From the NCBI GenBank assembly GCA_938075565.1, contig CALJGU010000153.1, positions 1,890 to 65,889 on the forward strand: a stretch of 64,000 bases of DNA, in the 5' to 3' direction. This stretch comes from an uncultured Opitutales bacterium (lineage in GTDB: Bacteria > Verrucomicrobiota > Verrucomicrobiia > Opitutales > UBA2995). The notes under the pieces were generated by a model. That model worked only from the letters and a program-made list of their open reading frames with translations. It was not told the DNA's origin and did not search any database. Made by a program: the position numbers and the translations under genes. The number at the start of each line of letters is the position of its first letter. The first letter of the stretch is position 1. Below, one piece after another: positions 1 through 64,000 of the stretch.

Positions 1-540
1 GTTGCTTTCGGCGCTCCTTATCCCGGTAAGATTATTCCATTACCTCTAAATGAGTTGGGCGGTGAGTTTCTTTGTCAGAAAGATGCCTTTCTCTGTGCTG
101 CCCAAGGTATTGATATTGATATCGCCTTCACGAAAAAACTCGGAGCTGGGTTATTCGGTGGAGAAGGATTCATTTTGCAGCGCCTTACGGGCGACGGTTT
201 GGCGTTTGTGCATGCTGGCGGGACCGTAATCGAAAAACATTTAGCTCCTGGTGAACGTTTCCGTGTGGATACCGGTTGTCTGGTAGGTATGCAGCCGGGC
301 GTTGATTTCGATATCAAGTTTGTCGGCGGATTTAAAAACGCCTTGTTCGGTGGAGAAGGACTCTTCTTAGCCGAATTGACAGGACCCGGAATGGTTTACC
401 TTCAAAGCCTTCCCTTCTCGCGACTGGCTGACCGAATAATGGCTGCGGCAAGATCAGGTAATCGTGGCGAAAGCAAAGGAGCTGCCGGTCTTGGAGGTGA
501 CATCCTCGGGGGACTGATCAGCGGAGACCGAAAGTTTTAG
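1..540 (+). CDS. TIGR00266/AIM24 family protein (5' truncated by window edge)
   Basis: Frame is open from base 1 ([16 protein letters not shown]...[11 protein letters not shown]...[11 protein letters not shown]...VDTGCLV...[21 protein letters not shown]), the typical AIM24 repeats. Confidence 0.85.
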
Positions 541-585
541 GTTTCTTTGTAAACCCAACTAGGAACAAGCAGCTAATACTGCAGG

Positions 586-993
586 CTATGCAGTTGTGGT
601 ACTGGTCACTGCCTCAACAATCGCGTCTTTCAATTGTTGGATGACATAGGGTTTCTGCAAGATGCAGGAGATTCCCAGATCTTCAGCTTGCTTCTCAGTA
701 AACCCACTGGCGAAGCCCGTGCTGATAATAAAAGGCATGTTGGGTCTGTCTTTTAATACGTTGGATGCCAAATCGATGCCCGTCATCTCAGGCATATTGT
801 AATCACTTATGATTACATCGAAAGCGGAAGGATCGGTTCGCATCATGTCCCAAGCTTCGCGACCATCGGAAGCGACCGATGGGATACAGCCTAACATAGA
901 TAATACATCAGAGCCCATTTCGCGGATGAAAATCTCGTTGTCGACCAGCAGTGCGCGTAGTCCTACGATATCTTTGGATGTGAAAGGGTTCAT
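586..993 (-). CDS. Single-domain response regulator (REC)
   Basis: LLVDNE, IISDYNMPEMTGIDL, IISTG, LQKPY receiver motifs; no output domain. Confidence 0.9.
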   Translation of the reverse strand: MNPFTSKDIVGLRALLVDNEIFIREMGSDVLSMLGCIPSVASDGREAWDMMRTDPSAFDVIISDYNMPEMTGIDLASNVLKDRPNMPFIISTGFASGFTEKQAEDLGISCILQKPYVIQQLKDAIVEAVTSTTTA

Positions 994-1240
994 GGCTCTA
1001 ATTCCTCTATAGTGATGATCTTGAAACGCTCTTTATTCGTATTTCCCGAAATGAGCGTTCTTACACTTCCCACTAAGCCACAAGTTTCTCATAAATTAAG
1101 CACAAAGGTTATACTATGAGCATTTAAGTGTTTCCCCCATGGAATTAGTGAGGTTTATGCCTTATAACAAACCCATGAGATTGGATTTGTTTCAAAAAAT
1201 GTGCCTCAGCTGGGTGCTATGCACCAAGCGACATTCTTTT

Positions 1241-1780
1241 CTAGACCGTGTTGAAGTTCTGCAGAATGACGTAGACCAATATCCCAGTCACCGAAACATA
1301 CATCCAGATTGGGAAGGTCCATTTAGCTATCCGCTTATGCTTTTCATAGAACCTATTGATCGCGAACCACAGGGTCAGGAGGATCAAGGGCACTACGACC
1401 ACCGAAAGCAAAATATGGGAAATTAAGATAAAGAAGTAGATGGGCCGAATGAGCCCCTCAGCGAGAAACTTGGTATCCCCATGATAGTGATGGTAAATGA
1501 TATAGCAGACCAGAAATAGAGCCGAAGACAAAGTGGCGGAAATCATCATACCAATGTGAATGCGCTTCAGCCCTCGCTTGATCGCAACAATCCCGACTCC
1601 TAAGCAACAAGCTGAAACCGCATTTAATCCTGCAAAGATGGTCGGGAGCTTTAGAACCCAATCTCCTTCAGCTTTACCTGGGGTCTTGAAATAAATCAGC
1701 CAGAAGAGGAAAGCGAGGATCGCCGCGCTTATTCCGATGGCCGGTGCAATTGCTTTATTCGACTGGGTTTCGTTCGCCAT
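1241..1780 (-). CDS. DUF420 family membrane protein
   Basis: Four hydrophobic segments with LNAVSACCL, HIGMM, LFLVCYIIYH, YFFILISHILLS, HKRIAKWTFPIWMYVSVTGILVY. Confidence 0.85.
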   Translation of the reverse strand: MANETQSNKAIAPAIGISAAILAFLFWLIYFKTPGKAEGDWVLKLPTIFAGLNAVSACCLGVGIVAIKRGLKRIHIGMMISATLSSALFLVCYIIYHHYHGDTKFLAEGLIRPIYFFILISHILLSVVVVPLILLTLWFAINRFYEKHKRIAKWTFPIWMYVSVTGILVYVILQNFNTV

Positions 1781-1785
1781 AATTA

Positions 1786-3921
1786 CTACTTCAGTGAACT
1801 AAGCACATTATGGATGAGCTTCAACCCCAGGTGCCCTCTTAATGTAAGAATCGACTCCGGGTGAAATTGGACCGCTGCGTAGGGCAGCTCCTTGTGCTGA
1901 ATCGCCATGATGGTTCCGTCTTCCGTTTCGGCCGTTACCTCCAGGCAATCAGGAAGTGCATCCCTGTCTGCATAAATAGAGTGATAGCGACCAGCTCGGA
2001 AGGATTCTGGAAAACCGTCAAAGACTCCGCTCTGGCGATTAGTCACATCGGACGGCTTTCCATGCATGGGATAATCCAGCAATTTCAACTCTCCACCGAA
2101 TGCCTGTACCATCCCTTGCAATCCCAGACAGACTCCGAAGCAAGGAATACCTTTGTCTATGCAGTACTGCACCACCGTGGGCACATTGAACTCCTCCGGT
2201 GTTCCCGGTCCTGGTGAAATGAAAACAAGGTCCGGGTTGAACTCGTCGATCTTCTCGAGCGGGAATCCTGCCCGAATCGTAATCACCTCGGCCTGAGCCT
2301 GACGAAAATAATTTGCTAGGGTATGCACAAAAGAATCCTGGTTATCCACGAAGAAAACACGCGGTCTGAAACCGTCGCGATGAGGCACCTGGAATCCAAG
2401 GTCCTTGGTTCGAGTTTTGCCTGCGAGAACATCTAGAAAGGCTGCTGCCTTGGTTCGACATTCACGCTCTTCTGCTTCAGGACCCGAATCGCAAAGCAAG
2501 GTCGCCCCGACGCGAAACTTTGCCAACCCGTCTTTCAAATGAATGGTTCGAATGGTGATGCCAGTATTCATATCGCCATTGAATCCGATGAACCCAACCG
2601 CACCTCCGTACCATTCACGGGGTGAGTTTTCCAGATCCTCAATCATCTGCATAGCAGCTGGTTTGGGAGCTCCTGTTAAAGTGCAGGCCCACATATGAGA
2701 GAGGAGGGCATCGAACGCATCATAGTCGTCCAGTAACTCACCATCAACATGATCCACGGTATGGAACAAGCGTGAGTAAGCTTCGATGAGTCGGCGCCCC
2801 ACAACTTGGACTGAGCCCGGTTTACAAACGCGGGATTTGTCATTGCGATCAACATCCGTGCACATCGTAAGTTCGGCTTCGTCCTTCTTCGAGGTCATCA
2901 GCTCAAGGATGCGTTCCGCATCTTCGATGGCATCGTTTCCACGGGGAACCGTTCCTGAAATCGGGCAGGTTTCAACTCGACTACCGCGCACTCGAACGAA
3001 CATTTCTGGAGACGCACCTACCAGTTGCTCATTTCCTAAGTTGATAAGAAACTCATAGGGGCTCGGGTTCACCTTGCGAATCTTGTCAAACAGCTCCCGG
3101 GGTGTGTCCAAACAACCTGACGTAAACACCTGACTCAGTACGACCTCAAAGAAGTCACCTTTCTTGGTTCCTTCGATGATCTTATCTACTTTCTCAGCAT
3201 ATTCACCTGGGTCGTTGTCGCTTTCGATTTCCTTGGATTGTCTTTCTGGAAGAGGAAAATGTTTCCCGGTCCTTTCCAATCCTTGGGTATTTTGAGTGCC
3301 CATGTGGAAGTCATAGTTTCTCACCTCAGCGGTTTCCTTGCGGTGATCTACTATAAATAGTTGGTCAGGCAGAAACAGGTGAGCGTCCGCATAGTTGTCC
3401 GGCCGCTCGTGCCTGAGATCAATCGGTTCAAACTGAAAAACCAAGTCGTAGCCAAACGATCCAAAGAAACCGATATACGGATCCTGATCAGATCCGAAGA
3501 AACTCCGGATCGAACGCAGCATGGAGAATAGCCCCGGTTGCTTGCTTCTCTCTTCCTCCGGAAAATACTCCGGCATTGGAACCAGCTCACCGGTAATAGA
3601 TTCAGAACCTGCATTCATTGATTCAATGTAGTCCTGACCTTCTATGGCCTGCTGAATCATGGGAAGAATACATTTGCCCCGTTCATTGAGCGCATTGATC
3701 TCAAACTTTCGGTGTCTTCCTATAATTTCAAGGGGTGGTCGGATGAATCCAATATCCCAACGGCTATACCGACCCGGGTATTCGTAGCCGCTGCAAAACA
3801 GGGCTCCCTGGTTGTGGTCAATGGCATCAAACGCATCGTTCAGCGCCTCAGAATAGGGAGTGGATTCAACCTCGCAAATGACGGTCGCTCCTCCTGGGGT
3901 TCGGTATTCGATCTTAGACAT
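1786..3921 (-). CDS. trpE: Bifunctional anthranilate synthase TrpE(G): component I fused to glutamine amidotransferase
   Basis: SGYEYPGRYSRWD, GDFFEVV, NPSPY, GASPE, CPISGT, TGAPK, WYGG, IRT chorismate-binding motifs, then GATase motifs VDNQDSFVH, SPGPG, GVCLG, HGK, QFHPES. Confidence 0.95.
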   Translation of the reverse strand: MSKIEYRTPGGATVICEVESTPYSEALNDAFDAIDHNQGALFCSGYEYPGRYSRWDIGFIRPPLEIIGRHRKFEINALNERGKCILPMIQQAIEGQDYIESMNAGSESITGELVPMPEYFPEEERSKQPGLFSMLRSIRSFFGSDQDPYIGFFGSFGYDLVFQFEPIDLRHERPDNYADAHLFLPDQLFIVDHRKETAEVRNYDFHMGTQNTQGLERTGKHFPLPERQSKEIESDNDPGEYAEKVDKIIEGTKKGDFFEVVLSQVFTSGCLDTPRELFDKIRKVNPSPYEFLINLGNEQLVGASPEMFVRVRGSRVETCPISGTVPRGNDAIEDAERILELMTSKKDEAELTMCTDVDRNDKSRVCKPGSVQVVGRRLIEAYSRLFHTVDHVDGELLDDYDAFDALLSHMWACTLTGAPKPAAMQMIEDLENSPREWYGGAVGFIGFNGDMNTGITIRTIHLKDGLAKFRVGATLLCDSGPEAEERECRTKAAAFLDVLAGKTRTKDLGFQVPHRDGFRPRVFFVDNQDSFVHTLANYFRQAQAEVITIRAGFPLEKIDEFNPDLVFISPGPGTPEEFNVPTVVQYCIDKGIPCFGVCLGLQGMVQAFGGELKLLDYPMHGKPSDVTNRQSGVFDGFPESFRAGRYHSIYADRDALPDCLEVTAETEDGTIMAIQHKELPYAAVQFHPESILTLRGHLGLKLIHNVLSSLK

Positions 3922-3970
3922 TAGAATTAAAGGGCTGTATGGTTATGGGTGAAATTTGAAATTGGAAAAT

Positions 3971-4001
3971 AAAAAAAGCCGTGGACTTAAGACCACGGCT
4001 T
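3971..4001 (-). terminator. Second (distal) intrinsic terminator of the trp leader
   Basis: mRNA sense AAGCCGUGG-UCUUAAGU-CCACGGCUU followed by a U-tract (UUUUUAUUUU). Confidence 0.85.
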
Positions 4002-4008
4002 GGAAAAT

Positions 4009-4040
4009 AAAAAACGCGGTCCGTGACAAAGGAACCGCGC
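4009..4040 (-). terminator. First (proximal) attenuator terminator of the trp leader
   Basis: mRNA sense CGCGGU-U-CC-UUUGUCAC-GG-ACCGCG followed by UUUUUUAUUUU. Confidence 0.8.
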
Positions 4041-4064
4041 AAAGAATAAGTGTAATGAACGGTC

Positions 4065-4169
4065 CTAATTAATAGACCACCACCAACTTTTGCTCATTGC
4101 GAAGCAGGAAACCACCAGAGCGAAAACCGCTTTGGGTGCTGTGCTGGAATGAATCTGCTGATGTTTCAT
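4065..4169 (-). CDS. trpL: trp attenuator leader peptide, MKHQQIHSSTAPKAVFALVVSCFAMSKSWWWSIN (34 aa; alternative start at 4097 gives MSKSWWWSIN)
   Basis: Translated by hand: GGAGAG Shine-Dalgarno before ATG 4169, TGG TGG TGG at 4085-4077, TAG at 4067-4065; lies directly upstream of terminators and trpE(G). Confidence 0.9.
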   Translation of the reverse strand: MKHQQIHSSTAPKAVFALVVSCFAMSKSWWWSIN

Positions 4170-4419
4170 GCTCTCCGTTTTCCGCCTCTAATACCTGATT
4201 GTCAAGCCCGGAGCTTTCGGTTGTGACCGGTATTCAGTAGAGTAGAACAGGCATCTTGCCTGCATATTTCCTTAAGCAATTGGCTTCGCTGCGACCCTGA
4301 AGGTTTTCCAATTTGTTCGATTACAAGCTCTTATACTCCTTGCGCCTTTTTGCCATTTGTACATTTGCGTTGATTTTATAGCAACAACTTGGCTTAAAGA
4401 ACCAGCTCAATTCTAATAT

Positions 4420-5148
4420 ATGCTCCCCGCGCAACCTAATCGTAGTTTAATGGACGGCATTCGTTGCCTCCAAATTTTGTCGACCAACCCAGGCCCGATC
4501 GGAGCCCGTGAGCTTGCCCGTCGATTGGACATGGAGACCACTCGGGCCCATCGCTTGCTTAAGACCCTCGCCCACATGGGCATGGCCCGGCAGAATCGGA
4601 ACGCTAAATACATGCCAGGTCCTGCCATGCACGTGCTTGCAGCTCAGAGCTTATATGCCTCGGGTCTGATTGGAAATTCGACCAAGCCACTGCGTGAACT
4701 TCATCGCAAGGTGGGCCTCATTACCGCTTTCGGTATGCTCTGGGAACGGAATGTTTATTTTCTCTACCACCTCATGCCCGGCATGTCCGCGGAAGAAGCG
4801 GTAGGACGTATGCGTTTGCAGCCGGCAACCCAATCTGGAATCGGTATGATGATTTTGTCCAAGAAAACTGATGATGAGGTGCGGGAGCTCTACGAGGGCG
4901 TAGATGATATTCCTTCTTATATGGGAGGAGTGGAAATGGTGATCGAGGACCTTCACCGAATCCGCAAATTAGGTTACGCCTTTGTGGAAACCCATTCAGA
5001 TACCGCTGAAGTCTCACTCGCAGCCATGTGCCCAAATAGCCTATACACCAGTGTTGCGGTTGCCGGTTCATTCGATGAATCAAGAATTCCCGAACTCAAA
5101 GCCGGCATCGACCAAGCATTAGAAGAGATCTTTCCGGAAGCACCGTAA
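4420..5148 (+). CDS. IclR family transcriptional regulator
   Basis: N-terminal HTH (NRSLMDGIRCLQIL...ELARRLDMETTRAHRLLKTL...GMARQ) and C-terminal effector domain (TQSGIGMMIL, IRKLGYA). Confidence 0.9.
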   Translation: MLPAQPNRSLMDGIRCLQILSTNPGPIGARELARRLDMETTRAHRLLKTLAHMGMARQNRNAKYMPGPAMHVLAAQSLYASGLIGNSTKPLRELHRKVGLITAFGMLWERNVYFLYHLMPGMSAEEAVGRMRLQPATQSGIGMMILSKKTDDEVRELYEGVDDIPSYMGGVEMVIEDLHRIRKLGYAFVETHSDTAEVSLAAMCPNSLYTSVAVAGSFDESRIPELKAGIDQALEEIFPEAP

Positions 5149-5262
5149 TCAAGAGTGGTCAGTATTAGCGCAAGGTAGGGTCGCATCGCCGAGGCGACCA
5201 ATATCATCCTCCTCTCCATCAGCCCTTGCCCCTCGCCCGGTTTTTCCCTCAATCTTCCAGCC

Positions 5263-5670
5263 ATGGTTGAAATGAATATAGAATACACGGGCGGCTTACG
5301 CGCAGTCGCCACTCACGGTCCCTCAGGGACAGTCATCCAAACGGATGCTCCGACTGATAACATGGGTAAGGGTGAGTCTTTCTCGCCAACAGATCTCTGC
5401 GGAGCGGCACTCGTTTCCTGCATACTGACGACTATCAGCATCAAAGGACTCAAAAAAGGCTGGGAACTAAAAGGCTCCACTGCGAAGGTTCAGAAGATCA
5501 TGTCTGACGATCTCCCTCGTCGCATCTCACAGCTCAATGTCGATATTGAAATCCCCAATCAATTTTCCGATGAGGAAAAGAAGCAGATGCTTCACATTGC
5601 CGATACTTGTCCGGTCCAACAAAGCCTTAATCCGAATATGTTGATGAACATAAACCTCAGTTGGGTTTAG
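5263..5670 (+). CDS. OsmC/YhfA-like family protein
   Basis: TDAPTDNMGKGESFSPTDLCGAALVSC ... ADTCPVQQSL. Confidence 0.9.
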   Translation: MVEMNIEYTGGLRAVATHGPSGTVIQTDAPTDNMGKGESFSPTDLCGAALVSCILTTISIKGLKKGWELKGSTAKVQKIMSDDLPRRISQLNVDIEIPNQFSDEEKKQMLHIADTCPVQQSLNPNMLMNINLSWV

Positions 5671-5689
5671 AAAATCGATACAAATTCAA

Positions 5690-6412
5690 TTACCCGAGAT
5701 TACCAAAAGCGGCCACTTCATCTTCGCCTTTTATCCCAAAGGTTTGTGAATTTTCTTTGTGGTGTAACAGAACCGAGATTTTTTGCGTCTCTGGCGAAAC
5801 CTCCCTCGCGAACTGAATCTGAAGTTCTTTGGGGCGCGTATCCAATTTTTGGTGATGGAGCGCGGTTTGTAGGTATTCCATGTAGACGGTGTTATTGACG
5901 TGTTGGTTGCCGTCGATGTCGCCGTAGCGGAGGCTGATGGATGTTTCCTGTGCGTCAGCCGCTGGTTTGGGTAGTCGGATTTTGTCGAGCTTGTCGAAGT
6001 AGACCTGGTCGGGTCGCGTGAGGAAACTCTCTTCGATTTCTTGTGGTAGGCGGGTAAGAGATATACTCTCCATGTTGATATAGAGCCACAGGGTAGATAC
6101 CTGCCCGATCAGTTCATCGCCCACATATAAACGGAAGTCTCGAAAACCTTTGAAATGCTTCATTCCGGTTGCCCAGGTTTTGATGTGTAGAACTTCGTCG
6201 AACCTTGGATAGCGCTCCAGCTTCATCGCCACCCGGTTGAGAATCCAGGACTCACCTTTATCCTCCATGATCTGGGTCCCAATCTTCGCCTGGTTGGCGT
6301 GGTGAATGGCAGCTTCCTGGAGCAATTTGAAAAGCGAACCCAGTTGAAGCCGATGAGCGTGGTCGACCTGGAAATAACCGACGCGGTGGGTTAGCTCGTA
6401 AATTTCACCCAT
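5690..6412 (-). CDS. Acyl-ACP thioesterase (FatA/B-like double hotdog)
   Basis: LLQEAAIHH, WILNR...YPRFDE..IKTW, LRYGDIDGNQHVNNTVY. Confidence 0.9.
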   Translation of the reverse strand: MGEIYELTHRVGYFQVDHAHRLQLGSLFKLLQEAAIHHANQAKIGTQIMEDKGESWILNRVAMKLERYPRFDEVLHIKTWATGMKHFKGFRDFRLYVGDELIGQVSTLWLYINMESISLTRLPQEIEESFLTRPDQVYFDKLDKIRLPKPAADAQETSISLRYGDIDGNQHVNNTVYMEYLQTALHHQKLDTRPKELQIQFAREVSPETQKISVLLHHKENSQTFGIKGEDEVAAFGNLG

Positions 6413-6415
6413 AAA

Positions 6416-7048
6416 CTATTTTTCCAATAGCGGATCCAGATGCTGCCATACCAAGTTGGCAATGATCGCATGGCCTTTGACGGTGGGATGGATCCCATCG
6501 GCTTGATTGAGATCTTCAACCCCTCCCACGCCTTCCAAGATGAATGGAATGAGGTGAGCTCCCGTAGCTTGAGCCACTTTTTCGAAGGTGTTGCGAAAGG
6601 CTTTTGAATAATCAGGTCCCAAATTGGGAGGGACCTGCATGCCGGCCAAAACCAGTTTGGCCTCCGGGTATTTGTTTTTTACCTTCTCGAAGATGGCAGT
6701 GAGGTTCTTGCGAGTTGATTCTACCGGGTGGCCGCGTAGTCCGTCGTTGGCACCCAGTTCTAGTACAAAAATGTCCACGGGGCGATTAAGCAGCCAATTG
6801 GTCCGGGCGAGCCCTCCTGCAGAAGTATCGCCACTCACTCCGGCGTTCATGACGGTGTAGTCCAAGCCTTCATCGTCGAGCTTCTGCTGAATTAATGCGG
6901 GAAATGCACGATCATCGCCGATTCCATAACCAGCCGTAATGCTATCTCCCATAAACAGAATCGTTTTTGAAGTAGCTGTCAGAGCGGAACTACAAAGTAG
7001 TAACGTAATGAAAATGACGTGCGTTAGACTAAAATTGAAACCTTTCAC
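6416..7048 (-). CDS. tesA: Arylesterase/acyl-CoA thioesterase I (SGNH/GDSL)
   Basis: GDSITAGYG, NAGVSGDTSAGGL, LELGANDGLRG, QADGIHP. Confidence 0.9.
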   Translation of the reverse strand: MKGFNFSLTHVIFITLLLCSSALTATSKTILFMGDSITAGYGIGDDRAFPALIQQKLDDEGLDYTVMNAGVSGDTSAGGLARTNWLLNRPVDIFVLELGANDGLRGHPVESTRKNLTAIFEKVKNKYPEAKLVLAGMQVPPNLGPDYSKAFRNTFEKVAQATGAHLIPFILEGVGGVEDLNQADGIHPTVKGHAIIANLVWQHLDPLLEK

Positions 7049-7126
7049 TTTTGTTTCGGGACAGAGTCATCAAACATAGGTTCACTTTTTATCGTCTTTC
7101 CAGTTAATAAATTCAACGTAGCCCAT

Positions 7127-7804
7127 ATGAGCATCCTTCAGGTCCAAAATGTATATAAAACGTTCACCACTGAAAGTCATGAGGTGCCCGTCTTGCAGGA
7201 TGTAAACCTGAGTATCGAGGCAGAGAGCAAATGTTCCATCCTTGGACCATCAGGAAGCGGGAAAACAACACTCCTGGGATTGTGCGCGGGGCTAGACCGT
7301 TCAACCAGTGGAAGTATCTATCTCAACGACCATGCCTTGCATGAATCGAGCGAAGATGAGCTGGCCCAGATTCGTAACCTGGAGGTGGGCTTTGTATTCC
7401 AGAACTTTCAGCTGATTCCTTCTCTATCCGCGTTGGAGAATGTATTGGTCCCACTCGAACTTCGGGGTGAATCGAGCAAGCAAGCTCGGGCGAAAGAGCT
7501 CCTCTCACGGGTGGGTCTGGGTGATCGATTTGATCATTTTCCGGTTCAGTTATCTGGCGGTGAGCAACAACGGGTGGCGCTGGCACGGGCCTTTATTCAT
7601 CAACCCTCGATTCTTTTTGCTGACGAACCAACAGGCAATCTCGACGGAGATACCAGTGGGCTGGTTGAGGAGCTCTTGTTTGATTTGAATAAAGAGGCAG
7701 GAACGACCCTGGTTCTGGTGACTCACAACCTGGATTTGGCCCGAAAGACCGATCACATTTACCGGATTCATCAAGGAGCTGTGGAGGTATTGGAAAAACT
7801 ATGA
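7127..7804 (+). CDS. ybbA: ABC transporter ATP-binding protein (YbbA/LolD-like)
   Basis: GPSGSGKT, LSGGEQQRVALARA, FADEPTGNLD; divergent from tesA as in E. coli. Confidence 0.85.
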   Translation: MSILQVQNVYKTFTTESHEVPVLQDVNLSIEAESKCSILGPSGSGKTTLLGLCAGLDRSTSGSIYLNDHALHESSEDELAQIRNLEVGFVFQNFQLIPSLSALENVLVPLELRGESSKQARAKELLSRVGLGDRFDHFPVQLSGGEQQRVALARAFIHQPSILFADEPTGNLDGDTSGLVEELLFDLNKEAGTTLVLVTHNLDLARKTDHIYRIHQGAVEVLEKL

Positions 7805-10401
7805 CCGAATCCTCAAATGGCCCAGGTTGGAAGTGGGTGACCTTGATGGCTTGGCGTGACAGCCGGCGCAGTCGAGTGAAAATGGTTCTCTTTGTCCTAT
7901 CCATTGTGTTTGGGTTGGCGGCCTTGGTCGCTATTCGTGGATTCCGGACGAATGTAGAAGATGCGATCCAGAGCCAGTCGAAGGAGCTGCTAGGAGCGGA
8001 TGTGGAGTTCAACTCAAGGAGTCCATACTCAGCGGAAATTGAAAGTTACATCGACGGACTGGGTGGTGAACGGACCGATGAGATACGTCTGGCCACGATG
8101 GGGCTCTTCGAATCTAACGGTGGTTCGCGGTTGGTTTCCATGCGGGCATTTGAGGATAGCTTTCCTTATTATGGTGTTCCCGAAACGAGGCCCGAAGTAT
8201 CGATGGAGCAATTTCACGCTGAGCGCTATGTGCTGCTGGAGGAAAGCCTTTATCATCAATTTGAAGTGTCGGTCGGTGATCAAGTTAAGCTAGGCCAAAT
8301 CTATTTCGAGGTGTTGGGAATCATGGATCGGATTCCTGGTGAATCCAAACTAACCGGCTGGGTAGCACCTCGGGTTTACATTTCGAAAAACCATTTAGAG
8401 AGTACGGGGCTGATGCAGTTCGGCAGTCGGGTATCTTATCGCTCTTACCTCAAGTTGGAAAACAGTGATACCATCGATGAACAACTGGAAAACGAGCGCC
8501 GATTCTTTCGTGAAAATCGGGTCGGGGTCGATACGGTGGAAGAAGAGCAGCGGGAATTAATCAATTCTTTTCAGCAGGTTACCGACCTGCTCAACTTGAT
8601 TGGATTTATGGCGCTGATTCTGGGTGGTGTCGGAGTAACCAGCGCCGTTCATGTCTACCTGAGTGGGAAGATGGATACCATTGCCATCCTTCGTTGCCTG
8701 GGGACGAAGTCCTCGCTTGGGATATCCATTTTTCTGGTACAGGTCTCTGGATTGGGGCTGATCGCTTCCTTTGTCGGATCGCTATTCGGCACTGCCATTC
8801 AATTTTTCATTCCAGTCTTTGTTGCTGATTACCTGCCGTTTGAACTAGAGGCTCGGTTCTCAATTCTCGATTTCGGGATCGGCCTGTTTTTTGGTTGGCT
8901 GGTCTGCTTCCTGTTTACCCTCCTGCCTCTGGTTCCTCTGAGAAAAATATCACCATTGCGAGTCCTTCGCACCGGAGTGGAAAATCCTGGTGCGATGAAA
9001 AAGGACCCTTGGGTTTACCTCATCGTTGCGACCTTGGCTGTCGCGCTATTTGGATTTGGCTTCGCGCAAACGGATAACCTTAACGTTAATCTCGGGTTCT
9101 CCGGAGGGCTGCTCGTGGTATTGGGTCTGCTGAGTTTGATTGCCTGGCTGTTTCTCAAAGGGATCAAGAAACTCGTGCCCAAAGGCCTTCCATTTGCTTG
9201 GCGCTATGGTATCGCCAATCTTTACCGACCCAACAATCGCTCGGTTCTCATGCTCGTGGCACTGGGCCTTGGGTTCATAATCGTTCTTTCCCTGTTTCTA
9301 ACCAAGGAAGCGATTCTCAAGCAGATCATTGTCGATCGTGGTGGCAATAGTTCCAACATGATCCTTTTCGATATTCAGCCGCATCAGCTAGCCTATGTTG
9401 AAGCGGTACTTGAGGACAATAGCCTGCCAATTGTCGAAGCGGCTCCGTTGATAAACATGCGGATTTCTGAACTCAACAGCAGACCCGTTCGCGAATTTAT
9501 GCGACGAGGATCTGAACGAGAGGGCGGGGGACGCGACCGAGACCAGCGTGATGAAGATGAAGGGCCTGAAGGCTGGGCCCTACGAAGAGAGTATCGCTCA
9601 ACCTATCGAGATCACCTTACCGAGACCGAGACTTTGATCGAGGGAACGTTCGTTGGGGAAGCCTCCATCGAAGATGAACCTATTCCAGTATCCATTGAAG
9701 AAGGCCTTACCGAAGACCTGGATGTGAGCCTGGGGGATCGCTTGGTATTCGACATCCAGGGCCTGGCTTTGGAAGTCGAGATAGCGAGTATTCGCAAAGT
9801 CGATTGGAACCAGGTGAGGGCGAACTTCTTTTTCGTTTTTCCAAAAGGCGTGTTGGACGATGCGCCTGGTATTTTTATGGTGGCCACACGAACGCCGGAT
9901 GCTGAGACAACCGGAAAAGTCCAAGCAGAACTCATGGAGGTTCATCCGAATGTTTCTTCCATCGATTTGAGGTCCATCCTTTCAACGATTGATGACATAC
10001 TGGGAAAGATTACCTGGGTCGTCCAATTCATGGCCTTGTTTACCATCTTGGCCGGACTGATGGTCATGGCCGGAACCATCATTACCAGTCGTTACCAACG
10101 GATACGTGAAAGTGTCCTACTCCGAACCTTGGGTGCCGGGTCCAAAACGATTAAGGGTATCCTCTTTATCGAATTCGCCGCCGTTGGATTTCTTGCATCC
10201 TTGGTGGGAGGATTTGTTTCTATTGCTGCGACCTGGTCTTTGATGAGGTTCCTCTTCAAGCTTCCATTGGTCGTTGCTTGGGATGCTGTGGGAATTGGAA
10301 TGGTGACCATGATGGTTCTAACCACTGTGACCGGTTTGTTGAATAGCCGCGGGATTACGAAGCAACCGCCGCTGGAAATATTGAGGGATGAGTCAACCTA
10401 G
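7801..10401 (+). CDS. ybbP: ABC transporter permease, YbbP/FtsX-MacB family
   Basis: LMAWRDSRRS, two FtsX-like repeats, LRCLG and LRTLGA motifs, NMILFDIQP; overlaps the ATPase stop codon. Confidence 0.88.
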   Translation: MTESSNGPGWKWVTLMAWRDSRRSRVKMVLFVLSIVFGLAALVAIRGFRTNVEDAIQSQSKELLGADVEFNSRSPYSAEIESYIDGLGGERTDEIRLATMGLFESNGGSRLVSMRAFEDSFPYYGVPETRPEVSMEQFHAERYVLLEESLYHQFEVSVGDQVKLGQIYFEVLGIMDRIPGESKLTGWVAPRVYISKNHLESTGLMQFGSRVSYRSYLKLENSDTIDEQLENERRFFRENRVGVDTVEEEQRELINSFQQVTDLLNLIGFMALILGGVGVTSAVHVYLSGKMDTIAILRCLGTKSSLGISIFLVQVSGLGLIASFVGSLFGTAIQFFIPVFVADYLPFELEARFSILDFGIGLFFGWLVCFLFTLLPLVPLRKISPLRVLRTGVENPGAMKKDPWVYLIVATLAVALFGFGFAQTDNLNVNLGFSGGLLVVLGLLSLIAWLFLKGIKKLVPKGLPFAWRYGIANLYRPNNRSVLMLVALGLGFIIVLSLFLTKEAILKQIIVDRGGNSSNMILFDIQPHQLAYVEAVLEDNSLPIVEAAPLINMRISELNSRPVREFMRRGSEREGGGRDRDQRDEDEGPEGWALRREYRSTYRDHLTETETLIEGTFVGEASIEDEPIPVSIEEGLTEDLDVSLGDRLVFDIQGLALEVEIASIRKVDWNQVRANFFFVFPKGVLDDAPGIFMVATRTPDAETTGKVQAELMEVHPNVSSIDLRSILSTIDDILGKITWVVQFMALFTILAGLMVMAGTIITSRYQRIRESVLLRTLGAGSKTIKGILFIEFAAVGFLASLVGGFVSIAATWSLMRFLFKLPLVVAWDAVGIGMVTMMVLTTVTGLLNSRGITKQPPLEILRDEST

Positions 10402-10789
10402 ACAATATCTGAACGGATGGTTGTGAAGGTTAGGTTAATATTCATGCGTTTAAGAAAGTCTTAGTGGTCGATATCTCAATGGACGTTGTTCACAACCACC
10501 CTTGGGCCGATGTGCCGACTGTTCCTCCTGCATTGCTCGGTCACGCACCGACGTGCGCTCCCTCGTTCCATAGTCGTCAAGACCGACACCTCGACTCCTT
10601 CAGGCATTGTCTAGTACTAGTGGATGTCGCTATCATTCTTCCAGAGAATCGTCCTCTTCCTCCTACTCGTCGTCGTTCTTACAACGGTCTGCTCGGCGAT
10701 CAGACCCTACTTCAATACCTTCTAGCGCGTGTTGACATCGCGGAACTAATATCCTGACACCTGACCACCGACACCTCTTACCCTTCCAA

Positions 10790-11716
10790 CTATTCCTCCA
10801 ACGAAACTTTCACATTAAAGCTTTCCGTTTCACCCGGCTCTACCCAATGGAGTCCCTTCTTATGTTCTGGGCTGTTGGGTGGACCCATCCAGGGTTCCAC
10901 ACAATAGAAGGGGCTATCGTCGAACTCGGTCCACGTAACCACAGTGGCTCCTGGAAGCGGACGAACGGCATCGGAGACGATGACAGTGACATCTTCCTCT
11001 CCGTTTTTCAGTCCAAACTTCACCTTATTATTTTTAAGGCGGAAATGAATGCGGTCCACGAGTTCTGGATCGTCCATGGAAACCTCACCCCCTTTGAAGT
11101 CGGCAGAAACGAGCGAACCATCCGCTGCATGATAGACTGATTTGCAACCGGGTATGAGGGTTCGGTAGTGCCTGCGGTCATACCCTTCCTGCCAGGGTAG
11201 GGTGAAGTAAAAGTGGTGGCCGGCACTCCAGGGGATTTTCTCGCTTCCTAGATTGCTTAAGAGAAACTCAACCTCCAACGAGAGCATAGAAAACTGGTAC
11301 CTTACTAAGAACTCATAGTCGAACGGGTATGCTTGGGCGTCTTCTTCCTTAGGCACAAGCTTCAGAGTGATGGATGAGTCGTCCTGCGCTTGGATTTCGA
11401 AGTGACCATCTTTGGCAAACCCATGCTTTGGCATGGGAAGTATCTCTCCACTGGGAGATTTCCAGTTTTCGATTTTACCTTTATGAAAGGTGCGGGCTGA
11501 AAAGGGGAATAGAATAGGATTCCCTCCTCGAGTAGATGCCAGATTTTGAAAATCGTCTTCTTCCGGCCAATGAATGACTGACCTGGTTTGATTTCCAGAT
11601 AGTTTAAGGGCCCAATCCATTAACCGGGCTCCACGATGGGGTAACATGCGAAATGTGGAGGGTCCCAAATTCCATTTGAATATTTCCTGATCTTGGAGGT
11701 TTTCTCTACTTAACAT
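10790..11716 (-). CDS. Aldose 1-epimerase/galactose mutarotase-like protein
   Basis: RGGNPILFPF, PKHGFA, AGHHFYF, FYCVEPW. Confidence 0.88.
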   Translation of the reverse strand: MLSRENLQDQEIFKWNLGPSTFRMLPHRGARLMDWALKLSGNQTRSVIHWPEEDDFQNLASTRGGNPILFPFSARTFHKGKIENWKSPSGEILPMPKHGFAKDGHFEIQAQDDSSITLKLVPKEEDAQAYPFDYEFLVRYQFSMLSLEVEFLLSNLGSEKIPWSAGHHFYFTLPWQEGYDRRHYRTLIPGCKSVYHAADGSLVSADFKGGEVSMDDPELVDRIHFRLKNNKVKFGLKNGEEDVTVIVSDAVRPLPGATVVTWTEFDDSPFYCVEPWMGPPNSPEHKKGLHWVEPGETESFNVKVSLEE

Positions 11717-11812
11717 GATTCAAAACTTAGCACGGTTTATAAAACTGCCAGCTCTTTCGATTAATCGTCGAAGCTTACTTGCATTTGCCGTCTTCCCTTC
11801 CATTATTACTTT

Positions 11813-13384
11813 TTGGTTATGAGCCGATTCATTTACCTCATCATTTTTTGCCTCACTTCTGCAATGCTTTCCACGTCAGCATTTGCCCAAGAAGAGGATT
11901 CCAAGGATTCCGATTCTGAGTCGGAATCAGAATACAAGGAATTCTCCGGAATTGATATGTCCGAGCTATCCAAAGAGGAATTGATTCCTGCATTGGATGG
12001 CATTGAGTTACCCGAAGAGGGGCCACTCAAAGTGGCGGTCATTCCGGTCAAAACCGATATTGGCAATCCAGTCCTTTATATATTGCGACGATCTATTAAG
12101 GATGCCATGACTGCTGAAGCAGACGTTGTGGTGCTCGATATGGATACCCCGGGTGGTCGTTTGGATATTACCCTGGAGATCATGGAAGTGCTCAACGAGT
12201 TTCCGGGCATCACGGTCACCTATATCAATGATGAGGCGATCTCCGCCGGAGCCATTATCTCTTCGATCACCGATTATATCTATTTCGCCCCACTTGGTAT
12301 CATGGGCGCCGCTGCCGCCGTATCTTCTTCCGGTCAGGAAATTCCGGATACTATGCAGGCCAAAATCAAGAGCTACCTGGATGCACGCATTGAGTCTTAC
12401 GCTCAGAATAAAAAGTTAAGGAACAACGTCATCAAAGCGATGATGGATAAAGAATTTGAATTCGTAGAAGATAATGTGCTGATCAGCCCGAAAGGGGAGC
12501 TCTTGGGATTAACTGCTTCCAAAGCCGTCGTGAAGTTTGGAGACCCACCTCAGCCATTGGTTGCAGATGGAATTGCTGAGTCCGTCGAAGAAATTTTCCA
12601 ATATGGATTCGGTACCGAAGAAGTAGTCATCACTATGTATGAGGCTTCCTGGTCAGAAGAGTTTGCTTCTATCATCGATTTTCTAACACCCGTACTCTAC
12701 GGACTGGGCATCGTTATGCTGGTAGTGGAATTAAAGACGCCAGCCTTTGGTCTGTTGGGTCTATTGGGCATTGGATTGATAGTTATCGCCGTGTTTGGGC
12801 ACTCCGTGGCCGGACTCGCTGGCTTCGAAGCCATTCTTTTGTTGGTAGGAGGTGTCGTCCTGCTTGCTATAGAAGTCTTTGTACTGCCGGGTACCTTCAT
12901 CTTTGGAATCATAGGAGTACTGTGTATTCTCGGAGCCATGGTTTGGTCCATGGCCGATGTGTGGCCGGTTGTTCCTCAACCCGGAGAAAGCCCCGTCGAT
13001 TGGAAGCTAAATACAGATTCATTATCCAGCGGGGTAGCTAATGTAGCTATCGGGATGCTCATAGCGGTTGCTGGAGTCTGGGCCGTTTGGCGCTTCCTTC
13101 CAAAATCGCCTTTTTATAAAAGTTTAGTTCACCAGGGCCAATCCGGAGATCCCAGCACCGTTGTTTCCGGTGGAGGTCGTAATGTTGAAGAAAAGTCATT
13201 GCCGGAGATCGGTTCTGAAGGAGTTGTTGTAACAGATCTTCATCCACTCGGCATGGTCGAAGTTGGTGGAAATCGCTACGAAGCGACCACCTCGGTTGGA
13301 GATTTAGTCAAAGGGGAGAAAATCATCGTTGTGGGGTATAAGAGCTATTCACTGCTTGTAGACAAGAAAGGCCAAGCAAGATGA
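11813..13384 (+). CDS. nfeD: Long-form NfeD membrane protein (ClpP-like serine protease domain + TM + OB-fold)
   Basis: Signal peptide, LDMDTPGG, AISAGAII, VELKTPAFG, IEVFVLPG, C-terminal G.VVTDLHPLG.VEVGG. Confidence 0.88.
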   Translation: MVMSRFIYLIIFCLTSAMLSTSAFAQEEDSKDSDSESESEYKEFSGIDMSELSKEELIPALDGIELPEEGPLKVAVIPVKTDIGNPVLYILRRSIKDAMTAEADVVVLDMDTPGGRLDITLEIMEVLNEFPGITVTYINDEAISAGAIISSITDYIYFAPLGIMGAAAAVSSSGQEIPDTMQAKIKSYLDARIESYAQNKKLRNNVIKAMMDKEFEFVEDNVLISPKGELLGLTASKAVVKFGDPPQPLVADGIAESVEEIFQYGFGTEEVVITMYEASWSEEFASIIDFLTPVLYGLGIVMLVVELKTPAFGLLGLLGIGLIVIAVFGHSVAGLAGFEAILLLVGGVVLLAIEVFVLPGTFIFGIIGVLCILGAMVWSMADVWPVVPQPGESPVDWKLNTDSLSSGVANVAIGMLIAVAGVWAVWRFLPKSPFYKSLVHQGQSGDPSTVVSGGGRNVEEKSLPEIGSEGVVVTDLHPLGMVEVGGNRYEATTSVGDLVKGEKIIVVGYKSYSLLVDKKGQAR

Positions 13385-13845
13385 CCACGCTTATTGTAAT
13401 CTTAATCATTGCCTCCTTCATTTTCTTCTTTTTGGAGGTCTTCGCACCTGGAGGTGTATTAGGTCTTTTTGGCGCCTGTGCTCTTATTGCGGCTTCCGTT
13501 TTGGCCTACGATACGATGGGCTTCCTTGGATCTATTTCGATTCTCGTAGGGGGAACTTTGGCAGCCATTGCGCTATTTTTTATACAGATCAAGTTGCTCG
13601 CGAAGTCCAGATTCGGAAGGACCATCCAGCACAAGGACCAACAACAAGCACAGACATCTCCTGTTGGGCGAGATGATCTCATTGGCAAAACCGGAACCGC
13701 ATTGACCACAATGGCGCCATCGGGAAGAGTAAAGATTGCCAACGAAACATTTGAAGCCGCTTCGAATAGTGGTTTAATTGGAAAAAATGCCACGGTAGAA
13801 GTGGCAAGGTCGGAACACTTAAAATTAATCGTTAGAGAAATATGA
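13381..13845 (+). CDS. Short-form NfeD family protein (TM + C-terminal OB-fold)
   Basis: [32 protein letters not shown]...EAAS. Confidence 0.85.
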
Positions 13846-14879
13846 TACCAGTAATTGGAGCCACCACGACAGTACTATCGATCGTCGCGATCATCGTAGT
13901 ACTTGGAATCTTTTTCATCATCTTTTCGTTTTTCAGCGTATGGATGAAGGCGTACTCTTCTGGAGCGCCTGTAAGCATGATGAATCTCATCACAATGCGC
14001 TTTTTCAGAAAGCTGCCGTACAGCCTGATTGTAGAAGCGCGCATTACCGCTGTTAAAGCGGGGATCGATCTTTCAATAGAAAGCATTGAGACGCACTACA
14101 TGGCCGGTGGTGATATTATGCAAACCACCTTGGCTTTGATTAATGCTCAAAAAGCCGGTCTACCTCTCGATTGGGACCAGGCAACTGTGATCGATCTTGC
14201 AACCAAAGGAACAGAGAAGTCTGTTGTCGCCGCGGTTAGAACTTCGATCAATCCGATTGTTATTGATTGCCCGGCTCCAAGCTCAGGTAAAGTCACGATT
14301 GATGGTGTTGCTAAGGATGGTATCCAAGTAAAGGCCCGCGCCCGAGTAACTGTACGAAGTAACTTGGAACGTTACGTAGGCAGTGCCCAGGAAGAAACCA
14401 TCATCGCTCGTGTCGGGGAAGGAATCGTAACCACGATTGGTTCTGCTGAATCTTACAAATACGTATTGGAAAACCCCGATACCATTTCAAAAAATGTGCT
14501 CAATCGCGGTCTAGATGTAGGCACGGCTTTTGAAATTATTTCTATCGATATCGCCGATATCGACATTGGTGAAAATATTGGTGCTCACCTGCAAGAAGCG
14601 CAGGCTGAAGCGAATAAGAAAATTGCCCAAGCGCAGGCTGAAATCCGCCGTGCTGCTGCGGTAGCGCAGGAGCAAGAGATGAAAGCCAAGGTTGAGGAGA
14701 TGAATGCGAAATTAGTAGAGGCGCAGTCACAAGTGCCTATGGCTATCGCCGAAGCGTTCCGCGCAGGCAATCTTGGTATCATGGACTACTACCGCCTTGA
14801 GAACATTCAGTCTGATACTTCCATGAGAAAGTCGATTTCGGATACTGATAGCGATTCATCTGGACCTCCAACTACTTAA
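13842..14879 (+). CDS. floA: Flotillin-like protein FloA (YqfA, UPF0365)
   Basis: [81 protein letters not shown]. Confidence 0.95.
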
Positions 14880-14894
14880 TCAATAGATCTTCCA

Positions 14895-15485
14895 ATGGAA
14901 TGGATTCTTAACAACCTGGAGAATGTAATCATTCCCATCATCATCATGATTCTGTATGGCCTGGGTAGCGCCAAACAGAAGAAGGATGGGAAGAATGCTC
15001 CTGCGGAACAGCCTTCCGAGGCAGATCCTAATGAAGCAAGACGCGTTCGTGAGATACAGGAAGAAATTCGTCGCAAGATTGCCGAGCGAACCGGTCGGGC
15101 GCCTCCTCCGGCTCCGGCTCGCGTACCCCAAGCCAGCAAGCCTGCGCCTCAAACTCAACAGTTTCCAACGCCTTCTCGCACTCCCACGCCTCAGCCCGTA
15201 TCTGTTCCGGTTCCGGTTCAACCCACGCGCTCTTACCAGGATGAACTTCAGGAAAAATTGCGTAAGCTCAAAGAGCTAGAATCGCAGACAGTCACCAAGG
15301 TCGAGGCCACATCCGCTTACTCACAAGTCAAGCCGAGCCTAAAGGTCGCACGTGGTGAGCTTCGGTCTCAACTGTATGCGGATCTTGCTCACCCAGTAGG
15401 ACAGAAGAAAGCGATACTTGTGGGTGAAATTCTCGGACCTCCAATAGGAATAAAAGGACCAGCAGGTTGGAAAGCTAACGTGTAG
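14895..15485 (+). CDS. Hypothetical membrane-anchored Pro-rich protein (YqfB-like position)
   Basis: N-terminal hydrophobic anchor, coiled and Pro-rich middle, ends AILVGEILGPP, the kind of tail seen in genes that follow floA. Confidence 0.65.
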   Translation: MEWILNNLENVIIPIIIMILYGLGSAKQKKDGKNAPAEQPSEADPNEARRVREIQEEIRRKIAERTGRAPPPAPARVPQASKPAPQTQQFPTPSRTPTPQPVSVPVPVQPTRSYQDELQEKLRKLKELESQTVTKVEATSAYSQVKPSLKVARGELRSQLYADLAHPVGQKKAILVGEILGPPIGIKGPAGWKANV

Positions 15486-15491
15486 CAGAAA

Positions 15492-16328
15492 TCAGGGTAT
15501 GGTGATCCGACCAAGACCGTCAGTCCCAGGACTGTAGGTTTGTCCACCTTTGGTGTAGCTCAAGTTGCGACCTTCGCTGAATGCGATTGTCACGGGACCA
15601 TTCTTGCGAATTTCAATCTCCTCACCTGCTGCCATGGGATCACTGAAGAGGCGATTGTTACTTCCCTTCTCGATAACCAAGACATTCACATCACCTGAAG
15701 CGATCAGTTTAATGACCTCTTCAGCCGACTCCAAAATTTGAGCACCTGATGAGTTAATTACCGGTGCTTCTACCAATTCGGGATTAATTTCGGGGCTTTC
15801 CTTATTAATGACGTTCCACACCACGTAGACCAAAAGTATAAATACCGCGAATACCGCGGCTACGGCAAACCCCAGTTTCCAATAGAGTGAATAATCAATC
15901 TCTGGCTCTGCATCATTGCTGACCAAGCCTGAAGCTCCTGTATTCGGTCCGCCCTGTGAGAACGAACCAAGAGGAGCCAGGTTATCGGATTGTTGGGCTT
16001 CCATTGAAGCAGGCTCCTCTTTTTCGGGAGCTGGATCTGGCATATCCAAGCGGCCTAGCAATTCACCGCGATCTCGCTTCGAGATCTTGCTTCTGCCGAG
16101 CTTAAAAGAGTTGTAGTCGGTTACGATCTTAGCCGGGTCGATGTGCAAAAATTTGGAGTAGTTACACAAAAAACCGTGGACGTAGATGTCCGGAATACCG
16201 ATGTCGAATTTGTCTTTTTCGAAGCAATCAAGGAAGTCACCGCGAATTTTTGTAGCATCAGCTGCCTCGCGTATGGAAATGCCCTTTTTTTTCCGGGCTT
16301 CTTCTAATCTTTCCCCAATGGATTGCAT
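15492..16328 (-). CDS. rodZ: Cytoskeleton protein RodZ-like (HTH + TM + DUF4115-like)
   Basis: IGERLEEARKKKGISIREAADATKIR...YVHGFLCNYSKFL, central TM segment; adjacent to ftsK. Confidence 0.85.
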   Translation of the reverse strand: MQSIGERLEEARKKKGISIREAADATKIRGDFLDCFEKDKFDIGIPDIYVHGFLCNYSKFLHIDPAKIVTDYNSFKLGRSKISKRDRGELLGRLDMPDPAPEKEEPASMEAQQSDNLAPLGSFSQGGPNTGASGLVSNDAEPEIDYSLYWKLGFAVAAVFAVFILLVYVVWNVINKESPEINPELVEAPVINSSGAQILESAEEVIKLIASGDVNVLVIEKGSNNRLFSDPMAAGEEIEIRKNGPVTIAFSEGRNLSYTKGGQTYSPGTDGLGRITIP

Positions 16329-16476
16329 AGTTGTTTGATTTAGGGAGACCGTCCGGAAAAAGCAAAGAAAATGATTATCACTGTCTTCAAACGATGAAAA
16401 TAGTTTGGCTTTACTTGAATCAGGTCAGGATGTACCCGCAGTAAATTCCTTCTCTCAATATGTAAAGAGCCAGGTT

Positions 16477-19023
16477 CTACAAGCTATCCAGGTCGCCAAT
16501 GATGTCTCTAGGCTTGGATCCGTTGTCGGGTCCAACAATGCCGCGGGCCTCCATGAGATCCATGATTCGGGCTGCTCGATTGTAGCCAATCTTGAGTCGA
16601 CGTTGTAGCATCGAAGTCGAAGCTCGTCCTGTGGTTCTCAACACATTGATTGCATCTGGAAAGAGATCGTCCTCTTCGTCTTGAAGTTCGCCTACATCCT
16701 CGTCATCCGCCTCAAGATGCTGCTGTACTTCTTCTACGAAACTGGGTTCCCCATTCTGCTTTAGGAAATCTACGATATTATTGATTTCGTCATCCGAAAC
16801 AAAGCAACCTTGGGAACGAATGAGTTTACCCGAACCGTCAGGCAGATTGAAAAGCATGTCACCACGACCGATCAGCTGATCAGCGCCGTTGGCATCGAGA
16901 ATGGTACGACTGTCTACCTTCGAACTAACACGGAATGCGATTCGACAAGGTAAATTGGCCTTAATCAGTCCTGTGATAACATTCACTGAGGGTCGCTGGG
17001 TAGCGATGATCAAGTGGATACCTGCAGCTCGTGCTAACTGAGCCAGGCGAACGACTCCCGCTTCCACATCTTGTGCAGCCACCATCATCAAGTCAGCAAG
17101 CTCATCGATGATACATACGATATAAGGATATTTATCAGGAATTTCGATTTCGGCATCTCTAGGAACTTCTATTTCCGGAGCTTCTGCCTCTGGAATATTG
17201 TCTAAGCCGAGAATGTCGTCGGTTGCCATATCATCCATGGCATCCTGGGCATTGCGATCGGCTTCTTCCTGACGCTTCTGTTTCTGTTTATCGTTAAAGC
17301 CATTAATATTGCGAACGCCCATCTTTGCGAACACCTGGTAGCGTCGTTCCATTTCGCTGATGAGCCACTTAAGAGCTCCCGGAACCTTCTTAGGTTCGGT
17401 TACAACGGGAATTAGCATATGGGGTAGGTCGTTGTAAACCTGCATTTCCACGATCTTGGGATCGACCATGATAAAGCGCACATCCTCCGGACTGGAGTGG
17501 TATAGCAAGGATGCGATGATTGTATTGATACAAACGGTTTTGCCTGCACCAGTCGCACCCGCGACCAAGAGGTGAGGCATTTTGGTGAGATCGGCTATGA
17601 GTGGGCGGCCACTAACCTCCTTACCCAATGCTATCGGAATCTCCGCCTTCGAGTTGGCCCAGTCTTCCGACTCAATAATATCACGAAGATAGACTGACTC
17701 GCTAATCTTGTTGGGCACTTCGATACCTACCGTGCCTTTTCCAGGAACGGGTGCCTGAATCCGAACAGCCATGGCTTTGAGGCCGAGGGCTATGTCATTT
17801 TCTAAGCTCAGGATCTTACCCACCTTCACTCCAGGTGCCGGCAATACTTCATAGCGGGTAATAACGGGGCCCGTGTGAACTTCGCCCATCTTTACCTTCA
17901 CGTTGAAGTTGGCCAAAGTTTGCACCAACGCGGTGGCGGTTTCCTGGTGTTCCGATTCATCCAATGAATCATCCTTTTCAGGCGGTTCCTGCAATAGTCC
18001 CAGATTTGGGAAAATGTAGCTTCCTCTTTTCTTTGGAATTTGTTTCTTCGAGGCCTTACGAGTCGCCTTGCTCGCAACAATCTTAAATTCTGCTTCAGGC
18101 TCGTCCTTCTTGGAGAATCCTTCAATGGGTGACTTGAGAGCCACACTGGGCTTTTCCTCTACCGGCGTGTGTTTATTGGTGACTAGAGGAACGATCTCAT
18201 CTTCCACGTCGTCGAGCTCGATAGGCTCGAGCACGGTTTCCCCCCCGTCTTCTTCATCTTCACGAAGACTGATTTTGCCTTTTGGCTTTTTGGAACCTGT
18301 GTCGGGTTGTTCCAAATCCTTTAACTCCTTGGCTTCTTTCTTTTCCTTCCGCTTTTTACGTCGCTCTGCACGAGCTATCTTACTTTCCGCCCGCCAGGTT
18401 TGTGCTCGCTCCATCATGTTGGAGAGATCGGAGGTAAGTAGAACCATGAGGCTGACCATCACAGTTGCGCCTATTACGATGGAAGTTCCCAGTGGGCCAA
18501 GGGCTGTTCGAAGAAAATTGGTGTAAAGGGTCGTTCCAAAAACTCCGCCAAGACCTTCGGCGTAGCTCCAATCATTATGGATCTGCTCAGTACGTTGTTC
18601 GAAGAAAACTTCTTGGATCATCGAGCCGAGCACCGATATCGAGAATATGTAGGCTGCCATGGCAATCACCTGTGGCCATTTGAACAAGTGAGACCGCTTA
18701 AAGAAGCAAACGTAGCTGATCCAGAACCAGCAAAGCGTTACTATCCACGCGGAAAAGCCAAAGATGACCAGTGTCCAGAATGCAATTTTTTCTCCAACAA
18801 CCCCAACCGCAAATTCCTGTCCGCCATCCACTACAGAATTGGTGGGACCGAAGTCGACCCGCTTGTATGAGCTGTGGTCCAAATCGAATGCAAACAGCGA
18901 AATTAAAAACAAAATCCCTATAACCAGGAAGATGAAGCCGATGACCGGACGTGATTTACCGGTATAGGAACCAAGCGTCTTCTTTTGAGTCGCTTTAGTA
19001 GCCTTTTTCTTGGTGTTCGCCAT
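16477..19023 (-). CDS. ftsK: DNA translocase FtsK
   Basis: N-terminal TMs, GPVITRYE, PHLLVAGATGAGKT, DPKIVE, IIDELADLMM, ARAAGIHLIIATQRPS, gamma domain STSMLQRRLKIGYNRAAR. Confidence 0.97.
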   Translation of the reverse strand: MANTKKKATKATQKKTLGSYTGKSRPVIGFIFLVIGILFLISLFAFDLDHSSYKRVDFGPTNSVVDGGQEFAVGVVGEKIAFWTLVIFGFSAWIVTLCWFWISYVCFFKRSHLFKWPQVIAMAAYIFSISVLGSMIQEVFFEQRTEQIHNDWSYAEGLGGVFGTTLYTNFLRTALGPLGTSIVIGATVMVSLMVLLTSDLSNMMERAQTWRAESKIARAERRKKRKEKKEAKELKDLEQPDTGSKKPKGKISLREDEEDGGETVLEPIELDDVEDEIVPLVTNKHTPVEEKPSVALKSPIEGFSKKDEPEAEFKIVASKATRKASKKQIPKKRGSYIFPNLGLLQEPPEKDDSLDESEHQETATALVQTLANFNVKVKMGEVHTGPVITRYEVLPAPGVKVGKILSLENDIALGLKAMAVRIQAPVPGKGTVGIEVPNKISESVYLRDIIESEDWANSKAEIPIALGKEVSGRPLIADLTKMPHLLVAGATGAGKTVCINTIIASLLYHSSPEDVRFIMVDPKIVEMQVYNDLPHMLIPVVTEPKKVPGALKWLISEMERRYQVFAKMGVRNINGFNDKQKQKRQEEADRNAQDAMDDMATDDILGLDNIPEAEAPEIEVPRDAEIEIPDKYPYIVCIIDELADLMMVAAQDVEAGVVRLAQLARAAGIHLIIATQRPSVNVITGLIKANLPCRIAFRVSSKVDSRTILDANGADQLIGRGDMLFNLPDGSGKLIRSQGCFVSDDEINNIVDFLKQNGEPSFVEEVQQHLEADDEDVGELQDEEDDLFPDAINVLRTTGRASTSMLQRRLKIGYNRAARIMDLMEARGIVGPDNGSKPRDIIGDLDSL

Positions 19024-19315
19024 AGTATTTAAATTCAGCCTAGGGGCGGCAGATTAGGTGACAACAACTTACACCTACTTTGACGCTTGATTAACAAAAA
19101 AATCAAACCTGCTAAGTCGTTGTAGCACAACGATAAGAGAGCAGTCGCAGAATCTCGAAAGTCGGTCGTGGTCAGTCACCGGAAAGAATTGGATGTGTTG
19201 ATGGATGAAATATAATAAATAGGGACCAAATAAAATTGTTTTTGGCTCCTAAAAAAATGTCACCATAGTATCTTTCCAGCGAATGAAAAGTTTCTATTCT
19301 CGTACTTTTTAACCC

Positions 19316-20269
19316 ATGTCTTCTCCAATTTACTTTAAACCCCTCTATATGGAACGCGTCTGGGGAGGCCGAGGCCTCGAAGACAAGCTAGGACGACCTC
19401 TGCCGGCAGACAAAGTCATTGGCGAGAGTTGGGAGGTGGTTGATCGCCCTGAAGCCCAGTCTGTAGTAGCTACCGGTGAGTTTGAAGGGCAGACCATTCG
19501 TGAATTGTTGGAATCGTCTTCTGGAACCGTCATGGGGCCCACCTATGATTCTTCTAAACCTTTCCCCATACTTGTGAAGTGGTTGGATTGTCAGGAGAAA
19601 CTTAGCTTGCAAGTGCACCCACCGTATAAGGTTGCTGAGAAAATCGGAGGTGAACCAAAAACGGAAAATTGGTATATTGCGGATGTAGATGAAGGAGCTG
19701 AGCTTATGGTTGGCCTCAAAGACGGGGTGACTCGCGAGGCGTTCGAAGAGGCTCTGAAAAACAATGCGCTTGAACCCCTGGTGAACAAGGCGACCGTTTC
19801 ACCCGGTGATTCCATTTTCGTTTGGAGCGGACGCATTCATGCGATTGGCGGCGGAAACTTCATTTTAGAAATCCAACAAAATTCAGACACCACTTACCGT
19901 GTGTATGATTGGGGACGCGTAGGTTTAGATGGAAAACCAAGAGATTTGCATGTCGACGAATCGATGAAATCCATCGCTTTCGATGACTACGAGCCTGAGC
20001 CCATTAGGGATACGCAAGCTGGGGACACCATTGCCGACTGTAACGAGTTTCGCATCCGGAAGGAAAATGTTGGTGCCGATAAGACACTGAGTTTCCCCGA
20101 TACCAGCCAACCCGTGCTGCTCAATGTGGTTTCGGGAGAAATTGATATTCAGGGCCAAGATCGCACCCGCTTTAAAAAAGGAGACACGTTATTGTTACCT
20201 TACACTGGAGATTTTGTGGTGACCGGAGTTGGCGATGCAGATTTGTTGATCACGGATCACTTCGCGTGA
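19316..20269 (+). CDS. manA: Class I mannose-6-phosphate isomerase
   Basis: ERVWGG, GESW, FPILVKWLD..EKLSLQVHP, KTENWY, GRIHAIGGG..ILEIQQNSDTTYRVYDW. Confidence 0.92.
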   Translation: MSSPIYFKPLYMERVWGGRGLEDKLGRPLPADKVIGESWEVVDRPEAQSVVATGEFEGQTIRELLESSSGTVMGPTYDSSKPFPILVKWLDCQEKLSLQVHPPYKVAEKIGGEPKTENWYIADVDEGAELMVGLKDGVTREAFEEALKNNALEPLVNKATVSPGDSIFVWSGRIHAIGGGNFILEIQQNSDTTYRVYDWGRVGLDGKPRDLHVDESMKSIAFDDYEPEPIRDTQAGDTIADCNEFRIRKENVGADKTLSFPDTSQPVLLNVVSGEIDIQGQDRTRFKKGDTLLLPYTGDFVVTGVGDADLLITDHFA

Positions 20270-20376
20270 TTTCCAGTAGCAAGCAGCCCGATTTTCCCAA
20301 AAAATGGGTCTGAAATAAGACCGTTAGTATTGCTTGAACTTGTTGCAAGAACCGCTTTCCTTAGCTGGTTCCAATC

Positions 20377-21042
20377 ATGAAAGCAGAGGAAAAAAATCAA
20401 ACATCTGAAAACGAAATTGAAGAGCCGGTAGTTGAGGAAGCCCAAGAGGCGACTGAAAATACAGCTGAAGCCGAAGCTCCTCAAAAGGATGTAGCCGAAG
20501 CAACCGGGGAAGAGGCTTCAACGGACGAAGAGGCTGTGGAGGAGGAAAAGGAGCTTACCGTCGACGAGCTTCTTCAGCAAAGCCACAAAGAAAAAGAGGA
20601 CCTTTATCAAAAGGTACTCCGGGCCGCCGCTGACTTTGAAAACTTTCGCAAACGCAGTCTTCGGGAAAAGGAGGAGCTTCGAAAGTACGCAGTATCTGGA
20701 TTAATCGAAGATCTACTACCTGCATTAGATAATTTAGAACTTGGACTGGCAGCAGCCGACAATCATCAAGAAGCAAAGGCGGTATCCGATGGGTTTCGCA
20801 TGGTCGCCCAGCAGATTACCAGCATTCTCCAGAACAACGGAGTGGAATGCTTAAACCCTGAAGGTGAAGAATTTGATCCCAACTTTCACGAGAGTGTGGG
20901 TTTTCAGCCCAGCGACGAAGTGGAGGATCAAAAGGTAATCCAAGTGCTTCGCAAAGGGTATAGCTTGAATGGGCGTATTCTTCGCGCAGCGAATGTGATT
21001 GTTTCCAGTGGTCCCGCTAGTGAAGAAGAAGGAGAAAGCTGA
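20377..21042 (+). CDS. grpE: Nucleotide exchange factor GrpE
   Basis: [45 protein letters not shown]. Confidence 0.95.
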
Positions 21043-21044
21043 TT

Positions 21045-22202
21045 ATGGCTGATGATTATTATGAGCTACTGGGTGTAAGCAGGGAAGTTTCCGGCGATGA
21101 GCTGAAAAAAGCCTATCGGAAACAAGCGCTTAAGTACCACCCAGACCGCAATCCGGATGATAAGGAAGCGGAAGAACAATTTAAGAAAGTATCGCATGCT
21201 TACGAAGTTCTCAAAGACTCGGAAAAGCGAGCTGCGTATGACCGTTATGGACCTCAAGCCTTCGAAGGAGGTGGCATGGGAGCCGGTGGCGGAGGTGGGT
21301 TTCACGACCCATTCGATATGTTTCGCGACGTCTTTGAAGGCCAAGGCGGCGGCGGTGGTGGCTTTGGTGGTATTTTCGATGAGTTTTTCGGTGGTGGCCG
21401 GAGCAGTGGCCCTGGTGGCGCTCGAGCCGGAGCAAATCTTCAATACGACTTGCAAATCAGCCTGGAAGAAGCCGCCAAAGGGGTGGAAAAGGAAATTACT
21501 TTTCGCCGCGCGGTTGGTTGTGAACAGTGTAACGGCAGTGGTGCCGAAGCTGGCACCAGCAAGAAAACCTGCAATACTTGTGGCGGCGCTGGCCAAGTAA
21601 CCTCATCTCGTGGGTTTTTCCGCGTAAAGCAGGCTTGCCCAACCTGTCATGGCACAGGGTCAATTATTGAGAAACCTTGCTCTCAATGTTCAGGGGAAGG
21701 CCGCGTTATGAAAACTAGCACTTCTCAGGTCAAAGTACCTGCCGGAGTCGACACAGGTTCTCGTTTGCGTCTTTCCGGAATGGGAGAAGCAGGTACTGGT
21801 GGTGGACCCACAGGAGACTTGATTATCGTAATCCATGTTAAGGATCACGATATCTTCGATCGCGATGGAGATGACCTTTATTGCCAAATCCCCATCAAGT
21901 TCACGTTGGCTTCATTGGGTGGCGCTATCGATGTTCCAACTTTGAGTGGAAGAGCCTCGCTCAAGATCCCTGCAGGTACTCAATCGGGCACGACATTCCG
22001 TATGCGGGAAAAGGGAATGACTTCGTTGCGTGGTTATGGAAATGGCGATCAGTACATCACAGTACATGTCGAAGTTCCAAAATCACTGACCGGAAAACAG
22101 AAGTCGCTTTTGGAAGAGTTTGCTAAAGAATCGGGGGACGACCAGAACCCGGTTGGGAAGTCGTTTTTTGATAAAGCAAAACGTTTCTTCGACGACAAGT
22201 AG
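21045..22202 (+). CDS. dnaJ: Molecular chaperone DnaJ
   Basis: J-domain with HPD, G/F-rich region, four CxxCxGxG repeats, C-terminal domain. Confidence 0.98.
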
Positions 22203-22234
22203 ATAGAAGGGATCTGAGTTTCTCACCACGAGTC

Positions 22235-23137
22235 ATGCCGCTGTTTCAAGTGTCCATACCCATTACCGGTGATCAGGTTGATTCACTGGAGGAATTGCTT
22301 TTCGAAGTAGATGACGGCCATTGGAATATCTTTCTGGACCAGGACACACAGGTAGGAACAGCTTCCGGAGTATACGAGAGTGAGAAAGATGCGCAGACGA
22401 CATGGCAGGTCATTGCGCCCTTCTTTGAAGAAGTGTTAGGTTCACTGGAGCCTCGTTTCGAAGAGCTTCCTGATAAAGAATGGAAGGACAGTTACAAAGA
22501 TCACTTCAAGCCATGGAGTTTCGAGGGGTTGCACTGGGTGCCTGTTTGGGAACAGGAAACTTATAAGGTACCTGCGGGTGATGCCGTGGTTTTGTTGGAT
22601 CCGGGAATGGCCTTCGGGACCGGCAACCATGAAACTACCCGTTTGTGCATTGAGGCCCTCATTGATTTTCTTAAACAACCAGGACTCGAGGAAACTCCTC
22701 TTGAAGAATTGACCTGTTGCGATGCGGGTTGCGGTTCCGGAATTCTAGCGATCTCGGCCAAAAAACTGGGAATAGGATCCGTATTCGGTTTCGATAACGA
22801 TCCGGATGCTGTCCGTATCAGCCACGAGAATACGGAGCTAAATCAATTGGTAGGGGAGTTAGATTTTATCCAAGGCGATTTAGATAGCGGTTTTCAAAAT
22901 CAATCCTACGACCTTGTGTTTGCGAACATCCTTGGAGTTGTGCTCATGCAATTTCCCGAACAGCTACTGAATTCAGTAAAGCCTGGAGGACGGCTCATCT
23001 TAAGCGGCATATTGAAAGTCGAAGTGCAACAAGTTGAATACGTATTCCAAAAGCAAATGGAGAATATGGGGCAAACAGGAAGTATTCGCCTTCATCACCT
23101 TGGCGAATGGTCGGACGTTGTTATCGACCTGAAATGA
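22235..23137 (+). CDS. prmA: Ribosomal protein L11 methyltransferase
   Basis: LDPGMAFGTGNHETT, DAGCGSGILAI, FDND, ANIL, LILSGIL; follows dnaJ. Confidence 0.93.
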   Translation: MPLFQVSIPITGDQVDSLEELLFEVDDGHWNIFLDQDTQVGTASGVYESEKDAQTTWQVIAPFFEEVLGSLEPRFEELPDKEWKDSYKDHFKPWSFEGLHWVPVWEQETYKVPAGDAVVLLDPGMAFGTGNHETTRLCIEALIDFLKQPGLEETPLEELTCCDAGCGSGILAISAKKLGIGSVFGFDNDPDAVRISHENTELNQLVGELDFIQGDLDSGFQNQSYDLVFANILGVVLMQFPEQLLNSVKPGGRLILSGILKVEVQQVEYVFQKQMENMGQTGSIRLHHLGEWSDVVIDLK

Positions 23138-23138
23138 T

Positions 23139-23570
23139 CTAAGCCTTCGGCCTTGGTTCAGCGAGGAAGCCCTCTACGATTACATTGACCTCACCCAGGT
23201 TTTCGATTCCCAAGTCGTGTCGAATGGCATGGGTGATTTTCCGCTGAAGCTCATTCGAAATGTCCTGCAGTCGTGTTTTAACGCGCAGCTTCAACCGTAC
23301 CTTGATGTGGATCAGGCTCTTAATCTTACGGATATCACTTCGTGCTTTTCCAACTTCGACGAACTGCTCGCAGGTGCGCTGAACAATTTCCTGAATGGCA
23401 TTGCGAGAAATCTCCACCTTTCCGTCCTGGTTGTTGAAAACCAGAAGGTTCTTCTTCCCCAATTTTAGAAATAGAACCACCAGAACCACAAAAATGATGG
23501 CTAGGGGAATGAGGACCATGAGGGTGAGCTGCAACGGCTCAGCGCCAAATTTGTCTAGGGTGCTTTCCAT
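23139..23570 (-). CDS. Membrane-anchored Asp23-like/AmaP-like protein
   Basis: Single TM, then GKVEISRNAIQEIV ... LQDISNELQRKI...LGI...VNVIV, which resembles the alkaline-shock anchor AmaP. Confidence 0.6.
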   Translation of the reverse strand: MESTLDKFGAEPLQLTLMVLIPLAIIFVVLVVLFLKLGKKNLLVFNNQDGKVEISRNAIQEIVQRTCEQFVEVGKARSDIRKIKSLIHIKVRLKLRVKTRLQDISNELQRKITHAIRHDLGIENLGEVNVIVEGFLAEPRPKA

Positions 23571-23624
23571 ATAAGTTGATATTAGAGAATGCGGCTAGTG
23601 TGGGTGTATTTGATGGGGCTGTCG

Positions 23625-23656
23625 AAAAAAAACGCGGACCCGTAGGACCGCGTTTT
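23625..23656 (-). terminator. Intrinsic terminator after accB-accC-asp23
   Basis: mRNA sense AAAACGCGG-U-CC-UACG-GG-U-CCGCG-UUUUUUUU. Confidence 0.8.
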
Positions 23657-23674
23657 GCAAAGTTATCAGTAAAT

Positions 23675-24109
23675 TTACTCTACTTCCTGTAGATCGGAGG
23701 TTCCGTCCTCATCTCTACCGTCAGGTGATTTGACGCCATCGATAACGACATCCACACGCTCAACCAATTTACCGGTCATGTTTTCAACACGGTCTTTAAC
23801 GGCAATCTGCACGTCAAAGGCACATTTTGCCAGTTCGACGCCGTAGTTGAGGATGAGGCGAATTTCGATGACGTAGTTGCTCTGCTCGCTCTCTGTAACA
23901 CGCACTCCTTTTTCTTCCTTTTTGGAGAACATATCGGCGATGCCTTCTACAAAGCTGCCAGCTACGGCGTAAACGCCTCCGTTTTCGAGTGCGGCCAAGC
24001 GAACGATGCTCGCTACAACCGAGTGATTGATTTTTATGTCCCCTAAAGAGTTGGAGTCTTCCGTTGAAATGGAGGGAATTTGTTGGGTATCAGATTTGTC
24101 GCTGTCCAT
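23675..24109 (-). CDS. Asp23/Gls24 (YqhY) family protein
   Basis: LGDIKINHSVVASIV..AA...GV, KGVRV, YG..LAKCAFDVQ..VK..VENMTG..VERVDVVIDGV. Confidence 0.92.
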   Translation of the reverse strand: MDSDKSDTQQIPSISTEDSNSLGDIKINHSVVASIVRLAALENGGVYAVAGSFVEGIADMFSKKEEKGVRVTESEQSNYVIEIRLILNYGVELAKCAFDVQIAVKDRVENMTGKLVERVDVVIDGVKSPDGRDEDGTSDLQEVE

Positions 24110-24111
24110 GA

Positions 24112-25497
24112 TTATTCTATGTTATGATTAGACTGCAGTAAGGTATCCATGTTTGCGCGTTCGACAAATTCTTCGATAAACTTGGTCGTCGCTTTACCAT
24201 TTCTAAACACAGGATCCTGCATAATTGCTTTAGAAAACGGAATCGTCGTTTTGATCCCGCTTATAATAAATTCTCCTAAGGCCCGATACATGCGGTCCAT
24301 GGCGATTTCTCGGTTTCTGCCATAGGTAATTAGCTTCCCAATCATGCTATCATAATAGGGAGGGATTTGGTAACCACCGTAGACATGTGAATCCACGCGT
24401 ACGCCGTGCCCTCCGGGGGGATAGTAAAGATCGATCGTTCCTGGGCAGGGCGCAAAGTTTCTCATTGGATCTTCCGCATTGATGCGGCACTCAATCGCAT
24501 GACGATTGATGACGATCTCATCCTGAGTGAAGCGCAGTTTTTGCCCATCCGTGATGCGGATTTGCTCTTTGATCAAATCAGTATCCGTAATCTCTTCAGT
24601 TACCGGGTGCTCAACCTGTATACGGGTGTTCATCTCGATGAAGTAGAAATTTCCATCTTCATCGACTAGGAACTCAATCGTACCGGCATTGGTATATCCT
24701 ACTGACTTGGCCGCTTGGATAGCAGCGTTCCCCATTTTCTCCCGCAATTCGTCTGTGAGGAAGGGTGAAGGTGCTTCTTCGATGAGTTTTTGGTGCCGGC
24801 GTTGTACCGAGCAATCCCTCTCACCAAGGTGAACCACATTGCCGTGGTTGTCGGCAAGGATCTGGAACTCAATATGACGAGGATTGTTGATAAACTTTTC
24901 TAAGTAGACGTCGCCGTCTCCAAAGGCTTTTTCGGCCTCTGCTTTTGCCACTTCAAATTCTTTGTGGAAGGCTGCGCTGTTGTGAGCCACTCGCATTCCT
25001 TTTCCGCCGCCACCTGAAACTGCCTTGATGAGTACGGGGTAACCGATGGATTCGGCCACTTTGACGGCTTCTTCAGTTGTCGGGATGACTCCGTCACTTC
25101 CGGGAACGGTAGGTATGCCTGCTTTCCGGGCCGTTTCGATTGCCAGGGCTTTGTCGCCCATATTGCGGATGATTTCCGAGCTCGGGCCGATAAATTTAAT
25201 TTTGCAGCTTTCACATTGCTCTACGAATTCAGCTTTCTCCGAAAGAAAGCCGTAGCCAGGGTGGATGGCATCCACATCTGAAATCTCAGCTGCGCTGATG
25301 ATGCGATCTGCTTTGAGATAGCTTTCACTGGGTGATGCCGGTCCGATGCAGATAGCTTCGTCGGCCAGCTGGACATGCAGTGACTGCTCATCAGCTTCCG
25401 AATAAACGGCTAGCGTCTTAATACCTAGCTCTCGGCAAGCGCGAACGATGCGAAGAGCAATTTCGCCACGATTGGCGATGAGAATTTTACTGATCAT
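24112..25497 (-). CDS. accC: Acetyl-CoA carboxylase biotin carboxylase
   Basis: [60 protein letters not shown]. Confidence 0.98.
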
Positions 25498-25509
25498 AGA
25501 TGTAATCCC

Positions 25510-25977
25510 TTAGGATTTAACCTTAAACAGTGGCTGACCGTACTCCACGGCGTCTCCGTTTTCTACAAGGATTTCTTTGATCGACCCAGAGAGTTCGGCC
25601 GGGATTTCATTCATGACCTTCATGGCTTCGATGATACAAACCGTGGTGTCCTTGTTTATTGAATCTCCAACGCTTACAAAGGCTGGGCTGTCCGGGGAAG
25701 AAGCTGTGTAAAAGGTGCCAACCATGGGTGACTTGATCACAACGACACCTTTCTCCTCTACTTCGCCTGCCGCAGCCTCAGCTGGTGCCGGAGCTGCTGG
25801 TGGAGGTGTGTAGGCCGGAACAGGAGCTGCATAAGCAGGCATGGCCGCTGCACCGTTGCCCTGGTTTTCATCACTTCGACAGATTCGTAGCTTCAAGTCT
25901 TTTTCCTCAATCTCAAACTCAGTGAGCGAGGACTTTTTCATGATGTCGATGATCTGTTTTATTTGTTTTAAGTCCAA
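25510..25977 (-). CDS. accB: Biotin carboxyl carrier protein
   Basis: [40 protein letters not shown] start. Confidence 0.97.
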
Positions 25978-26172
25978 ATTTATACGTGGTTTAGGTTGAA
26001 TTACCCAGTCGGTGCTAGGCTCTTATCCTGGTCAGTAGGTTGGTTATTTATTAGCGAGAATAGGTATTCTGTATAAGTTATCAGCCAGCTTTATTAGATT
26101 TGCTGCAAATATCCACAAAAATCAGGTCCCAGATTTTTTTGGCGTTTTGAGTATTAGGGCCCAGATTCAGAC

Positions 26173-28932
26173 TTATTTTCGAAATTCGAAGTCTTGCAGC
26201 TCTTCCTTGGGCTCTTCTTCGATTGCCTCGGGCTTTGAGTCGAACAGATTTAGTGGGCTGATGGCAAACCTCCACTCTGGTTTCTTCAGGGTTCCCTTTA
26301 GATTCACGGAAGCCATATGGCTGACTGGATCGAACAGGGGCATGATTATATCTGAAACCAAGGGAATATCGGTCTCCCGAAGGAGATACATTTGAACATG
26401 GAAGTCTAAGAGGGAACTGCCGGTATGATAGTCGCCGACTCCTTCCAAGCGTCCGGTTTTCCCTGTCAGTACCAGGTCTGGAAAAGTCATTTTGCCATCG
26501 TCCCAGGCAAAGTAGGACTTTGCTTCATTCAATTGCAGCTTGGTGAAGGGCAATAAACCGGAGAGAGGGCCAAAGAGTGGAATCCGTGCCAGATTCCCTT
26601 CGGTGATTTCTATTTCCCCTTTGGCCATGACTCGATCCAAGCCATAGCCGGCTGGCGATATCCCGTTCACATGGATCTGAAGTTTTCCTTCCAAAGGCTC
26701 TTGGCTCTTCTCGCTACTGGGCTCTGCTTCTTCACCTTCTTCAGTTTTCTTAACCGACGCGATGCGTTGGATCGATTCATCCAGATCGGCGTTTTCGATA
26801 TCAAAATCAAAAATAAGAAAGGACTGTTCTTCCTGTCTCAAAAAGGATGCTTGGCCCGAGCCGCTTCCACCAGCAAATCCAAATTGGACTTCATCCAACA
26901 AAGTGTCGCCTCGTTGGTAACGGCCTTGAACATCCAAGCTGTCGAATGGGAAATCATAGAGAGTCATTCCTTGGTCAGTATCGATTGAGAAGTCGATGTC
27001 CTGCCAATGGGAATCATTCTCGAAGTTGAACTCTCCCTTAACCGAGATGTTTGGGTTTCCATCCCAGGTATAGGGTTCGAGGATTCTTAATCCACTTTCA
27101 CCAAACAAGCTGAAGCTGGGCTCTAACTCGATGTTGGACTCTATATCCACGACGACGTTCTTGAGCTTACTTAAAACAAGCTGTCTTTGAAAACCTCCCG
27201 TAGCACTGCCTTCTGGTCTTTCGAGTTCGAGATCAAGCGCATCGATATAATTGGGCCGTATAAACATTTTCGAGGAAGCCCGATCGAAATGCATGCCTTT
27301 CAAATTGATGTTCTCAGCCTCTGCATATCCAAACAAGGTGAGCTGCTTTTTGAATTTAAATGCATTGCGGAGTGAGAGATCCAACCAGGGTAATTCGCCT
27401 TTGATATCCAGGTAGTCGAAGGTCTTTTTCCACCAATCGCGCCACCAGACATCGATGTCGTGAGGACGAAATCGACCGACCATTGCGAAGTGATAAAACG
27501 GGCTACTAAGATCTTGGCGAAAGCTACACAACAGGTCGTTCCCGTAACCCCCCGCTTCAAGTCGATAGACGTCTGCTTTGGTGCCTGTTAATGTGCCTCG
27601 TGCCTGCGCCCACTTGAACGGCGTCTTGATAATGTCTATATCGCGTGTTTCGACGCGGAATCGTGCGGTGGCCTCATCCAGATTACCGGGATAGTCGAAG
27701 TTGAGGTCCACGTAGAGTGGTTTGTACTGTTTGGACCATCGAAGTTTCCAGAGATGATCAAATTCAGGACGCGCAAATATCTCTTCCAGATTGAGGGATC
27801 CCGTTAAGCTTCCGGCTGCCCACTGTTCTTTCCAGTCTCCTGTGAGATCTGCTTCGAGGCTCCCGCCATAAAGTGAAGTGACCAATCGGCCTTCCGCGGA
27901 ATTTTGACTTAGTAGTTGCCCTTTGAATATGATGTGATCTACCGCGGTGCCCTGGATTTCAATGGGGCCCGTTGTTATGTCCGCCTCAAATGGAAACAAC
28001 GTATCCAGATTGAGGATCGGTTTATCTTTCCAGACAGAAAGAGTTAAGTCTGACGCGCTTAGTTGGTTGATTTTGTCTTCTACCGATGTGGCCTTTACCT
28101 GAATGGGCCCACGCATCTGAATTTCTGGAAATACTTGAATGAGTGATTGTTGACTGGCTTCCCTGATCGTAGGCAGACCCTCGTAGCTAAATGCATCTGC
28201 CATCAGAGTAGCCTCAACGACGAAGGTTTCTTTTCCTTCACTGCTGAGCCGAAAGTTTGCGCGTGGAGAATCCGCTCCCTGGAGGTTCTTTGAATAGTCC
28301 GAAAGAAACCGCGATAGTTGCAAATATTGGATATACAGTTCTGGGCGATCTTCCTTCTTTTCTTGGGGCTGGCTAAGCTTTGCTACGAGCGCGCTTAGAT
28401 CGCCATGTGCGGATAGGTTAAGCGTTTTGAATCGTCCGGTCAGGTAGTTAAGATTCCAAGTGCTCCATTTTCGTGTAAGCTCAAGATTGACGTCGCTGAT
28501 AAGGGTTTCAGTTGCTCCAGATCTTGAGACAACGGGAGGGCTGTAGAAACTGGTGCTACCAAGTCGAAGCAGGTCGAAGGGTGGTTTTCCGATGATAAGC
28601 GCAGCGTAGTTGATATCCAGATACAGTGACCCAATGTCCAAGGCAGGGCCCTCAAGATCGGTAAAGGCGACGCGAGCACTTTTAATGAAAACATTACCTC
28701 TGAAATCCAGGGCAATATTTTCGAAGTCGAGATCCAGCCCTTGTTTCTCGAATTCCGATTGGAGCTTACGTACCAGCTTATCGGGTACCGGGAGTTCCTC
28801 GTAGTATATGCTTAGCCCAAGCGCTGTTAGCAAAAGCATCAGACTAAAAATCAGGGAGATCATTACCAGATTTTGGCAATGAAGGTAACACCTAATCAGG
28901 AAGGAGCGCTGCTTCTTGGCAAGGTAAGACAT
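26173..28932 (-). CDS. AsmA/TamB-like envelope protein
   Basis: N-terminal TM, long beta-rich body, C-terminal G.GDY......LDFHV...VNLKGTLKKPEW typical of the AsmA-like C-terminal region. Confidence 0.7.
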   Translation of the reverse strand: MSYLAKKQRSFLIRCYLHCQNLVMISLIFSLMLLLTALGLSIYYEELPVPDKLVRKLQSEFEKQGLDLDFENIALDFRGNVFIKSARVAFTDLEGPALDIGSLYLDINYAALIIGKPPFDLLRLGSTSFYSPPVVSRSGATETLISDVNLELTRKWSTWNLNYLTGRFKTLNLSAHGDLSALVAKLSQPQEKKEDRPELYIQYLQLSRFLSDYSKNLQGADSPRANFRLSSEGKETFVVEATLMADAFSYEGLPTIREASQQSLIQVFPEIQMRGPIQVKATSVEDKINQLSASDLTLSVWKDKPILNLDTLFPFEADITTGPIEIQGTAVDHIIFKGQLLSQNSAEGRLVTSLYGGSLEADLTGDWKEQWAAGSLTGSLNLEEIFARPEFDHLWKLRWSKQYKPLYVDLNFDYPGNLDEATARFRVETRDIDIIKTPFKWAQARGTLTGTKADVYRLEAGGYGNDLLCSFRQDLSSPFYHFAMVGRFRPHDIDVWWRDWWKKTFDYLDIKGELPWLDLSLRNAFKFKKQLTLFGYAEAENINLKGMHFDRASSKMFIRPNYIDALDLELERPEGSATGGFQRQLVLSKLKNVVVDIESNIELEPSFSLFGESGLRILEPYTWDGNPNISVKGEFNFENDSHWQDIDFSIDTDQGMTLYDFPFDSLDVQGRYQRGDTLLDEVQFGFAGGSGSGQASFLRQEEQSFLIFDFDIENADLDESIQRIASVKKTEEGEEAEPSSEKSQEPLEGKLQIHVNGISPAGYGLDRVMAKGEIEITEGNLARIPLFGPLSGLLPFTKLQLNEAKSYFAWDDGKMTFPDLVLTGKTGRLEGVGDYHTGSSLLDFHVQMYLLRETDIPLVSDIIMPLFDPVSHMASVNLKGTLKKPEWRFAISPLNLFDSKPEAIEEEPKEELQDFEFRK

Positions 28933-28985
28933 CTGAAGCTAAGCTATGGTGTTTTGCTGATTTTGAATGCTAGTAAGGGAGAAAA

Positions 28986-30890
28986 CTAGGGCGAAGGTTC
29001 GACCGGACTCACCTCATCCTGTTGGGGTGTTGTTTCTGGCGGCGCTGTAGGTTCGGGCTCTGGGCCGGGATCGAATCTTGTAAAGCTTAGTTTGAAGAAG
29101 GCATCGATAAATTTCTGAGTGGTATAAAACACATGTCCACCCGCCTCCATTCCGGCGATGGCATTGGTGCCCGTCAGTCGTTCGGTTACCCAGAGTGGTG
29201 TTGTCCAGGCAGGTGTTTCCGTGTTGTCCGACGACTCGAAGAGAAGATCGAGCCGGAACTTCCATGGCACATTCCCGAATTCCTCTTCGATAAATTCACG
29301 AGCTTCAATCTGATTGGATTGTTCTACGAGCGAAAGCAGGCTTTCTTTGCCTTCATCGTCTAATTCATCGGCTTCTGCAATGGCCTCCCAGGTGTGGGTG
29401 ACTTCATTCAGAACGGCATTGTAAACGATACGATCCGTCTCTGTATACGAAATGGTAATGCCTACGAGTTTCGCGTTTGCCGGTTCCTCGTGCAGGAGCC
29501 TGAGGCGGTAATTAAAAGGGCGTGTATGGAAGTCGGCTAGTATTGAAGTATCCACTTCGTAAATAAACGGATCTTTCTCTAACTTGGCATAAGCGTGCCG
29601 AGCATTACCTTCGACCAGATCGCCAATGATTAGCGTTAGTGGTGTATCCCCTTTCAGCTGCACGATGCGCTGAGGATCGGTAAATCCATAGTTTTCCAGA
29701 TCTGCATTCGAAGGAGCATCGGAGACGAAGTTTTGTGCTCTGAGAAGAAACAAGCTGCCGACTAACTCTGCCAAGATCTTAGTGTCTGCCGGACTTGCTG
29801 CGATGTTTCCGTCGTCATCGCGACTTAAGACCTGCCAAGCACCGGTCTCTAATTTTTGCAAGGAGACCGAACGGTTGGACTGGGAAATTTCCATGGTGCT
29901 CAGGGAATTCGGTTCAAACTCCACAAATCGACGATCTCTCAGAGCTTCTTGTGCGTTGTTGAGACGTTGGTCAAACAGGAGCCCAGGAATGGTAAATACC
30001 GTATCGCTTTCGCTGCCTTTGGCGTAGTACAAACGGTCACCTTCCGGAGTAATTATCTCATTCCCAATTTCGATGGTTTGGCGTTTGTCTTCGGCCTCGA
30101 GGGTCAAACGCGTTTGCGGATTCTCCAATCCATATTCGCCGAGATCTGGACCTGCATCAGTGATAAACTCCTGTACGTTTAGGCTGTTGAGCCCATTAAT
30201 CACTGTTTCAACCTCTGCTCGGTCGGCCCTTGTTTGGAATGGAATTTCAAAGCGCCAATCTTCTGCGCTACGAGATATGCGGATGCGTAACGGAGTAGGG
30301 AAGGACTTGTTCAAACTGAGTGTCTGAACCTCGAAAAGAGGAATATCGAAGACTGATTGGCTACGTAGGTTACTCAAATTGACAAGCAAGCTGTCGAAGA
30401 GATCGCGTTTGATAACCATGATTTCCTCCCGATCAGGAGATAAAATGTAGACGCGATTCCCTATCTCGGTGGCGGAGCCTATTTCGATGGAGGTTCGTTT
30501 GATGTCCTTGCCGAATTCCAGTTTCATTTGAGGATTATCCAATCCGTAACTGGATAAGTCGCGGCCCGCGGCTTCGATTTCTTTGACGTCAAAACTGGTC
30601 TCCCTTTCCAGGAAAGTAATTTGGTGGAGAATGCGACTGACTGCAAAGAAGTTGGCCGGCCATTCATACGGAGACGTGAGGTTCCAATTGTTTTCCACCT
30701 TCCGAAGTACTCGGTCGGGGCCCAGATTTTCACCTGAGATCCGGATGTAGTCGATATCGACGGCTTCAGCGCCAAATATTTTGCGACCATCGAGTTCGTC
30801 GGGTGCGCGGCCTCCTTTTTCAAACAAGTAAAATACCGCAAACACGACCAGGTTAAGCAGGATGAGGATAACGGTGAGCTGTTTTCTCAT
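28986..30890 (-). CDS. DUF4340 domain protein (repeated)
   Basis: N-terminal TM; three repeats of the LS.YGL..P...L / IG pattern. Confidence 0.85.
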   Translation of the reverse strand: MRKQLTVILILLNLVVFAVFYLFEKGGRAPDELDGRKIFGAEAVDIDYIRISGENLGPDRVLRKVENNWNLTSPYEWPANFFAVSRILHQITFLERETSFDVKEIEAAGRDLSSYGLDNPQMKLEFGKDIKRTSIEIGSATEIGNRVYILSPDREEIMVIKRDLFDSLLVNLSNLRSQSVFDIPLFEVQTLSLNKSFPTPLRIRISRSAEDWRFEIPFQTRADRAEVETVINGLNSLNVQEFITDAGPDLGEYGLENPQTRLTLEAEDKRQTIEIGNEIITPEGDRLYYAKGSESDTVFTIPGLLFDQRLNNAQEALRDRRFVEFEPNSLSTMEISQSNRSVSLQKLETGAWQVLSRDDDGNIAASPADTKILAELVGSLFLLRAQNFVSDAPSNADLENYGFTDPQRIVQLKGDTPLTLIIGDLVEGNARHAYAKLEKDPFIYEVDTSILADFHTRPFNYRLRLLHEEPANAKLVGITISYTETDRIVYNAVLNEVTHTWEAIAEADELDDEGKESLLSLVEQSNQIEAREFIEEEFGNVPWKFRLDLLFESSDNTETPAWTTPLWVTERLTGTNAIAGMEAGGHVFYTTQKFIDAFFKLSFTRFDPGPEPEPTAPPETTPQQDEVSPVEPSP

Positions 30891-30907
30891 GATTCGTGAC
30901 GGTAAAA

Positions 30908-32392
30908 TTAACTTCTACGGAGCCAGTAGATAAAGGTTCCAAATATGGCACTGCAACCAGGCAGTAAAAACCAGAGGGCCAGTCGTAGCTTTTTCATTTC
31001 TTGCTGGCTAAGAGTGATGTGTAACCGGTCGATGGGCCTGGGTGCGATTGACAATAAGTTATTCCTATCCAGTGCCCAGTTAAAGGTATTCAGAATAAGG
31101 GTAAGATTTCCCAATACGTTGAGGCGGCTATTTGTAATGAGATTGGACGTGCCAAACACCACCATCCGGCCACCTGGAATGTCGATTCCTAGATCTGAGG
31201 AGATCGAACGTTCAGAGACCACTGCGATACTAACTGGGCCCTTCAAGTCTACTTCTTCATTATACCCAATTTCATTCTCGTCGCGGTAGAAGCGTTCCCC
31301 CCAGCTCGATTCGGAGCCACCGACTATCGGAAGGACAGACAGCCTGTCATCCAATGGTGCACCGATGTCCGCTCGAACAGGTCTGGAAAATCCAACTACA
31401 ACGGACTGACTGTTTTTCGCCATGGATTCTGTAATCGGATGGTCAGAATCAAAACGCCGCAGGAGTAAGTCACCGCCGTTCATCATAAAATCCGGTCCAC
31501 TGTCCAGAACCACCATGTCCTCAGCCAGAACTCCCCATTGGTAGAACAAATCGCCCAGGTTGTTGTTGATACCCGGATCGATCATTATGACTAAACGGCC
31601 TGCATTCTCTGCCAGGTAATCTTTAAGAATAGTTACCTCTCTCGCTAATAGGGGTTGTTGAGGGCCAGCTAACACGAGCAAGTCTGCATCTTCAGGAATA
31701 CTCGAATTGGCTGGTGTCAGGTCCAGGGTGCCGATTGTGAAATTTCGCTGACGCAACTCTTCGGTCAATTGGGACAACCCTGAAATGGGATCCACGTTCG
31801 CGATATCCAGTTCGCCGTGCCCTTTCACAAAGTAGATGGTAGTATTTTGCGGGCTACTTACATCCAGCAATGCCGAGGTAAACACCTGCTCTCCGCGAAA
31901 TGCCGTCTTCTCCATCTCCTCCATTTTGTAAATTTCGTCGGGGGTAATGATGCGGTGTTTATTCTCGGAGGCGAAAATGATTAAGTTAGGTTGATTGATG
32001 CCAAACTCATCTGCCAATTGTTGGGCTAGCAGAGTCTGCTGAAACACATTTACAAATTCGGCCTCGATGGGCCCTTTCCCAGCTCTTTGGGCTTCGTAGG
32101 CGTACTCTTTAACCAGGTTCTCTACATCATGATAATAGGACTCCAGTTCAGAGCTGCTCTCGCTGGTGCTTCGAGTAACGATAATACGAATAGGCTCATT
32201 CAGCTCCTCAATATAAGAAATCGTTTCCGGCGAGAGAGAGAACATCCGGTTTTCCGTGAGATCGAAACGCTTAAAGTGGGTCAACGACAGGGTGTTGAGT
32301 CCGATAAAGAAACTGCAAACCAGCAAAAACTGAAAGATCGAATGACTGGTGTTTATCCAGCGACTGACTTTAAAATCTTCGAATTTTGACAT
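30908..32392 (-). CDS. GldG-like ABC auxiliary component
   Basis: RFDLTENRMFSLSPET, IYFVKGHGE, LAGPQQPL, GRMVVFG, NTFNW. Confidence 0.85.
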   Translation of the reverse strand: MSKFEDFKVSRWINTSHSIFQFLLVCSFFIGLNTLSLTHFKRFDLTENRMFSLSPETISYIEELNEPIRIIVTRSTSESSSELESYYHDVENLVKEYAYEAQRAGKGPIEAEFVNVFQQTLLAQQLADEFGINQPNLIIFASENKHRIITPDEIYKMEEMEKTAFRGEQVFTSALLDVSSPQNTTIYFVKGHGELDIANVDPISGLSQLTEELRQRNFTIGTLDLTPANSSIPEDADLLVLAGPQQPLLAREVTILKDYLAENAGRLVIMIDPGINNNLGDLFYQWGVLAEDMVVLDSGPDFMMNGGDLLLRRFDSDHPITESMAKNSQSVVVGFSRPVRADIGAPLDDRLSVLPIVGGSESSWGERFYRDENEIGYNEEVDLKGPVSIAVVSERSISSDLGIDIPGGRMVVFGTSNLITNSRLNVLGNLTLILNTFNWALDRNNLLSIAPRPIDRLHITLSQQEMKKLRLALWFLLPGCSAIFGTFIYWLRRS

Positions 32393-32401
32393 GGTTCGTG
32401 A

Positions 32402-33154
32402 TTACCTTTTGTGGTCAACGGCCAACACCGCTAAGCTAAGCATGAGCAATGTTCCGCTACCGTAAAAAACGATTGGACGAGTATCAACCACTCCTCTGCT
32501 GAAATCTCTTACATGATCAAACATGTGAAGGTATTCGATGATGACGCGCAACGTATCGAATTCATTGAGACGCTCAGCAGCGGCAGTATTGAGTGTGTTA
32601 GTGCCGAAAATAAATCCAAACAATAGCGTGAAGGTGAAAATGCCTGCGACTAACTGGCTCCGTGTCATCGAGCTGGCGAAGATGCCCACAGAGACAAACA
32701 TTAGGCCACTGATACAGATAAAAAAGTAACCACCAATTAGGCTCGCCTGGTCTATGATTCGATCGTCTGGGAAATAGTAATAGGTGATGGCCGGATAGGC
32801 CAATGTAAGGAGGTAGAGGCCGGTGTAGAAAAAGTATGCAGCTGCAAATTTAGCAGCTACCAGTTCGATCGAATTGATGGGTGTTGTGAGCAAGCTGTCC
32901 ATCAAACCCAAACGCCGTTCTTCAGCTATACTGCGCATCGTAAACAGTGGCACGATGAACAAGGCTGGGAAAAAGAACATGTTGAGAAACAGGTTCGACG
33001 GAAGCATCTCATGAGGAGCTCGGTTATAATCTTCGAGCACCCATTGATATAGAAAGCCCATTACCAACAGAAAAAAGAACGAAGCCAGGTAGGTGGAAGG
33101 GCTCAAGAGAACTCCTCTTAGTTCGTGCCTCAAAAGGATTATGAAATGTCTCAC
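32402..33154 (-). CDS. GldF-like ABC-2 permease
   Basis: PLFTMRSIAEERRLG....LLTTP......AAKF, SSMTRSQLVA, FSRGVVD. Confidence 0.88.
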   Translation of the reverse strand: MRHFIILLRHELRGVLLSPSTYLASFFFLLVMGFLYQWVLEDYNRAPHEMLPSNLFLNMFFFPALFIVPLFTMRSIAEERRLGLMDSLLTTPINSIELVAAKFAAAYFFYTGLYLLTLAYPAITYYYFPDDRIIDQASLIGGYFFICISGLMFVSVGIFASSMTRSQLVAGIFTFTLLFGFIFGTNTLNTAAAERLNEFDTLRVIIEYLHMFDHVRDFSRGVVDTRPIVFYGSGTLLMLSLAVLAVDHKR

Positions 33155-33157
33155 AGC

Positions 33158-34258
33158 TTAAGCCTCCTCCTTTGTTTCTTGGTCGCTTTCATTTGAGACT
33201 TCCTCTTCTTCCTGCTCTTCCTCATCTTCGATTACATCGTATGGTTTCCTGAAGGGAGTGGCTGTCAATCGATCTGGATCTTCCTCATTCACCTCCCATG
33301 AGCGCTTCGTAGCTGCTAGGAAAATGTCTTCCAAGGTTGCTTCCTGGCAATGCAGGGAACGCAGCTTGAAATTGGGTAGATTCGACAAATGTTTGATCAA
33401 TTTTTCTCCTACCTTGGGATCGGAAGGTCCAGCTAGGGTGACTCGATTCAGGTCAGAGCCGGAAAAAGACTCATTCGAAAGAATGGCCAATTTGGAACTC
33501 ACATACTTAATCTCTGGTTCCAGCGATTCCGATGATCCAGCGATTTCCAAATGATAGGTACTTTCAGGGAGGAATTCTTTTCTTAACTCCTCTGGAGTGC
33601 CGGAAGCGACTACATAGCCACGATTTATAATGATCACTCTATCGCAGGTCAGTTCGATCTCAGGGAGGATGTGGCTGGAAATAATAACACTCATGCGGCT
33701 TTTGAGGGTCCCTATGAGCTCGCGGATCTTAATGATCTGGTGTGGATCGAGACCAATGGTCGGCTCATCCATGATGATCACTTCGGGTTCAGATAGGATA
33801 GCCTCTGCAATGCCGATACGCTGGCGGTAACCCTTGGAGAGACCCCCAATAACACGGCGGCGAGCGCGCGTAAGGTCACAGAGTTCAAGGACGTATTCGA
33901 TCCGTTTGCGAAGCTTGCGGCCTGAAACACCCTTGAGTCTTCCGCGAAATTTTAAGTACTCAGTCACCCGCATTTCCCCTGGCAGAGGATTGTTTTCCGG
34001 CATGTAACCGATCTTGCCTTTTATCTCTTCTGGGTGGGTGGCGACTGGGATTCCACAGATGTAGGCCCTGCCACTATTAGCGGTAACCAGACCCGAAAGG
34101 ATTTTCATCGTCGTGCTCTTACCGGCACCGTTGGGGCCCAGGAAGCCAACAATTTCCCCTTTCTTCAATGAGAAGGAGATATCCTGAATGGCCGTTATGC
34201 GGCCGTATTGTTTGGTAAGGTTGTTAACCTCTATGCTGTATTCGACGGAGTCTTCCAT
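33158..34258 (-). CDS. GldA-like ABC ATP-binding protein
   Basis: GPNGAGKSTT, LSKGYRQRIG, MDEPTIGLDP, SSHIL. Confidence 0.92.
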   Translation of the reverse strand: MEDSVEYSIEVNNLTKQYGRITAIQDISFSLKKGEIVGFLGPNGAGKSTTMKILSGLVTANSGRAYICGIPVATHPEEIKGKIGYMPENNPLPGEMRVTEYLKFRGRLKGVSGRKLRKRIEYVLELCDLTRARRRVIGGLSKGYRQRIGIAEAILSEPEVIIMDEPTIGLDPHQIIKIRELIGTLKSRMSVIISSHILPEIELTCDRVIIINRGYVVASGTPEELRKEFLPESTYHLEIAGSSESLEPEIKYVSSKLAILSNESFSGSDLNRVTLAGPSDPKVGEKLIKHLSNLPNFKLRSLHCQEATLEDIFLAATKRSWEVNEEDPDRLTATPFRKPYDVIEDEEEQEEEEVSNESDQETKEEA

Positions 34259-34331
34259 CAGGATAAGAAAAGCTAAGAGAAGGCAGGCATCTCGCGTTTT
34301 GCAATGGCGATTTTATATGGTATCAGAACTT

Positions 34332-35327
34332 TTACCTGTGCTTGATGTGAACCTCGCCTGAGTTAAGGGTGGTTATTGTGCCCTCCTCGGTTTTCAGGAT
34401 CAGTGATCCTCGGTTGTCTAGCCCACTGGCTATGCCTTGGAGATTGCCATTGCGGGTTTCGGCTTCGATGAGTTGTCCTTTCAAAATATCAAATTCGGGC
34501 CACATGTCTTCAAAAGTGCTGCGGATGTTGCCAGCCAGGAAGGCCTGATAGCCGTTGTAAATGGCCTCAATCAAGAGAGCCGCGGTTTTATTTAGGTCCT
34601 GTTCCTCTCCACAGAGTTCCCTCAAACTAGTTGCGGAACCCTTCAATTCCTTGGGCCAATCGTGTTGGGTTTGGTTCACATTGAGGCCGATTCCGAAGAC
34701 CAATTCTCTCAATGAATCTGCATCTACGCGGGCTTCGGTAAGCATTCCTCCCAGTTTCTTGCCATCGAAAAACAGATCATTGGGCCATTTGACTCCGACC
34801 ATCATGCCGAGTTTATCCCATAGATGCCGGGCTACATAGACCCCCATCCACAAGGTGAATAGCTGCATTCGATTCGGTTGAACGTAGGGCCGGCTGCCAA
34901 AACTCATATAGAGATTGCTCGATGGTGGGCTGTGCCAGGTTCGTCCCATTCGCCCTCGGCCAAGGGTCTGTTGATTGGATATTACTAGGAAGGGCGCCTC
35001 GTAATCATTGGCCAATAGTCGACTTGCGTGGTCATTGGTGCTGTCGATCGTGGCCAGGAAAAGCAGTTCTGGGCTATCTTCGGACTCTTTCAGGTAAGCT
35101 CGCGTTAATAGAGCATTCAGAGAATCCGGCTTTTTGCTGATCCGGTATCCCTTGCGGCGAATAGCTTCGAATTCAAAGCCTTGGCTTCTCAACTGCTCCA
35201 TACGTCCCCACACGCTGACGCGACTCACCCCCAACTGCTCCGCAAGTGCGTTGCCCGAGACAAAGCCATCTTTCGCTTCCAGGAGCGCTTTCAATATGAT
35301 GAGGGAGTGATCTTCTGAGTGGGACAT
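34332..35327 (-). CDS. birA: Bifunctional biotin ligase/repressor (group II BirA)
   Basis: N-terminal HTH (FVSGNALAEQLGVSRVSVW), IDSTN, QTLGRGRMGR.W.SP, KWPND...GKKLGGMLTE, GIGLNV. Confidence 0.95.
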   Translation of the reverse strand: MSHSEDHSLIILKALLEAKDGFVSGNALAEQLGVSRVSVWGRMEQLRSQGFEFEAIRRKGYRISKKPDSLNALLTRAYLKESEDSPELLFLATIDSTNDHASRLLANDYEAPFLVISNQQTLGRGRMGRTWHSPPSSNLYMSFGSRPYVQPNRMQLFTLWMGVYVARHLWDKLGMMVGVKWPNDLFFDGKKLGGMLTEARVDADSLRELVFGIGLNVNQTQHDWPKELKGSATSLRELCGEEQDLNKTAALLIEAIYNGYQAFLAGNIRSTFEDMWPEFDILKGQLIEAETRNGNLQGIASGLDNRGSLILKTEEGTITTLNSGEVHIKHR

Positions 35328-35336
35328 GTGTCTATA

Positions 35337-36260
35337 TTACTTCCAATCCAAGCCTATGTCTTTCCATACCGACTTATGGACCAAGGCACCGGTGGATACG
35401 AAATCCAAGCCAATCTCGGCAATTTCATGCAAGTTTGTCAGGGTAATGTTCCCAGTTGCTTCCGTACAGGCTCGATTGCCGATAATATCCACGGCCGCTT
35501 GCAGGTCAGAAAGGTGGAAATTATCCAACATCAACTTGTCTGGCCCAGCCGCTAATACCGCCGGGATCTGTTCTAGGTGATCAACTTCTACTTCAATGAG
35601 CAGGTCAGGGTTTAGATCCCGAGCTCGTTGCACCAGATCAGTCAGAGACTGTCCCGCTTGAGCTTGGTCAGCCGCCAGGTGATTGTCCTTCAGCATGACC
35701 CGGTCGAACAATCCGAGTCGGTGATTCCAGCCGCCACCACAAGCCACGGCGTATTTTTGCAACATGCGGTACCCTGGGGTGGTTTTGCGAGTATCGAGGA
35801 GTTTGGTAGATGCCCCGCCCAACGCATTGGCATATTTGGAAGTCTCTGAAGCTACTCCTGAGAGAAATTGTAAAAAGTTGAGCAGTACGCGCTCAGCCAT
35901 GAGCAATGCCGAAATGGGGCCTGTTATCTCACCTATGGATTCACCAGCCACCAAGCTGGCTCCATCTTCAGTATGGGTTGTGAAAGCCAATTGTGCGTCG
36001 TAAGCCTCCAGGACCAAAGTCACCAATGGCAGACCACAGAGGACGAGATCTTCCCGCGCATGCAGGGCAGCACTACCTGTGCCGGTCTGATTGAGTACGG
36101 ACGAGGTGACGTCCTGTGGATTTGCGTTTGAATCCCGCAAACCAGCGCCTTTGAGGTCCTCGTCTTTCGCCAACGCGACCAACCCCTTCAAATATGTAGG
36201 GGATAAATCTTCCGCAGCAACCCGGTGTAAAAACCGTTGAATACGCTCCTCATTGTTCAC
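35337..36260 (-). CDS. nadC: Quinolinate phosphoribosyltransferase
   Basis: AERVLLNFLQ, DTRKTTPG, HRLGLFD.VMLKDNH, EVEVD, MLDNF, EATG. Confidence 0.96.
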   Translation of the reverse strand: MNNEERIQRFLHRVAAEDLSPTYLKGLVALAKDEDLKGAGLRDSNANPQDVTSSVLNQTGTGSAALHAREDLVLCGLPLVTLVLEAYDAQLAFTTHTEDGASLVAGESIGEITGPISALLMAERVLLNFLQFLSGVASETSKYANALGGASTKLLDTRKTTPGYRMLQKYAVACGGGWNHRLGLFDRVMLKDNHLAADQAQAGQSLTDLVQRARDLNPDLLIEVEVDHLEQIPAVLAAGPDKLMLDNFHLSDLQAAVDIIGNRACTEATGNITLTNLHEIAEIGLDFVSTGALVHKSVWKDIGLDWK

Positions 36261-36468
36261 GGGAGTACCTTAAAGCTGATACCTTGGAAGCTCACAAGCT
36301 TTAAGCCTGCAGCATTCCGGCAAAACGAGCTTAGATTTCGATCTGCTTCCCAATTGCTGTATGGAAATGAATTGCCAAGTAGCTGTTTGAGCGTCAATAC
36401 CCCCGACCTTTTGCGTAACAGGGTTAAAACACCTTCAAGTTTTCGGCCCGTAAAAGCCTACTTTTCAC

Positions 36469-38028
36469 ATGTTTGATTTGCTGACCAAGAAGCGGGGCAA
36501 TTGGAAGGATGACATTCTTTCAGGCCTCACCGTTGCTCTAGCCCTCGTTCCCGAAGCGATTGCTTTCTCTTTTGCTGCTGGAGTGGATCCACTTGTTGGC
36601 CTTTGGGCGGCTGTATTCATGGGCTTCATTACGGCTTCCATTGGTGGTCGTCCGGGAATGATTTCTGGTGCCACGGGAGCCATCGCTGTGGTGGTTGGTA
36701 AAGCTGTACAATATGGAGACGCTCAAGGTGAAGGACTAGGGCTACAATATTTGTTTACGGTTATTATGCTGGCCGGTGTGATTCAAATTGCATTTGGCCT
36801 ACTTCGATTGGGTCGGTTTATCCGACTGGTGCCTCATCCTGTAATGATGGGTTTTGTGAACGGTCTCGCGATCGTGATCTTGATGGCCCAGTTTACGTCC
36901 TTCAAATCGCCAGATGGCTCGTGGTTGCCTCAAGATCAGCTTATGGTCATCGGTGCACTCATCGTGGTGACGATGTTGATCATCCAGTACTTCCCAAAAC
37001 TAACCAAGGCCGTCCCGTCTACTTTGATGGCCATTGTCAGTGTAGGCTTGGTCAGTTATTTCTGGGCTGATTCGAAAACCGTTTCGGATGTGCTCTACGA
37101 AGGTACCGGCAGCGGGGTACTCAGTGGCGCATTTCCTCTGCCATCAATTCCTACTGGCTTCATCGATTGGAACTGGGAAAGCATCAAGGTAATTGGAGGC
37201 ACCGCCCTCACGGTGGCCATGGTAGGTCTCATCGAATCCTTGATGACTCTACAATTGATTGATGATTTGACCGAGACTCGTGGACACGGGAATCGAGAGT
37301 GTATTGCCCAAGGTGGTGCTAACTTCATGTCCGGACTATTTGGTGGCATGGGTGGTTGCGCCATGATCGGCCAAAGTTTGATTAACATTAAATCAGGTGG
37401 CCGAGGACGAACTTCAGGTGTCGTCGCTGCCGTAGCGTTGGCCATTTTCATTATGGTTGGCGGACCGGTTATCGGGCAGATACCCATTGCAGCCTTAGTT
37501 GGAGTAATGTTCATGGTGGTCATTGGCACTTTTGAGTGGTCTACCTTTAAGACATTCGGGCGTGTCCCATTCTCTGAAATCTTTGTCATCCTAGCTGTGA
37601 CCTTGATCACCGTTTTCCTCCACAATCTGGCTCTTGCTGTAATTGCGGGAGTGATTTTGTCGGCCTTGGTCTTTGCATGGGAAAGCGCAAAACACGTGCG
37701 TTTGAATCCACAGGATCGTGATGATGGTGTGCGCGTTTATGCACTTCAGGGATTACTCTTTTTTGGTTCCGTTCGTGAATTCACTGAGCGGTTGTCTCCC
37801 AGTGAAGATCCAGACGAAATCATCATCGATTTTCTAGAAGCCCGCGTGTGTGACTACTCCAGTTTGGAGGCGCTGAATGCGCTCACCGAGCGCTACAAAA
37901 AATCTGGGAAACGGGTACGTTTGCGTCACCTAAGTCCGGATTGCCAAAAGCTTCTGAAGAGATCCGGTCCTTTGGTGGAAGTTGAAGTAGCTGAGGATGA
38001 CCCACACTACACGGTCGCACGGATTTAG
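36469..38028 (+). CDS. SulP family anion transporter with STAS domain
   Basis: DILSGLTVALALVPEAIAF, GGRPGMISGATG, GGMGGCAMIGQS, STAS motifs GLLFFGS and DYSSLEAL. Confidence 0.93.
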   Translation: MFDLLTKKRGNWKDDILSGLTVALALVPEAIAFSFAAGVDPLVGLWAAVFMGFITASIGGRPGMISGATGAIAVVVGKAVQYGDAQGEGLGLQYLFTVIMLAGVIQIAFGLLRLGRFIRLVPHPVMMGFVNGLAIVILMAQFTSFKSPDGSWLPQDQLMVIGALIVVTMLIIQYFPKLTKAVPSTLMAIVSVGLVSYFWADSKTVSDVLYEGTGSGVLSGAFPLPSIPTGFIDWNWESIKVIGGTALTVAMVGLIESLMTLQLIDDLTETRGHGNRECIAQGGANFMSGLFGGMGGCAMIGQSLINIKSGGRGRTSGVVAAVALAIFIMVGGPVIGQIPIAALVGVMFMVVIGTFEWSTFKTFGRVPFSEIFVILAVTLITVFLHNLALAVIAGVILSALVFAWESAKHVRLNPQDRDDGVRVYALQGLLFFGSVREFTERLSPSEDPDEIIIDFLEARVCDYSSLEALNALTERYKKSGKRVRLRHLSPDCQKLLKRSGPLVEVEVAEDDPHYTVARI

Positions 38029-39125
38029 TCTGACTCTTTCGTCTTTGGTAAATTTTCCTTTGTAGGAAAAATGCGGTTCATGTGACCGCTGACATAAAAG
38101 AATACCGCACCGCCTCCGATTAGGTAGAGGTGATAAGTAGAAAATCGCCAGAGAAGTAGTACTAGTCCGACCATGCTCTCAGGGACAAAACGGCTGAGGA
38201 TGAAATAGGTCGCTACTTCTACGCCGCCCCCTCCTCCAGGCAGGAACACAAGCATAGCGAATAAAAACAGAAAGCCTTGGATAAACAGGAGCGGAAACGG
38301 ATTTTTCAGGCTACCAAATGCCAGTAAGATAAGTGGGAGGGCCCCGTAGCGGCATAGCCACTGAACAGAGGCCAAACAAAAATTGATGACGAGGGCACTG
38401 CGGCGCCTGCGGAAAAGGAAACGTGTAATGAGCCAAGTTCGCCGCATGCTTCGCTTTAGCTCCCAGCGGAAGTGGCGAAATTTTCCAGGCCAGCGACGAC
38501 GTCTTCCGGTCGGAGTAGCCGTGGCAATCGCGTGAATGACTTTGGACCAGAGTCCGGTCTGAAAAAAGACAACCATTCCAATCAGTCCTGCTAGAACCAA
38601 TCCGCCGGCCAAGGCCATCTGCCATCCTGGAAGCTCTGTGAACATGGACGTCCAGTTTTGATCGCGGAAGATAAAGAAAATCGCGATGGGCGTAAGCAAG
38701 CCGAAGAATGTTAAGTCGACGACTACATCGGCGGCCAACATAGAGGCGCTGGTTGTAAGAGGGACGTGGGCTTTCTTTAGCAAATATAAGCGAAGGGCTG
38801 TACCTCCCATACCTGCCGGAGAGGCTGCTATTCCAAACTCTGTCGACATGGAAACAGAGATTGCTTGCTTATAGGTTAGCTGGTGACCCAACGCTTTGGA
38901 ATTGATCCATATGCGGCCCCCGTTACAAAGCCAGGCAATGAAAATGCAGACGAGGATTATTGGGGCAAAGATCCAGTTGAATTGGGCAATGTGGTTCCAT
39001 GTTTCGCTCTCAACTGTGAAGAACAAAATTACAACTGTGGCCAAGATACATAACGTAACACCCTGCAGGCCATAGCGCAGATATTTTCCCAGCCTTGGGG
39101 ATGAGTTATTTTGTATATCCGCCAT
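38025..39125 (-). CDS. Lysylphosphatidylglycerol-synthase TM/flippase-like (UPF0104) protein
   Basis: Multi-TM; ASPAGMGG, LPGGGGG.E, LLWRFSTY. Confidence 0.85.
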   Translation of the reverse strand: MADIQNNSSPRLGKYLRYGLQGVTLCILATVVILFFTVESETWNHIAQFNWIFAPIILVCIFIAWLCNGGRIWINSKALGHQLTYKQAISVSMSTEFGIAASPAGMGGTALRLYLLKKAHVPLTTSASMLAADVVVDLTFFGLLTPIAIFFIFRDQNWTSMFTELPGWQMALAGGLVLAGLIGMVVFFQTGLWSKVIHAIATATPTGRRRRWPGKFRHFRWELKRSMRRTWLITRFLFRRRRSALVINFCLASVQWLCRYGALPLILLAFGSLKNPFPLLFIQGFLFLFAMLVFLPGGGGGVEVATYFILSRFVPESMVGLVLLLWRFSTYHLYLIGGGAVFFYVSGHMNRIFPTKENLPKTKESD

Positions 39126-39131
39126 TCCTGA

Positions 39132-39905
39132 CTAGCTAGCTGCCAGGGTCACAGGTGTTTGTTGATCCAGTGGGATCAGATCACGATAGGTAGCACACGT
39201 CCTGTTGCTTAAGGCCTTTTCTAAAACGCTGTATAAATGAGCTTCAATATCGGGGTAGGAAAAATCGATCGGGTGAACCGCAAAGCGCAGCACATGTGCG
39301 TTGCGGTTGTAGGCATGAAAAAAGTTTATCCAGAGCTTGGATACGATTCTACGCCAGGCGCTGCGCGAACTGTAAACGAGGGTAGGTGCTTTTATGAAAA
39401 TGTTTGATGAGGTTAACTCCACACCATCCCAAAGCGTATTATAGAGGAATCCTGTATCACGAATAGTTTGTTTTGCTTCCTCGCTGCATAACCAAGCGGG
39501 TGCGGTAAAGCCATGAACAGTAAGGTCTTGAGGGTGAAATAAGCGCATTCCTGCCTCGAGCTTTTCCTGGGCTTGTTCGCTCGATAATTGATAAAACTCG
39601 CCTTCACCCTGTGTGTAAACATTGCCCTTCATTTGTTGAAACCACCCACCGCGGACTCGCTCTGCATGATGGTAGTAGCCATGCAGACAAAGATCGAAAT
39701 CATCAGAAGACAGGGACTGTAGCCAGGAGACAAACTCCGGGTTCTCTGTAAAGGGAGGAGCTCCGTGATACTGAGGGATGACGAGTAAAGACATCTTGTT
39801 GGCACCAAATTCTTGGCATCGTTCAATGAAGCCTTTGCAAGCTTCCCAGGAGCCGGGATGCAAATCGTGGAATGAGATAATCAACTGTTTCTGCTCGGTA
39901 TTCAT
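39132..39905 (-). CDS. DUF2334 polysaccharide deacetylase family protein
   Basis: ISFHD, LLVIP, LHGYYH, EGEF, GFTAPAW, FAVHP; probable start 39905 overlaps the upstream stop codon (ATGA). Confidence 0.88.
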   Translation of the reverse strand: MNTEQKQLIISFHDLHPGSWEACKGFIERCQEFGANKMSLLVIPQYHGAPPFTENPEFVSWLQSLSSDDFDLCLHGYYHHAERVRGGWFQQMKGNVYTQGEGEFYQLSSEQAQEKLEAGMRLFHPQDLTVHGFTAPAWLCSEEAKQTIRDTGFLYNTLWDGVELTSSNIFIKAPTLVYSSRSAWRRIVSKLWINFFHAYNRNAHVLRFAVHPIDFSYPDIEAHLYSVLEKALSNRTCATYRDLIPLDQQTPVTLAAS

Positions 39906-40582
39906 TTTACGGCTGGCAGAGGTGGGTCGTCCTTCTTTTCGAACTCGTTGTAAATCGTAGCTACCCACACCTGTTGGTCGTAGTAGTCTTTGAATTTGGT
40001 GACTTCTTTTCTATCTATGAATTTGAAGCCATAGCGCTCGAAGACTTTTTCGGATCGTCGATCTTCATAGACCTGCATCTGTCCGTACACTCCTTTGAAA
40101 CCCAATTTTGCAACTCGATTAACGAATGGGAAAATTAACCTTCGTCCCGCAATCCCCGTACGAAATTCCGTATACATATTGATATGAAAATGAGCGGCCT
40201 CTGGAACACTCTTTGGAGTTTGCCCTGCTGCCTTGAATAGAAACCAGCTCAAAAACTTAATGGAAGCCATGTTGTATTGGAGCGTGATTATTCGTCCCAA
40301 TATTTTGGGTACGGTTCGGGTGATGATTAGCCAGAGCTGCTTGCGGTTAACTGAATTGAAATCTAGGCAGCCGAGTAAGTAGCCCACTACTCGCCCTTCA
40401 TCCTCCGCCACCAGAGCATTTTCGGGTTCTTTGTCTGTGTAGTAACGAGTGAAGAAATCCGCAAACGCATCGCGATCGATGTATACGGGGTCAATAGGCT
40501 TTCCCATAAAGCCAGTGTCGCAACAAATCTCGCGGACCGCTTGGCGATCACTGGGTGAGTAGGGCCGAATCTTCAGACTCAT
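39902..40582 (-). CDS. GNAT family N-acetyltransferase
   Basis: IRPYSPSDRQAVREICCDT, LVAEDEGRVVGYL, AHFHIN...FR.GI, FERYGF; start at 40582 or 40591. Confidence 0.8.
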   Translation of the reverse strand: MSLKIRPYSPSDRQAVREICCDTGFMGKPIDPVYIDRDAFADFFTRYYTDKEPENALVAEDEGRVVGYLLGCLDFNSVNRKQLWLIITRTVPKILGRIITLQYNMASIKFLSWFLFKAAGQTPKSVPEAAHFHINMYTEFRTGIAGRRLIFPFVNRVAKLGFKGVYGQMQVYEDRRSEKVFERYGFKFIDRKEVTKFKDYYDQQVWVATIYNEFEKKDDPPLPAVK

Positions 40583-41792
40583 GCTTTCCAATCTTAGCTG
40601 CGTTTCCGCTTAAGGTATGCTTTTGGGCGAGTTCAGAGTAGAGGGCGGTCATTTTTGAAAAAGTAGCATTCCAGGAGAACGTTTTCTCCATATTCTGGCG
40701 TCGGAGTCCACGTTCAATCTCTGTTTCTTCGAGCTCCCAAATTTCACCCACTGCCTCTGCCAATGTTTTTCCTGAAATATCTTTGGCCATGATCAAAGGA
40801 GATTCATTTTTAAGGCCTTCATCAAGGCCACCTCCCCGAATGGCCAGTACCCTTGTCCCACATGCCTGAGCTTCAAGAGATACCAATCCAAACGTTTCAC
40901 AATCACCTGCGTGAACAAACAGATCAGCGGCGGAGTAAAAATCCGCAAGGCGCTCAGGAGAATCGCTGAAATGCATCCAGCTAATGTTTTTCTCTTCGCG
41001 GGATTTTTGTCGCACTTTGTCCCGCCATTCGCCGTCACCGAGCAAAGCCAAATGATGTGGCTCGGGTCGCTTCTTCAGCTCTTCCATCATATCAAATAAA
41101 CTTCGAATATTCTTTTCCCGGGCGAGACGTCCTACGAATAACAATAGTTTGGTGTCCTTTGATATTCCTATCTCTTTGAAGATTCGGGCTCTGCTATCAC
41201 GTGGGGTGAATGCTTTCAGGTTGGTTCCCAACGCAATCTGCCGTAGATTCTGAATCCCAATGTCATCGAGAGCTTGGTAGCACCGTTTGCTTGAGACGAC
41301 TGTAGCGGACATCCGGTTGTAGAGCTTTATCAGGTAACGTTGGATCAATGGGGAGACCAGACTTTCAATATAGGGTCCGGTGTATTTCCGAAGCGTCCGA
41401 TCCAGAGCACGCGGGTAGTCGGAATGATAAAATGCAACGATGGGTATTTGATTTTGTTTTGCCGCCTCTAGCCCTATCCAAGCAGCTCGGTAAGGATCGC
41501 CTACTTCGATGATGTCAGGTTGCTCTTGAGCGATTGCCTGCAAAATCTTCTTTTTCCCAACCAGCATGCGGTAGCTGTTTGATCCAATCAGCTTTGGGCT
41601 TTTAATTTCGTAGAACGAGGTGCGCCCTTCGTGGGTGATTGCATTGCGGTGCGATGGGATTACCAAGCAATGCGAGTGAGGGGTATGCTCTAACAGGTAT
41701 GCGATTTTTTCGTGAACATAGCGCCTTACACCACCACTTAAGGTGCTGTAAAATTGTACGACATCACAAATTTTTAGGGCTTGGGACTCCAT
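40548..41792 (-). CDS. GT-B glycosyltransferase family 4
   Basis: DVVQFYSTLSGGVRRY, LLFVGRLAREKN, FVHAGDCETFGLVSLEAQACG. Confidence 0.92.
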   Translation of the reverse strand: MESQALKICDVVQFYSTLSGGVRRYVHEKIAYLLEHTPHSHCLVIPSHRNAITHEGRTSFYEIKSPKLIGSNSYRMLVGKKKILQAIAQEQPDIIEVGDPYRAAWIGLEAAKQNQIPIVAFYHSDYPRALDRTLRKYTGPYIESLVSPLIQRYLIKLYNRMSATVVSSKRCYQALDDIGIQNLRQIALGTNLKAFTPRDSRARIFKEIGISKDTKLLLFVGRLAREKNIRSLFDMMEELKKRPEPHHLALLGDGEWRDKVRQKSREEKNISWMHFSDSPERLADFYSAADLFVHAGDCETFGLVSLEAQACGTRVLAIRGGGLDEGLKNESPLIMAKDISGKTLAEAVGEIWELEETEIERGLRRQNMEKTFSWNATFSKMTALYSELAQKHTLSGNAAKIGKHESEDSALLTQ

Positions 41793-41926
41793 TGATAGGA
41801 TAGAAGACCAAATAGTGTTCAGAGGCGGGTCTTCACTGGCAACTGATTTTTCAGCACCTGGTCAGAAGCTTTAGCTGAAGATTGGCCCTGTGAAGTGGAT
41901 ACCTGAATACAGCCAAACCTTTACCG

Positions 41927-42394
41927 CTAAAGGCCTAGTTCTGAAAGGGCAATCTTGACCACCACCTTCTTAATCATTTGTGGAGCTCCCACAGCAAGCT
42001 GGGGCATATGGCAATCCTGAGGCAACAAATAGGCAAATGAGCCAGGATAAACGTCTACCAGAGTAGGGATGGTCTCAGTTGTGTTGTAGAACGTTACATC
42101 TCTATCCTCCTCGTAATCGGTAGTGGCGTTAAGGCCTTCTGTTTGTACCACTGCAATACCTTCAGCTCCTACCAGAGTGCTTTGGATATCGGCGTATTTC
42201 TTGTGCGCTTCAAACTTGGCCTGGTCTGGATCCTTCGTTTCATAGCTCATGACGATGGCAAATATGGATTTGCCGTCGATGGGGTAGTCGCCATCAGCGG
42301 TATCTGCGTTGATGGTTTCTAGAAATGCGAAAGCCTTATCCCAAGCTGGGCCCAAAGAATAACTATTAGCGTTGGCGATGGTATCTGTGATCAT
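41927..42394 (-). CDS. YhcH/YjgK/YiaL (NanQ-like) family protein
   Basis: FEAHKKYADIQ, F.YLLPQDCHMP, IKKVVVK. Confidence 0.92.
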   Translation of the reverse strand: MITDTIANANSYSLGPAWDKAFAFLETINADTADGDYPIDGKSIFAIVMSYETKDPDQAKFEAHKKYADIQSTLVGAEGIAVVQTEGLNATTDYEEDRDVTFYNTTETIPTLVDVYPGSFAYLLPQDCHMPQLAVGAPQMIKKVVVKIALSELGL

Positions 42395-42515
42395 TCAATT
42401 TTTCCGATATATAGGGTTTAAGTAAATCGCGTGTAAATTAAAGGGTGCCATTTCAGAGTTTTTGACCTGCCCAACTTCAGCTCCAAAGTTGGGTAATTAC
42501 TAATCAGCACAAGTC

Positions 42516-42986
42516 TTGAAGAGATCAAAGCAAAAAGTCAGCGGTTTTACCCTCGTGGAAATTGTGATCGTCGTAGTCATCATAGGATTACTAGCGACCA
42601 TGGCGTATCCCGTATTTATACAAGTTAAGAATCATTCGCAGGCATCTCGGATTGCAAATGACTTTCGCGCATTTTCCGGCTTGTTCGAAACCTACATGCT
42701 CGACAATGGGGTTTACCCGGCCGATGCGTCGCCTGGAGCAATTCCAACTGGTATGGAAGATTACATCAAATCATCCAACTGGTCGGAGCCATCTCCTATT
42801 GGTGGTAACTACGATTGGTTCTATAATGGAGTAGGCTCCGGTGGAATAGTGGCTGCGGTTTCTATTACTAGCTATACCTCAGGCGATGACCCAATCAGCA
42901 AACTGGACGAGATTATGGATGATGGAAATCTCGGAACGGGGATTATTCAGAAGAACGGCGGCGCGGTTATATATATCATCGAATAG
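42516..42986 (+). CDS. Type IV pilin-like protein (prepilin N-methylation motif)
   Basis: KVSG|FTLVEIVIVVVIIGLLATMAYP; TTG start. Confidence 0.92.
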   Translation: MKRSKQKVSGFTLVEIVIVVVIIGLLATMAYPVFIQVKNHSQASRIANDFRAFSGLFETYMLDNGVYPADASPGAIPTGMEDYIKSSNWSEPSPIGGNYDWFYNGVGSGGIVAAVSITSYTSGDDPISKLDEIMDDGNLGTGIIQKNGGAVIYIIE

Positions 42987-43142
42987 CTGTATTCCATTTC
43001 GAGACTTCAAGTCGTTTGGAATGGAGAAAAGTCCCGGGGATTCTGGAGTTTTGTAAGAAGAACGTAAATGGATCTAGAACTATTGTTGCCCACCTCTTTA
43101 TAGAGCTAGCTTGGTCTTGTTCAATATACCTGAAATAGTCCT

Positions 43143-43621
43143 ATGAAACCAAGTAACACAACTTTAGTTTTCAAAACAAAACGCGGTTTTACGCTTGTGG
43201 AAATCATGATCGTCGTGGCCATTATTGGCATTCTTGCCGCCATGGCAGGTGTCGTTTTAAGCACACCCGTGACCTCTTTATAGCTACCCGTGTTGCCAAC
43301 GATCTCCGTGTCTTTGCAGATGAATTCCAGACCTACACTCTAGAGAACGGATCGTATCCAGCCGATGTTGGACCAGGCACCGTTCCATCAGGAATGGAAG
43401 ACTATATAAAAACGAGTGTGTTCACCTCCGAAACTCCCGCTGGAGGAAGATACGATTGGGATGAAGGCGTCTTCGGAATCACCGCTGGTGTATCGCTTCA
43501 AAACCCATCTGTAGACAATACGGTTCTAGTCGAAATCGACAAGATCGTCGACGATGGCAATCTAAACTCTGGATTTGTCCGAAGTCGTCCTGGCGGACTG
43601 CTTTATATTATTGAGGGTTAA
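43143..43621 (+). pseudogene. Second pilin paralog split by a one-base frameshift
   Basis: KRG|FTLVEIMIVVAIIGILAAMAGVV runs into TAG at 43281-43283. The -1 frame continues FKHTRDLFIATRVANDLRVF...YPAD...GMEDYIK...DDGNL...YIIEG, collinear with pilin 1. One extra T in the TTTT at 43255-43258 restores a 159-aa ORF. Confidence 0.88.
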
Positions 43622-43645
43622 ATTTTTTATCTGTCTACCAAATGT

Positions 43646-43676
43646 GTCCCGGTCAGAGATGGCCGGGACTTTTTTT
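43646..43676 (+). terminator. Intrinsic terminator after the pilin pair
   Basis: GTCCCGGTC-AGAGAT-GGCCGGGAC-TTTTTTT. Confidence 0.9.
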
Positions 43677-43816
43677 ATGCTGTGAGGTAAATTCTCAGTA
43701 AACGGATTTGCAGGTGTTGAGTGAGGTGAGGCGACATATATCTTTATTGGATACTACAGGCGGACAAAAGTTCTGATAACAAACTTCGATTTTTTAACTA
43801 GTCGCCGCAGTATGTG

Positions 43817-43847
43817 ACCCCGGTCCCAGTGACCGGGGTTTCTTGTT
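43817..43847 (+). terminator. Second intrinsic terminator in the same intergenic region
   Basis: ACCCCGGTC-CCAGT-GACCGGGGT-TTCTTGTT (perfect 9-bp stem). Confidence 0.7.
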
Positions 43848-43986
43848 CTGCGACTGGAGTATCGGAGAAATCCGGCTTACCAAAATTATAGACCATACTG
43901 TTTGTAGCCATTGCTCCCATTCATATTACTGATTTTCAGAATACACCCGGATGGATAAATTTCTGTTGTGGCAGATCGGGTAGGTT

Positions 43987-45510
43987 TTGAAGCTTTGGTT
44001 TATGCGTCTTCCGAAACCTTTTGCTTATCCTACCTATGCTCCTTATCTGTTGGTTGTCTTTTTTGTCACCAAAGCAGCGATAACTGGTACGTGGGTGGTG
44101 CGCCCTTGGGACGTCCCAGACGAAGTGGGGCATTTTTCTTATATTCAGGACATCGCAACCGGGAAAGGCATTCCTGTACTACACGAAACACTGATCAATC
44201 ATGAGCTATGGAAGGACTTTGCTCGGAATACTGAAGTGGCTACTGCGAGTAACTGGATTGCCCAACATCCACCGGTCTATCACATCTTAATGGTTCCGGC
44301 CTATTGGATAGGCTCACTATTTGGAGAATCCTTCTGGGGAGCTTTTTACTTCATCCGACTTCTGACCGCCTGTATTTTCGGAGTGGGAATTTTTATTTTG
44401 CTTAAAGCGTTTCGTGAGGCGGAATTATCGGCACCCGTATCTCTTGGGCTGGGGATAATGCTCGCTTGCATACCAAATCATACTTTTTTGGCCGGTTCGG
44501 TAAATCATGATGCCCTGGTCTTTTTGTGTGGGAGCTTAGCGTTATTCTTTTTAATCCGGTACACCAAGCGCGGCGTGGGCTCCGATTTGCTCCTTCTAGG
44601 TCTGGTGCTCGGCTGTGGTGGGTTGGTCAAGTATACATTTTTGGTAATTATTCCTCCGGCCCTTGGATGGGTGGGGTTCGTTCTATGGCGTAGCAAAAAG
44701 AGTTCGCCCAAATCGATCGCTATGTTTCTTGGACTGGTGATGGGTCCTATCACTTTGTGGATGTTGCGAAATGGGATCATATTTGGAGAGCTGCTTCCTT
44801 TGGATACCTCAGGCTTTCATTCTGAGCAGCCATTGGAGATGGGCGTTCTGGAGTTCGGGCAATCTTTTCCCATCTTGTCTATCATCACCCGGAGCTATTG
44901 GGGGCTTCTTGGTTGGTTGGGTGACGGTACGCTAGAAGTCAGATGGCTGCAGGTATATTCTCTTTATCAGCAAGTGTTCACTTGGCCGGTGATTATCCTG
45001 TTGGTTCTGACTTTATTTTACTTAGTGAAAGAAAAGTTCAGGGATGAGGCCTGGATGCGCTTCTGTGTCGTTGGTTCAGTGGTGGCCGTTTTATCCTTTG
45101 TTTCTACAGGTTGGTGGAAATTGGAGCACTGGTTCTATCTTCCTCTATTTTTTCTCGCCGTCGCTATTGTCGGTTGGCGAATGGGAGAAGTGATAAATTG
45201 CGTCCGGACTCGCAAAGTGGATTCCGTTTTAGTGACTGATATGGGTGCGGTCTTAGTGTGCCTGTTTTTTCTGATCGTTCATCTCTACAAAATTTATTCC
45301 TACAGTCTGCCAAGTGGAGTCCTTCAAGGTTCGTTTGGGCGGTATTACATCTTTCTCGTTGGATTTTTTCTCGTTGGATTTTTGGGAAAAGGGGTGAGGA
45401 GCTTTCCCATAGCTGCACCTCTTGTATTGGGGTTTTCCATTCTTTACTCGTCTGTCGAATTGTATGTCTGGCTTCACGAGGTCATTCCTTTCTTTTACGT
45501 GTATGACTAA
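43987..45510 (+). CDS. GT-C fold membrane glycosyltransferase (DUF2142/PMT-ArnT-like)
   Basis: Multi-TM; PWDVPDEVGH, QHPPVYH, VNHDAL, LVKYT, QGSFGRYY; start may be 44002. Confidence 0.8.
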   Translation: MKLWFMRLPKPFAYPTYAPYLLVVFFVTKAAITGTWVVRPWDVPDEVGHFSYIQDIATGKGIPVLHETLINHELWKDFARNTEVATASNWIAQHPPVYHILMVPAYWIGSLFGESFWGAFYFIRLLTACIFGVGIFILLKAFREAELSAPVSLGLGIMLACIPNHTFLAGSVNHDALVFLCGSLALFFLIRYTKRGVGSDLLLLGLVLGCGGLVKYTFLVIIPPALGWVGFVLWRSKKSSPKSIAMFLGLVMGPITLWMLRNGIIFGELLPLDTSGFHSEQPLEMGVLEFGQSFPILSIITRSYWGLLGWLGDGTLEVRWLQVYSLYQQVFTWPVIILLVLTLFYLVKEKFRDEAWMRFCVVGSVVAVLSFVSTGWWKLEHWFYLPLFFLAVAIVGWRMGEVINCVRTRKVDSVLVTDMGAVLVCLFFLIVHLYKIYSYSLPSGVLQGSFGRYYIFLVGFFLVGFLGKGVRSFPIAAPLVLGFSILYSSVELYVWLHEVIPFFYVYD

Positions 45511-46168
45511 GTTCCTACGAATACTCTTCTCCTCGAAGATTAGCTGCATTGCGGGAATCTTATTCGTTGGCGTTGTGACTAGCTTAATCTTGCAGGAAGA
45601 TTCCGTGCAGCCATTGCACAACAGCTTTCGGAGCAATGAGGTTGTGAGCCGACCCTTGGTGAATGGCGTTCAATATTCTCAAATCCTGTCAATTCCTCAC
45701 AATTTGGAAGATGAGGACTTCCTGATAGCATTATTCTTCGGATGTCCTGAGGCCAATTGTTCTGGAGCAGCCACTGTAAATCTTCGGCAGGGTGATCATG
45801 AGCAACAGCTAAACTCACCTGAACTCTTTCCATCACCTTTCGCCGGGTATCGGATCCCTTTTTCGGGTTTTTCAGCTGGCCCAGCCACACTAGAGGTCAA
45901 GGGCATGGCACAAAACGGGGAGAACCCACTTGGCTTACTTTATCTCACTGACGGGGATGAGAAGTTGTTGTCAGGGCCAGGTATCGAAGAGAATGCCATC
46001 GCTGCCATGGACTGGTTCAAAGTCGTATCAGGAAATGAGAAACTGGGCCTTACATTCCCCAATCTGATTGTCAAGGGCGTGTGGCTCTTATCCTTTATGG
46101 GATTTGTCGGACTTGCTTGGCGAGGGATGCGGCCTGAGGGCTCGAATGACAGAGTCAACCAAGACTGA
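45503..46168 (+). CDS. Hypothetical protein, TM at both ends with a periplasmic beta-rich domain
   Basis: ATG 45503 overlaps the upstream stop codon (ATGACTAA); no family recognised. Confidence 0.65.
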   Translation: MTKFLRILFSSKISCIAGILFVGVVTSLILQEDSVQPLHNSFRSNEVVSRPLVNGVQYSQILSIPHNLEDEDFLIALFFGCPEANCSGAATVNLRQGDHEQQLNSPELFPSPFAGYRIPFSGFSAGPATLEVKGMAQNGENPLGLLYLTDGDEKLLSGPGIEENAIAAMDWFKVVSGNEKLGLTFPNLIVKGVWLLSFMGFVGLAWRGMRPEGSNDRVNQD

Positions 46169-47153
46169 CTTTCTGGCGAATTTCACTCCAGCGATCTTCT
46201 GGTAACGAGGCGCCCATTATTTGGACAGCTTCGGCACCTAGCAAGGATCCGAATTCACCGGATGTCTGAAGGCCCTTTCCGTTGAGCAACCCATACAAAA
46301 ATCCAGCCGCCCAAAGATCTCCGGCACCTGTCGTGTCGAGAGGGCTTTCAACCATGCATGGAGTTACCTTTACGCGCTCATCCCCTCTTCCGATAAGAGA
46401 TCCTTCCTTGCCGAGTTTCACAACCGCTACTTCGGCCAGGTCGGTGAGTTGATTTAGCATTCCATGGTAGTCTTCGCCGAGTTCAGTGAATGCCGCTGCC
46501 TCTTCTTCGTTTGCAAAAAGGTAGTCGACGTAGTCTCGGATTATGTCGGCCATGATATCCTTAGTCGCGTTGACGACTTCGAAGGAGGCCAGGTCCAAGC
46601 TTATAGTGCATTTTGCTTCCTTCGCTGATTCCAAAACCTGATACATCAGGTCGCGATTGAACAAAATATAGCCTTCAATGTGAGCGTGGTTGTACCCTTC
46701 AAAGTCCTTGGCTGAAATCTCATCGGGCGATAGCGTCATGGCTGCACCTAGATCTGTGCGCATGGTGCGTTCCGAGTCCGGAGTTACCAAAGACAGACAA
46801 CGTCCATTGGGAATGATGCCTGTCTTAAACCGGGAACCATCTCCTCCTCGGGTCACAAGGCCTTCACGATAATAACTTCCCGTTTCACAGTTTCCGATCT
46901 TACCCAACATGGCTACTGGGTTACCCAACTCAGCCAATCCGAGAATGGTATTCCCTGCTGATCCGCCAGGAGCTCGGGTGGGCTCTACGGGTAATTCTTT
47001 CAACATGAGGTCCATGGCCGCTGTATCGACAAGGACCATTCCGCCTTTTTCTCCAGCGACTGAGGCGACAAACTCTTCGCTGACGTTGGCGAGGAAATCG
47101 ACTACGGGATTTCCGACTCCGATGATTTTTGTATGTGGGCGATTTGTTTCCAT
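46155..47153 (-). CDS. PfkB family kinase (adenosine kinase-like)
   Basis: GVGNPVVD, PGGSAGNT, SERTMRTDLGA, HIEGY, LFANEEEA, DTTGAGDLWAAGFL. Confidence 0.92.
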   Translation of the reverse strand: METNRPHTKIIGVGNPVVDFLANVSEEFVASVAGEKGGMVLVDTAAMDLMLKELPVEPTRAPGGSAGNTILGLAELGNPVAMLGKIGNCETGSYYREGLVTRGGDGSRFKTGIIPNGRCLSLVTPDSERTMRTDLGAAMTLSPDEISAKDFEGYNHAHIEGYILFNRDLMYQVLESAKEAKCTISLDLASFEVVNATKDIMADIIRDYVDYLFANEEEAAAFTELGEDYHGMLNQLTDLAEVAVVKLGKEGSLIGRGDERVKVTPCMVESPLDTTGAGDLWAAGFLYGLLNGKGLQTSGEFGSLLGAEAVQIMGASLPEDRWSEIRQKVSLG

Positions 47154-47358
47154 ATGGGTCTTAGGATTGGTCGTTATTAAACAACCGGTTGAAAGATATT
47201 GGGACTCTCAGACGAGCGACTTTTTGAGTCTGGTGAAGAAAAAGGGGGAGAAGTACGACAGGTCAACTGGATTTTGAGAGGCTTTTGCTCCAGTATTTCG
47301 TGAATCAGAGGACAAACAGTTCTGGTTCTACCTGACCATTTCCAAACAATTTTCATGA

Positions 47359-49026
<1,668 letters not shown>

Positions 49027-49833
49027 ATGTTTTTTGATTCCGATAAACTATTGCTCCTTGCGGGCCCCTGCTCCTTGGAATCCTTGGAGGTATGCAGGCC
49101 TGTTGCTCAATGCCTGATCGACATCCAGGGTCAAAATCCGGAATTAAATATCGTTTTCAAAGGGTCTTTCGATAAGGCCAACCGGACTTCTATTGCTGGA
49201 TCGCGCGGCACAGGCCTTGAGTCAGGCTTGGAAATCCTCAGTACCATCAAATCTGAGTTTGGATTACCCGTAGTGACCGATGTGCATGAATCCAATCAAT
49301 TACCCAAACTCGCCGAGGTGGTTGATGTTATTCAGATTCCGGCCTTTTTATGCCGTCAGACCGACCTGTTGCTGGCAGCAGCGAAAACAGGGAAAGTGAT
49401 AAACGTCAAAAAAGGGCAGTTCCTTGCACCGCAAGATATGGCCCATGTGGCAGGCAAATTGCAGGAAGGTGGAGCTTCTGAAATCTGGCTCACCGAACGA
49501 GGATCTACTTTTGGTTATCGGAACCTTGTGGTGGATATGCGTGGTTTTGAGCAAATGAAAGAAACAGGGTATCCTGTAATTTTTGACGCCACCCATAGCG
49601 TACAACTCCCCAGTGGTGGGGACGGAAAGAGTGATGGACAACGAGAATTTGTGCCACCCTTAGCGCGAGCAGCCCTTGCCGCAGGCGCTCAGGGAATATT
49701 TTTAGAGACCCATCCTGACCCAGAAAAAGCAATCTCGGATGGGCCTAATATGGTTCCCCTTTCTGAATTATCTGATTTAGTGATCCAATTATTGAAAATC
49801 TGGAAGGTCATGAAATCCTTGGCTCCCAGCTGA
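49027..49833 (+). CDS. kdsA: KDO8P synthase
   Basis: [58 protein letters not shown]. Confidence 0.97.
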
Positions 49834-49855
49834 AAACCATTTTTATATAAGCACA

Positions 49856-51442
49856 ATGGATACGTTTGTTGCTCAAATCCCAGTCCCGTCTATGGGGGCT
49901 ACCGTCCACGAATTAACGCTCATCGATGTTGAGGTAGAAGATGGCGAATCTGTTCAAAAGGGACAGAAATGCGCCGAATTTGAGAGCGATAAGTCTGCTT
50001 TCGATTTTGAAGCCCCTTGTTCGGGCACGATCAAAAAAATCCTGGTTAGAGCCGGGGATCTCGTGGAAGCGAATTCTCCCTTTATCTGGATTGAAACAGA
50101 CGATAACTCTCAAAAGCACCTTGAAGTATCTGGTGAAGCAGCAAACGGCGTAGATGCAACTCCATCTAAAGAGCCGGTTTCCAAGCCACAACCTGCGGTT
50201 GAAAGTGCTCCGGCAGCTTCCCCCGCCGCCCCTGTTGCGAGGCCTTCTCTTCAAAGTTCTCAACCAGGAGGATTGGTAAAATGGACCCCAAAGGCCTTGC
50301 GAATCATTCGCGATGCTGGATTTGATCCCGCGACAATTACGGATATCCCAGCAACGGGACCCGGAGGTCGGGTTTCTGGAGATGACGTAAAGACTTATTT
50401 AGCTACACAACCAGCTCCCACGCCCGCCGCGGAGGCGACTCCTTCGTCAGGATCAGACCGGGAAACCGTCTGTATTGCTGGAATTGGCTTTGCAGTTCCC
50501 AAAACGGTAAAAACGAATAAGGAGCTCCTGGAGAAGTTTCCTGGAAAAACGGAAGAAGAAATAGTCAAGACGACTGGCATATCTCAACGGCACATTGCCG
50601 GAGAAGGGGAAGGAGTCACCAAATACGCATTGCAAGCCTGTGAAAATGCACTGTCGATGTCCGGAATAGACGTTTCCGATGTGGATGGTATCATCATGGC
50701 CACTATCATTCCTGATCAACCGGTTCCTAGTTCAGCCAGTGCCTTGGCTCAACTGCTTGGAATTCCGGGAGCTTTAGCCTTCGACCTGAATGCGGCTTGT
50801 TCGGGCTGGTTATATGCCTTGGAAACTGGACGTGCATTTATTCGTTCCGGAACTGCCCGAAATCTATTGGTGGTAACAGCGGAATTACTTTCTCGAATCA
50901 CTAACTACGAAGATTATAGCACGGCTTTTCTATTCGGAGATGGTGCCGGTGCTGCTGTGTTGACTGATTCAGAAGAAGGCCATCAGCTTCATCGTTTGGA
51001 ACTTACGGGTGACGCAACCCAGTACGAAGCCATCCAGCGTGCTGGCGGAGGAGCTAAGAATCCGATAGCCAAACCTGGCTGTGATTTGTCCGACTTTTAT
51101 CTTACTATGAATGGAGCGGCTGTATTCAAATACGCAGTAGTCGCTTTTGCGGACATCATAGAAGAGACGCTAAAGCGTGAAAATCTTACCGTGGAGGATG
51201 TTGATTGGGTGGTTCCACACCAGGCCAATGAGCGAATCCTGAAAGCGGTTAGTAAGCGTGTCGGTATACCTTACGAACGTTTTGTTGTTACTATCGGAAA
51301 GTATGCGAATACCTCCGCTGCTTCTGTGTCTATGGCACTAGGGTGGGCCGCAGAAGAAGGAATATTCGAACCTGGAAACAAAATCATTTTTTGTTCGGTA
51401 GGCGCAGGGTTGACCTATGCGGGTGGGCTTCTCGAGTGGTAG
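49856..51442 (+). CDS. fabH: Lipoyl domain + E1/E3-binding domain + 3-oxoacyl-ACP synthase III (FabH) fusion
   Basis: aa1-81 lipoyl domain (EFESDKSA, K46); Ala/Pro linker; aa141-183 PSBD (TGPGGRVSGDDV); aa204-528 KAS III with NAACSG (C315), FGDGAGA, PHQAN (H455), ANTSAAS (N485). Confidence 0.9.
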   Translation: MDTFVAQIPVPSMGATVHELTLIDVEVEDGESVQKGQKCAEFESDKSAFDFEAPCSGTIKKILVRAGDLVEANSPFIWIETDDNSQKHLEVSGEAANGVDATPSKEPVSKPQPAVESAPAASPAAPVARPSLQSSQPGGLVKWTPKALRIIRDAGFDPATITDIPATGPGGRVSGDDVKTYLATQPAPTPAAEATPSSGSDRETVCIAGIGFAVPKTVKTNKELLEKFPGKTEEEIVKTTGISQRHIAGEGEGVTKYALQACENALSMSGIDVSDVDGIIMATIIPDQPVPSSASALAQLLGIPGALAFDLNAACSGWLYALETGRAFIRSGTARNLLVVTAELLSRITNYEDYSTAFLFGDGAGAAVLTDSEEGHQLHRLELTGDATQYEAIQRAGGGAKNPIAKPGCDLSDFYLTMNGAAVFKYAVVAFADIIEETLKRENLTVEDVDWVVPHQANERILKAVSKRVGIPYERFVVTIGKYANTSAASVSMALGWAAEEGIFEPGNKIIFCSVGAGLTYAGGLLEW

Positions 51443-51558
51443 CAGGTGATTAATTACGTGGGTTGTTATTAAAAGCTTTTAAAAATCCGACCCAATTCTG
51501 ATGGATTCTGGATAGGATACCTTATAGCTGTAGCTTCTGCCAGATCCTAGCTTCTGCT

Positions 51559-52620
51559 ATGTCTGTCTTGCTCAACATCCTCATCGAAACTCTGCTCCTG
51601 ATGGCCTTCCTATGGATAGGTAAGTCCGTCATGAAAGCCCAGTTGCACCCCAAAACATTGGTGGTCACTGCGTTAGCAGGCGCTTGTGCAAGTCAGGTCC
51701 TTTTTGTAGGGCTTTATCTTTCTTTTGCTGTGGTCCTCTTTTTTATGTGGAAAATGGCCCGGGTGGATATCGTGCCCGATGGCGCACTGATCGTAATCAT
51801 CGGTAAGGGTGTGTCATTTATCGCAATGATCTGGGTAGTGGGCGCAATTTGGGATCAAACCGGATCAGGCGACCTAGCTGGTTTGGTAGAAGAAATGCCA
51901 ATTTATGAAGACGGAGACGGCATTTCATATTTCGCTGAGGGGGAAAAAGTCTACTACCGGAATGTGGACGAAGAAAAGGTATACGTAGATGCCAACGTGC
52001 TTTTTGGTATATCTGAAGTGGTTTCAGACTCTGCTGAAGGTGATAAAGCTGCATCCGCGGAAGGCAGTGACCTTGCCCCAGATGAACTTGAAGAAATTGC
52101 AGCAGTCCAATCCAATGACCCACTTAATGTGGATTCTGCTCCTGGATTTTCCGAGCCGTATTTATCTGACTCAATGGTCCGAGGTGAACCCGTTCCGTTT
52201 CTACTATTTGTTCCTCAAGGTTGGATGGTAAAAAAGGAAAAAGGTTCTGTAGCACTGCGAATAGATGATCATACTTTCATCCACTGTTTCTCCAATGATG
52301 CCATCTCAAATAATAAGACCTATTTGCGGAATGAAGTAAATCGAGTTTTGTCGCAGTATTCTGGGTACGAAGTGGCTCGACAGGAAATTGTCACTATGGA
52401 CAAAAAGCAGTGGGCACGTGTGCAATTTGTAAACCAAAGAGGCGATCAAGTTCTTATTCTTACTCATGGAGGGAATCGCGGTTCTTACACCGTTGAGCTA
52501 AATGGATCGTTTAAGCAGCTAAGCGCTCAAAAATCTGTTCTGAACCGAGTGATTACTAGCTTCAAGTTTCCGGCAAGTACCTACTTCGTTGCAAAAGTTG
52601 AAGCTGAAGAAGAGCTCTAG
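51559..52620 (+). CDS. Hypothetical membrane protein with acidic linker and C-terminal PsbP/Mog1-like region
   Basis: Three or four N-terminal TMs, acidic middle, C-terminal FLLFVPQGW ... RVITSFKF pattern. Confidence 0.65.
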   Translation: MSVLLNILIETLLLMAFLWIGKSVMKAQLHPKTLVVTALAGACASQVLFVGLYLSFAVVLFFMWKMARVDIVPDGALIVIIGKGVSFIAMIWVVGAIWDQTGSGDLAGLVEEMPIYEDGDGISYFAEGEKVYYRNVDEEKVYVDANVLFGISEVVSDSAEGDKAASAEGSDLAPDELEEIAAVQSNDPLNVDSAPGFSEPYLSDSMVRGEPVPFLLFVPQGWMVKKEKGSVALRIDDHTFIHCFSNDAISNNKTYLRNEVNRVLSQYSGYEVARQEIVTMDKKQWARVQFVNQRGDQVLILTHGGNRGSYTVELNGSFKQLSAQKSVLNRVITSFKFPASTYFVAKVEAEEEL

Positions 52621-53393
52621 TCTCCAATCTGGTTTATAGATTCGGAAAGTACCGATAAAGCGGATACAGCCGCCGTTTCTGATCTTAGCACGTGAGGGCC
52701 TAATGATACAGGTTGAGCTCCACTCTCAATCAACAATTGATATTCATCGGGGGTAAAGTCGCCTTCCGGGCCAATGAATAAAGTCACTGCTCTAGAAAGC
52801 TTCAAATCACTCCAGTTTTTTGCCTTTGATTCCAGGCTGGCAACTACTGCTGTCTCTATTGGGTCTTCTTCTAATAACTGGTCCAACTTTTTTGGATCAC
52901 TCAATATGGGCAGCCAAGGGTTTCCGCTTTGTTTGCAGGCTTCGACTAGCTGCATCTGCCACTTCTTACATTTTGATTCGGCGTTTTTAATTTGAACCTG
53001 AGTCCATTGGGTTGTCAGTGGTTGAATCCTGGCAATCCCTAGCTCGGTTGCTTGTCTCAGAATTGAATCAAACGTTTTCCCCTTAATGAGTGCGATCGCT
53101 AAGGTAATATTTTTGGTGGGCCTATTATAATGAAAAGCTTCTTTTTTAATCAGAACACACCGCCGCTTGTCGGCTTTTTCCAGCCGAGCCTTCCACTCTA
53201 ACCCTGTGCCGTTGAACAGGATTACTTCGTTTCCCTGCTTCGCGCGGTTGGTTCCTACCAGGTGATGTGACTCGAAAGGCGACAGTGTGATCGTGCTTTT
53301 TTCGAGCCCTAAATCTGGAGCATAGCTGCGGAAGTCTGACATGAGCTCCATCTTGCGCACTAATTTTAGAGCTTGTCCAGATTGTGAAACCAA
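52617..53393 (-). CDS. rsmE: 16S rRNA m3U1498 methyltransferase RsmE (paralog 1)
   Basis: ESHHL...R, QATELG, EACKQSG, LFIGPEGDF, SLGPHVLRSETA; start may be 53342. Confidence 0.93.
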   Translation of the reverse strand: MVSQSGQALKLVRKMELMSDFRSYAPDLGLEKSTITLSPFESHHLVGTNRAKQGNEVILFNGTGLEWKARLEKADKRRCVLIKKEAFHYNRPTKNITLAIALIKGKTFDSILRQATELGIARIQPLTTQWTQVQIKNAESKCKKWQMQLVEACKQSGNPWLPILSDPKKLDQLLEEDPIETAVVASLESKAKNWSDLKLSRAVTLFIGPEGDFTPDEYQLLIESGAQPVSLGPHVLRSETAAVSALSVLSESINQIGD

Positions 53394-53637
53394 AATTCAA
53401 CACGCCAGCATGCAAAGAAGCTCCGCTTTCACGGAGCTTGCCTTGCTTAACAAACTACAAACTAGACTGAAACTATGAACTTTACTCTAACAATGTATTT
53501 TAGCTTTGTTAAGTAAGACGCAGGATTATTGAAATTCGTTCAAAGTTTTCTCCGTTTTTCTAAAATAATCTTCCGCTGATCTCTAAATAATTGTACCAGA
53601 GGCAATTACCTAAGCTGAGTTTTAAGTATCCACCAAG

Positions 53638-54198
53638 ATGAGAATAACAGGAGGCAAAGCTAAGGGAATTACTCTCAATTCCCCCAAGGGATCAGCAACA
53701 AGGCCGGCAGCTGATGCCATTCGAGAAGCGCTTTATTCTTCCATTGCCGAATTGGTTCCTGGGTGTCGCTTGTTGGATTTGTTTGCCGGAACAGGTGCTT
53801 ATGGGCTCGAAGCTTTGAGCAGAGGTGCCGCCAGGATACGATTTGTGGAATCAGACAGAAAGGCAGTGGCCTCAATCAGAGAAAACCTGCAGCGCGTGAG
53901 AAAGAGTTCAGATCTTGAGACAGCAGAGACAGAGATCTTTCAGGGAAATGTGTTTAAGGTTCGTTCACTTAACACACAGGATTGGGATATTATGATCGCA
54001 GACCCTCCCTATGCAGATATCCCGTCCCTCGAATCAAAACTCTTTGATATGGCTGAGCGATTGCTGGTCCCGGCTGGATTATTAATTTTGGAGCATCCTG
54101 CGAATCTATCTCTTACTTCCGATAACTGGGTGGAGATAAAACGCTTGGGAAAGAAGCGTGGTCGTGGACCGGCGGTTAGTATCTGGCGAAGGTCTTAA
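53638..54198 (+). CDS. rsmD: 16S rRNA m2G966 methyltransferase RsmD
   Basis: MRITGGKAKG, TRP....IREALY, LDLFAGTGAYGLEALSRGA, ADPPY. Confidence 0.95.
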   Translation: MRITGGKAKGITLNSPKGSATRPAADAIREALYSSIAELVPGCRLLDLFAGTGAYGLEALSRGAARIRFVESDRKAVASIRENLQRVRKSSDLETAETEIFQGNVFKVRSLNTQDWDIMIADPPYADIPSLESKLFDMAERLLVPAGLLILEHPANLSLTSDNWVEIKRLGKKRGRGPAVSIWRRS

Positions 54199-54908
54199 GG
54201 CTTTGCTTGGATGCTAAGAATTGAGATTCCGGAGATACAAGCTGTTTCAGTTCGCAAAACTCGTGAACCCAAATCTACCAGGGTAAATCCATGTTTCCTG
54301 AGAAGATCCCTCTCCAGGTTACTCCAACCCCGTTCGCCACCCACGGCTAGAGTTATCGGTTCATTCGATACCTCGATTGCGCCAAGCCGTTTTGTACTTT
54401 CGTAATTGTCCAAAGCCAGACATGTCCCGGCTGGCTTATTCTCCTCAATGGTTTCCGCAAGTTCGTTTCCAAATCGTAGCAGTGGTATCTGAGTACAAAA
54501 TGCTTGTTCGGCACCTCGGACCAATAGCCTCTCAGCCTCACCCGTTGTCCACAGTTTGCTCTTTCTATAGTTCGGCTCACTTTTTTCAGTATCAAAAAAG
54601 TTGATGCTCCTAACCCCCAATGAGGTACATTCCTGCAAAATCCTCCGACAAGTTTGGGGTCTGCAGAAACTAACCCACAAATCAATTGGGAGCAGGGTAG
54701 GGACTTCTGTTTCCCACGCGAAGCTAAGTTGCAGCGATCCTTTGTCTGAGTCTTTCCATCTTGCTTTTCCGCGGGGACCATTTACCAAGCCGACGTCAAA
54801 CTTCTGCCCCGAGTCCATCCTGAGTACTTCAAGGATATGAACCGCGCGCGGATCTGACTTCTTGAGTGGAGCTTCAAGCTCTTCTGAGTTAAACAGAATT
54901 AGGTTCAC
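54195..54908 (-). CDS. rsmE: RsmE-family SPOUT methyltransferase (divergent paralog 2)
   Basis: HILEVLR, TSLGV, GAEQA, AVGGERGW, LGSRVLRTETA. Confidence 0.85.
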   Translation of the reverse strand: MNLILFNSEELEAPLKKSDPRAVHILEVLRMDSGQKFDVGLVNGPRGKARWKDSDKGSLQLSFAWETEVPTLLPIDLWVSFCRPQTCRRILQECTSLGVRSINFFDTEKSEPNYRKSKLWTTGEAERLLVRGAEQAFCTQIPLLRFGNELAETIEENKPAGTCLALDNYESTKRLGAIEVSNEPITLAVGGERGWSNLERDLLRKHGFTLVDLGSRVLRTETACISGISILSIQAKP

Positions 54909-54920
54909 GAAGCGCGATGA

Positions 54921-56168
54921 TTAGTTGGTTCCTTTGAACTCATACCCGGCTTCTTCAACCGCCTGGGAAACTTGCGAAAGATTGATGTCCTGCCCTTCAA
55001 CCCAAGCTAGATTTTGATTGGCATCTGCCTTGGCTGAGCGGATGCCCGAAATTCCCTCGAGTGCCTGCTTCACGTGATTCGCGCAATGGCTGCAAGTCAT
55101 CCCTTCGATTTTCAATGTAATCGTATCTGAGTCCGTCATGGTTGTTTGAATCTTCTTTTGTGCTAACTTTGGATGCAGATAGGTCCAAGTGATCATTCCC
55201 AATAAACTGATAGCTGAAATGAATTTGATCCACGAAAATTCTCCCGACATTTCGTGATGCGCCATCGTTTCTCTTATTAGAGTTCCGCCGTAGATGTCTA
55301 GTAACCAACCACTCAGCCAGGATATCCCTATAATAGACAGCAGATAAATGAAAATAGTTCTGCGGCCAAGCATCTTGTAAAGGGTGGTGATGGTGGCTAC
55401 ATTGGTGGCTGGGCCTGCAATGAGGAAGACCAAGGCGGCTCCGGGACTAACTCCAGATGCCAGTAGCGCGAACGCGATTGGTATCGACCCGGTTGAGCAC
55501 ACATAAAGAGGAATGGCTATCATAGTGACGGCCAGATAGGTTAACCACGGGTTGCTTAAATAATTTTCTCCCCAGTTCTCTGGAAGAACTGCTCCTAGAA
55601 GCCCCGCTAAAATGATGCCCAGCACCAAGGTCTTTCCTATCTCCTGAGGAAGGGTATAGAAACCATAAGTGAATATCGCTCTAAACTTTTCTCCTGCGTG
55701 TCTAGTATCGGTAACTGGAGCTTGCGATTCGATGCTGTTTGTTTTCGGGGCTTCTTTGTCTAACAAATCGACAATGAGGCCAGCGATGATACCTGAAGCC
55801 AACGCAACCGCTACTCGGAACCAGGCAAAGAAAGGACCTATGAGCCCAGCGGTTGCCAAAATTGAATCCACCCCTGTTTGGGGAGTAGAAGTCAGGAAGG
55901 AAGTGGTGGCTCCCTTGCTAGCGCCTCGTTGGTAGAGAGAGGAAGTGACCGGGATAACACCGCATGAGCACAAGGGTAGGGGGACTCCTAAAAGGGAGGC
56001 TTTGACAACTGATCCAAAGGAGCGCTTTCCAAGCCAACGTTCAATCAGCTCTTGCCGAACAACAATGGAAAGTAAGCCTGCTAGAATGAAACCCAACAAA
56101 AGGTACGGGGACATTTCCAAGAGAATGTCCCAAGTCTCCACCAGCCATGTGAGTATCCAATCCTTCAT
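54921..56168 (-). CDS. SO_0444/DUF318-type Cu/Zn permease with C-terminal HMA domain
   Basis: GVPLPLCSCGVIP, TPQTGVDS, PLYVCSTGS, GPATN; C-terminal IEGMTCSHC...AVEEAGY. Confidence 0.9.
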   Translation of the reverse strand: MKDWILTWLVETWDILLEMSPYLLLGFILAGLLSIVVRQELIERWLGKRSFGSVVKASLLGVPLPLCSCGVIPVTSSLYQRGASKGATTSFLTSTPQTGVDSILATAGLIGPFFAWFRVAVALASGIIAGLIVDLLDKEAPKTNSIESQAPVTDTRHAGEKFRAIFTYGFYTLPQEIGKTLVLGIILAGLLGAVLPENWGENYLSNPWLTYLAVTMIAIPLYVCSTGSIPIAFALLASGVSPGAALVFLIAGPATNVATITTLYKMLGRRTIFIYLLSIIGISWLSGWLLDIYGGTLIRETMAHHEMSGEFSWIKFISAISLLGMITWTYLHPKLAQKKIQTTMTDSDTITLKIEGMTCSHCANHVKQALEGISGIRSAKADANQNLAWVEGQDINLSQVSQAVEEAGYEFKGTN

Positions 56169-56175
56169 TGGAAGA

Positions 56176-56445
56176 TTATCGGTTTAGTTTAAACATGATG
56201 TCTGTTAGTTCCTGGTAATGCTCTTCGCCGTCACCCTTTTTAACAGAATCGGTTACGCAGGTTTCCAGATGATTGCGTACAATTTCTTTGGATACACCTC
56301 GAAGCGCTTCTTGGATAGCAGCAATTTGTGTTAGTACTTCCAGGCAATAGCGCTCTTCCTCAACGAGCTTTGTGATGCCGCCGACTTGGCCCTGTATGAT
56401 TTTAAGGCGACGTAGCGCCTTTCGTTTGTGTTCTGATAAAAGCAT
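56176..56445 (-). CDS. csoR: CsoR/RcnR family metal-sensing repressor
   Basis: RRLKIIQGQVGGI..LVEEERYCLEVLTQIAA...NHLETCV. Confidence 0.93.
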   Translation of the reverse strand: MLLSEHKRKALRRLKIIQGQVGGITKLVEEERYCLEVLTQIAAIQEALRGVSKEIVRNHLETCVTDSVKKGDGEEHYQELTDIMFKLNR

Positions 56446-56456
56446 GAGAGTGCAAA

Positions 56457-56473
56457 ATACCCCAGGGGGGTAT
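56457..56473. promoter_or_regulatory. CsoR-type operator ATACCCC-A-GGGGGGTAT lying between -35 TTGACT and -10 TATTTT of the csoR promoter (minus strand)
   Basis: TAC-C/G-tract-GTA pseudo-palindrome like known CsoR operators, directly upstream of csoR. Confidence 0.85.
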
Positions 56474-56554
56474 CAAGTCAAGGAGGCCTAAAGTTTATCC
56501 TATTGTATTTATAGAGGACTTTGTTTGTTGGGCTCTTACGCAGCTTCCGTACAC

Positions 56555-56584
56555 AAAAAACCTCCGCTGCTGTGAACGGAGGTT
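56555..56584 (-). terminator. Terminator downstream of tRNA-Gly
   Basis: RNA sense AACCUCCG-loop-CGGAGGUU-UUUU. Confidence 0.85.
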
Positions 56585-56594
56585 GGGAAGTAGA

Positions 56595-56668
56595 TGGTGC
56601 GGGTGGACGGAATCGAACCGACGTAGCCAGCTTGGAAGGCTGGAGTTCTACCACTGAACTACACCCGC
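56595..56668 (-). tRNA. tRNA-Gly (anticodon TCC), CCA encoded
   Basis: GCGGGTG TA GTTC AGTGGTA GAAC T CCAGC CTTCCAA GCTGG CTAC GTCGG TTCGATT CCGTC CACCCGC ACCA folds as a cloverleaf. Confidence 0.97.
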
Positions 56669-56801
56669 GGAAAAGTCGGCTATTCCGTGCTAGAAAGGCT
56701 TATTGATCAAGCACTTTTTTAACTTTTTTAGGCCGGATTTTGGGGTGAAATTTTACACTTTCTTAACCATGTTCTGCATTGCCTAAAGCCCTCCAGTTCA
56801 C

Positions 56802-57986
56802 ATGGTTACAAACACCATGCCTATCATATCTTCGTCTGCTAGCCTCGGTTCGAAAGGGTCTTCTAGAAATTCTAAGAAGAAGGCCGGTTTCGCTGAGTCA
56901 CAACGTTTGGCCAAAGTACGGTCAGCCGAAAAACGTGCTCCCAAGCACAAAGTTAAGCTCGCTGATTTAACAGTGTTTACTCAGCAGCTGGGCTCCATGT
57001 TGGAAGCCGGTCTACCTCTAGTATCCTCGCTGGATGCCTTGCAGGAACAGACGGAGGACAATGTGTTTCGCATAATTATCCGCGATGTTAAGAATGACAT
57101 CTCAAGCGGAACTGCCCTTTCTGATGCGGTTAAGAAATACCCCAGAGCTTTTAATAACCTCTTCACCTCCATGGTCGAAGCTGGTGAAGCCAGTGGTCAA
57201 CTTTCTGAGATTCTAGCCAAGGTTTCCTGTTACTTTGAGGATTCGGTAAAGCTGACGAAGAAAGTTAAGAGTGCTTTGATGTATCCGATTGCGGTTATTC
57301 TACTCGCTGTTGGTTTGGTGAACGTTCTGTTGATTTTCGTAATTCCGACTTTCAAGGAAATGTTCACGGACATGGGAGCCGAGCTTCCAATGCCGACCCA
57401 GATGTTGATCGACCTCTCTGACTGGTTGAAAGGGAATATCATCTTTGTACTTACAGGTGCTGTAATTTTTTGGAAGGTCATGGGGAAATTCTTGGCGACA
57501 CCTCGAGGCCGGGTCATCAAAGACCGGGTATGTTTCCGACTGCCGATTGTCGGTGGGTTGAGTCAAAAAATAGCAGTTTCTCGTTTTTGCCGCACATTCG
57601 CTATTCTGTTGCGTTCAGGTGTTCCGATCTTGAAAGCGCTGGACATTGTATCTCGTGCCAGTGGCAACACCTATATTGAAAGCGCCTGTAAGGATATCAG
57701 TAAGGTAATTAACCAAGGTGGTCAGATTTCTGACATCCTGGCTGAAAGACCTTATTTCCCTCCTATGGTGAAGCACATGGCTAAGGCTGGTGAACAGACC
57801 GGTAAAATGGACGATATGTTCGATAAGATATCTGACTTTTATGATTCAGAAATTGAAACTACCGTCGCTGGACTTACCTCTTTGATGGAACCTATTCTTA
57901 TCTGTTTCCTCGGTATTGTTATCGGTGGTATTGTAATGGCTATGTTCTTGCCAATCTTCAATATGGCCAATGTCGTCGGAGGTTAA
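56802..57986 (+). CDS. pilC: Type II secretion system F/PilC family protein
   Basis: FTQQLGSMLEAGLP, MVEAGEASGQL..IL, KVKSALMYP, FCRTFAILLRSGVPI, GEQTG, LMEP, AMFLP. Confidence 0.95.
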   Translation: MVTNTMPIISSSASLGSKGSSRNSKKKAGFAESQRLAKVRSAEKRAPKHKVKLADLTVFTQQLGSMLEAGLPLVSSLDALQEQTEDNVFRIIIRDVKNDISSGTALSDAVKKYPRAFNNLFTSMVEAGEASGQLSEILAKVSCYFEDSVKLTKKVKSALMYPIAVILLAVGLVNVLLIFVIPTFKEMFTDMGAELPMPTQMLIDLSDWLKGNIIFVLTGAVIFWKVMGKFLATPRGRVIKDRVCFRLPIVGGLSQKIAVSRFCRTFAILLRSGVPILKALDIVSRASGNTYIESACKDISKVINQGGQISDILAERPYFPPMVKHMAKAGEQTGKMDDMFDKISDFYDSEIETTVAGLTSLMEPILICFLGIVIGGIVMAMFLPIFNMANVVGG

Positions 57987-58057
57987 TATTCGGAAGTCTT
58001 AAATTTATAGGACATCACGTTTTATTTCATCCCAATCCCACCCATATCCATTAAATC

Positions 58058-59182
58058 ATGTCGTCGGTCCTAATAGTTGATGACCAAAAGGAACTTCACG
58101 ATATCCTGAAGGTAGTTGTCCAGCCTCTTGGCTGTGATGCGGAGTTTGCCTTTGATGGTCAGGAGGCGCTCGATCTTTTCAAAAACAACTCATTTGATGT
58201 AGTTCTTTCTGATATCTCTATGACTCCCATGGACGGTATCACCCTCTTGAATGAGATTAAGGATATCGATCCCAACGCCATTGTCATTCTCATGACGGGT
58301 TATGGAAGCATGGAAACTGCCGTACCTGCGTTGAAGAGCGGGGCTTTCGATTACATCCAAAAGCCTTTGAAGATTAAGGAATTTGTGGCTGCTCTTAAAA
58401 AGGGTTTAGATGCAAAGTCTCGGGGTCTGATTTCCCGTCCGATTGCCCAAACCTCGCAAAGAACGATTCCTCTATTCCAAGCCTCCGAAAATTGCTACGC
58501 CCTGATCGGTAAGAATAAGCAGATCGTTAAGGCTCAACAACAAGTTGACCGATTGATTAAGGTGAGCACCCCCGTACTGGTTCAAGGACCTGAAGGGACA
58601 GGTAAAAAAATGGTCGCTTTGACCATTCACCACTCCAGTAGCTTCAACGAAGGCGAATTGGTGGCTGTTGATTGTTCAATTGCAGACCAAAATGTTCTGA
58701 AAGAGCAATTGGTCGGTCGTAATGGATTAGGTGGACCACTTCTCGAACGTGCTACCGGTGGCTCTCTTTATTTACAATCTGTGGAGAACTTAGATCTCGG
58801 CCTACAAGCTACCTTTTCCAAGTTACTGAAGGCCGTGGGGCATGAGTTCAGGCTCATTTGTTCTTCTGAGGCTGATTTGGAAGAAAAGATGGATGCTGGC
58901 GAATTCTCGTACGAACTCTTTTATCGGATCGCCTTGTCAGTCATTCATCTTCCCGGATTGGAAGATCGGAAAGACGATCTGGAAGACATTGTCCGAACCA
59001 TTATGGATAACTCTTCAAACTTCAAATTTGATAGTCGGAAGATCGAGTTGTCTGATGAAGCAAACAACTTTCTGGTAGACCAGTCATGGAGCTTCAATTT
59101 GGAACAATTGGTGCAGAAAGTAACCAACGCTGTTTCCAATACGGAAGACCGAGTTATCACTCCTGAAGTGCTGCAGGCCTAA
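58058..59182 (+). CDS. REC + degenerate sigma54-activator-like AAA+ domain, no HTH
   Basis: REC (LIVDD, LSDISM, MTGY, QKP); AAA-like region GPEGTGKK, LFYRI, LP.LEDR; lacks GAFTGA and the DE of Walker B; ends without a Fis-type HTH. Confidence 0.85.
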   Translation: MSSVLIVDDQKELHDILKVVVQPLGCDAEFAFDGQEALDLFKNNSFDVVLSDISMTPMDGITLLNEIKDIDPNAIVILMTGYGSMETAVPALKSGAFDYIQKPLKIKEFVAALKKGLDAKSRGLISRPIAQTSQRTIPLFQASENCYALIGKNKQIVKAQQQVDRLIKVSTPVLVQGPEGTGKKMVALTIHHSSSFNEGELVAVDCSIADQNVLKEQLVGRNGLGGPLLERATGGSLYLQSVENLDLGLQATFSKLLKAVGHEFRLICSSEADLEEKMDAGEFSYELFYRIALSVIHLPGLEDRKDDLEDIVRTIMDNSSNFKFDSRKIELSDEANNFLVDQSWSFNLEQLVQKVTNAVSNTEDRVITPEVLQA

Positions 59183-59302
59183 ACTGGGTTTAGGTGTTTA
59201 GGAAAACCTCCGCTTTTTACTTTTCAAGCTGAGAGGTATTCTCCAAGTTAGTGCGAATTTTGCTTTCGCATCTACCTGTGTACCGCACGAGCTCGTTTTT
59301 AT

Positions 59303-62300
59303 ATGCCTAAACGTACCGATTTAGAAACTATCCTTATCATTGGATCCGGCCCAATTGTCATTGGGCAAGCCTGTGAATTTGACTACAGTGGAACTCAAGC
59401 CTGCAAAGCGCTACGAGAAGAAGGATACCGAGTCATCTTGGTTAACAGCAATCCTGCCACGATTATGACCGATCCGGAGTTCGCCGATGTTACCTACATC
59501 GAGCCTCTCACCGTTGATATGGTTGGTAAGATAATTGAAAAGGAGCGGCCAGACGCTCTTCTGCCAACTCTAGGAGGTCAGACCGCATTGAATTTGGCCC
59601 TGGATCTAAATGCTGCCGGAGTCCTTGAAAAATTTGGCGTTGAAATGATTGGCGCAAAGCCCGCGGCCATTAATAAAGGTGAAGACAGATTGTTGTTTAA
59701 GAAGGCCATGATCAAAATTGGTCTCGACGTCGCCAAATCCCGGGTAGTCTACACTCTGGAAGAAGCCCGTAATGCAGCAAAGGAGATTGGCCCATTCCCA
59801 TTAATCATACGCCCTGGCTTCACTTTGGGTGGATCGGGTGGAGGAATCGCCTACAACAAAGATGAGTTTGACACTATTGTCGCCAACGGTCTCGAGCTTT
59901 CTCCTGTGACGGAAGTTTTGATTGAGGAATGCTTGTTAGGTTGGAAGGAATACGAGATGGAAGTGATGCGTGATCACAAGGATCAGTGTGTGATCGTTTG
60001 CTCGATTGAGAACCTCGACCCGATGGGCGTACACACGGGCGATTCCATTACCATCGCTCCTGCAATGACTCTAACCGACAAGGAGTATCAGCTGATGCGT
60101 GATGCTTCCTTTGCCTGTATTCGCGAAATTGGAGTTGAAACAGGTGGAAGCAACATTCAGTTCGCTGTAAATCCTGAAGATGGGCGACTCGTAGTCATTG
60201 AAATGAATCCACGTGTTTCCCGGAGCTCGGCTCTGGCTTCCAAAGCAACTGGATTTCCCATTGCAAAATTTGCCGCCAAACTCGCGGTTGGATACAGTCT
60301 GGACGAAATTCAGAACGATATCACTCGCGTAACGCCGGCCAGCTTTGAGCCGACTATCGATTATGTTGTGACGAAGATTCCGCGCTTCACCTTTGAAAAG
60401 TTTGAAGGCACGGATACTACTTTAACTTCCGCTATGAAAAGCGTGGGTGAGGCCATGGCAATTGGACGTACCTTTAAGGAGTCTCTGCAAAAGGCGCTTC
60501 GCTCACTTGAGATAGGTGCCCGAGGACTTGGAGGCGGAGGAAAATTAGGCGGTTGTCCCGACGTTGAAGAAAGTGTTATTCGGAGCCGCCTATCGATTCC
60601 CAATGCTGAGCGCATATTCTATATTCGTTATGCACTGCTATCGGGGATGACTGAGCAGGATATTTTTGATCTAACCGCTATTGATCCTTGGTTCGTTAGC
60701 CAAATTGCTGGAATTGTGAGTTTGGAACAGGAGCTGGAAGCGGAATCATTAGATTCCGTGAGTGCAGATCAACTCAAGCGAGCGAAAGAAGCGGGTTTCT
60801 CCGATGCCCAACTAAGCCACCTGCTGGGAGCTGCGCGCGAGGAAATTAAAGCAAAGCGAGAATCCGTAGGCTTAGCTACTAAGTTCCGCCTGGTCGATAC
60901 CTGCGCAGCAGAGTTTGAAGCATTTACTCCGTACTACTACTCATCCTATGGAGATGAGAATGAGGTAATAAAATCGGATAAGCCTAAGATCATGATTCTA
61001 GGGGGTGGACCGAACCGGATTGGTCAGGGAATCGAGTTTGACTATTGTTGTGTGCACGCTTCCTACGCATTGCAGGAGGCAGGTTATGAAACCGTAATGG
61101 TCAACTCCAACCCGGAGACGGTGTCTACGGACTATGATACCTCTGATCGCCTTTACTTTGAGCCGCTGACTCTAGAGGACGTTTTAGAAATCTATCATCA
61201 GGAGCAATGCCAGGGAGCGATTGTTCAATTTGGAGGGCAGACCCCTCTTAACCTAGCAATAGATCTGAAAGCCAATGGTGTAAATATCATTGGCACTAGT
61301 CCCGAAAGCATTGAAGCGGCCGAAGACCGACAATTGTTTGCCGACATTCTTAAACGACTAAACCTAAAGCAGCCGGCCAACCGCATCGCTATGAATGCTG
61401 AAGAAGCATACGCCATGGCAGAAGAGGTCGGGTTTCCGGTTTTGCTTCGCCCTTCATTTGTATTAGGAGGACGCGGCATGTTTGTAGTTTCCTCGATCAA
61501 GGAAATGGAAGAAGTGGTTTCTGATACCTTCCAAGTGGTCCCTGATAAGCCCGTTCTGATTGACCAATTTCTGCAGGACGCCATCGAGGTGGATGTAGAT
61601 TGTATATCTGATGGTGAGACAATTTTAGTTGGAGGCCTGCTCGAGCATATTGAGTTTGCTGGAGTTCATAGTGGTGATGCTGGGATGGTTATGCCCCCGC
61701 ACACACTTTCCGATGACATGATCCAGCAAATCAAGGAAGCGTCCTATTCCTTGGCTAAGGAACTGAAAGTCATCGGTCTGATGAATGTTCAGTATGTCAT
61801 TAAGAATGATGAGCTGTTTATTATTGAGGTAAACCCTCGGGCTTCCCGAACAGTGCCGTTTGTCTCCAAAGCGATCGGAATTCCGCTAGCAAAGCTCGCT
61901 GCAAAAGTGATGTCTGGGGCCAAGCTCAAGGATCTTGGTTTTACCGAGGAGGTAACCCCCAAGCATTGGTGCATCAAAGAGTCTGTTTTTCCTTTTAAGA
62001 AGTTTCCGGGAGCCAAGGTAGTTCTTACTCCAGAAATGCGGAGTACCGGCGAGGTTATGGGACTCGACTACAATTACGGTATTGCCTTCGCAAAAACCCA
62101 GATGGCCGCTCAGCCACCCTTACCTACTTCTGGAAACGTTTTTATTAGCGTTAAAGATACAGACAAAGACAAGGTGGTCGATGTTGCTCGGCGTTTGGTT
62201 AAGCTAGGTTTTACGATCTACTCGACTATGGGAACTGCCCGCGTTTTGGATGACAACAACGTGCCGGTGAACAAATTGTTCAAGATCGATGAAGGCAGAC

Positions 62301-62536
62301 CCAATGTGATCGATATGATCAAGAACGGGGACATGCACCTCATCATTAATACACCTTCCATTGGAATGATCCCGCAGCGCGACGAAAACACCATTAGGAC
62401 CGAAGCGGTGCTAATGAGCGTTTGCATAGTCACGACTATCACCGCCGCACATGCGTCTGTTGAGGCGATTGAAGCGATGACTTCTCAGACGGTTGAAGTA
62501 AAATCTCTGCAGGAGTACTACCTGGAGAAAGATTGA
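59303..62536 (+). CDS. carB: Carbamoyl-phosphate synthase large subunit
   Basis: [46 protein letters not shown]-terminal MGS domain. Confidence 0.99.
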
Positions 62537-62543
62537 GATCCTT

Positions 62544-63407
62544 GTGACAGCTACCCAAGACACCATCACTGCCTTGCTATCTGGTCCGGATCAATCCGGC
62601 TTGGTTGCAAAAGTCTCAGGATGGATTTTTGACAGGGACGGCAACATTATCCACGCGGATCAGCACCGCGATATGGAGGCGGAAGTATTTTTCCAACGGA
62701 TTGAGTGGACACCCGCTCCTGATGGACTGGACCCTGTCTCGGAGATCGCGGCATTTCGGGACTATGCTGCGAGCCTTAACATGAACGTGGAATGCAAGTT
62801 GTCTTCTGAGCGAAGCAAAGTAGCCGTGTTCGTTTCGAAGTATGACCATTGTTTTCACGAACTATTCTTGGGGCAAAGGTCAGGTGAACTGAACTGCGAG
62901 ATCGTTTGTGTGATCTCGAACCATGAAGATCTTGCGGAGGTAACAAAGTCCTATGGTGTTCCTTTCGTCCACGTTCCAGTCAGCAAGGCCAATAAACCGC
63001 AGGCAGAGCAAAAGCAGTTGGAGCTACTCAGGGAATATGACGTAGATCTCTTAGTCATGGCTCGTTACATGCAGATTCTCAGTGATGAATTTTTATGTGG
63101 ATTCGGAAAACCTGTAATAAATATCCACCATTCATTCCTCCCCGCTTTTGCCGGAGGACGCCCTTATCATCAGGCCCACAATCGGGGTGTTAAACTGATT
63201 GGCGCAACAGCGCACTATGCAACCCCAGTTTTAGATGATGGTCCAATAATCCAACAGGATGTGGACCGCGTTTCTCATCGCCACACCGTCAAAGACTTGG
63301 TGGTTCGAGGTAGAATGCTCGAAAGGCATGTGTTAGCTCAGGCTGTTCGGTGGCACTTGGAAAACCGAGTGCTCGTTTATGGTCGAAAGACAGTAGTGTT
63401 TGACTAA
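62544..63407 (+). CDS. purU: Formyltetrahydrofolate deformylase
   Basis: GPDQSGLV, VSKYDHC, LARYMQILS, INIHHSFLPAF.G..PY.QA..RGVKLIGATAHY, DDGPII.Q. Confidence 0.97.
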   Translation: MTATQDTITALLSGPDQSGLVAKVSGWIFDRDGNIIHADQHRDMEAEVFFQRIEWTPAPDGLDPVSEIAAFRDYAASLNMNVECKLSSERSKVAVFVSKYDHCFHELFLGQRSGELNCEIVCVISNHEDLAEVTKSYGVPFVHVPVSKANKPQAEQKQLELLREYDVDLLVMARYMQILSDEFLCGFGKPVINIHHSFLPAFAGGRPYHQAHNRGVKLIGATAHYATPVLDDGPIIQQDVDRVSHRHTVKDLVVRGRMLERHVLAQAVRWHLENRVLVYGRKTVVFD

Positions 63408-63487
63408 TTTCCCTGCTTTCATGCGGCTTCCGTTATGAGGTTGACTAAACCCACTTTTGCCTAAATGTCAGACGGTTTTAAATTTTC

Positions 63488-64000
63488 ATGGCTTCAAGAT
63501 CTAAAGACACGTCCAATTCCGACGACAATCAAGATACCTTCGAAAAATTGGATGAAGCGTATGCAGAATCCAGTGTGGAGGAGCAATTGCTCGTTTATTG
63601 GAACCGCCATAAGAACCAAATCGTATTAGGCATAACCGTAGCTGTTGTTCTGATTATTGGTTTTCAAATTTCCAAGTGGTGGAGTGCCAAAACGATTTCT
63701 GATCGTGGGGAAGCCTACGCAGAGGCAGGAGATGATGCTCAGAAGCAGGCATTTGCTGATGACAACTCTGGCTCAGATCTTGGCGGAGTTGCCTATCTCG
63801 AACTGGCCGATAGTGCCTACTCTGAAGGAGAATATTCATCTGCTGTCTCACTGTATGAGAAAGCGTTCAAAGCATTCGAGATGATTGAGTTCAAGCAACG
63901 CGCTCATCTCGGCTTGGCTATGTCTCGTCTGCAAGCAGGCGAAGAAGGCAATGCGAGTAAGGACTTAGAGTCTATCGCAAACAACTCTGAATACCCTGAT
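63488..64000 (+). CDS. YfgM/TPR-like membrane-anchored protein (3' truncated)
   Basis: Open frame MASRSKD...YWNRHKNQIVLGITVAVVLIIGFQISKWW...AYLELAD...AHLGLAMSRLQAG runs off the window; missing from the ORF track because there is no stop. Confidence 0.75.
   Translation, partial: MASRSKDTSNSDDNQDTFEKLDEAYAESSVEEQLLVYWNRHKNQIVLGITVAVVLIIGFQISKWWSAKTISDRGEAYAEAGDDAQKQAFADDNSGSDLGGVAYLELADSAYSEGEYSSAVSLYEKAFKAFEMIEFKQRAHLGLAMSRLQAGEEGNASKDLESIANNSEYPD

Follow-up and report, generated by a model that had tools for sequence, protein, structure and literature searches.

A predicted tryptophan leader-peptide attenuator with two adjacent terminator-like hairpins upstream of trpE(G) in a marine Verrucomicrobium

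Nearly all descriptions of ribosome-mediated attenuation, a textbook mechanism, concern Proteobacteria, Actinobacteria and a small number of Firmicutes (PMC2965389). In the trp attenuator of Escherichia coli and Salmonella (trpL), an ORF with tandem Trp codons has its stop codon beside segment 2, and the position of the ribosome controls the choice between the alternatives 1:2, 2:3 and 3:4, the last being a hairpin that ends in a U-tract. The his attenuator is the textbook six-segment domino, credited to Johnston et al. 1980, in which A:B, C:D and E:F stand against B:C and D:E; its middle hairpin, C:D, lacks a U-tract and serves purely as a relay. The erm(K) leader is much longer than the one described here (357 nt), and trpL of Sinorhizobium meliloti encodes a 14-aa leader followed by one terminator. 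In the his operon attenuator the terminator is E-F (PMC11805395), whereas erm(K) of Bacillus licheniformis combines a stalling leader peptide with two adjacent Rho-independent terminators (PMC4335068, citing Kwak et al. 1991), and in the trpE(G) attenuator of S. meliloti the released leader RNA (rnTrpL) and peptide (peTrpL) act in trans (PMC7298713). Two serial termination decisions within one 5' leader, giving a sharper or tighter response, are also known from tandem riboswitches, double T-boxes (PMC9413887) and the tandem mgtCBR attenuators (PMC3641672), and the rimP-leader of some Gammaproteobacteria has a second terminator in tandem (PMC2965389). Our literature search for tandem or two terminators together with a leader peptide found nothing direct, and it found no report of ribosome-mediated attenuation from Verrucomicrobiota.

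Here we describe an element on the minus strand of a marine Verrucomicrobium, upstream of trpE(G) in the 64,000-nt stretch of DNA that was analysed (the window), which is very probably a Trp leader-peptide attenuator of that gene. The regulated gene (1786..3921, minus strand) is monocistronic, and its 711-aa ORF has Pfam matches to Chorismate_bind (4e-67), GATase (6e-49) and Anth_synt_I_N; since Chorismate_bind and GATase are joined in one ORF, it encodes a fused anthranilate synthase, TrpE(G). Orthologues with 76-94% identity have the same DUF420 gene downstream, IclR/OsmC neighbours upstream are common to most orthologue loci but not all, and a divergent IclR-type regulator near trpE(G) is syntenic.

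All elements of the attenuator lie on the minus strand, and the anatomy drawn in a first-pass annotation of this DNA, a WWW leader followed by six segments and two hairpins, T1 and T2, was recovered in place element by element. The leader ORF (4065..4169), kept in relatives, has 34 codons and ends WWWSIN-stop, the peptide being MKHQQIHSSTAPKAVFALVVSCFAMSKSWWWSIN up to the stop; its three tandem Trp codons (UGG-UGG-UGG, 4077..4085) are the putative sensor. Segment 1 (GGUGGUCU, 4074..4081) overlaps the Trp codons and forms a conserved helix with segment 2 (UAGGACCGUUCA, 4056..4067), which includes the stop codon and pairs with segment 1 or segment 3. The core of segment 2, GGACCGUU (4065-4058), adjoins the UAG stop and would therefore be masked by a ribosome terminating there. 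The stretch separating segments 2 and 3 holds a spacer motif, CACUUAUUCUU (4042..4052), that is conserved in our alignment A2; a pairing partner was sought for it and not found, and that it might be a pause signal is only a guess. Segment 3 (GCGCGGUUCC, 4031..4040) is the 5' arm of T1, and segment 4 (GGACCGCG, 4015..4022) is both the 3' arm of T1 and a pairing partner of segment 5; with a U-tract seen in the sequence and the alignment (UUUUUUAUUUU, 4004..4014, predicted 3' end near 4008-4006) they make up T1 (4040-4004), a putative terminator built on the 3:4 helix. Segment 5 (AAGCCGUGGUCU, 3990..4001), which comprises the 5' arm of T2 and the first loop bases, segment 6 (CCACGGCUU, 3976..3984), its 3' arm, and the U-tract UUUUUAUUUUCC (U7AUUUU, 3964..3975, predicted 3' end near 3971-3968) make up T2 (4001-3964), a second putative terminator that was also picked up, with its 5:6 helix, by the terminator scan. 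The end of the T1 U-tract is 2 nt from the T2 stem and the two stems are ~12 nt apart, with no second ORF or aptamer-sized element between them. A CGYGG:CCRCG core is common to T1 and T2, as is the UUUUUUAUUUUCC tail, and the pairing of segments 4 and 5 is exactly the 8 bp, 2 of them G-U, that had been annotated.

We consider it probable that this leader is a Trp-sensing, ribosome-mediated attenuator in which a single ORF governs two terminators through a six-segment chain. That T2 is co-regulated through sequestration of segment 5 is likewise probable; that segment 4 specifically is responsible is close to an even call. Both hairpins are predicted to terminate transcription and to do so in response to Trp supply. 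With plentiful Trp, or with an untranslated leader, the ribosome would reach the UAG and cover segment 2, or 1:2 would form; 3:4 would then fold, and with Trp plentiful most polymerases would stop at T1 (~4008-4006). For a polymerase leaking past T1, segment 4 would still be locked in 3:4, and segment 5 would therefore be free, so that 5:6 could fold and cause a stop at T2 (~3971-3968). When Trp is scarce, a ribosome stalled on UGG-UGG-UGG would mask segment 1, 2:3 would pair and T1 would be unable to form, and the free segment 4 (GGACCGCG) could capture the newly emerged segment 5 (CGUGGUC) while segment 6 has yet to be transcribed; this capture would disable T2 as well and trpE(G) would be transcribed. 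T2 would in this way remove only unlicensed leakage from T1 and spare licensed read-through, with repression multiplied and induced expression hardly affected.

The layout of leader, T1 and T2 recurs in 12 distinct lineages that form one Opitutales-like clade and whose TrpE(G) is roughly 80-94% identical to that of the window (a set that leaves out P0003, P0004, P0015 and P0017), and the whole leader is absent from three close relatives. DNA metagenome contigs at 80% likeness yielded the identical sequence only. Four Bacteroidota trpE leaders (L005, L007, L050 and L056) are alike in having a WWW or WW mini-ORF and a terminator, but it is a single one, ~55 nt past the stop codon, and the second terminator therefore appears to be specific to the Opitutales-like clade. 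Within the clade the ORF retains its length despite sequence divergence, with 34 codons in 11 of the 12 lineages and 33 in L086, and the regulatory codons are WWW, WWR or WRW throughout. Unguided RNAalifold returns 1:2, 3:4 and 5:6, with compensatory changes. This combined state is 97.4% paired and has 6 two-sided pairs, against 1.6 in shuffles; the alternative state of 2:3 and 4:5 is 92.3% paired, with 4 against 1.3. All five helices, 1:2, 2:3, 3:4, 4:5 and 5:6, are conserved and covary: 1:2 is 97.9% paired, with 3 pairs changed two-sidedly, 2:3 is 93% paired, with one such change, and 5:6, paired at 100%, has 2 pairs with changes in both partners, which argues that T2 is under selection. The Trp-attenuator logic of 1:2, 2:3 and 3:4 that had been proposed for this DNA is thus borne out by conserved Trp codons, a conserved stop-adjacent segment 2 and covarying helices, and the reading of both hairpins as terminator-like by their conserved U-tracts: a run of 6-7 U follows T1 in 11 of the 12 lineages and is interrupted in L086 (UUUCUUUUU), and the U-tract of T2 is down to five U in L002.

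For the 4:5 helix, a check of covariation in relatives had been proposed in the first-pass annotation, and the pairing is indeed conserved (91.7% paired): two-sided changes number 3, where shuffles give 0.8 +/- 0.6 (1 of 500 shuffles). Shifting the partner by 1-3 columns makes it collapse, and its outermost pair is not conserved, being unpaired in 6 of the 12 lineages. Every two-sided change comes from lineage L085, so they count as one evolutionary event, and the comparative support makes the relay plausible with all of its 4:5 covariation drawn from that one lineage. Segment 4 of L085 carries A>G and C>U, matched in segment 3 at one position, in segment 5 at both and in segment 6 at one. When segments were swapped between lineages, segment 4 of L085 paired with its own segment 5 at -10.9 kcal/mol and with those of the others at -4.8 to -6.7 kcal/mol. 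In L085, T1 resembles T2, with CGCGA...UCGCG occurring twice, and concerted evolution of both hairpins could therefore mimic covariation; moreover, T2 resembles an ancient duplicate of T1 that has since diverged, so that some of the 4:5 complementarity could be inherited rather than selected. In the T2 loop, a U and a C (columns 122-123 of A2) are conserved in 11 and 10 of the 12 lineages (0.92 and 0.83), and conservation in the rest of the loop (columns 124-127 and 129) is only 42-58%; these two bases pair with GA of segment 4, and T2 itself does not need them. In a test of chance pairing, ~1-3% of 180 unrelated terminator-like 5' arms paired with segment 4 as well as the arm of T2 does.

The folding energies of the hairpins are -6.5 kcal/mol for 1:2, -14.0 kcal/mol for 3:4, -10.3 kcal/mol for 4:5 and -15.9 kcal/mol for 5:6. 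The 2:3 pairing that had been annotated is present, but its 6-bp form is weak at -4.6 kcal/mol and gives way to an extended helix of -9.6 to -11 kcal/mol; the 2:3 antiterminator of L085 is a weak one, its duplex having an energy of -4.7 kcal/mol. Path barriers are direct-path estimates, computed alike for an E. coli trp control. The barrier from 2:3 to 3:4 is 10.1 kcal/mol, compared with 5.8 kcal/mol for the control. Once 2:3 exists, the estimated barrier to 4:5 formation is 4.4 kcal/mol, and that from 2:3 with 4:5 to 2:3 with 5:6 is 14.1 kcal/mol, compared with 2.9 kcal/mol when segment 5 is free, in agreement with the proposed step in which segment 4 captures segment 5. This estimated trap against T2 (14) exceeds the barrier that guards the E. 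coli trp antiterminator (5.8). At equilibrium 3:4 with 5:6 is always favoured (-29.6), and the relay model therefore rests on kinetics, as estimated by direct-path barriers only.

The closest competitor to capture by segment 4 is that T2 is antiterminated directly by segment 2. A stalled ribosome would leave segment 2 free, and its UAGGACCG could pair long-range with CGUGGUCUUA (2:5), not via segment 4, enclosing T1 with 3:4 re-formed or not. Energetically this is attractive, since before segment 6 appears 3:4 with 2:5 is the most stable combination (-21.5, against -19.9 for 2:3 with 4:5), an equivalent fold, with T1 enclosed by 2:5, is the MFE without constraints at this length in the window and six other lineages, and 2:5 gives a barrier of 11.5 kcal/mol to T2 and would persist if 2:3 later gave way to 3:4. 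The comparative data point the other way: 2:5 is 86.9% paired, a percentage reached by 295 of 500 shuffles, and shows no covariation above shuffles, its score lying below the shuffled mean, whereas 4:5 does covary. As duplexes, 4:5 beats 2:5 in 10 of the 12 lineages, 2:5 being as strong or stronger in L083, L085 and L086, and 2:5 needs closure of a ~65-nt loop and can be reached from 2:3 with 4:5 only over a 17 kcal/mol barrier. We regard direct antitermination by segment 2 as unlikely, and 4:5 rather than 2:5 is the proposed T2 antiterminator. The interpretation given in the first-pass annotation is accordingly supported in part, as the attenuator stands while 4:5 is not unique, 2:5 being about equal in energy. 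A quite unlikely reading makes T2 a back-up terminator that escapes regulation, or a duplicate of T1 in decay, with only T1 under control of the leader and 4:5 a leftover of the duplication. T1 and T2 do have the CGYGG:CCRCG core in common, their tails, UUUUUUAUUUUCCAA, are almost the same, segment 5 is similar to segment 3 and would thus be complementary to segment 4 by descent, and the single-lineage origin of the 4:5 covariation and the shortened U-tract of T2 in L002 fit such a history. However, a strong terminator (-15.9 kcal/mol, 7 U) that always acted ahead of an essential biosynthetic gene would cap induced expression; T2 has been kept in 12 of 12 lineages while spacer, loops and flanks diverged freely, two loop bases that are needed only for 4:5 or 2:5 are conserved, and the compensatory changes in 5:6 point to selection on T2.

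It is very improbable that T2 answers a separate signal of its own, for instance from a protein, small RNA or tRNA acting on the conserved GGUC loop or on the spacer, so that the leader would integrate two inputs like tandem riboswitches or T-boxes. T1 and T2 are only ~12 nt apart, and neither another ORF nor anything of aptamer size is present; Rfam has no matching family even with a cut-off of E<=10, and pairing with GGACC fully explains the conserved loop bases. In favour of such a signal are those loop bases and the conserved CACUUAUUCUU motif, as elements with no proven partner, and the syntenic, divergent IclR-type regulator. A chance arrangement or annotation artefact with no regulatory function is barely credible. 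TGGTGGTGG by itself is not rare (2 found against 0.5 expected), but 12 lineages have kept the ORF and its length along with five helices and both U-tracts, with compensatory changes, and the element lies directly upstream of trpE(G).

Two further candidates for coding were rejected: AUG/GUG at codon 25 as the true start, which reads AUA or GUA in L083 and L084, and a 42-aa TTG ORF (4042-3914) across T1 and T2 as a second coding frame, which is not conserved because U-tract lengths vary between lineages. Upstream of the leader, a conserved, candidate -35-like box, CTTGACA (4200..4206), keeps a constant spacing of ~36 nt to the leader ATG across 11 lineages, and in relatives without the leader CTTGAC stands directly upstream of trpE(G). 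A -10-like box, GAAAAC (4177..4182), lies 7 nt before the leader ATG; in most lineages a GAwAAn element is found 17 nt after TTGACA and 7 nt before the ATG, with conserved spacing. Were GAAAAC the -10 box, the leader mRNA would be nearly leaderless, a reading with which one metatranscriptome contig extending to 4199 conflicts. The metatranscriptome contigs are assemblies that give neither 3'-end information nor defined growth conditions and may include DNA; they extend over trpE(G) as far as 3910, or span leader fragments (4062-4199, 4052-4155, 3961-4147 and 3950-4080). Within the leader ORF itself, RNAalifold revealed a conserved hairpin, P0 (4092..4154), with arms at 4154-4141 and 4107-4092 and an inner stem at 4131-4119. 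In 9 leaders P0 has 23 pairs, 9 of them with two-sided changes, among which CAU>UAU is paired with AUG>AUA, both amino acids being altered; P0 is a candidate RNA polymerase pause hairpin, or one that may synchronise polymerase and ribosome.

In line with amino-acid attenuators, the locus has a 34-codon WWW ORF directly upstream of a biosynthetic gene, predicted intrinsic terminators between the two (two here, both conserved) and a 2:3 helix (-9.6) that shares segment 3 with T1 and is predicted to depend on ribosome position. All the features of the E. coli and Salmonella trp attenuator given above recur, namely the tandem-Trp ORF, the stop codon beside segment 2, the three alternative pairings, the hairpin with its U-tract end and, as predicted here, ribosome position as the control, whereas similarity in sequence or to the Rfam family is absent, the leader is longer (34 codons against 14) and holds the internal P0 hairpin, a second terminator and the 4:5 link are added, and the gene is a monocistronic fused trpE(G) in a Verrucomicrobium. 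Rfam, including Trp_leader RF00513, gave no match at gathering score, and none at E<=10 on 3880-4420; the element would work like the Trp_leader family yet is not a member of RF00513. Sub-threshold Rfam matches were of a generic hairpin-plus-U type. As in the his attenuator, stalling would flip a chain of alternating hairpins (1:2, 3:4 and 5:6 against 2:3 and 4:5, all conserved) and block the last one, E:F there and 5:6 here. It is not only the last hairpin that is expected to terminate in the present case, however, because the middle one, 3:4, is itself a predicted terminator with a conserved run of 6-7 U. The arrangement predicted here, with two adjacent Rho-independent terminators behind a ribosome-stalling leader peptide, is also that of erm(K) (PMC4335068); the stall there is induced by macrolides and the gene confers antibiotic resistance, whereas here Trp codons would sense amino-acid supply ahead of an anthranilate synthase, and the sequences are unrelated. 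The first-pass statement that classical attenuators have one terminator accordingly holds for amino-acid operons and fails for erm(K), with its two adjacent terminators (PMC4335068). The S. meliloti system likewise has a leader-peptide attenuator before a fused, monocistronic trpE(G), in a different phylum and with no detectable sequence relationship. Tandem riboswitches, T-boxes and mgtCBR also place two termination decisions in series, but each terminator there has its own sensor (aptamer, tRNA-binding domain or ORF), whereas here one ORF serves both terminators and no Rfam aptamer was found; the rimP-leader differs in having no leader peptide. The design is thus not wholly new, since his has the same six-segment domino and erm(K) two adjacent terminators.

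If the relay works, it would be a simple means, based on RNA alone, of multiplying repression while leaving induced expression undiminished; the principle bears on the large dynamic range and low noise of attenuators and could be copied into synthetic terminator-based switches. At ~210 nt the leader is a clean, small and mutable test system, and its leader ORF holds, in addition, a conserved structured element. The abundant terminated leader RNA, or else the peptide, might have a further function in trans, as with rhizobial rnTrpL and peTrpL, and the trans functions in S. meliloti are a lead for the conserved P0 and the 34-aa peptide. We further propose, as an unlikely extension, that the two terminators act as a licensing or proofreading device in which T2 destroys only polymerases slipping through a correctly folded T1. 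Licensed polymerases would be spared at T2 because segment 4 would be free only under a stalled ribosome, and as the T2 decision comes ~37 nt later, the stall would have to persist and brief, noisy ribosome pauses would be filtered. If this were true, then together with P0 and a 34-codon leader that is possibly leaderless, the element would represent a distinct and more elaborate class of attenuator in Verrucomicrobiota.

The region 4210-3900 was read on the minus strand, where it contains a leader ORF of 34 codons, MKHQQIHSSTAPKAVFALVVSCFAMSKSWWWSIN followed by its stop codon (4169-4065), and six consecutive RNA arms, segments 1-6. Segment 1, GGUGGUCU (4081-4074), covers the last Trp/Ser codons and is the 5' arm of a small hairpin whose 3' arm, segment 2, GGACCGUU (4065-4058), adjoins the UAG. 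Segments 3 and 4 form the predicted terminator hairpin T1 (4040-4015; arms GCGCGGUUCC and GGACCGCG, then the tail UUUUUUAUUUU) and, only 2 nt after this tail, segments 5 and 6 form a second predicted terminator hairpin, T2 (4001-3976; arms AAGCCGUGG and CCACGGCUU, then the tail UUUUUAUUUUCC). The ATG of a 711-amino-acid ORF lies 42 nt downstream of the T2 tail; its Anth_synt_I_N, Chorismate_bind and GATase domains identify this ORF as a fused anthranilate synthase, TrpE(G). The pairings listed in the first-pass annotation are all literally right, also for the 4:5 duplex (8 bp, two of them G-U), and isolated hairpin energies are −6.5 (1:2), −14.0 (3:4), −10.3 (4:5) and −15.9 kcal/mol (5:6). Its 6-bp 2:3 helix does pair but is weak at −4.6 kcal/mol; the natural helix is longer, at −9.6 kcal/mol in the window and −9 to −14 in most relatives, lineage L085 (−4.3 kcal/mol) being the exception.

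The nearest TrpE(G) proteins in reference genomes come from two MAGs, one of Opitutales (79%) and one of Verrucomicrobia (88%), and the locus is present in many marine and seawater metagenomes. Comparison of the upstream regions of TrpE(G) orthologues (76-94% identity) revealed an identical leader layout in 12 distinct lineages, with WWW, WWR or WRW as regulatory codons, a stop codon touching segment 2 and U-tracts after both T1 and T2; the leader ORF, strongly diverged in sequence, has 34 codons in 11 of them. The whole leader, ORF and both terminators, is absent from four loci of three lineages (L001/L089, L087 and L088), which are more distant clade members (76-79% identity), and this absence therefore points to gain or loss of the attenuator inside the clade. 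In L087 and L088 a CTTGAC box lies immediately upstream of trpE(G). Four Bacteroidota trpE loci that were fetched by chance (L005, L007, L050 and L056) have mini-ORFs with WWW or WW, such as MITKQNIWWWNSLNQ and MNWWWTMNLIGFRGLN, and one strong terminator about 55 nt past the mini-ORF stop codon, and look like classical one-terminator Trp attenuators. Because the 12 lineages share one layout and the Bacteroidota leaders have a single terminator, the double terminator is a conserved trait of the window's clade rather than a generic feature or a peculiarity of a single genome. The motif CAUACAGCCC (3930-3945, minus strand), which precedes the start codon of trpE(G) by about 15-20 nt, is kept in most lineages, and this region has no Shine-Dalgarno sequence. 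In the Verrucomicrobia MAG KW1-S08_24, the T2 U-tract is shortened to five U and an insertion of about 390 nt (locus L002, 2575-2965) separates T2 from the CAUACAGCCC/ATG region.

Unguided RNAalifold on the 12 sequences recovered exactly 1:2, 3:4 and 5:6. Pairing in this state extends to 97.4% of cells, with two-sided changes in 6 pairs against 1.6 ± 1.0 in shuffled alignments, and sliding the partner by 1-3 columns reduces pairing to 31-56%; in the WWR lineages the third UGG has become CGG along with a change of GGACCGUU to GGGCCGCU, preserving 1:2. The 2:3+4:5 state is paired in 92.3% of cells, with two-sided changes in four pairs. The 4:5 complementarity taken by itself is retained (91.7% paired, the outermost pair being the only unconserved one), with 3 two-sided changes compared to 0.8 ± 0.6 in shuffles (1 of 500 shuffles). 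Within segment 5 this duplex uses CGUGG, shared with the T2 stem, and the next two bases, UC, of the T2 loop. These UC columns are kept in 11 and 10 of the 12 sequences, whereas the following loop columns reach only 42-58%; T2 itself does not need them, and pairing with the GA of GGACC accounts for their conservation.

Segment 4 of L085 differs at two positions (A>G and C>U), with matching changes at one position of segment 3, both of segment 5 and one of segment 6, so that 3:4, 4:5 and 5:6 all still pair in an unchanged register. When swapped, L085 segment 4 yields −10.9 kcal/mol with its own segment 5 but −4.8 to −6.7 with those of the others, and the reverse combination holds likewise; of 180 unrelated terminator-like 5' arms, about 1-3% match segment 4 as well as the T2 arm does. 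All the two-sided 4:5 changes come from this lineage and therefore count as one event and, since the two hairpins are alike in L085, concerted evolution of T1 and T2 could mimic 4:5 covariation. A CGYGG:CCRCG core and an UUUUUUAUUUUCC(AA) tail occur in both T1 and T2, so T2 is probably an old duplicate of T1, with the 4:5 complementarity partly inherited. Arms closely like those of T1 also occur in a terminator-like hairpin with a U-run at 23633-23652 (minus strand; CGCGGUCC-UACG-GGUCCGCG), which would pair with segment 4 better than T2 (−16.7 kcal/mol) and may represent a terminator motif shared within the genome. A near-identical metagenomic variant (L082 versus L074) has G>A in segment 4 together with C>U in segment 5, which weaken T1 (C-A mismatch) and T2 (U-G) but strengthen 4:5 (G-U to A-U); it may be a naturally de-repressed allele.

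The state 3:4+5:6 is always the favoured one at equilibrium (−29.6 kcal/mol), as the terminator state is, to our knowledge, in every attenuator, and timing would therefore decide the outcome. Barriers were obtained as direct-path estimates (ViennaRNA findpath) in which the RNA that a ribosome halted at the Trp codons would cover was masked, and the authentic E. coli trp leader, confirmed at 100% identity, served as control under the same procedure. The conversion of 2:3 to 3:4 has a barrier of 5.8 kcal/mol in E. coli and 10.1 kcal/mol in the window. Addition of 4:5 once segment 5 is out costs 4.4 kcal/mol, and the barrier to T2 is 14.1 kcal/mol from 2:3+4:5 to 2:3+5:6, against 2.9 kcal/mol for 5:6 folding with segment 5 free. 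On this measure, which is crude but has an internal control, 4:5 holds off T2 no less effectively than the E. coli antiterminator holds off its own terminator. Segment 2 is nearly identical in sequence to segment 4 and, in the folding model, can take its place and pair with segment 5, enclosing an intact T1; the energies are about equal (−21.5 kcal/mol for 3:4+2:5, −19.9 for 2:3+4:5) and 2:5 yields an 11.5 kcal/mol barrier to T2, but its covariation does not rise above shuffles and its duplex is weaker than 4:5 in 10 of the 12 lineages. Both pairings would share one logic: T2 is disabled only as long as a GGACCG strand remains unpaired, a situation limited to ribosome stalling.

A conserved hairpin inside the leader ORF, P0 (4154-4092, minus strand), has 9 pairs with two-sided changes and stops 6 nt short of the first UGG. 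In some of these pairs the compensatory change replaces both encoded amino acids (CAU>UAU with AUG>AUA, His>Tyr with Met>Ile), so selection seems to be on the RNA and not on the peptide. P0 also accounts for the conserved 'HSS...CFAM' residues, and it may serve in pausing or synchronisation. Upstream, CTTGACA-N17-GAwAAn-N7-ATG (4177-4206, minus strand; GAAAAC in the window) keeps its spacing in 11 lineages and would imply a leaderless or nearly leaderless leader mRNA. The RNA runs consist of assembled contigs, some over trpE(G) and others over parts of the leader, and one spanning 4062-4199 conflicts with a TSS at 4169 unless it is of DNA or antisense origin. No conserved Shine-Dalgarno was seen upstream of the leader ORF or trpE(G) among the compared lineages. 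In the spacer that joins segment 2 to segment 3, the motif CACUUAUUCUU (4042-4052, minus strand), kept in most lineages and with no pairing partner detected, may be a polymerase pause signal. The palindrome GTTGCTATAAAATCAAC (4369-4385), found once in the window and in 13 fetched loci, lies just upstream of a divergent IclR-family gene (4420-5148, plus strand) and is probably its operator or promoter.

The leader would work on the same principle as the enterobacterial trp attenuator but lies outside its sequence family, with no match to Rfam Trp_leader even at E ≤ 10. The his leader is a full six-segment domino chain whose middle hairpin is not known to be a terminator; the same domino is seen here, with a predicted terminator in the middle. 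In his, the terminator is E-F (PMC11805395). Two adjacent terminators are known from the ribosome-stalling erm(K) attenuator (PMC4335068), and the rimP-leader has a tandem terminator (PMC2965389); neither of the two belongs to the leader-peptide attenuators of amino-acid genes. Tandem riboswitches and T-boxes provide every terminator with a separate sensor (PMC9413887). By 2010, reports of leader peptides came from Proteobacteria and Actinobacteria only, Firmicutes being a new addition (PMC2965389), and our literature searches found no report of a leader-peptide attenuator for Verrucomicrobia.

From anatomy, conservation and energetics we infer a relay. When Trp is plentiful, the ribosome at UAG would mask segment 2, or 1:2 would form, so that 3:4 folds and transcription ends at about 4008-4006; since segment 4 is locked, polymerase leaking past T1 would encounter 5:6 and stop at about 3971-3968. 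When Trp is scarce, the stalled ribosome would mask segment 1, 2:3 would form and the free segment 4 would capture segment 5 ahead of segment 6 synthesis, bypassing both T1 and T2. T2 would thus strip unlicensed leak and spare licensed read-through, multiplying repression at a small cost to induction.

Follow-up and report, generated by a model that had tools for sequence, protein, structure and literature searches.

What might be the function of a condensing enzyme of fatty acid synthesis that carries the N-terminal domains of a 2-oxoacid dehydrogenase E2? This question is raised by a gene of marine verrucomicrobial origin in a 64-kb stretch of Opitutales DNA (the window, meaning the whole of the DNA analyzed). 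At 49856..51442 of the forward strand, on which all features given below lie, a single uninterrupted open reading frame of 528 amino acids plus stop encodes a lipoyl domain, a linker, a peripheral-subunit-binding domain (PSBD), a second linker, and a KAS III domain. The initial annotation had described this protein as an E2-like scaffold with a FabH-type catalytic core, and had proposed that it primes fatty acid synthesis directly from a dehydrogenase. In databases, fusions of this kind currently carry the name ‘beta-ketoacyl-ACP synthase 3.’

The proposed architecture was recovered in full by a Pfam scan, with matches to Biotin_lipoyl, E3_binding, and ACP_syn_III in one reading frame. The lipoyl domain (residues 4-81; 49865..50098) matches Biotin_lipoyl over residues 7-76 (E = 2.5e-15), is modeled by AF2 as beta-strands across residues 4-81, and resembles E2 lipoyl domains in NCBIfam and the PDB, where residues 5-199 of the fusion match the lipoyl and PSBD regions of E2p (3e-18). 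The predicted lipoylation site is K46, an AAG codon at 49991..49993 within an ESDK motif, and this Lys is invariant in 23/23 aligned fusions and in 42/42 lipoyl modules across four phyla. Nine residues past it, the lipoyl-module alignment features a family-specific Cys in a P-C-x-G motif (C55; 50018..50020), whose equivalent is present in all 32 fused lipoyl modules and in 6 of the 10 split ones. A biotinyl rather than a lipoyl domain was considered and is unlikely, given the ESDK/ESAK motif, the matches to E2 lipoyl domains, and the presence of a PSBD and an E1 pairing.

Linker 1 (residues ~90-141; 50123..50278) is rich in Ala, Pro, and Ser, varies in length and sequence among the aligned proteins, and has an AF2 pLDDT of ~30 over residues 96-139. 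It leads into the PSBD (residues 142-184; 50279..50407), for which AF2 predicts helices at 145-153 and 175-184. With 24.1 bits, the E3_binding match to residues 142-178 of the window protein is a marginal one, just above the cutoff of 23.7; relatives score 26-35 bits, and the core W143-T-P ... T167-G-P-G-G-R-x-S-G-D-D177 is invariant in the fusion alignment. Linker 2 (residues 185-203; 50408..50464) is again variable, with a pLDDT <50 for residues 188-202. The remainder of the protein, residues 204-528 (50465..51439), is wholly KAS III in Pfam and NCBIfam, with no match to the 2-oxoacid_dh core (PF00198) anywhere in the fusion. ACP_syn_III (309-382) and ACP_syn_III_C (439-528) score 94.4 and 102.3 bits, TIGR00747 (fabH) scores 310.3 bits over residues 205-528 against a cutoff of 292.1, NF006829 scores 334 bits against a cutoff of 249, and the closest PDB structures are those of FabH (~3e-61). 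The AF2 single-chain model (pLDDT 69.6, pTM 0.47) consists of three folded modules separated by disordered stretches at 96-139 and 188-202 and contains no docked lipoyl-KAS arrangement; disordered linkers of this kind would fit a swinging-arm design.

How far, then, does the likeness to an E2 extend? As in the E2 of BCKDH or PDH, an N-terminal lipoyl domain, an Ala/Pro linker, a PSBD, and a second linker follow one another in the same order, and the family is partnered genomically with a fused E1alpha-beta. Unlike those enzymes, the fusion has a thiolase-fold KAS III domain in place of the 2-oxoacid_dh catalytic and oligomerization core, its expected acceptor is the enzyme cysteine and then malonyl-ACP as opposed to CoA, and some of its relatives lack the PSBD while others are divided into two proteins. 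KAS III enzymes are dimers, in contrast to the 24- or 60-mer cores of E2, and the fusion is likely dimeric as well. The description as an E2-like scaffold is overstated in that an E2 core is lacking and with it, probably, the oligomeric state of one.

The architecture is widespread. It is common to at least 120 protein clusters among the matches listed, which are 58-100% identical and lie in some cases on Mb-scale contigs, and GTDB genomes from four phyla carry lipoyl-associated KAS III domains, which form one clade separate from canonical FabHs. A single 11,187-bp metagenome contig spans positions 47300-52700 free of joints and indels. Expression in seawater is documented by a single 1,646-nt metatranscriptome contig that covers 49814-51436. 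In about 10 Opitutaceae, the protein occurs in a split version, in which gene fission at linker 2 yields a free-standing lipoyl-PSBD protein of ~155 aa and an adjacent KAS III gene. The existence of split pairs indicates that the pairing is selected for and is no accident of fusion, and also that the fusion itself is dispensable. The PSBD is dispensable as well, being absent from the Planctomycetota and Fibrobacterota forms; most distant-phylum forms lack it in Pfam while keeping the lipoyl domain. The split protein is comparable to E3-binding protein (E3BP, protein X) and GcvH, which likewise present lipoyl (and, in part, PSBD) modules without E2 catalytic activity. E3BP has an inactive E2-like core and is integrated in the E2 scaffold, GcvH serves in aminomethyl transfer, and neither feeds a ketosynthase.

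The active site was compared in a residue table of 43 lipoyl-associated KAS III domains and 40 canonical FabHs in EcFabH numbering. The catalytic triad of C315 (50798-50800), H455 (51218-51220), and N485 (51308-51310) corresponds to EcFabH C112/H244/N274 and is invariant in 43/43 and 40/40 domains, respectively; codon reading and alignment to EcFabH agree with the initial annotation on both the triad and K46. R460, the counterpart of the ACP-docking Arg R249, is invariant in the lipoyl-associated domains, and the equivalents of K214, K256, and K257 remain basic in Opitutales. Also kept are N247, G209, F213, A246, and I250, and the pantetheine tunnel is retained. In EcFabH, the adenine of CoA is contacted by T28, W32, and R151 and its phosphate by R36 (PMC4606726). 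Canonical FabHs preserve these residues (T28, W32, and R151 in 40/40, R36 in 38/40), whereas T28, W32, and R36 are missing in all 43 lipoyl-associated domains. The window protein features K231, E235, and T239 in their place (50546..50572), together with Y354 for R151 and V290 for F87 elsewhere in the domain. R151 is lost in Opitutales and kept in 8/13 distant-phylum forms. Tyr takes the place of W32 in the distant-phylum forms, which may thus have preserved some stacking on the nucleotide. The loss of canonical contacts demonstrates a departure from the known mode of CoA binding, as opposed to an inability to use acyl-CoA, and in combination with a preserved ACP dock and triad it fits a bypass of CoA. 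Position F87 is Val or Met in the lipoyl-associated domains, and the smaller side chain may leave a larger primer pocket.

FabHs of Bacillus, Staphylococcus, and Listeria use branched-chain primers in the form of BCKDH-derived acyl-CoA. The lipoyl-associated domains share with them a full-length domain above the TIGR00747 cutoff, the triad, the residues of the pantetheine tunnel, the Arg249 equivalent, and a presumed role in branched-chain priming downstream of a BCKDH-type E1. They differ in the uniform replacement of T28, W32, and R36 (and of R151 in Opitutales), in their covalent or operonic attachment to a lipoyl carrier, and in their separate phylogenetic position.

A candidate acyl donor is found beside the gene in other phyla. 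All of the 13 loci from Planctomycetota, Fibrobacterota, and Spirochaetales have a gene for a fused E1alpha-beta with E1_dh, Transket_pyr, and Transketolase_C domains directly upstream of lipoyl-KAS III, with 4-nt start/stop overlaps in 6 of the 13, and a reverse check that started from E1alpha-beta returned the same pairing. No other gene is conserved beside lipoyl-KAS III across the three phyla in these loci, and thus no E2 core gene accompanies E1alpha-beta there. In a search of 1.8 billion proteins, the third-closest lineage with an orthologous E1alpha-beta was Opitutales; it was located through a 50%-clustered library and cluster names, the best 120 matches of a profile search being all from Planctomycetota and Fibrobacterota. 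E1alpha-beta is widespread in Opitutales, with no E2 or E3 gene adjoining it in the loci examined, and one metagenome-assembled genome (GCA_028284235.1) has both E1alpha-beta and the fusion on a single 71-kb contig. With four E1alpha-beta queries, tblastn found no copy in the window, nor in the ±10 kb around the fusion at ~30 Opitutales loci, and the window’s own organism probably encodes one elsewhere, to judge from its relatives. The initial annotation had raised the possibility that carriers encode an E1 alpha/beta lacking a cognate E2, and at the level of the locus this proved to be so, whether E1alpha-beta is adjacent or, as in Opitutales, an orphan elsewhere. The alpha half of the E1 is nearest to BCKDH alpha, and the protein falls below every NCBIfam equivalog cutoff. 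E1 partners are currently named ‘transketolase,’ ‘thiamine pyrophosphate-dependent enzyme,’ or ‘2-oxoisovalerate dehydrogenase E1.’

Taken together, these observations lead us to propose, with a probability of roughly 0.6, that the fusion serves as the acceptor and condensing half of a two-protein module for CoA-independent initiation of type II fatty acid synthesis. A ThDP-dependent fused E1alpha-beta 2-oxoacid decarboxylase/dehydrogenase, presumably encoded elsewhere in the genome in Opitutales and directly upstream in the three other phyla, would reductively acylate the lipoyl group of K46. The flexible linkers would allow the acyl-dihydrolipoyl arm to enter the pantetheine tunnel of KAS III, with the lipoyl domain docked at the usual position of the CoA nucleotide, and the acyl group would then pass to Cys315 by thioester exchange. 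Malonyl-ACP would dock through R460, and decarboxylation by His455 and Asn485 followed by condensation would yield a 3-oxoacyl-ACP primer. The dihydrolipoyl arm would be reoxidized by E3 (Lpd, shared with other complexes), and the PSBD may recruit E1alpha-beta, E3, or both. Branched-chain 2-oxoacids are the likely substrates, possibly with pyruvate or 2-oxobutyrate, and the products would be the iso/anteiso fatty acids typical of Opitutia. Branched-chain specificity is suggested by the change of F87 to Val or Met, the affinity of the E1 alpha half to BCKDH alpha, and the richness of Opitutia in iso/anteiso fatty acids. The priming model of the initial annotation is supported, by comparative rather than biochemical evidence. 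In a further-reaching form, to which we give even odds, the orphan E1alpha-beta and lipoyl-(PSBD)-KAS III would constitute a minimal ‘dehydrogenase-ketosynthase’ in Opitutales, many Planctomycetota, Fibrobacterota, and some Spirochaetota. Lipoamide would here replace CoA as primer donor, and the pair would be the main, possibly the sole, initiator of type II fatty acid synthesis, converting branched-chain 2-oxoacids to 3-oxoacyl-ACP without passing through acyl-CoA; its lipoyl arm would then be the first one known to supply a condensing enzyme.

An alternative possibility is that the E2 core has been replaced by a non-homologous, KAS III-like domain, in which case the lipoyl arm would acylate Cys315 and the acyl group would move on to holo-ACP or CoA with no condensation, making the pair an unusual 2-oxoacid dehydrogenase that produces acyl-ACP or acyl-CoA. 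An E1, a lipoyl domain, and an acyl-transferring enzyme do conform to the logic of a minimal complex, there is no E2 core gene beside E1alpha-beta, and FabH enzymes are known to have acyl-CoA:ACP transacylase side activity. A precedent for delivery from a lipoyl domain to ACP also exists in QncN/QncL/QncM (and SclQ1-4), where an E1-like ThDP enzyme, a lipoyl domain, and an E2 acyltransferase charge ACP with a C2 unit destined for a non-ribosomal peptide assembly line (PMC6335953). As in the system proposed here, a dehydrogenase-type E1 and a lipoyl arm are put to biosynthetic use, and the acyl unit goes to a carrier-protein pathway in place of CoA. The Qnc system, however, has a conventional E2 acyltransferase domain and performs a transketolase-like reaction on ketose phosphates followed by ACP loading, while the arm of the fusion is joined to a condensing enzyme, has no E2 domain, and belongs to primary lipid metabolism. 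We consider replacement of the E2 core unlikely, because all 43 domains preserve the ACP-docking Arg as well as His455 and Asn485, the residues responsible for decarboxylation and condensation; because the domain exceeds the curated cutoff for FabH; and because the lost nucleotide contacts argue against CoA as an acceptor. The acyl-ACP variant would in any event still be a form of CoA-independent priming.

It is also conceivable that the lipoyl-PSBD region acts only as a tether. KAS III would then use acyl-CoA and be anchored to a standard branched-chain or pyruvate dehydrogenase complex made up of E1, E2, and E3, with channeling by proximity and with the lipoyl domain as an extra ordinary arm like that of E3BP in eukaryotic PDH. 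The usual role of a PSBD is to dock E1 or E3 onto such complexes, the fusion is not next to E1 in Opitutales, and conventional E2 and E3 genes are present in at least one Opitutaceae genome, where a sucA-sucB-lpd operon (locus L088) shows that the family possesses E3 and a further lipoylated E2. A mere tether is nonetheless difficult to reconcile with the loss of nucleotide contacts in 43/43 domains, or with the distant-phylum forms, most of which have dispensed with any PSBD and kept the lipoyl domain. The operon in the other phyla consists of E1alpha-beta and lipoyl-KAS III with no E2, and the Opitutales E1alpha-beta is likewise an orphan with no adjacent E2. Tethering is accordingly viewed as quite improbable, and direct transfer from the arm to Cys315 is favored.

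The genomic neighborhood bears on a third alternative, in which the enzyme primes a specialized product, such as the branched 3-hydroxy acyl chains of lipid A or a polyketide-like lipid, and a separate canonical FabH serves housekeeping synthesis. In the window, pyrG (47374-49026) and kdsA (49027-49833) precede the fusion (47374..49833; Pfam). Both are conserved neighbors in Opitutales, where pyrG is near the fusion in 12/27 and kdsA in 10/27 loci, and the order pfkB, pyrG-kdsA-fusion, rsmE recurs in a second locus (L004). The Opitutales E1alpha-beta precedes KdsC-like, LptA-like, and LptB-like genes, and both partners thus reside in KDO/LPS-type clusters in this order. In Termitidicoccus, lpxB lies close to the fusion; Lacunisphaera contains iso-C13:0 3-OH; and KAS III homologs often serve secondary metabolism. 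Specialized priming is made doubtful, to a degree that we put on a par with tethering, by the order-wide distribution, the housekeeping context, and the score above the FabH cutoff. The pair has no conserved LPS neighbors in the other three phyla, lipid A acyl chains are drawn from the same type II pool in any case, and no second KAS III occurs in any locus examined within 20-kb windows. The 41 window ORFs annotated with Pfam include accB/accC and a gene for a BirA-type biotin ligase, but no gene for an E1, an E3, or a lipoate ligase and no further fab gene. No dedicated ACP gene is conserved in the neighborhood of lipoyl-KAS III loci, and a promoter/terminator scan gave fewer matches than in shuffles. 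Finally, a chimera of an E2 N-terminus and fabH created by assembly or annotation, the artifact that the initial annotation had named as a risk, is rejected as wholly implausible, since the same architecture recurs in the clusters listed above, its carriers are found in four phyla, and the junctions are crossed by one DNA and one RNA contig.

A literature search found no description of a lipoyl-(PSBD)-KAS III architecture. Other non-canonical starts of type II fatty acid synthesis are known, for instance through malonyl-ACP decarboxylase or through FabB in Pseudomonas putida (PMC10869286). These alternatives do without FabH, whereas lipoyl-KAS III retains a FabH-type enzyme and would change the primer donor. 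Candidatus Organicella, a verrucomicrobial endosymbiont described as having ‘PDH for FAS, FabH missing,’ is not an example, as it has an ordinary PdhC E2 and no KAS III.

The conserved pairing with an orphan E1 in four phyla and the lost CoA pocket suggest, from genome comparison, a previously undescribed CoA-free start of fatty acids that are probably branched-chain. If the mechanism is true, it would be a new route to start bacterial fatty acid synthesis and a new task for the lipoyl arm, which would hand its acyl group to the cysteine of a ketosynthase and not, through an E2 core, to CoA. It would also correct a widespread misannotation of the fusions and their E1 partners. For engineering, it would offer a compact two-protein module that makes branched- or odd-chain fatty acids straight from 2-oxoacids, and for drug discovery, it would mean that FabH inhibitors directed at the CoA site may not suit all FabH-type enzymes. 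Ultimately, the mechanism would reveal how amino-acid-derived 2-oxoacids are committed to iso/anteiso lipids, bypassing the acyl-CoA pool, in abundant environmental groups, namely marine and freshwater Opitutales, Planctomycetota, and Fibrobacterota.

The open reading frame at 49856-51442 on the plus strand runs uninterrupted for 528 residues. Both Pfam and NCBIfam agree with the initial annotation, made from the sequence alone, that it joins a lipoyl domain, a peripheral-subunit-binding domain (PSBD) and a KAS III, and the coordinates and residue numbers proposed there were right, including the lipoyl lysine K46 (AAG codon, 49991-49993). The Pfam matches are Biotin_lipoyl (residues 7-76; 2.5e-15), E3_binding (residues 142-178; 24.1 bits vs. 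a cutoff of 23.7), ACP_syn_III (residues 309-382) and ACP_syn_III_C (residues 439-528). Residues 205-528 exceed the curated fabH cutoff (TIGR00747; 310.3 vs. 292.1), several NCBIfam E2 models align by their lipoyl-to-PSBD part to residues 5-199, and the closest solved structures are E2p chains for the N-terminal part and FabH (~3e-61) for the C-terminal part. In the AF2 model (pLDDT 69.6, pTM 0.47), three folded modules are separated by disordered linkers (96-139 and 188-202) and no domain docking is seen, suggesting a beads-on-a-string design in which inter-domain packing is not fixed.

At least 120 clusters of this architecture, 58-100% identical, were found among 5.8 billion proteins, some on contigs of several Mb, with Opitutaceae, Termitidicoccus and Nibricoccus among the named carriers. 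Invariant positions in a 23-member alignment include the lipoyl lysine (ESDK), those of the PSBD core (W143-T-P ... T167-G-P-G-G-R-x-S-G-D-D177) and the triad C315/H455/N485; the length and sequence of the two Ala/Pro-rich linkers vary freely. At least 20 metagenomes of marine or seawater origin contain the window sequence. One 11,187-bp metagenome contig crosses 47300-52700 without joints or indels, and a 1,646-nt contig from one metatranscriptome corresponds to 49814-51436, the entire fusion ORF. Together with the conserved clusters, these DNA and RNA contigs exclude the assembly chimera that the initial annotation had asked to be checked, and the RNA contig indicates that the gene is expressed in situ. 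This RNA contig begins at 49814, preceded by adapter sequence, and in both metatranscriptomes contig depth falls to zero at 49472-49652, within kdsA; contig depth is a poor measure, and this is a hint of a separate 5' end or promoter inside the 3' end of kdsA.

Among the other genes of the window, accC (biotin carboxylase) and an adjacent 155-aa BCCP (AccB) lie at 24112-25977 (minus strand), so that a genuine biotinyl domain is at hand for comparison. A BirA-type biotin protein ligase with an HTH domain is encoded at 34332-35327 (minus strand), and no lipoate ligase was seen within the window. Two ORFs have no Pfam match: one of 919 aa (26173-28932, minus strand) beside DUF4340 and ABC-transporter-auxiliary genes, and one of 353 aa (51559-52620, plus strand) directly downstream of the fusion. 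The latter has, by eye, a hydrophobic-rich N-terminal stretch and is not conserved beside the fusion in the other genomes compared. It is followed by two RsmE-like (Methyltrans_RNA) paralogues (52617-53393 and 54195-54908, both minus strand) flanking an RsmD-like (Cons_hypoth95) methyltransferase (53638-54198, plus strand); in 12 Opitutales loci, the fusion has a conserved rsmE-like gene downstream.

With each GTDB species represented by one genome, a scan and dissection of its matches recovered three architectures. The fused lipoyl-PSBD-KAS III form occurs in many Opitutales and in one Spirochaetales MAG, while a PSBD-less lipoyl-KAS III of ~437 aa, with an ESAK or DSAK motif, is found in Thermoguttaceae, Planctomycetaceae and Fibrobacterota/Chitinivibrionales. 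In ten Opitutaceae MAGs the protein is split (~10001-11500 of each locus), with a ~155-aa lipoyl-linker-PSBD protein terminating just past the PSBD and a ~332-aa KAS III encoded 10-40 nt downstream, the pair usually located after kdsA. All lipoyl-associated KAS III domains fall into a single clade of a neighbour-joining tree, separate from 40 canonical stand-alone FabHs recovered in the same scan. Since the split forms are a subclade nested among the fused Opitutales, they probably arose by secondary gene fission, and across the three architectures the constant partner of this KAS III clade is the lipoyl carrier, PSBD and covalent fusion being dispensable. The split forms also represent a ready-made trans system for experiments. 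A further member of the clade, from a Lacunisphaera sp. (locus L025, 9869-10996), is 68% identical to the window KAS domain and is likewise without the CoA contacts; no lipoyl-PSBD gene was found upstream of it, and the carrier protein presumably comes from a gene elsewhere in that genome. The lipoyl modules of the family (loci L005-L073) share the signature K-[SA]-x-F-[DE]-[FY]-E-[AS]-P-C-x-G, in which a Cys lies nine residues past the lipoyl lysine (window C55, 50018-50020) in 32/32 fused forms from four phyla and 6/10 split forms. The equivalent residue of canonical E2 lipoyl domains is F, V or E, and the Cys could be a relay or redox thiol.

In E. coli FabH (EcFabH), the CoA adenine is hydrogen-bonded to Thr28 and stacked between Trp32 and Arg151, and Arg36 contacts the phosphopantetheine (PMC4606726). 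The 40 canonical FabHs were aligned with 43 lipoyl-associated domains, of which 18 belong to fused Opitutales proteins, 12 to split or related forms and 13 to Planctomycetota, Fibrobacterota and Spirochaetales. T28 is T in 40/40 canonical enzymes and R/K/M or I/V in the lipoyl-associated domains; W32 (canonical W, 40/40) is E in Opitutales (Q once) and Y in all 13 distant forms; R36 (canonical R in 38/40, H in 2/40) is L/I/V/T in 43/43; and R151 (canonical R, 40/40) is H/Y/F/Q in Opitutales and R in 8/13 distant forms, which thus retain an aromatic at position 32 and often R151. At T28, W32, R36 and R151 the window protein carries K231, E235, T239 and Y354, respectively. Every group, on the other hand, keeps C112, H244 and N274, the tunnel residues G209, F213, A246, N247 and I250, and the ACP-docking R249 (R460 in the window) unchanged. 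The lipoyl-associated KAS III thus retains the residues for binding a pantetheine-like arm and malonyl-ACP and for condensation, and it is the canonical grip on the CoA nucleotide that has specifically been lost; the former nucleotide surface would be an obvious docking place for the lipoyl domain. At the primer pocket, F87 is Val in Opitutales and Met/Leu in distant forms, which would fit a roomier pocket.

When neighbouring ORFs were clustered across the 13 distant loci, exactly one gene besides the lipoyl-KAS III was common to 13/13. It encodes a 650-725-aa fused E1alpha-E1beta (Pfam E1_dh, Transket_pyr and Transketolase_C) and lies directly upstream on the same strand, with a 4-nt stop/start overlap in 6/13. 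No conserved E2 or E3 gene was present near the pair across these loci, and in a reverse search two E1alpha-beta genes on long contigs each had a lipoyl-KAS III gene next. In seven Fibrobacterota loci, RadC, a PaaK-like AMP-binding enzyme and a GT2 glycosyltransferase are regularly downstream of the pair, with a TonB-dependent receptor in three; the PaaK-like enzyme might provide or recover short acids. No E1 was found in the window or within ±10 kb in ~30 Opitutales fusion loci. When 1.84 billion representative proteins were searched by profile, however, only the main Planctomycetota/Fibrobacterota group and a Spirochaetia lineage came closer to the operonic E1alpha-beta than a lineage from Pelagicoccus (Opitutales). 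Orthologues of the Pelagicoccus protein, at 57-90% identity, are present in Opitutaceae, Puniceicoccaceae, Lacunisphaera, Didemnitutus and strain DG1235. In one MAG (GCA_028284235.1), the gene (JANQSC010000027.1, 2801-4867) shares a 71-kb contig with a fusion gene (locus L011) ~16 kb off. The initial annotation's expectation of an E1 without a cognate E2 is matched by five Opitutales contexts in which E1alpha-beta is an orphan with no adjacent E2 or E3 (contexts compared include loci L085, L087, L088, L092 and L094), and by the distant pairs, beside which no E2 is conserved. Since a Lacunisphaera contig with E1alpha-beta carries sucA-sucB-lpd, the family does have E3 and a further lipoylated protein.

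Taken together, direct lipoyl-to-KAS III priming, as initially proposed, is with refinements the best-supported reading, now on independent comparative evidence, and is given a probability of roughly 60%; it draws on observed anatomy, conservation, expression, E1 linkage and residue pattern. E1alpha-beta would decarboxylate a 2-oxoacid and reductively acylate the lipoyl group on K46, the acyl-dihydrolipoyl arm would move into the KAS III tunnel and pass the acyl group to Cys315 by thioester exchange, and condensation with malonyl-ACP would yield a 3-oxoacyl-ACP primer. E3 would reoxidise the arm, and the PSBD, where present, would recruit E1alpha-beta and/or E3. E1alpha-beta scores under every NCBIfam equivalog cutoff, with alpha halves nearer BCKDH alpha than PDH alpha (5.5e-40 vs. 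~1e-24 in the Spirochaetales MAG with the fused form, L030; 1e-28 vs. 4.5e-23 in Pelagicoccus) and an Opitutales beta half closest to a Thermus branched-chain enzyme. Cultured Opitutia are rich in iso/anteiso fatty acids (PMC5303756, PMC10288369), including iso-C15:0 (up to 48.6%), anteiso-C15:0, iso-C14:0 and iso-C13:0 3-OH in Lacunisphaera (PMC5303756) and iso-C14:0 (10-23%) in Coraliomargarita (PMC10288369). On both grounds, branched-chain 2-oxoacids are the likeliest substrates.

The pair may instead prime a specialised product, for instance the acyl chains of lipid A, as both partners lie within KDO/LPS-type clusters in Opitutales, although such neighbours are missing in the other phyla. 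The conserved E1alpha-beta block of Opitutales reads rpiB ... E1alpha-beta, KdsC-like Hydrolase_3, a small protein, LptA-like, LptB-like ABC ATPase and HprK. The fusion follows pyrG-kdsA (47374-49833) in a similar envelope/LPS-type setting, and an extra E1 alpha/beta pair within an LPS gene cluster is described for the verrucomicrobial endosymbiont Ca. Organicella. Alternatively, the KAS III might be a non-homologous E2 core that simply hands the acyl group on to ACP or CoA. Conservation of the His/Asn pair and of the ACP dock, together with loss of the CoA site, speaks against this, although an acyl-ACP variant is possible. A KAS III that still uses acyl-CoA and is just tethered to a conventional complex is made less likely by the loss of the CoA contacts, by forms that have no PSBD and by operons without E2.

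Judged as a KAS III, the fusion passes all sequence-level tests except the acyl-CoA site; judged as an E2, it has the expected lipoyl domain and PSBD and is missing the catalytic core that defines the class. It would thus work partly like each and be a full member of neither. The nearest documented functional precedent is QncN/L/M, in which an E1-like enzyme and a lipoyl arm bring a C2 unit to ACP, albeit via a normal E2 domain (PMC6335953). Databases name fusion-type proteins simply 'beta-ketoacyl-ACP synthase 3', and neither a lipoyl-KAS III protein nor its operon with E1alpha-beta is described in the full-text literature searched, though other literature may differ. Ultimately, this is an expressed, conserved and seemingly undescribed variant in which the front half of a 2-oxoacid dehydrogenase is attached to the ketosynthase that initiates fatty acid synthesis.

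Follow-up and report, generated by a model that had tools for sequence, protein, structure and literature searches.

The presence of a lipoyl domain on a core other than that of an E2 component is not without precedent, as illustrated by AcoC of the acetoin dehydrogenase system and by the lipoyl-E1beta and lipoyl-E3 proteins. In the case of FabH (KAS III), the grip on CoA has been described at the level of single residues, with T28, W32 and R36 taking part in CoA binding (PMC4606726, PMC8036411), the threonine at position 28 being a hydrogen-bond partner of the adenine (PMC4606726, PMC8036411) and R36 being also placed near the ACP/tunnel entrance (PMC8036411). This site can be remodelled, and the A. 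baumannii KAS III, with F56 and R193, shows that the adenine sandwich is open to re-engineering (PMC8036411). In the literature searched, we found no description of a fusion between lipoyl and FabH domains, nor of a CoA-free route of priming from 2-oxoacids.

The window analysed here (a stretch of 64,000 nucleotides from an uncultured Opitutales bacterium) contains a gene in which lipoyl, PSBD and FabH domains follow one another (table 1). Pfam matches cover residues 7–76 (Biotin_lipoyl), 142–178 (E3_binding/PSBD) and 309–528 (ACP_syn_III and ACP_syn_III_C; 94.4 bits for PF08545 and 102.3 bits for PF08541). The PSBD match is marginal (24.1 bits versus a cut-off of 23.7 for PF02817); its motif, W-T-P-R/K-A...T-G-P-G-G-R-V-S-G-D-D-V, is near-invariant across the Opitutia clade. 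The condensing domain passes the NCBIfam models for FabH (334 versus 249 for PRK09352/NF006829; 310 versus 292 for TIGR00747), and FabH chains head its PDB matches (E about 1e-60 to 1e-61, 36–40% identity). The 2-oxoacid dehydrogenase catalytic domain (PF00198) has no match in the 528-aa protein, FabH standing in its place; as a control, the same tool gave 281 bits for the genuine SucB of locus L167.

Within the lipoyl domain, the predicted lipoyl-lysine K46 lies in an ESDKS motif and is invariant (169/169 Opitutia and 58/58 Spirochaetota homologues), and C55 corresponds to an invariant Cys. The N-terminus also matches NF011457 (AcoC) and NF008854 (lipoyl-E1beta), both matches being confined to the lipoyl region. 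In the FabH domain, C315, H455 and N485 correspond to the catalytic triad C112/H244/N274 of E. coli, which shows no variation among the lipoyl-associated sequences that have residues aligned at those positions. The AF2 monomer of the whole protein reaches a mean pLDDT of 86.5 and a pTM of 0.75, the lipoyl domain being predicted as a beta-barrel with high pLDDT. An identical 528-aa protein is present in two metagenome assemblies, and at least 262 matching stretches were retrieved from GTDB species genomes, the best 80 loci being all from Opitutia/Verrucomicrobiota. A biotin carrier was ruled out on the basis of the ESDKS motif and the PSBD, the AccB of the same window displaying EAMKV, and an assembly chimera was ruled out as hundreds of independent genomes display the same architecture. 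We regard the domain architecture as established.

Table 1. Positions, within the window, of the lipoyl–FabH gene, its domains and key residues, and of the two genes upstream (Ec, E. coli FabH).
Feature	Positions	Strand	Basis or remark
pyrG	47374-49026	+	co-oriented, upstream of kdsA
kdsA	49027-49833	+	stop 22 nt before FabH gene start
Whole gene, lipoyl-linker-PSBD-linker-FabH	49856..51442	+	528 aa; ORF list, Pfam, NCBIfam
Lipoyl domain, about residues 1-92	49856..50131	+	Biotin_lipoyl 2.5e-15 (Pfam PF00364)
K46, predicted lipoyl-lysine	49991-49993	+	
C55, lipoyl domain	50018-50020	+	
Disordered Ala/Pro/Ser-rich linker, residues 98-139	50147..50272	+	AF2 pLDDT <50
PSBD / E3_binding, about residues 142-184	50279..50407	+	PF02817; two predicted helices, pLDDT about 90
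FabH (KAS III) domain, residues 204-528	50465..51439	+	PRK09352, TIGR00747 above cut-off
Altered CoA-nucleotide site, first helix: K231 (= Ec T28), E235 (= W32), T239 (= R36)	50546..50572	+	alignments, codon check
E235	50558-50560	+	codon check
T239	50570-50572	+	codon check
C315, catalytic	50798-50800	+	
Y354 (= Ec R151, second face of adenine sandwich)	50915..50917	+	alignments, codon check
Tunnel mouth and ACP patch: A421, K425, R460, K467/R468	51116..51259	+	alignments, codon check
H455, catalytic	51218-51220	+	
N485, catalytic	51308-51310	+	

A first-pass annotation of this DNA had proposed that the fused FabH lacks the residues clamping the CoA adenine while keeping those that dock ACP. 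Residue equivalences to E. coli FabH, obtained with HMMER and with several MAFFT alignments, were all concordant and, together with the codon check, bear out each of the substitutions then listed (W32, R36, R151 and N210 replaced by E235, T239, Y354 and A421), all residues concerned lying inside the range given at that time (50540–51250) or a few codons past it. The acyl-CoA primer site formed by the W32/R151 sandwich, R36 and T28 is absent, E235, Y354, T239 and K231 being found instead, and the replacement at position 151 is an aromatic residue with a planar side chain, not a small one. The basic ACP-docking patch is present, not only at the two positions previously noticed (K214 and R249, here K425 and R460) but also at K256/K257 (K467/R468), together with F213 (F424), and the pantetheine-tunnel residues M418, G420, F424, N458 and I461 are retained.

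We then compared 234 lipoyl-associated FabHs with 136 stand-alone FabHs, the latter being the cluster representatives (50% clusters) nearest to the query. Among stand-alone enzymes, W32 is present in 132 of the 136 (97%) and missing in four, R36 is present in 120 (88%) and R151 in 119 (88%); all three occur together in 107/136, and none of the three in 1/136. Conversely, W32 and R36 are each found in 0/234 lipoyl-associated FabHs, counts that are not independent since these sequences derive from one to three events, a single origin for the whole lipoyl-associated set being recovered in 21 of 40 NJ bootstraps, so that the correlation between residues and fusion itself amounts to one to three evolutionary events. 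In an unbiased ranking of the 317 positions by discriminating power, 32 came first and 36 second, with 28 fifth and 151 eighth. Positions 28, 36, 151 and 210 of the Opitutia clade fall at the 80–86th percentile of entropy, as against the 14–20th for 28, 36 and 151 in stand-alone FabHs, where position 210 is already variable (70th). This pattern fits a probable relaxation of selection.

These changes could also be a peculiarity of the lineage, linked for example to another primer or to a local ACP, with no relation to lipoyl delivery. Such an explanation draws on the small number of events (one to three, with a weakly supported monophyly), on the four stand-alone FabHs devoid of W32, and on the stand-alone FabH P0148 (Entotheonella), which lacks W32, R36 and R151 and has no lipoyl neighbour. 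We consider it very unlikely, however, because the positions changed (28, 32, 36 and 151) are top-ranked discriminators and correspond to reported contacts of the CoA nucleotide (PMC4606726, PMC8036411), whereas no change affects the pantetheine tunnel or the ACP patch. Moreover, the pattern persists in a split variant, in which lipoyl–PSBD and FabH are encoded by separate, adjacent genes and the same substitutions are retained. The covalent tether previously put forward is thus not required. The residue pattern and its distribution are established, and the alignments confirm that the clamp substitutions of the window FabH are more than a chance observation.

Lipoyl-associated FabHs belong to three lineages, namely Opitutia, Spirochaetota and a Chitinivibrionales-like third clade from which the PSBD is absent (P0126). 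Derived changes common to the window FabH and the other lipoyl-associated clades are F115W, I155F and F304V. In the Opitutia clade, position 32 is E or D in 98% of sequences and position 151 is H, Y, F, K, Q or P (H/Y/F in 84%). R249, K256 and F213 are invariant in this clade, only Arg occurs at position 257 and only K or R at position 214, and the tunnel residues 209, 213, 247 and 250 do not vary either; the retention of ACP docking postulated earlier agrees with the invariance of positions 249, 256 and 257. The phenylalanine found at position 87 in E. coli is replaced by Val in the Opitutia clade, a change consistent with a putatively larger primer pocket. In Spirochaetota and in the third clade, Tyr32 is invariant and Arg151 is kept (R in 98% of Spirochaetota), and this pair could still stack adenine. 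As these sister clades keep Tyr32 and Arg151, full clamp loss is, as far as these alignments tell, confined to the Opitutia clade and is no necessary correlate of a lipoyl partnership. The anticipated co-occurrence between a lipoyl partner and the loss of W32, R36 and R151 therefore holds for the first two residues but not for Arg151, which is kept outside Opitutia. Similarly, the idea that selection for CoA binding has been lost finds support in the variability of positions 28, 36, 151 and 210 in Opitutia, but not in position 32, which is held acidic, nor in the sister clades with their Tyr32/Arg151 pair.

A role of the lipoyl–PSBD region limited to scaffolding has to be weighed against these data. 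In that case FabH would be tethered to PDH or BCKDH and acyl-CoA would be channelled to it, with an altered mode of CoA binding. Indeed, other KAS III bind CoA with a modified clamp, Phe replacing Trp in A. baumannii (PMC8036411), and the Tyr32 and Arg151 of Spirochaetota and of the third clade, the aromatic nature of Y354 and the intact pantetheine tunnel would all suit an enzyme of this type. Nevertheless, a pure tether would need no invariant lipoyl-lysine with a conserved flanking motif, the four nucleotide-contact positions are variable in Opitutia, where an acidic residue at position 32 is unfavourable for the CoA phosphates, and the Spirochaetota and third-clade cassettes are devoid of an E2 catalytic domain that could make acyl-CoA. 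This makes a mere scaffold quite unlikely.

These cassettes consist of an E1 followed by lipoyl-FabH in place of any E2, with no E2 catalytic domain there. A gene for a fused E1 alpha-beta lies directly upstream in all 11 Spirochaetota genome loci having downstream sequence, in three contigs of the PSBD-less lipoyl-FabH clade and in one Chitinivibrionales contig, the distance being 0–50 nt in L008. This synteny is established, and it provides independent contextual backing, from the two other clades, for the delivery of acyl groups by the lipoyl arm that the first-pass annotation had suggested.

The situation differs in Opitutia, as a search reaching 10 kb to either side of the fused gene detected no E1 in the window, nor in any of 80 Opitutia loci. 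The nearest relatives of E1 alpha-beta outside Spirochaetota nonetheless include Opitutia sequences (41–45% identity), with at least 476 matching stretches and at least 17 assemblies common to the FabH list. The Opitutia E1 alpha-beta gene is located ahead of kdsC-lptA-lptB in 65–75 of 80 loci, and in 45 related Opitutia loci a co-oriented kdsA is found no more than 600 bp upstream of the fused gene. Used as a tblastn query against the Opitutia E1 alpha-beta loci, the window lipoyl domain retrieved nothing, and a lipoyl HMM detected no lipoyl gene within ±8 kb of this E1 in 80 loci, except in four in which the lipoyl ORFs display the full E2 domain set. The E2 of L167 was ruled out as a partner of E1 alpha-beta, since SucB is followed there by Lpd, forming an OGDH complex. 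Such sucB–lpd loci near the Opitutia E1 show that E3 is available. The E1 scores fall below all equivalog cut-offs of NCBIfam, which leaves pyruvate and branched-chain types unseparated. For Opitutia, where the two genes are non-adjacent, we infer the partnership between E1 and FabH from their co-occurrence, from phylogenies that run in parallel and from an equally parallel placement in KDO/Lpt operons.

This genomic setting could point to a specialised role, in which the same chemistry would supply primers for the hydroxy-fatty acids of lipid A/LPS only, beside a canonical housekeeping FabH encoded elsewhere. The position of kdsA ahead of the gene in the 45 loci would suit this role, as would that of E1 alpha-beta ahead of kdsC-lptA-lptB. 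We hold it to be unlikely, as acpP-fabF adjoins the fused gene in L070 and no second canonical FabH was found in the roughly 1.3 Mb of flanking Opitutia sequence covered; the sole additional KAS III-like gene there, in L066, belongs to a sugar-modification cluster and is no canonical FabH.

The location of the FabH domain, exactly where the E2 catalytic domain is expected, raises another option, that of a surrogate E2 acting mainly as a transacylase that hands the lipoyl-bound acyl group to CoA or holo-ACP, with no condensation. The acyl-CoA:ACP transacylation that FabH enzymes catalyse as a side activity is a point in its favour, as is the possible adenine sandwich kept by Spirochaetota and by the third clade. 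However, malonyl decarboxylation and condensation require H244 and N274, whereas thioester exchange does not, and the conservation of the Cys-His-Asn triad thus argues that condensation is kept rather than mere transacylation. Since the domain also passes the fabH thresholds and the CoA nucleotide site is gone in Opitutia, a surrogate E2 appears highly improbable.

The reading that we favour, with a probability of roughly 0.6, is that of a hybrid protein whose FabH condensing domain would have taken the place of the acyltransferase core of a 2-oxoacid dehydrogenase E2, to form a lipoyl-primed, CoA-free enzyme. We infer each catalytic step, the identity of the substrate and the loss of CoA use as follows. 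The heterodimer-type E1 (fused alpha-beta, encoded elsewhere in Opitutia genomes) would dock on the PSBD, decarboxylate a 2-oxoacid, probably branched-chain and possibly pyruvate too, and reductively acylate the lipoyl group on K46. The acyl-dihydrolipoyl arm would then enter the FabH tunnel and pass its acyl group to C315. Malonyl-ACP would dock on the basic patch formed by K425, R460, K467 and R468, condensation through H455 and N485 would yield 3-ketoacyl-ACP, and Lpd (E3) would re-oxidise the lipoyl arm. Under this proposal, T28, W32, R36, R151 and N210 would have been freed from selection for the CoA nucleotide because the primer is no longer carried on CoA, and the acidic residue at 32 and the aliphatic one at 36 in Opitutia may accommodate the lipoyl-lysine arm or the domain that bears it.

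Altogether, the lipoyl arm and the missing CoA-grip residues suggest that 2-oxoacids may serve as direct starters of fatty acids, no CoA intermediate being involved. Whether this can be extended to a whole complex is more tentative: somewhat short of even odds, we would see E1 alpha-beta, lipoyl-(PSBD)-FabH and Lpd as a CoA-independent 2-oxoacid : malonyl-ACP ketoacyl synthase complex, serving as the main or only initiator of (branched-chain) fatty acids in Opitutia and existing also in some Spirochaetota and Chitinivibrionales-like bacteria, Opitutia having discarded the CoA nucleotide site altogether.

If true, this would represent a new entry into bacterial fatty-acid synthesis, in which the primer comes from a thiamine-dependent decarboxylase via a lipoyl arm and is never an acyl-CoA. 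It would widen the roles of lipoyl arms and PSBD scaffolds, the E2 core becoming exchangeable for a thiolase-fold enzyme, and it could explain how iso and anteiso lipids are made in Opitutia, a large and environmentally abundant clade. The absence of W32 and of R36, together with a conserved ACP patch, would provide a signature for such enzymes. In databases, lipoyl-associated FabHs are labelled as ordinary ‘beta-ketoacyl-ACP synthase III’. The family would also constitute a natural experiment on the fate of a CoA site once CoA is no longer the carrier, and E1 alpha-beta with lipoyl-FabH would form a compact two-gene module for engineering the production of branched-chain fatty acids.

Compared with known systems, the window protein has the fold, domain pair and Cys-His-Asn triad of canonical FabH (E. 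coli; PDB 1HND, 1HNJ, 1HN9), with which it shares the tunnel residues M207, G209, F213, N247 and I250 and the basic patch K214, R249, K256 and K257. It differs in about 200 additional N-terminal residues bearing the lipoyl domain and the PSBD, in the absence of the CoA-nucleotide contacts T28, W32, R36, R151 and N210, and in the replacement of F87 by Val. The A. baumannii-type KAS III is stand-alone, keeps an aromatic residue paired with Arg and uses acyl-CoA, whereas position 32 of the window protein is occupied by Glu; it is rather the Tyr32/Arg151 pair of Spirochaetota that resembles this type (PMC8036411).

With the E2 of PDH, BCKDH and OGDH, the protein has in common its N-terminal layout, i.e. 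a lipoyl domain with an (E/T)-(S/T)-D-K motif, a flexible Ala/Pro linker and a PSBD, and in Spirochaetota and the third clade, though not in Opitutia, the gene directly follows E1, which is the usual place of E2. FabH, however, replaces the PF00198 domain. The core would probably be a FabH-type dimer and not a 24- or 60-mer, and the acyl group would be accepted by a protein cysteine and next by malonyl-ACP, in place of CoA. AcoC, for which the likeness is traced by the lipoyl-domain match only, differs in its partner domain, which is here a thiolase-fold condensing enzyme. Lastly, the Firmicutes route, in which BCKDH provides branched acyl-CoA to FabH, would have the same input (branched 2-oxoacid) and the same output (branched 3-ketoacyl-ACP), and Opitutia, in whose lipids iso and anteiso fatty acids abound, likewise make mainly these (PMC10288369, PMC5303756). 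In Firmicutes, a complete E1-E2-E3 releases acyl-CoA to a separate FabH with a W/R/R clamp, a CoA step that is apparently bypassed here.

The ORF that contains every residue singled out in the first-pass annotation encodes a protein combining a lipoyl domain, a PSBD (the E1/E3-docking domain of E2 subunits) and a FabH domain (see table). Its residues 204–528 exceed the curated NCBIfam fabH cut-offs (PRK09352: 334 versus 249; TIGR00747: 310 versus 292), whereas the NCBIfam match of the first approximately 200 residues is only to the lipoyl and linker parts of PDH/OGDH E2 models. Among solved structures, FabH chains are the best matches (HMMER, approx. 1e-61), and E2 chains align with residues 5–199 only. 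An AlphaFold2 model built from 105 homologues (mean pLDDT 86.5, pTM 0.75) displays three well-folded modules and two disordered linkers (98–139 and 190–200). Public annotation of these proteins is simply ‘beta-ketoacyl-ACP synthase 3’. Upstream, on the same strand, lie pyrG then kdsA, and the fused gene starts 22 nt past the kdsA stop. The ORF directly downstream, with hydrophobic segments at its start, is present in only two of 80 related Opitutia loci; it is one of two sizeable ORFs of the window without Pfam match.

Coordinates of the fused gene, its domains and other features discussed (positions in the window unless a locus from another genome, L-number, is given)
Feature	Location	Strand	Remarks
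Fused lipoyl-PSBD-FabH gene	49856..51442	+	ORF, 528 aa
Biotin_lipoyl domain	residues 7-76	+	Pfam
E3_binding/PSBD	residues 142-178	+	Pfam, 24.1 bits versus 23.7 cut-off
ACP_syn_III + ACP_syn_III_C (FabH pair)	residues 309-528	+	Pfam
C55 codon	50018-50020		motif FEAPCxG
ORF downstream of fused gene	51559-52620	+	353 aa, no Pfam match
Second ORF without Pfam match	26173-28932	-	918-919 aa
accC	24112-25497	-	biotin carboxylase
accB	25510-25977	-	BCCP, biotin motif EAMKV
Split lipoyl-PSBD / FabH gene pair	L005 3638-5136 (also L006, L007)		156-aa gene, TAA, 26-nt spacer, 333-aa FabH gene
P0148 locus	L120 1941-6906		stand-alone FabH
E1ab-kdsC-(150-aa ORF)-lptA-like-lptB-hprK	L113 8001-13337; L114 2801-8435; 80 loci L121-L200		conserved Opitutia run, E1 alpha-beta gene first
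sucB then lpd	L167 117-2924		approx. 5 kb upstream of E1 alpha-beta
acpP-fabF-ydjM-fused FabH-rsmE	L070 6488-11055		ydjM on opposite strand
KAS III-like gene	L066 15095-16174	-	second gene of this type, distant

From a hand alignment to E. coli FabH, the first-pass annotation had claimed that this domain lost the clamp holding the CoA adenine and kept the residues docking ACP. An HMMER alignment to E. coli-type FabH and three MAFFT alignments match these assignments, with codons verified: W32, R36, R151 and N210 (E. coli numbering) are replaced by E235, T239, Y354 and A421, whereas K214 and R249 are kept as K425 and R460. The same alignments pair T28 with K231 and K256/K257 with K467/R468, and the catalytic triad C112/H244/N274 is retained as C315/H455/N485. 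Zhang et al. in 2001 are said to have identified K214, R249, K256 and K257 as the ACP patch. In FabH, the CoA adenine is sandwiched by W32 and R151 and hydrogen-bonded to T28, and phosphopantetheine is held by R36, N210 and N247 (PMC4606726); W32, R36 and R151 are likewise named as CoA-site residues of E. coli KAS III, R36 being also located near the ACP/tunnel entrance (PMC8036411).

A comparison of clamp loss with lipoyl association had been proposed as a check. The FabH domain alone was searched against 1.84 billion cluster representatives, and the 150 best were aligned with 228 fused homologues obtained from two word-indexed searches. Among the 136 full-length stand-alone representatives, W32 is found in 132, R36 in 120, R151 in 119 and T28 in 116; the W/R/R trio is complete in 107 and entirely absent from one sequence only. 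In contrast, none of the 234 lipoyl-associated FabHs displays W32 or R36, and 173 of them also lack R151. Lipoyl-associated FabHs have all lost W32, R36 and T28, and the adenine sandwich is completely lost in Opitutia specifically. Moreover, an unbiased ranking of the 317 E. coli positions, based on conservation in stand-alone FabHs combined with a difference in the fused clade, placed positions 32 and 36 at ranks 1 and 2, 28 at rank 5 and 151 at rank 8, indicating that these residues had not been cherry-picked. Pantetheine-tunnel residues M207, G209, F213, N247 and I250 are unchanged, as is the catalytic triad.

One cluster representative (P0121, 67% identical) looked like a stand-alone FabH and carried the same substitutions (E, L, H) as its fused relatives. 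It is ruled out as a lipoyl-free FabH with clamp loss by the adjoining upstream gene, which encodes a lipoyl domain and a PSBD only and is separated from it by a clean stop codon in three independent assemblies. The substitutions are thus associated with a lipoyl partner rather than with a covalent tether. The sole true exception is P0148, a stand-alone FabH from an Entotheonella cluster without W32, R36 and R151 (H/L/T). No lipoyl gene lies nearby at its locus, and it divergently adjoins a 1190-aa gene resembling POR/indolepyruvate:ferredoxin oxidoreductase (POR-type 2-oxoacid:ferredoxin oxidoreductase-like).

Three lineages of lipoyl-associated FabH were distinguished. Clade A, which includes the window protein (58–100% identity), belongs to the Opitutia (Opitutales) within the Verrucomicrobiota, with members in Pelagicoccus, Termitidicoccus, Ereboglobus, Nibricoccus and Rariglobus; at least 262 stretches of the GTDB species set match it. 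Clade B, from the Spirochaetota (Salinispira pacifica, Spirochaeta lutea and many MAGs), shares the lipoyl-PSBD-FabH layout of clade A as well as 44–50% FabH-domain identity with it; its Tyr32, Val36 and Arg151 are invariant or nearly so. Clade C, represented by P0126 (442 aa), is a lipoyl-FabH without PSBD, again with Tyr32, Val36 and Arg151. Derived residues common to clades A and B (F115W, I155F, F304V, L189I and V26F) suggest a common ancestry. Neighbour-joining bootstraps recovered all lipoyl-associated FabHs as one clade in only 21/40 replicates, and clade A in 40/40. Few evolutionary events underlie the correlation between these residues and lipoyl association.

Within clade A, 98% of sequences have an acidic residue (E or D) at position 32. 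The residues at the other positions are K, M or R at 28; L, I, T or V at 36; H, Y, F, K, Q or P at 151; and A, G, P, S or T at 210. With entropies at the 80–86th percentile, positions 28, 36, 151 and 210 belong to the domain's most variable sites, whereas in stand-alone FabHs 28, 36 and 151 are among the most conserved (14–20th percentile) and 210 is already variable (70th). Conversely, 249, 256 and 257 are invariant in clade A. The proposal that selection for CoA binding was lost and ACP docking kept agrees with these patterns, but not with position 32, which is actively kept acidic.

In clade B, the fused gene directly follows an approximately 657-aa gene for a fused E1 alpha-beta of 2-oxoacid dehydrogenase type (E1_dh + Transket_pyr + Transketolase_C), both in locus L008 and, over 53–100% identity, in each of the 11 Spirochaetota genome loci for which downstream sequence is available. 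In clade C, the E1 alpha-beta and lipoyl-FabH genes overlap by 4 nt (three contigs), and on a Chitinivibrionales contig a lipoyl-domain gene, truncated by the contig end, comes after E1 alpha-beta. In these cassettes the FabH fusion sits next to E1 in the slot of the E2 gene, and they contain no 2-oxoacid_dh catalytic domain. The nearest E1 relatives beyond Spirochaetota include Opitutaceae, Opitutales and Ereboglobus proteins (41–45% identity), so that E1 relationships between the two groups parallel those of FabH.

E1 alpha-beta is widespread in Opitutia: it matches at least 476 stretches, and this group accounts for all of the 80 best loci. At least 17 assemblies contain both this gene and the fused FabH, in one case on a single 71-kb contig. 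Since E1 alpha-beta precedes kdsC, an OstA/LptA-like gene, lptB and hprK in 58–75 of the 80 loci, and the fused FabH lies at most 600 bp after kdsA in 45 Opitutia loci, both presumed partners are embedded in KDO/LPS-transport operons. A lipoyl-domain HMM that picked up its positive controls, namely the window protein, the split gene pair and also AccB, matched the flanks of only four of the 80 E1 loci, each time with a true E2 layout (lipoyl + PSBD + 2-oxoacid_dh). One of them combines sucB (equivalog-level score) with lpd, and E3 (Lpd) therefore exists in these bacteria; three further loci, L139, L145 and L200, also from Opitutaceae, carry an E2 gene of that domain layout at the corresponding position. 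In Opitutaceae bacterium UBA4094, the fused gene has core FAS II genes, acpP (87 aa) and fabF (416 aa), just upstream. Another locus, L066, carries a KAS III-like gene 31% identical to E. coli FabH, with Lys at position 32, whose neighbours were assigned by sequence inspection only (putative sugar aminotransferase, hexapeptide-repeat acetyltransferase and SDR); it is probably devoted to sugar or LPS modification rather than a housekeeping FabH.

The most likely mechanism is a four-step cycle of lipoyl delivery. E1 alpha-beta, docked on the PSBD, would decarboxylate a 2-oxoacid and acylate lipoyl-K46; the acyl-dihydrolipoyl arm would then enter the FabH tunnel, where the acyl group would be moved to C315; the conserved basic patch would bind malonyl-ACP for condensation; and the arm would finally be re-oxidised by Lpd. 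Consistent with this cycle, K46 and its surrounding motif are invariant and the PSBD conserved among homologues, and H244 and N274, the residues for decarboxylation, are still present. Similarly, the tunnel mouth has exchanged charged or bulky residues that bind the nucleotide for small, aliphatic or acidic ones, which fits a nucleotide-free donor with a shorter, aliphatic arm. A separate feature is C55, a Cys nine residues past the lipoyl-lysine that stays unchanged in 168/169 homologues from Opitutia and in 57/58 from Spirochaetota; ordinary E2 lipoyl domains generally vary at the matching position. The presence of accC and accB in the window indicates that this organism still converts acetyl-CoA into malonyl-CoA.

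A branched primer is probable. Cultured Opitutia have fatty acids rich in iso-C14:0, iso-C15:0 and anteiso-C15:0 (PMC10288369, PMC5303756), JGI annotates these E1s as ‘2-oxoisovalerate dehydrogenase E1’, and F87, which limits the primer pocket in E. coli, is Val in the window protein. NCBIfam models leave the E1 substrate undecided.

The lipoyl-delivery reading is weakened by the small number of evolutionary events, by Tyr151 in the window protein and by Tyr32/Arg151 in clades B and C. Indeed, these two clades are those with the strongest E1 link, and the Tyr/Arg pair that they keep could still form an adenine sandwich; their enzymes may be bifunctional, or in part E2-like transacylases. The residue losses first noticed stand, and their interpretation as lost CoA selection and delivery by the lipoyl arm is partly supported.

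A full-text literature search found no description of a lipoyl-FabH fusion or of lipoyl-dependent priming, which may have been described in journals outside those covered. The C-terminal two thirds of the fused protein qualify as a member of the FabH family on HMM thresholds, catalytic triad and ACP patch, but they depart from it at the acyl-CoA site. The N-terminal third is built like the start of an E2 (dihydrolipoyl acyltransferase), with its first two modules, but the defining E2 catalytic domain is absent. The fused protein is accordingly a hybrid of the two systems.
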